Shown: positions 1 to 4,339 of the stretch, piece by piece | Layout: the number at the start of each line of letters is the position of its first letter | How positions within the stretch are numbered: position 1 is the stretch's first letter | Virus record (IMG/VR): IMGVR_UViG_2751185970_000011 | Length of the DNA: 4,339 bases | DNA from: a virus | Taxonomy: Duplodnaviria > Heunggongvirae > Uroviricota > Caudoviricetes | Strand: one strand, 5' to 3' | Program-made: the position numbers and the translations under genes | Notes under the pieces: generated by a model | What the model saw: the letters and a program-made list of their open reading frames with translations, nothing else | Database searches by the model: none | Told to the model about the DNA's origin: nothing

Positions 1-322
1 TTTTCCAGAGGCGGTCGAACTCCGCCTTCGCAAAATAAGCGGAAGCCTGGCGAAGGATATCGTTACTGCGGCGCAGTTCACGATTTTCACGTTCCAGCTC
101 TTTCAGACGCTGACGTTCAGCGGTGGTGAGCCCGCCATCACCGCCTCCGGTATCCCGCTCATGCTGGCGTACCCAGACACGCAGAGTCTCCGGTGTACAG
201 CCAATCTTTGGGGCAATGGAACAAATTGCCGCCCACTGTGAGTCATATTCGCCCTGACTTTCCAGAACCATACGAATCGCCCTCTGACGGACTTCGGGGG
301 AAAAACGAGTATTTTTAGTCAT
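1..322 (-). CDS. IS3-family transposase OrfA (HTH / leucine-zipper N-terminal protein), 3' end truncated by window edge
   Basis: ATG at 322-320 (minus) preceded by AAAGAGG SD. Translation: [107 protein letters not shown]..., open to the window edge (107 codons). This ORF is not in the supplied track because it runs off the window. Confidence 0.85.
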
Positions 323-376
323 CCTGTTTACCTCTTTCTCAGGGAGTTTAGTCTCCAGGATTCCCGGGGCGGTTCA
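1..376 (-). mobile_element. IS3-family insertion sequence (IS629/IS1203-like), partial: left terminal inverted repeat plus 5' part; rest lies beyond window start
   Basis: Minus-strand read from 376 gives TGAACCGCCCCGGGAATCCTGGAGACTAAACTCCCTGAGAAAGAGGTAAACAGG ATG, a TG-initiated terminal repeat then an SD (GAGG) and orfA. The OrfA translation matches what I recall of IS629-group OrfA. Boundary at 376/377 is inferred from the TG end. Target-site duplication cannot be checked because the other end is outside the window. Confidence 0.8.
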
Positions 377-377
377 C

Positions 378-797
378 TGGCGAATAGCGGAATGGCCGGG
401 TGAGGGTGGTGAAGGCCATCTGAGTTCTTTCTTTGTCCAGACAGATAAAGCCAGTATTAATGTTGCATACCATCATACAGTTAATCAACAAAAAGAACTT
501 GGCACGTTTGGCGCATTCGACCATGACTGGCATACGCTTGCATTTAAATTTAAGGGCAGTAACAGCATTAATGTTACTCCGGTGCTTGATGGTGTGGATG
601 GACAGGCGTTTGACCTGGTGAAATGGGCCAATACTGCTAATGGACTCAACAGGTTTGTCATTACGGATATTACAGGTAGTGCAGAAACCTACCCTGTACT
701 TATTGATACGGTGGAAGTTAAAGCAAACAAAGCTGGAGCAGCCGCATAATTGCTAAAAAAAGCCGCCAGCGGCAGGAATGGAAGCTGGCGGAGGTAA
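378..797 (+). pseudogene. 3' remnant of a prophage gene interrupted by the IS insertion (start-less open frame, about 139 codons); identity unverified, position is consistent with the large nanS-p/YjhS-like gene that precedes the lysis genes in many lambdoid prophages
   Basis: Frame 3 is open from the IS junction to TAA at 795-797 with no ATG and no GTG/TTG before 582. Translation: ...ASINVAYHHTVNQQKELGTFGAFDHDWHTLAFKFKGSNSINVTPVLDGVDGQAFDLVKWANTANGLNRFVITDITGSAETYPVLIDTVEVKSKQSWSSRIIAKKAASGRNGSWRR*. It has globular-domain-like composition. The supplied track does not list it. Confidence 0.5.
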
Positions 798-888
798 TCC
801 CAATGGAGAATGTAAAGAAAAGATGCTTTCGTACATTGGTTTTTTAAATGAAAACAATTCTCATTGTCAACCATAACGGTAAGAAATT

Positions 889-1071
889 ATGACATTTATT
901 CATCAGGTGATGCTGTACTTCTGTACGGCGGTCTGTGTGCTGTATCTTCTTTCGGGTGGGTACAGGGCTGTGCGCGATTTCTGGTGCAGGCAGATTGATA
1001 AAAGGGCCGCTGAGAAAATCAGCGCCAGTCAGTCAGCCGGAAGCAAACCCGAAGAACCCGTTACTCCTTAA
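889..1071 (+). CDS. hypothetical small membrane protein (60 aa; N-terminal hydrophobic helix, charged C-terminal tail)
   Basis: ATG at 889 with a weak purine-rich SD (TAAGAAA). MTFIHQVMLYFCTAVCVLYLLSGGYRAVRDFWCRQIDKRAAEKISASQSAGSKPEEPVTP. Stop is 25 nt before the next gene. Same strand as the lysis operon. Confidence 0.4.
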   Translation: MTFIHQVMLYFCTAVCVLYLLSGGYRAVRDFWCRQIDKRAAEKISASQSAGSKPEEPVTP

Positions 1072-1096
1072 CAACCCCTTTCAGCGAGAAAATCCC

Positions 1097-1342
1097 ATGT
1101 CAGAAATCACATCCCTGGTCACTGCAGAGGCAGTGAAGGAAGTCCTGCGCTCTGAAGAAGTCCGGAGCGCACTGAAACAGAAACTTCGCCAGAATCTTGA
1201 GTCGCGTCTTGATGCAGAAGTGGATGCCATTCTGGATGAGCTGCTGGGCGTAGCAGCGGTTCCTGAGCCGGAAGGTATCGCGGGTGACGGGAGTGCTTCA
1301 GATGGCGGTGAACCTACACCTGACAGCGACATGATGATGTAA
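1097..1342 (+). CDS. hypothetical small acidic protein (81 aa)
   Basis: ATG at 1097 preceded by [86 protein letters not shown]: predicted helical N-half and a strongly acidic, probably disordered C-terminal tail. The longer track ORF 935..1342 shares this frame, but its N-terminal extension overlaps the 889..1071 ORF and looks non-protein-like. Confidence 0.55.
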
Positions 1343-1394
1343 GCATGCGCAAGGGACCATCGGTGTGTGCCGGTGGTCTTTATATTGTTGTGAG

Positions 1395-1411
1395 CTTCCG
1401 GATTGCGGGAG
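1395..1411 (+). promoter_or_regulatory. possible RNA hairpin sequestering the holin Shine-Dalgarno (sdi-like translational control element)
   Basis: CUUCCG (1395-1400), loop GAUUG, CGGGAG (1406-1411) can form a 6-bp stem including one G-U pair. The 3' arm contains the GGGAG SD that lies 7 nt upstream of the first holin start codon. Confidence 0.3.
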
Positions 1412-1418
1412 ACGGGGT

Positions 1419-1634
1419 ATGTACCAGATGGAAAAAATCACAACAGGTGTGTCATACACCACGTCAGCGGTGGGAACGGGCTACTGGTTCCTGCAGTTGC
1501 TGGACAGGTTTTCCCCGTCTCAGTGGGCGGCAATAGGCGTGCTGGGGAGTCTGTTGTTTGGGCTGCTGACATATCTGACTAACCTGTATTTCAAAATCAG
1601 AGAGGACCGTCGTAAGGCGGCGCGGGGAGAGTAA
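1419..1634 (+). CDS. S: class II holin, S21-type pinholin (71 aa; dual start Met1/Met4)
   Basis: GGGAG SD 7 nt upstream of ATG 1419; second in-frame ATG at 1428 (MYQM). [71 protein letters not shown]. Two transmembrane segments, the first Gly/Ala/Ser-rich (SAR-like), and a basic C-terminal tail. Near-identical in architecture and C-terminal half to phage 21 S as I recall it. Confidence 0.85.
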
Positions 1635-1638
1635 AGCG

Positions 1639-1983
1639 ATGAAGAAAAAATACGAACTGGTTGTTAAAGGGATAAATAATTACCCGAATAAGATTACTGT
1701 TACTGTGGCACTGGAAATTGGTGGGTATCCGTCACTGTTGTTGCCAGATGTGGCGATTAGTCTTGACCGTACTGAAGATGCCACGCTGGAGTTTTACGAA
1801 GCTGAGGCGAAAAAGCAGGCGAAGCAGTTTTTCATGGATGTTGCTGCCGGGTTATGTGAAGGGGATGGTCCGTTGCCGGAAAAGCGCCCCGTAATTTTAG
1901 AGGCGCAGGATGTGTTGATAACCTACAGAGGAAAACTACCGGGAATAATTACTGGTTCTCTGAAGACTCCACCGCTGGCCTGA
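1639..1983 (+). CDS. DUF1327/YdfR-like prophage protein (114 aa), function unknown
   Basis: ATG at 1639, only 4 nt after the holin stop, with a GGGGAGAG SD. MKKKYELVVKGINNYPNKITVTVALEIGGYPSLLLPDVAISLDRTEDATLEFYEAEAKKQAKQFFMDVAAGLCEGDGPLPEKRPVILEAQDVLITYRGKLPGIITGSLKTPPLA. Soluble-looking. The position between holin and endolysin mirrors the essQ-ydfR-rrrQ order I recall from the E. coli K-12 Qin prophage; the family assignment is from memory. Confidence 0.65.
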   Translation: MKKKYELVVKGINNYPNKITVTVALEIGGYPSLLLPDVAISLDRTEDATLEFYEAEAKKQAKQFFMDVAAGLCEGDGPLPEKRPVILEAQDVLITYRGKLPGIITGSLKTPPLA

Positions 1984-2033
1984 AGACTTAACATATCCAG
2001 GGATTTGAAATCGATAAACCCTGATAAATATCC

Positions 2034-2567
2034 ATGAACACCAAAATCAAATACGGCCTGTCGGCTGCCGTTCTGGCGCTGATTGCCGCAGGTGCGCCTG
2101 CGCCTGAAATCCTCGACCAGTTTCTGGATGAAAAGGAAGGTAACCACACCACGGCATACCGTGATGGCGCGGGTATCTGGACCATCTGCCGCGGTGCCAT
2201 CCTGGTGGATAGTAAACCTGTCGTCCCGGGCATGAAGTTGTCGAAGGAAAAATGCGACCAGGTCAACGCCATTGAGCGTGATAAGGCGCTGGCATGGGTG
2301 GAGCGCAATATTAAAGTGCCGCTGACCGAACCCCAGAAAGCGGGTATCGCGTCATTTTGTCCCTATAACATTGGCCCCGGTAAGTGTTTCCCGTCGACGT
2401 TTTACAGACGGATTAATGCTGGTGACCGCAGGGGAGCATGCGAAGCGATTCGCTGGTGGATTAAGGACGGTGGCAGAGACTGCCGTATCCGCTCAAATAA
2501 TTGCTACGGTCAGGTATCCCGGCGAGACCAGGAAAGTGCGCTGGCGTGCTGGGACATCGACAGATAA
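2034..2567 (+). CDS. R: SAR endolysin (phage lysozyme, T4-lysozyme/GH24-like muramidase), 177 aa
   Basis: MNTKIKYGLSAAVLALIAAGAPAPEILDQFLDEKEGNHTTAYRDGAGIWTICRG... The N-terminal weakly hydrophobic Gly/Ala-rich segment is typical of a signal-anchor-release domain. Catalytic motif E-x8-D-x5-T is present (EGNHTTAYRDGAGIWT). Partner of a pinholin. No obvious SD within 15 nt of the ATG. Confidence 0.9.
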   Translation: MNTKIKYGLSAAVLALIAAGAPAPEILDQFLDEKEGNHTTAYRDGAGIWTICRGAILVDSKPVVPGMKLSKEKCDQVNAIERDKALAWVERNIKVPLTEPQKAGIASFCPYNIGPGKCFPSTFYRRINAGDRRGACEAIRWWIKDGGRDCRIRSNNCYGQVSRRDQESALACWDIDR

Positions 2568-2656
2568 GCAGAATATTTTGCTGAAAATAAGGCATGAGCA
2601 CGCGGACGGATAACACGAAATCCTGCGAACTGGCGAAACGTAAGTGAATAAAAGTA

Positions 2657-2695
2657 AAAACCCCGTTTGTTGGCACCAGGCGGGGTTTTGTGTTT
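2657..2695 (+). terminator. putative rho-independent terminator downstream of the endolysin gene
   Basis: AAAACCCCG (2657-2665), a 15-nt loop, CGGGGTTTT (2681-2689), then a GTGTTT T-rich tail. The GC stem is short and the loop is long, so predicted strength is moderate. Confidence 0.5.
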
Positions 2696-2722
2696 CTGAC
2701 CTTGAGTAAGGCAAGGGAGAAC

Positions 2723-2905
2723 ATGGCGAAGTATAAACGAATTCTGTTGAGGTTGACCATGAAAAACGGCCTTGAACTGAAAGCGCCTGTAACTGATGAC
2801 ATCAGCAGAGCACTGGCTTTTGCCATTAAGTGGGTGGCGGTCGGTGTTGCTGTGTCCCCGATGCTGTATGGGCTGGCAAAACTGGTCATTGCGTTGAAAT
2901 CGTGA
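2723..2905 (+). CDS. hypothetical small membrane protein (60 aa; basic N-terminus, C-terminal transmembrane helix)
   Basis: Purine-rich SD (AAGGCAAGGGAGA) just upstream of ATG 2723. MAKYKRILLRLTMKNGLELKAPVTDDISRALAFAIKWVAVGVAVSPMLYGLAKLVIALKS. Alternative internal start at Met13 (ATG 2759) also has a GAGG SD. Stop is 14 nt before the next gene. Confidence 0.5.
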   Translation: MAKYKRILLRLTMKNGLELKAPVTDDISRALAFAIKWVAVGVAVSPMLYGLAKLVIALKS

Positions 2906-2919
2906 AGGGAGGATTAAGC

Positions 2920-3051
2920 ATGTCAGACAAACTCATAACGCTGGCGAAGATCCTCTGTGTAATTGTCGGCATTTCATTTTCACTAATGCTGGTTGCTCTT
3001 TTTCTTTCCATGGCCTGGATGATGTTGTCTTCGTCGGGGCTGCTGGGGTGA
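2920..3051 (+). CDS. hypothetical small hydrophobic membrane protein (43 aa, single transmembrane helix)
   Basis: Strong SD AAGGGAGG (2905-2912) 7 nt upstream of ATG 2920. MSDKLITLAKILCVIVGISFSLMLVALFLSMAWMMLSSSGLLG. The TGA stop (3049-3051) overlaps the GTG start of Rz (GTGA), which suggests translational coupling. Confidence 0.5.
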   Translation: MSDKLITLAKILCVIVGISFSLMLVALFLSMAWMMLSSSGLLG

Positions 3052-3446
3052 ACATAAACCGAATGCTTTCCGCGTTTACCGTTATTCTGCTGGTGGTCTG
3101 TGGTGCGCTGTGGCTGGCAACAGACCATTACCGTGATAACGCCATCACCTACAAAGCGCAGCGCGATAAAAAAGCCAGAGAGCTGGAGCTGGCAAACGCA
3201 ACCATTACTGACATGCAGCAGCGCCAGCGTGATGTTGCCGCTGGTCGTAAGCGCCTGCGGATCAACGCCACCTGCTCCGGTACCGTGCGTGAAGCCACCG
3301 GCACCTCCGGAATGGATAATGCAACCGGCCCCCGACTGGCAGACACCGCTGAACGGGATTATTTCACCCTCAGAGAGCGGTTGATGACAATGCAGAAGCA
3401 ACTGGAAGGGGCGCAGGAATATATCCGCACTCAGTGTATTAACTAG
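3048..3446 (+). CDS. Rz: Rz i-spanin (inner-membrane spanin subunit), 132 aa from GTG 3048; alternative ATG start at 3063
   Basis: MNINRMLSAFTVILLVVCGALWLATDHYRDNAITYKAQRDKKARELELANATITDMQQRQRDVAAGRKRLRINATCSGTV...RDYFTLRERLMTMQKQLEGAQEYIRTQCIN. N-terminal transmembrane helix, coiled-coil periplasmic domain, conserved Cys residues. Strong similarity to lambda Rz as I recall it (HYRDNAITYKAQRDK..., PRLADTAERDYFTLRERL...). Confidence 0.85.
   Translation: MNINRMLSAFTVILLVVCGALWLATDHYRDNAITYKAQRDKKARELELANATITDMQQRQRDVAAGRKRLRINATCSGTVREATGTSGMDNATGPRLADTAERDYFTLRERLMTMQKQLEGAQEYIRTQCIN
3232..3384 (+). CDS. Rz1: Rz1 o-spanin (outer-membrane lipoprotein) embedded in the +1 frame of Rz; start codon uncertain (ATG 3232, or upstream GTG 3133/3100)
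   Basis: +1-frame ORF inside Rz: ...MLPLVVSACGSTPPAPVPCVKPPAPPEWIMQPAPDWQTPLNGIISPSESG*. Lipobox-like VVSAC, proline-rich mature region and conserved C-terminal motif (WIMQP.PDWQTPLNGIISPSE) match lambda Rz1 as I recall it. From ATG 3232 the signal peptide would be only 8 residues. Confidence 0.55.
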   Translation: MLPLVVSACGSTPPAPVPCVKPPAPPEWIMQPAPDWQTPLNGIISPSESG

Positions 3447-3469
3447 TATTTTTGTTATCCGGAGAATGC

Positions 3470-3694
3470 ATGAAGAAATTACTGGTAACCGTAAAGCCTT
3501 TTCAGGGAACAATTCCGTTCCGTATTTTGCAGCGTGGTCGTGTTCTTGTTGAAGGTTCGTTCAGTGGTAAATGTACGCAATTACACTCCCGGACCTTTCA
3601 GGTGAATGCCACGAATGAAGAGCTAACCGTTGAGTGTACGATGAATGCCGCTAAATGCCGCATGGTATCCGCTGCATTACAGCCAGTGTGTTGA
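3470..3694 (+). CDS. hypothetical protein (74 aa, basic, 4 Cys)
   Basis: GGAGA SD 4 nt upstream of ATG 3470. MKKLLVTVKPFQGTIPFRILQRGRVLVEGSFSGKCTQLHSRTFQVNATNEELTVECTMNAAKCRMVSAALQPVC. No signal peptide or transmembrane segment. Same strand as the lysis genes. Identity unknown. Confidence 0.4.
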   Translation: MKKLLVTVKPFQGTIPFRILQRGRVLVEGSFSGKCTQLHSRTFQVNATNEELTVECTMNAAKCRMVSAALQPVC

Positions 3695-4047
3695 GCGACC
3701 TTATTAACCATGCGCGGTATTGTCGCCGTATCCCCGCATTAACAGAGACCGCAGCCCGACCGGGAGACTCCTCTGCGCGAGTGTGCGGGGATAATCAAAA
3801 ACGATACACACCGGGGTTTACCGCGTTAACGGAGCGCGGCGTTGTCCCCTCATGGTCGCTGGTCCGGTGCGATGGTGGAAGAAACCGGACGATGTGTTAC
3901 CTCGCAAGCTCTGTTATGTCATGTGTCTGATTTGTGATTTAAGTCGGATAATTGTCGTTGCCATTAAGCAGAGGATTGATGACTGAGGTAGCCTGAGTTT
4001 AACGGACACTCCTTCCTGAAATAGAATGGCATCAGAAGGAGCTAATA

Positions 4048-4339
4048 ATGAGCAGAAAAAACCAACGTTACTCTAAAGAGTTCAAAGCCGAAGCTGTCAG
4101 AACGGTTCTTGAAAATCAACTTTCGATCAGTGAAGGCGCTTCCCGATTATCCCTTCCTGAAGGCACTTTAGGACAATGGGTTACCGCCGCCAGAAAAGGG
4201 CTCGGTACTCCTGGTTCCCGCACGGTGGCTGAACTGGAATCTGAAATTCTGCAACTGCGTAAGGCGTTAAATGAAGCTCGCCTTGAGCGAGATATATTAA
4301 AAAAAGCAACAGCGTATTTTGCACAGGAGTCGCTGAAAA
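4048..4339 (+). CDS. IS3-family transposase OrfA (partial, 3' end outside window)
   Basis: Strong SD AGAAGGAG 6 nt upstream of ATG 4048. MSRKNQRYSKEFKAEAVRTVLENQLSISEGASRLSLPEGTLGQWVTAARKGLGTPGSRTVAELESEILQLRKALNEARLERDILKKATAYFAQESLK... HTH then leucine-zipper-like heptads. Matches my recollection of IS600 OrfA. Confidence 0.85.
   Translation, partial: MSRKNQRYSKEFKAEAVRTVLENQLSISEGASRLSLPEGTLGQWVTAARKGLGTPGSRTVAELESEILQLRKALNEARLERDILKKATAYFAQESLK
4299..4306 (+). other. putative programmed -1 ribosomal frameshift slippery site (A AAA AAA G) for OrfAB transposase fusion
   Basis: Run of seven A then G at 4299-4306, in the OrfA zero frame as TTA AAA AAA GCA (L-K-K-A), near the expected end of orfA. 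A6G/A7 motifs are the canonical IS3-family frameshift signals. The downstream stimulatory structure is outside the window. Confidence 0.5.

Follow-up and report, generated by a model that had tools for sequence, protein, structure and literature searches.

Two small genes for predicted membrane proteins, and a travelling hairpin, between the endolysin and Rz genes of a lambdoid prophage

Small membrane proteins of phage lysis and the R–Rz insert

In phage P2, the non-essential membrane-protein gene lysA, which affects lysis timing, is flanked by the endolysin gene K on one side and by lysB and lysC, which encode the spanins, on the other; LysA is ∼140 residues in size and contains several helices. 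In lambda (S107/S105) and phage 21 (S71/S68), holin/antiholin pairs are made from dual starts, which are 2–3 codons apart. Classical morons, such as HK97 gp15 and lambda bor and lom, are expressed from the prophage and possess their own promoter and a downstream terminator; like T4 Imm, HK97 gp15 blocks the entry of superinfecting phage DNA at the inner membrane.

Small membrane-tethered helpers have also been described in pinholin/SAR systems. Lcc6 of the Shewanella prophage LambdaSo, a phage with pinholin, SAR endolysin and Rz-Rz1, is a single-pass protein of ∼65 residues; its action is at the holin step, lysis depends on it, and it has not been placed in any family (bioRxiv 10.1101/2024.01.23.576932). 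Mu gp25, the 'releasin' (DUF2730), is a membrane-tethered cytoplasmic protein that helps to release the SAR endolysin (PMC9239132), and BSPM4 ORF52 is another such helper (PMC11657625).

The stretch of DNA analyzed here, referred to as the window, is 4,339 nucleotides in length (IMG/VR record IMGVR_UViG_2751185970_000011). In the window, the endolysin gene R and the i-spanin gene Rz are separated by a 484-bp insert, which consists of two separable small-gene cassettes. In cassette 1, one GC-rich bidirectional terminator hairpin and one leader of ∼30 nt precede ORF1; cassette 2 consists of ORF2, closely packed against the start of Rz. As the preliminary description had put it, the stretch is an insertion compared to cassettes in which the two genes abut: in K-12 Qin, rrrQ and rzpQ overlap and there is no R–Rz insert. 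The end of R, the hairpin and the two small ORFs with good Shine-Dalgarno (SD) sites all lie where that description placed them.

Compared by description, ORF1 and ORF2 resemble Lcc6 in being small single-pass membrane proteins of a pinholin/SAR/spanin phage. However, in Lcc6 the helix is N-terminal and a cytoplasmic tail of 43 residues comes after it, whereas the order is opposite in ORF1; it is encoded near int/xis, outside the lysis cassette, whereas ORF1 and ORF2 sit between R and Rz; and it is essential, whereas ORF1 and ORF2 are missing from many working cassettes. The gene for Mu gp25, also a small membrane protein, is a few genes away from that of a SAR endolysin. Different from ORF1, which is basic and has a C-terminal helix, gp25 (99 residues) is N-out/C-in with an acidic cytoplasmic domain of 73 residues; different from gp25, ORF2 has nearly no soluble part and no DUF2730 match. 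The whole-length releasin domain (PF10805/DUF2730) was absent from both ORFs in the Pfam search, and the releasin architecture, one N-terminal N-out/C-in helix plus one acidic cytoplasmic domain of ∼70 residues, fits neither. P2 lysA occupies the same position between endolysin and spanin genes, but, again by description, LysA is longer and has several helices.

Like the dual-start holins, ORF1 lies in a lysis cassette and has two in-frame start codons with SD sites, which would give one longer, more basic form and one shorter form. However, the ORF1 starts are 12 codons apart, the protein has a single helix and no holin-family match, and the window already has its own S21-type pinholin (positions 1419–1634), which gave a clear holin profile match. 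Searches of Pfam, NCBIfam and PHROG identified no holin family for ORF1 or ORF2, and profile searches did not relate either ORF to a holin, antiholin, releasin or spanin family. An i-spanin has a periplasmic coiled coil behind its N-terminal helix and an o-spanin has a lipobox; ORF2 extends only 14 residues past its helix, and neither ORF contains a lipobox. PADLOC gave no defence-system match for either ORF, and comparison with PDB structures gave no meaningful match.

ORF1, ORF2 and the flanking lysis genes

Gene R (2034–2567, + strand), the upstream boundary of the insert, encodes a 177-residue R21-like lysozyme with a SAR-type N-terminus; it matches Pfam Phage_lysozyme (2.8e-24) and PHROG 7 endolysin, and its dN/dS against relatives is 0.04–0.12. 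The downstream boundary, Rz (+ strand), runs from GTG 3048 or ATG 3063 to 3446 and matches Pfam Phage_lysis (9.9e-33); Phage_lysis matches only the Rz frame. Compared to the reference locus L035, Rz carries one 75-bp in-frame deletion between direct repeats TGATGTTGC, and the exact window protein is on record as 'lysis protein [Shigella]'. The same comparison placed an embedded Rz1 o-spanin remnant at 3232–3384 (+ strand). The deletion took away the usual Rz1 start and the n-region of its signal peptide; the Rz1 N-terminus is MKLCVLMLPLVVSAC in L035 and ...SVMLPLVVSAC in the window. With IS elements on both flanks and the Rz/Rz1 deletion, the prophage, which is of Shigella/E. coli type, is decaying. 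The ORF1 and ORF2 cassettes in the window have probably become relics, even though they show no sequence difference from the widespread alleles.

ORF1 (2723–2905, + strand, ATG to TGA) is 60 residues in length; it contains one basic N-terminal helix, the motif MKNGLExxAPVT and one C-terminal membrane helix. Its strong SD, AAGGGAGA at 2713–2720, lies in the short leader (2699–2722, + strand), and the SD sites are conserved. ORF1 is intact in 126 of 126 related loci, its polymorphic sites are distributed 17/4/37 over the three codon positions, and dN/dS is 0.23 in frame versus 0.56 and 2.54 in the other frames; ORF1 is a real gene under strong purifying selection. The full-length protein matches PHROG 1115 (2.6e-42) and PHROG 4493 (4.3e-30) and is listed in RefSeq as 'hypothetical protein' (WP_001151823.1); there was no Pfam match at E ≤ 1 and no NCBIfam match, and a search of the genome contigs with the ORF1 alignment profile gave no confirmed locus. 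One 142-residue minus-strand ORF (2461–2889) overlaps R and ORF1, both with plus-strand coding signatures; it has no support of its own and was rejected as an antisense-frame artefact.

The best 19-residue hydropathy segment of ORF1 is 38–56 (Kyte-Doolittle 1.88), with eight Lys/Arg residues on its N-side; the AlphaFold2 model has helices at residues 2–16 and 23–59, and the N-terminus is basic (net charge +7). ORF1 is predicted to be a single-pass inner-membrane protein, N-in. One putative 48-residue form (2759–2905, + strand) could start at the internal ATG 2759, which has GAGG (2749–2752) six nt upstream. The two in-frame starts, each with an SD, are conserved sequence features: Met13 is nearly invariant; the rare Arg codon AGG provides the internal GAGG in 31 of the 36 unique ORF1 sequences; and in L157 and L158, where the residues become VEVN, GGAGG is nevertheless kept at equal distance. 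The 48-residue form is also the one annotated in many databases. The conserved internal SD and ATG suggest that ORF1 is made as 60- and 48-residue isoforms.

ORF2 (2920–3051, + strand, ATG to TGA) encodes 43 residues, with the SD GGGAGGA seven nt upstream. It matches PHROG 4906 over its full length (2.1e-23) and is listed in RefSeq as 'hypothetical protein' (WP_001280932.1); the Pfam search returned only one sub-threshold match, to DUF3930, and NCBIfam gave none. ORF2 is intact in ∼116 of 125 loci and frameshifted in five, and its dN/dS is 0.41; it is a real gene under weak purifying selection. Its best hydropathy segment is 11–29 (Kyte-Doolittle 2.89), and the AlphaFold2 model is one helix at residues 2–38 (pLDDT 88). 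With this single, strongly hydrophobic helix, ORF2 is also predicted to be a single-pass inner-membrane protein, N-in, with a 14-residue tail out. The hydropathy profiles and models agree with the earlier assignment of ORF1 as tail-anchored and ORF2 as single-helix, and both ORFs are conserved coding sequences.

The preliminary description also had the ORF2 stop overlapping the Rz start. The stop (3049–3051) does overlap GTG 3048, the first start in the Rz frame; however, the RefSeq start of the orthologous Rz is the ATG equivalent to 3063. The overlap is plausible, because ATG 3063 has no SD in the window and the GTG form retains, at its N-terminus, the Asn-Arg found in front of the membrane helix of 933W Rz. 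Whichever Rz start is used, the gap to ORF2 is ≤12 nt. Both ORFs read in the late-gene direction, without a recognizable promoter of their own; the late-operon orientation and tight packing against Rz are as described before.

One ORF2 homologue lies unannotated in phage 933W, between ant and Rz. Another, XECs191/ECs_1966 of O157 Sakai prophage Sp10, is ∼70–75% identical to ORF2 and lies immediately 5′ of Rz; different from ORF2, it follows ant rather than ORF1 and was called with an N-terminus 5–6 residues longer. An inner-membrane location is predicted for it, no function has been assigned to it, and it gave weak RNA-seq and RIBOseq signals (PMC5597208). The RIBO RPKM was low, 12.6, and came from an uninduced culture; expression in the prophage state is therefore possible, and the low signal is also compatible with spontaneous induction. 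Whether the two proteins were already known had been left undecided. Both genes are common and already catalogued as 'hypothetical protein' (RefSeq, PHROG), and XECs191/ECs_1966 is a relative reported from ribosome profiling. What is new is the hairpin that moves with ORF1 and carries compensatory changes, the conserved internal SD and ATG of ORF1, and the shuffled single-helix ORFs at the R–Rz junction.

The hairpin upstream of ORF1

R is followed by one conserved non-coding element (2568–2626, + strand; GCAGAATATTTTGCTGAAAAT...GGATAACACGAAATCCTGC), which has no conserved reading frame. Its outer inverted repeat is GCAGAAT/AT(T/C)CTGC and its inner hairpin is variable. The element is kept 3′ of R in all R-type loci, 933W and Sakai included, and also occurs 3′ of an unrelated lipoprotein gene in L093-type cassettes. 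One 17-residue ORF (2594–2647) in the spacer 2568–2656 was rejected as a gene, as its frame is not conserved between the window and 933W.

The hairpin of the ORF1 cassette (2653–2698, bidirectional) has one A-run before and one T-run after it. The stem-loop (2657–2689) contains 13 pairs, six of them G-C, and the T-rich tail TTTTGTGTTT extends to ∼2698; the window contains just one other terminator-like site with 13 pairs. The 155-nt stretch between R and ORF1 has a folding energy of −44.6 kcal/mol (z = −2.35). In the window the hairpin lies ∼33 nt 5′ of the ORF1 start, and hairpins with a T-run were found 5′ of ORF1-family genes in 53 distinct upstream contexts (ΔG −11 to −28 kcal/mol), flanked on either side by A- and T-runs and at a constant distance from the gene. 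Homology between the ORF1 locus and the foreign contexts begins at the hairpin. In the hairpin alignment, 99.4% of cells are paired and three pairs have changed on both sides; the covariation score was reached by none of 500 shuffles and slid controls scored far lower. The hairpin thus belongs to the ORF1 cassette and moves with ORF1 into unrelated contexts. With its GC-rich stem-loop, U-tract and compensatory changes, it has the sequence characteristics of an intrinsic (rho-independent) terminator. The terminator-like hairpin reported earlier is present, but it is not simply the terminator of R. No terminator hairpin was found 3′ of ORF1 or ORF2. On the plus strand, no promoter-like site was found at 2568–2722, where the leader 2699–2722 is too short to fit one, and no promoter was found between hairpin and ORF1 start in any lineage.

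The hairpin is the most consistently conserved feature of the insert, with covariation, and ORF2 is weakly constrained with occasional frameshifts; both points would fit a functional unit that is the RNA hairpin alone, as terminator, insulator or mRNA-stability element, with the ORFs as tolerated passengers of little or no function. We consider this highly improbable, as ORF1 is intact in every related locus, shows the 17/4/37 pattern and an in-frame dN/dS of 0.23, keeps conserved SD sites, and retains the peptide motif MKNGLExDAPVT in relatives with widely differing DNA.

The A- and T-runs on both sides of the hairpin, and its fixed distance to ORF1, also bear on a second alternative, in which ORF1 would be a depolarizing membrane toxin under antisense control, as in type I toxin-antitoxin systems or P22 sar/ant, and silent in lysogens. 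One speculative minus-strand promoter-like site, TGGTCA-18 nt-TATACT (2759–2730, 9/12 match), could give an RNA of ∼73 nt that would cross, and pair with, the SD and start of ORF1; the bidirectional hairpin would terminate this RNA, which would account for the constant association of hairpin and ORF1. A TAnnnT box recurs at this position in several distant relatives; it was seen in L149, L150 (TATAAT) and Yersinia, and also in D32 of CP-1639 (TAAAAT), an unrelated ORF. The ORF1 peptide is small, hydrophobic and basic; the likeness to a type I toxin is one of sequence features only. However, promoter-like matches are not enriched in the window (three found, 4.2 expected), the TAnnnT box overlaps Tyr-Lys codons, so that coding constraint can account for it, several lineages have poor −35 elements, and a toxin promoter is absent. 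There is no Rfam family match either: the scan of the whole window at E ≤ 1 returned the IS3 ALIL pseudoknot (1–41) and one meaningless minus-strand match of the rimP-leader to the hairpin, nothing more. A minus-strand RNA was sought in the EDL933 TSS and Sakai Hfq-CRAC supplements, which contained nothing usable. Taken together, antisense control of a toxin is improbable. The prophage sRNAs AgvB and AsxR (anti-sRNAs) and the Pas sRNAs were set aside as candidates; they sit between pR′ and the holin gene, not between R and Rz.

Distribution and proposed function

The full insert was found in 990 of 5,426 complete E. coli genomes (∼18%), and ∼39% carry part of the stretch; it is also present in the plaque-forming phages PhiR5_2 and PhiR12_x. 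Recurrence in hundreds of genomes with coding-type substitutions is more than chance. The order R>ORF1>ORF2>Rz occurs in 79 loci, and in 39 loci the ORF1-ORF2 pair lies 3′ of a different holin and endolysin (PHROG 217 and 315). Other R–Rz arrangements, including one Yersinia prophage remnant, likewise end with a small helix ORF 1–12 nt from Rz; related single-helix ORFs thus occur at the junction in shuffled combinations. Constant co-occurrence and a constant R–Rz position, both put forward for checking in the preliminary description, were not observed: 933W and Sakai have ORF2 without ORF1, ORF1 without ORF2 also occurs, and five of the six contexts of distant ORF1 relatives are outside lysis cassettes, after tail-fibre genes, at the prophage end or after a capsid gene. 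The preliminary description also mentioned K-12 cryptic prophages. ORF1 and ORF2 are not found there, and the K-12 small proteins from ribosome profiling, ynfQ, ynfR, ynfS and ynfU, are in Qin but elsewhere.

Clearly unrelated cargo is also found at the R–Rz junction, namely ant, in 933W and Sakai Sp10, and one DNA methyltransferase gene (L063). The presence of ant at this junction in Stx phages could point to ORF1 and ORF2 as the degraded remnant of a known gene such as an antirepressor. However, the ORFs have no similarity to ant, they show a clear coding signature, and ORF2/ORF1-type ORFs adjoin an intact ant in 933W, Sakai Sp10 and PhiR5_1; this origin is effectively refuted and we regard it as barely conceivable.

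We propose that ORF1 and ORF2 are terminator-gated, late-expressed inner-membrane modulators of lysis, with a probability of about 40%. Transcription of the genes would depend entirely on Q-modified RNA polymerase that comes from pR′ and passes the hairpin; they would then be late proteins alongside S, R and Rz, and the hairpin would silence them in the lysogen. ORF2, and through it Rz, would be translated by coupling. ORF1 would be made as the 60-residue form with its basic N-terminal extension and as the 48-residue form, and the two forms may operate as dual-start holin/antiholin pairs do. The proteins would be non-essential and would modulate the pinholin/SAR-endolysin/spanin pathway; either by binding to membrane helices (of S, R or Rz) or through a contribution to depolarization, they could determine when, or how sharply, lysis occurs. 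This proposal is supported by the position and packing of the genes in the 79 loci, the small helix ORFs close to Rz elsewhere and the recurrence of the pair after another holin and endolysin; by the coding signal, ORF integrity and the conserved, putative dual start; and by the covarying hairpin ahead of ORF1 together with the missing plus-strand promoter. It is also supported by the occurrence in plaque-forming phages, the weak transcription and translation of the Sakai homologue, and the precedents of Mu gp25, Lcc6 and BSPM4 ORF52.

However, several observations weigh against modulation of lysis. Both genes are dispensable, being missing from lambda-type and Qin cassettes; ORF2 is weakly constrained and frameshifted in five loci; and neither protein resembles a holin, antiholin, releasin or spanin family. 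The distant ORF1 relatives are mostly outside lysis cassettes, as would be expected of general cargo rather than of a lysis gene; the R–Rz junction accepts unrelated cargo, and the RIBOseq signal came from an uninduced culture. As an alternative, the genes may be moron or lysogenic-conversion cargo made in the lysogen, which would block superinfection at the inner membrane or serve another defence, with the R–Rz junction merely a permissive insertion hotspot. Like morons, ORF1 and ORF2 are present or absent between otherwise collinear late genes (absent in Qin, with variable junction content) and have a terminator-type hairpin alongside. Their patchy, mosaic distribution, the cassette-like mobility into unrelated late junctions, the ant and methyltransferase genes at the same site and the Sakai signals obtained without deliberate induction all agree with cargo. 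Different from classical morons, no promoter of their own and no downstream terminator were found; the conserved terminator lies upstream, the reverse of the promoter-gene-terminator order. Together with the lack of a PADLOC match and a Sakai signal low enough for spontaneous induction, this makes moron cargo a serious but unlikely alternative.

A broader form of the lysis proposal is rather doubtful. It holds that the ORF1 family and its relatives (C28, D31/D32 and ORF2) form an unrecognized fourth functional class of lambdoid lysis cassettes. The members would be single-helix, dual-start inner-membrane proteins that regulate the pinholin, the anchor of the SAR endolysin or the helix of Rz; a terminator hairpin of its own, and possibly a cis-antisense RNA, would gate each of them, so that they are made only under Q antitermination.

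At present, ORF1 and ORF2 are a well-supported pair of uncharacterized genes, not a new mechanism; most likely, they fine-tune or accompany phage lysis. Lambdoid and Stx lysis cassettes are regarded as a solved unit of four genes (S, R, Rz, Rz1), yet ∼18% of complete E. coli genomes have this extra pair in full, and the archetypal Stx2 phage 933W has one unannotated ORF2 member directly 5′ of Rz. If they are exclusion or toxin cassettes, phage cargo genes would gain a type that is very small and led by a terminator. If lysis modulation is true, ORF1 and ORF2 would be further evidence, alongside Mu releasin and LambdaSo Lcc6, for an incomplete three-step model of lysis; if the fourth-class reading is true, lysis timing of Stx phages and prophages, and toxin release, would hinge on genes that are unannotated or 'hypothetical'. 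Any effect of the peptides on membrane state or on when lysis occurs would carry over to burst size, to prophage fitness and to the moment at which Shiga toxin is released.

Layout of the lysis region and the R–Rz stretch

In the window, the late/lysis region of a lambdoid prophage is bounded by insertion sequences at both ends: an IS3-family orfA on the minus strand (1–321), with an ALIL frameshift pseudoknot (Rfam 43 bits, truncated at the edge of the window), and, as the right-hand element, an IS600-like orfA on the plus strand (4048–4339). All genes between the two are on the plus strand. A 55-aa ORF (582–749) preserves just the C-terminus of a large esterase-type protein. Its matches are confined to the last part of large phage proteins (PHROG 143, positions 582–633 of 634), and relatives have SASA-esterase-type neighbours; it is probably left over from the adjacent IS insertion or from a deletion. 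It is followed by DUF1378 (889–1071), DUF826 (1097–1342), the S21-type pinholin (1419–1634), DUF1327/YdfR (1639–1983), the SAR-type endolysin R (2034–2567), the i-spanin Rz (start 3048 or 3063, end 3446) and a 74-aa ORF (3470–3694, PHROG 2571). K-12 Qin and Sakai Sp10 likewise have DUF1327/YdfR, another uncharacterised lysis-cassette gene, between holin and endolysin. A strong terminator-like hairpin of 13 pairs (1352–1381) immediately precedes the pinholin gene, in the region where anti-sRNAs (AgvB/AsxR) and Pas sRNAs have been described in EHEC/EPEC prophages; it gave no match in Rfam. The whole window has no close match among complete E. coli genomes, the best being ∼93% identical over 90%.

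The R stop at 2567 is followed by a terminator-scan hairpin (2657–2689; 13 pairs, A-run 5′ and T-run 3′) and by two small genes, ORF1 (2723–2905, 60 aa) and ORF2 (2920–3051, 43 aa), each with a strong SD at proper spacing; this confirms the hairpin and the two ORFs with good ribosome-binding sites of the preliminary description. Its overlap between the ORF2 stop and the Rz start is likely but unproven. The stop does overlap GTG 3048 of the Rz frame, and the Asn-Arg in front of the membrane helix in the Rz of phage 933W is preserved only if translation starts at the GTG; however, RefSeq places the start of the orthologous Rz at the ATG corresponding to 3063, which has no SD in the window. In all relatives, the last small ORF lies −4 to +12 nt from Rz.

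The Rz gene of this copy carries a 75-bp in-frame deletion between TGATGTTGC direct repeats (deletion point about 3229/3230), which takes out 25 coiled-coil residues and, from the embedded o-spanin Rz1, the start as well as the signal-peptide n-region, leaving a remnant of Rz1 at 3232–3384. This has probably inactivated the spanin pair. The database lists the identical Rz protein as 'lysis protein [Shigella]', and it is widespread in Shigella; together with the lack of a close E. coli match, this makes a Shigella chromosome the probable source of the window. The bracketing IS elements fit a decaying Shigella prophage. The Rz/Rz1 deletion and the flanking IS elements mark the prophage as defective; despite this, its ORF1 and ORF2 are identical to common alleles.

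Coding evidence and architecture of ORF1 and ORF2

The 484-bp R–Rz stretch matches 2,121 of 5,426 complete E. coli genomes (990 at ≥80% of its length), always annotated as two hypothetical proteins (WP_001151823.1 and WP_001280932.1), and it is also found in the plaque-forming phages PhiR5_2 and PhiR12_x. Both ORFs are conserved as coding sequences. ORF1 is intact at 126/126 loci and ORF2 at about 116/125 (5 frameshifted, 2 with the start lost), with polymorphic sites at codon positions 1/2/3 of 17/4/37 and 17/11/20, respectively. The in-frame dN/dS is 0.23 for ORF1 (0.56 and 2.54 in the two off-frames) and 0.41 for ORF2 (0.61 and 1.67); when only comparisons with the window are counted, ORF1 gives 0.06–0.16, resembling R (0.04–0.12). 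Constraint on ORF2 is real yet loose, as expected of a lone hydrophobic helix. ORF1 and ORF2 are genuine genes. ORF1 matches PHROGs 1115 and 4493 and ORF2 matches PHROG 4906, all of unknown function, and neither has a match in Pfam, NCBIfam, PADLOC or PDB. With exact sequences on at least 998 (ORF1) and at least 1,000 (ORF2) contigs, they are widespread and already catalogued as hypothetical proteins, though uncharacterised.

ORF1 starts with a basic extension, MAKYKRILLRLT, followed by Met13, the conserved soluble motif KNGLExxAPVTDDIS and one moderately hydrophobic Ala/Gly/Val-rich helix reaching the C-terminus. Due to its net charge of +7, with 8 K/R on the N-side of the helix, it is predicted to be N-in and tail-anchored. 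ORF2 is a single strongly hydrophobic helix, predicted N-in, with an outside tail of 14 residues. The earlier labels, tail-anchored for ORF1 and single-helix for ORF2, agree with these hydropathy and charge features and with AlphaFold2 helices, at residues 2–16 and 23–59 in the ORF1 model. A full-library HMM search with ORF1 returned only 22 cluster representatives, all of the common plan and ending in ...LKS/...LK or ...IRWW.

Met13 hardly varies, and GAGG lies ahead of it at −10 to −7. In 31 of 36 unique sequences it is the rare Arg codon AGG that supplies this GAGG; in two related loci (L157/L158) the residues differ (VEVN) and GGAGG is retained at the same place. Protein-level conservation of the extension reaches distant relatives (YKRILLRLT, YRKFFRMRLS), so the long and the short form are both likely to be made, and a dual start in ORF1 is probable. 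D-type ORFs, other small helix ORFs from the R–Rz junction, carry a basic extension at the N-terminus, ..FSKLIRE(I/L)R.., with an internal Met after it (CP-1639, 2660–2797; L005, 2646–2789); this ORF1-like layout suggests that the mini-ORF families have a dual-start design in common.

A mobile cassette with its own hairpin

Between cassettes that follow unrelated genes, sequence similarity reaches upstream only as far as the hairpin. A GC hairpin with T-run is present in all 53 distinct upstream contexts (dG −11 to −28 kcal/mol), mostly ending about 26–33 nt and at most about 60 nt before the first start codon. Among 18 diverse hairpins aligned, 99.4% of cells pair and three pairs are changed on both sides; the covariation score was reached by 0 of 500 shuffles, and slid registers collapse. 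These alignments indicate that the hairpin belongs to the ORF1 cassette. One further conserved non-coding element of ∼60 nt (2568–2626; GCAGAATATTTTGCTGAAAAATG ... GAAAT(C/T)CTGC) has an outer inverted repeat, a variable inner hairpin seemingly with compensatory changes, and no conserved reading frame. It follows R in R-type cassettes, those of 933W and Sakai included. In another cassette type (L093, 3535–3595, and equivalents) the gene before it encodes an unrelated lipoprotein. The element may serve as a linker in recombination or as a structured RNA.

The R–Rz junction holds combinations of related small ORFs that differ between phages: ORF1 with ORF2, ORF1 truncated at the N-terminus, C28 (MSAELIRAMAFAIRIVAIAVLVWAIRWW; a relative of the ORF1 helix), D31 and D32 (..WKFLLVW..IKG and ..IRWW), and sometimes ant or a 311-aa DNA methyltransferase. 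The methyltransferase lies between ORF2 and Rz in one prophage (L063, 3337–4272), so the junction takes unrelated cargo. Because the combinations vary, ORF1 and ORF2 are separable. Neither constant co-occurrence nor a constant place between R and Rz, both raised in the preliminary description, was found. ORF1 occurs with C28 or alone, and ORF2 occurs without ORF1, beside ant, in the reference Stx2 phage 933W and in Sakai. At 39 loci (L093, 3340–3522, and 38 similar), the pair stands behind another holin (PHROG 217) and endolysin (PHROG 315), in a lysis cassette of a second type. In place of Rz/Rz1, an uncharacterised 60-aa lipoprotein (PHROG 7528; ...ALVAILVPFFLVGC...) comes next, its gene overlapping the end of ORF2; the 6 kb covered contain no visible spanin. 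Among distant ORF1 relatives, one lies directly upstream of Rz in a Yersinia prophage remnant; others follow tail-fibre genes, sit at the ends of prophages, come after a capsid gene among a run of five small ORFs, or form two tandem hairpin–ORF units. The tandem units, [terminator hairpin – small helix ORF ending IRWW], and the five-ORF run come from metagenome contigs (L151, 230–735; L156, 3001–3903), and show that mini-ORFs can form arrays.

Expression and possible function

The ORF2 homologue of O157:H7 Sakai, XECs191, was reported as a novel translated gene with RNA RPKM 30 and RIBO RPKM 12.6 in LB, and as an inner-membrane protein by prediction (PMC5597208). It is now ECs_1966, between ant and Rz of prophage Sp10. 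In the 933W reference record (AF125520), an unannotated 44-aa homologue, MISDKLITLVKSLCVLVGISFLVMLVAIFFSTAWRVLTLSGLVG, lies at about 7436–7570, also between ant and Rz, and its stop is 7 nt upstream of the Rz ATG.

No plus-strand promoter fits between hairpin and ORF1 start in any lineage, so ORF1 expression should depend on read-through, i.e. Q antitermination in the lambdoid late operon. ORF1 and ORF2 would be expressed late and in a Q-dependent manner; translation would be coupled, and ORF1 would yield two isoforms. The main rival to a role in lysis is cargo that the lysogen expresses, for example a protein for superinfection exclusion. Cassette mobility and the distant relatives in non-lysis contexts are in its favour, the lack of a promoter and the terminator upstream speak against it, and we consider it unlikely. 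An antisense-controlled toxin is considerably less probable. A minus-strand promoter-like site (2759–2730) and the bidirectional hairpin could give an RNA of ∼73 nt covering the SD and start codon of ORF1, and a TAnnnT box is at the same offset in several lineages and in D32; however, this box falls on Tyr-Lys codons, and the window shows no enrichment of promoter-like matches.

ORF1 and ORF2 are real genes with membrane-protein features, in late-operon orientation, behind a terminator-type hairpin and tightly packed with Rz. Our leading reading, with a probability of roughly 0.4, is that they are non-essential inner-membrane modulators of the pinholin/SAR-endolysin/spanin pathway. Precedents are Mu gp25 releasin (PMC9239132), LambdaSo Lcc6 (bioRxiv 10.1101/2024.01.23.576932), BSPM4 ORF52 (PMC11657625) and dual-start holin/antiholin pairs, although by sequence or architecture ORF1 and ORF2 fall outside all these families. 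Taken as accessory small membrane proteins or cargo of phage late operons, they merit experimental follow-up for their cassette-linked hairpin, probable dual start and shuffled mini-ORF array upstream of Rz.

Follow-up and report, generated by a model that had tools for sequence, protein, structure and literature searches.

Introduction

The Rz/Rz1 pair of phage lambda closes a holin-endolysin cassette and consists of an i-spanin, Rz (PF03245), with an N-terminal TMD, the stretch HYRDNAITYKAQRD, a CC2 region and a C-terminal Cys, and an o-spanin, Rz1 (PF06085), which is embedded in the +1 frame and combines a lipobox with a proline-rich mature domain. In lambda Rz, the coiled-coil CC1 comprises residues 27–87 and CC2 residues 121–150; about 62% of the lysis-defective missense changes fall within residues 57–88, and L64–A73 is the most mutation-sensitive stretch of the protein, in which single substitutions abolish lysis (PMC5295617). 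In Stx phages, too, few genes are more conserved than Rz, which is present in 277 of 279 phages surveyed (PMC8136144). Full-length Stx-type pairs, such as those of phage Lys8385Vzw (MT225100) and of an E. coli O157:H16 prophage (NZ_CP062876), comprise an intact 157-aa Rz, counted from a homologous GTG, and a 61- or 56-aa Rz1 precursor. Spanin pairs of this type, rzp/rzo, are furthermore present in the defective prophages DLP12, Rac and Qin of E. coli K-12. The physiology of the DLP12 lysis module has been described (PMC7918800).

We analysed a 4,339-nt stretch of DNA from a tailed-phage record of IMG/VR (hereafter the window), in which a degraded, Shigella-lineage prophage appears to carry an embedded Rz/Rz1 pair of lambda/Stx-phage type as a spanin-null allele; we give this reading a probability of about 0.9. 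The locus is a case of ordinary gene decay, a broken member of the known Rz/Rz1 system and not a new lysis system. The position at the end of the cassette, the TMD, HYRDNAITYKAQRD, CC2 region and C-terminal Cys of Rz, and the embedded Rz1 with its lipobox and proline-rich domain recur in the window, whose Rz is 67% identical to lambda Rz, but, unlike lambda, the window lacks the equivalent of Rz residues 64–88 together with Rz1 codons 1–11 and the Rz1 SD. It is much closer to the full-length Stx-type pairs, to which its sequence to either side of the missing segment is 99.3% identical in nucleotides and with which it shares the 43-aa upstream ORF, 74-aa downstream ORF, class II holin, DUF1327 gene and lysozyme; these relatives, however, carry the 75 nt that the window lacks, and their R and Rz genes are separated by an antirepressor gene, in place of which the window has a different 340-nt segment with a 60-aa ORF. 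With the K-12 pairs it shares the retention of Rz/Rz1-type genes in cryptic, virion-less lambdoid prophages (a likeness of setting), the window being distinguished by a single lesion that hits both spanin subunits at once.

Organisation of the lysis cassette

The window covers a late lysis cassette, from a prophage of the lambdoid, Stx-phage type, that lies between two insertion sequences. On the left, the end of an IS3-family element (1–376, with orfA on the minus strand; HTH_Tnp_1 and rve genes occupy this position in the Shigella loci described below) truncates a nanS-p/DUF6645 gene, of which a C-terminal fragment remains (about 376–749), and sets the left boundary of the cassette; positions 1–376 have further copies elsewhere in the same Shigella loci. 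From the nanS-p fragment onwards all features lie on the plus strand. Small DUF1378 and DUF826 genes (889–1342) precede the first cassette gene, a 71-aa class II (phage 21-type) holin (1419–1634; PF04971, E 1.8e-32), which is followed by a DUF1327/YdfR-family gene (1639–1983; PF07041, E 2.4e-45) and by a 177-aa endolysin (lysozyme R) with a hydrophobic N-terminus (2034–2567; PF00959, E 2.8e-24). The ORFs of all three are intact. A 60-aa ORF without a family match (2723–2905) and a hydrophobic 43-aa ORF without a Pfam match (2920–3051) separate the endolysin from Rz; the stop of the latter overlaps the Rz start codon (GTGA), and this ORF is kept directly upstream of Rz in relatives, being annotated in locus L002 and called in all of the Shigella loci.

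Downstream of the spanin genes, a 74-aa ORF without a family match (3470–3694) is followed by the end of a second IS3-family element (3984–4339, with orfA from 4048). Identity between the window and the Shigella loci (L004–L017) ends at position 3983, positions 1–3983 being 100% identical to several of them, and positions 3984–4339 match, at 100% identity, IS copies found elsewhere in L008 and L017. This downstream IS is an extra insertion that at least one assembly (L011) shares, the contig of L011 ending 22 nt into it; in most other Shigella assemblies the sequence past 3983 runs instead into a TonB_C lipoprotein gene.

A 75-nt deletion between direct repeats

Alignment with lambda, phage Lys8385Vzw and the E. 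coli O157:H16 prophage showed that Rz of the window lacks one uninterrupted block of 75 nt (25 codons), in frame, and that the flanks of the gap are 99.3–100% identical to full-length E. coli alleles. At the protein level the junction reads ...MQQRQR/DVAAGRKRL... in the window versus RDVAALDARYSRELADARAENETLRADVAAGRKRL in relatives. An earlier note on this DNA had placed an in-frame loss at RDVAA/GRKRL, and both position and frame hold, but the size given there (about 63 nt, or about 21 codons) was too small, and the suggested loss of three heptads does not stand, 25 residues being no whole number of heptads. The smaller estimate arose because lambda Rz (153 aa) had served as the reference, the true full-length counterpart being the 157-aa protein from the homologous GTG. 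We also considered, and dropped, an argument from heptad register based on 25 not being a multiple of 7: the deletion reaches the end of CC1, which gives a shorter coil with no internal stutter.

A 12-nt direct repeat, TGATGTTGC(T/C)GC, with 75-nt spacing flanks the block in full-length alleles. The two copies in L002 read TGATGTTGCTGC (upstream) and TGATGTTGCCGC (downstream), again 75 nt apart (repeat family D2). A single copy, TGATGTTGCCGC, remains in the window at 3230–3241 and constitutes the deletion junction; because it keeps the C of the downstream variant, the crossover probably fell within the exact 9-mer TGATGTTGC. The most likely origin of the deletion is replication slippage or illegitimate recombination between the 12-nt repeats, 9 nt of which are exact. 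It is not an artefact: the junction is reproduced in many independent assemblies (hundreds), finished chromosomes included, and the exact 132-aa and 127-aa forms of the protein are listed in 314 and 128 assembly blocks (268 and 113 contigs).

Effects on Rz and Rz1

Rz is encoded at 3048–3446 as a 132-aa ORF with a GTG start, as the earlier note had it; this GTG is taken as the homologous start because it aligns with the ATG of lambda Rz, while some NCBI annotations begin at ATG 3063 and give a protein of 127 aa. Membership of the Rz family is clear, with a PF03245 (Phage_lysis) match that is split in two stretches (E 9.9e-33; 113.5 bits against a cut-off of 25.4) and 92–99% identity to E. coli prophage Rz. 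Residues 6–24 (MLSAFTVILLVVCGALWLA) form an uncharged hydrophobic stretch, predicted from the sequence to be the N-terminal TMD expected of an i-spanin with type II topology, and the counterpart of lambda C152, the candidate for the intermolecular disulfide, is the Cys at residue 130. The periplasmic domain is shortened, 25 of the 61 CC1 residues (lambda 64–88, in the distal part of the coil) being gone. Because the deleted block corresponds to the most mutation-sensitive part of CC1, lambda genetics predicts an inactive protein, and Rz itself is probably dead as well.

For Rz1, the +1-frame ORF at 3100–3384 keeps the lipobox VVSAC, with the Cys codon at 3256–3258, and the mature proline-rich domain within the remnant (3232–3384) is complete (PF06085, E 6e-19, profile positions 1–40 of 41) and identical in nucleotide sequence to full-length relatives, in line with the retention described previously. 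The deleted 75 nt hold the native SD, the ATG and the first 11 codons, that is, the n-region and half of the h-region of the signal peptide. The proposal that the lost stretch encodes the N-terminus of this signal peptide is borne out by the full-length relatives, in which the +1 frame encodes MRELKMKLCVLMLPLVVSAC... or MKLCVLMLPLVVSAC..., and by lambda, which reads MLKLKMMLCVMMLPLVVVGC.

Every possible Rz1 start was scored for SD duplex energy, and signal peptides were judged with a rule-based proxy (PROSITE-PS51257-type; Cys expected at about position 15–35). Among the controls, all with ATG starts, lambda Rz1 scored −8.3 kcal/mol with the lipobox Cys at position 20, and the two E. coli full-length forms scored −5.3 kcal/mol with Cys at 20 (MRELK...; −5.3 kcal/mol is the value for the MRELKMKLCVLMLPLVVSAC start) and −3.0 kcal/mol with Cys at 15 (MKLCV...). 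Six starts remain in the window. Three GTGs lie in the open +1-frame stretch upstream of the remnant (3100–3231), at 3100 (−4.3 kcal/mol, Cys at 53), 3103 (−5.6 kcal/mol, Cys at 52) and 3133 (−1.5 kcal/mol, Cys at 42), and three further codons lie close to the lipobox, GTG 3229 (0.3 kcal/mol, Cys at 10), ATG 3232 (0.3 kcal/mol, Cys at 9) and TTG 3235 (0.0 kcal/mol, Cys at 8). The 8-residue leader MLPLVVSA from ATG 3232 and the long leaders from GTG 3133 and GTG 3100 are thus as previously described. All six fail the lipoprotein rule, which lambda Rz1 and the full-length relatives pass: starts 3229, 3232 and 3235 have no SD, leaders of 7–9 residues and no charged n-region, and starts 3100, 3103 and 3133 give long hydrophilic leaders with an uncharged tail of mean Kyte-Doolittle 0.70, versus about 2.6 in the controls. 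ORFs starting at the upstream GTGs were not found as called proteins in a collection of 15 billion proteins, and these starts are judged to be unused. By this rule, Rz1 has no start of its own that joins a ribosome-binding site to a lipoprotein signal peptide. A six-frame scan of the whole window, which in control loci recovered Rz1, Bor and a TonB_C lipoprotein, yielded no ORF that passes the rule, and therefore no replacement o-spanin or u-spanin is present in the window.

Lambda genetics offers a parallel, since Rz1 Met1→Lys is lysis-defective although the internal Met6, 7, 11 and 12 remain (PMC5295617, Table 3), and Met12 is the equivalent of ATG 3232 in the window; the mutant was measured in a codon-changed, disembedded gene, in which the translation context of the internal Met codons differs from the native one (PMC5295617). 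The sequence of events that we propose is that one deletion between direct repeats took out 25 Rz codons, shortening CC1 by the equivalent of lambda residues 64–88, and in the overlapping +1 frame removed the ribosome-binding site, start codon, n-region and half of the h-region of Rz1. Without a proper translation start, Rz1 would be neither exported nor lipidated nor sorted to the outer membrane, and if the cassette were expressed, lysis would be expected to halt after the holin and endolysin steps.

The Shigella prophage remnant

The Rz protein of the window is identical to ABB66515.1, annotated as 'endopeptidase [Shigella boydii Sb227]', and to an entry 'MULTISPECIES: lysis protein [Shigella]'. 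In the Shigella loci the allele belongs to an element of about 14 kb between potC and potB, in the order integrase, IS1, split DNA methylase, nanS-p cut by the IS3-family element and lysis cassette, followed by the TonB_C lipoprotein gene, a DUF3950 gene, an IS66 (often interrupted) and a tail-fibre-assembly scrap of 22–31 aa. Neither a Q antiterminator nor replication, head or tail genes are present in the gene tables of loci L004–L017, be it from the integrase to the lysis cassette or beyond it, so that the set expected of an inducible lambdoid prophage (Q with pR', replication, head and tail genes) is missing from all of them. The Shigella element is thus unable to produce phage, and no activator of its late transcription is known. 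Because Q, replication and virion genes are lacking, a spanin defect in this element is without consequence for phage release, and their loss is also the reason for regarding the lesion as apparently neutral decay and not as an adapted variant. The Rz and mature Rz1 frames are still open, and the deletion is too recent for this openness to inform on selection. IS-driven prophage decay of this kind is well known in Shigella genomes. These observations support the first of the two alternatives offered in the earlier note, a non-functional Rz1 in a spanin-defective prophage: the native SD and ATG have been deleted, six of six remaining starts fail, and the Shigella element is a remnant.

A different context was found in L018, which carries an identical allele (0 differences over window positions 2200 to 3983) downstream of an intact-looking Q, a methylase, three tRNAs and a full-length nanS-p, on a contig that stops short of the structural genes. 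Elements that are obviously dead are therefore not the only carriers of the deletion, which probably predates part of the decay or was moved by recombination.

Distribution and recurrence of the short allele

Of 5,426 complete E. coli genomes, 4,850 contain Rz-like DNA, at 14,054 places in total, and 643 phage records match Rz as well. The deletion junction, searched by megablast with a 42-nt junction probe, was absent from these 5,426 E. coli genomes and from 50,697 phage records. Each half of this probe is shorter than the megablast word and cannot seed alone; a 91-nt junction query was unfit and was replaced, since with it two-piece matches tie with one-piece matches and deleted and full-length alleles cannot be separated. 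Among the matches listed, every top E. coli and phage match is longer than the query by 75 nt. Only 4 contigs of IMG/VR have the junction, all 99.7–100% identical to the allele of the window. An exact junction 29-mer had no match in the GTDB species representatives, a search made uninformative by the one genome per species that this set holds. By the earlier note, its reading would be refuted if the short form were the common, intact form of a known family; by these searches, the short allele is not a normal family form.

A degenerate pattern, CAGCGNGATGTTGCNGCTGGTCG, was also run against genome contigs and set aside, its 15 matches being nearly all due to chance in unrelated GC-rich genomes. 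The pattern matches in Pantoea (L042) and in IMG/VR (L022 and L026) were full-length Rz genes and not deletion alleles; the pattern is not junction-specific in distant Rz because LQR-DVAAGRK natively precedes the second repeat copy there. These divergent Rz genes, from Pantoea and two metagenomic viral contigs, keep the segment together with a full Rz1 precursor.

Short Rz alleles are rare, with only a few clusters of them in a set of 7,587 Rz homologues. The same 25-residue gap occurs in P0034 and P0037 (130 aa, metagenomes) and in P0113 (139 aa, E. coli), all of which depart from the window in their TMDs and, at the nucleotide level, within 10–30 nt to either side of the junction. At least three haplotypes that are distinguished by their flanking SNPs carry the 25-codon deletion: those of the window, of L020 and of L021/L045. 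Because of these flanking differences, independent events at one repeat pair are suggested, with recombination as another possibility, and the pair has the appearance of a minor hotspot for deletions. In L020, upstream GTG and ATG codons have been acquired that give a leader, MSWSRQMQPLLICSSASVMLPLVVSAC, which passes the lipoprotein rule; the window has GAG and ACG at these positions. A different deletion, of 78 nt, is found in the same region of P0108 (129 aa), where the whole Rz1 signal peptide and the lipobox are gone; its locus (L044) is an E. coli prophage in which the terminase, capsid, portal and tail genes all appear complete.

Alternative explanations

These alleles raise the question of whether the deletion is more than incidental. 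A broader reading, in which the 12-nt repeat pair in lambda-family Rz is a recurrent hotspot for in-frame double knockouts and its appearance on several haplotypes, perhaps also in prophages that are still inducible, reflects selection for holin-endolysin modules without a spanin, with Rz1 sometimes rescued by a new upstream start as suggested by L020, seems very unlikely as a whole. We consider it very unlikely that spanin loss was itself selected, as a one-step double knockout after which a spanin-less holin-endolysin set is less lethal to the host or useful for vesicle or protein release. The recurrence on at least three haplotypes, the separate 78-nt deletion in an apparently intact E. coli prophage and the intact holin, DUF1327 and endolysin ORFs of the window would fit such selection, as would the reported modulation of OMV production by lysis modules of defective prophages (PMC7918800). 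Against it stand the great rarity of the allele, which none of the 5,426 complete E. coli genomes carries, the direct-repeat hotspot, which accounts for recurrence without selection, and the state of the Shigella element, which has decayed wholesale through IS insertions and lacks a late-gene activator.

It is highly improbable that the pair is a functional, shortened spanin in which Rz1 starts at GTG 3133, GTG 3100 or ATG 3232 and the shorter Rz still bridges the periplasm. Several properties of the allele are compatible with function: both frames are open, the V-S-A-C lipobox is intact, mature Rz1 is 100% conserved, and in the leader from GTG 3133 an n-region made positive by K/R residues precedes 25 uncharged residues that end in this good lipobox, so that, on the leader sequence, low-level Rz1 export from it is conceivable. 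L020 adds a same-deletion allele with a rule-passing new leader, but the window lacks the start codons on which that leader depends. Nor is there an SD before 3133 (−1.5 kcal/mol) or before 3229–3235 (about 0), the Cys lies at 42–53 or 8–10, outside 15–35, and the h-region is only weakly hydrophobic. The non-canonical start with a long signal peptide that the earlier note had offered as an alternative is accordingly judged unlikely, and a long Rz1 leader would in any case not rescue Rz. Lambda Rz1 M1K is lysis-negative and the deleted Rz segment includes L64–A73 (PMC5295617); in the Shigella elements, which lack Q, late transcription is not expected.

The remaining possibility, that the short form is ancestral or normal and that 75 nt were inserted or duplicated in the longer alleles, or that the junction is an assembly artefact, has practically no chance of being correct and is counted as refuted by the comparisons above: the Rz family does vary in length in frame (129 to 206 aa among the matches listed), but in lambda and distant Rz (L022, L026 and Pantoea L042) the segment is present and includes the Rz1 start, the junction 42-mer is in none of the E. 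coli and phage collections, whose top matches among those listed span the extra 75 nt, the 75 nt are not a duplicate of adjoining sequence, and the junction stands in many independent assemblies and in finished chromosomes. Decay of a lambda/Stx-phage-type pair to a spanin-null allele, with both subunits probably non-functional, is the reading that we prefer.

Implications

Automated annotation does not reveal this state. The 50-aa remnant from ATG 3232 is annotated as 'Rz1 family lipoprotein' on 190 contigs, the shortened Rz is annotated as 'lysis protein' or 'endopeptidase', and neither product is flagged as defective. The locus thereby exposes an annotation error, in which spanin remnants are mislabelled by pipelines, and ORFs with Pfam matches are insufficient to call a spanin functional in prophage surveys or in lysis-gene mining. 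The wider importance of the finding is small, its biology being ordinary and of an already-known kind. For the Rz/Rz1 family it illustrates the fragility of embedded genes, in which one short in-frame deletion can take an essential domain of the outer gene together with the start and signal peptide of the inner one.

Shortened Rz alleles and the repeats within the gene

Shortened forms of Rz were also observed at two other E. coli loci. At L020 (GCA_034262215.1, 2001–2420), an independent Rz allele carries the same 25-codon deletion as the window, and the embedded Rz1 frame has upstream GTG and ATG codons that give a leader, MSWSRQMQPLLICSSASVMLPLVVSAC, satisfying the lipoprotein rule (a PROSITE PS51257-type rule used as a proxy for a signal peptide). 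This leader is a candidate for Rz1 rescue. The large terminase gene at this locus is truncated (335 aa) and adjoins what looks to be a satellite or island, an element with an integrase, a Bro-N protein and a D5-type primase. The Rz of L044 (GCA_900196605.1, 10001–10390) has a different in-frame deletion, of 78 nt at DVAALDAK|RINAT, that eliminates both the lipobox and the entire signal peptide of Rz1; the prophage around it appears complete for Q, terminase, capsid, portal and tail genes.

In L002, a full-length relative of the window allele, a second imperfect direct repeat is present within Rz (GCTGTGGCTGGCAA at 4060–4073 and GCTGGAGCTGGCAA at 4135–4148, corresponding to approximately 3107–3120 and 3182–3195 in the window). 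The two copies are spaced 75 nt apart, matching the period of the repeat pair that probably mediated the deletion; this spacing may be due to chance or may be a trace of an ancient 25-codon periodicity in the coiled coil.

The deletion allele of the window is also carried by the prophage at L018, from another assembly, which is less degraded. Between 3400 and 6400 this prophage has the order Q, methylase, tRNA-Met, tRNA-Arg, tRNA-Arg and nanS-p, a layout typical of Stx phages. The interval from the tRNAs to nanS-p contains no ORF of at least 70 aa and thus, as judged by ORF length, shows no sign of stx genes.

Organisation of the lysis cassette

Rz is flanked by two small ORFs that are conserved in the phage group of the window, with a Pfam match in neither: a 43-aa hydrophobic ORF (2920–3051), whose stop codon overlaps the Rz start (GTGA), and a 74-aa ORF downstream (3470–3694). 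In the E. coli relatives, a 696-nt antirepressor gene separates the endolysin from the 43-aa ORF. The window carries unrelated sequence at this place (2568–2908), with a strong terminator-like hairpin (2657–2689; 13 pairs and then a T-run) and, at 2723–2905, a 60-aa ORF that is hydrophobic at its C-terminus and matches no family.

The cassette is bounded by two different IS3-family elements, both with identical copies elsewhere within the same loci. The left element (1–376) interrupts the nanS-p/DUF6645 gene. Most Shigella loci that are otherwise identical lack the right element (3984–4339), which is therefore a more recent insertion.

Annotation of the Rz1 remnant

On 190 contigs, the 50-aa Rz1 remnant starting at ATG 3232 (3232–3384) is publicly labelled ‘Rz1 family lipoprotein [Shigella flexneri]’, and a 51-aa form that begins at GTG 3229 exists as well. 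As neither entry has a usable signal peptide, both are probably mis-annotated as intact lipoproteins.
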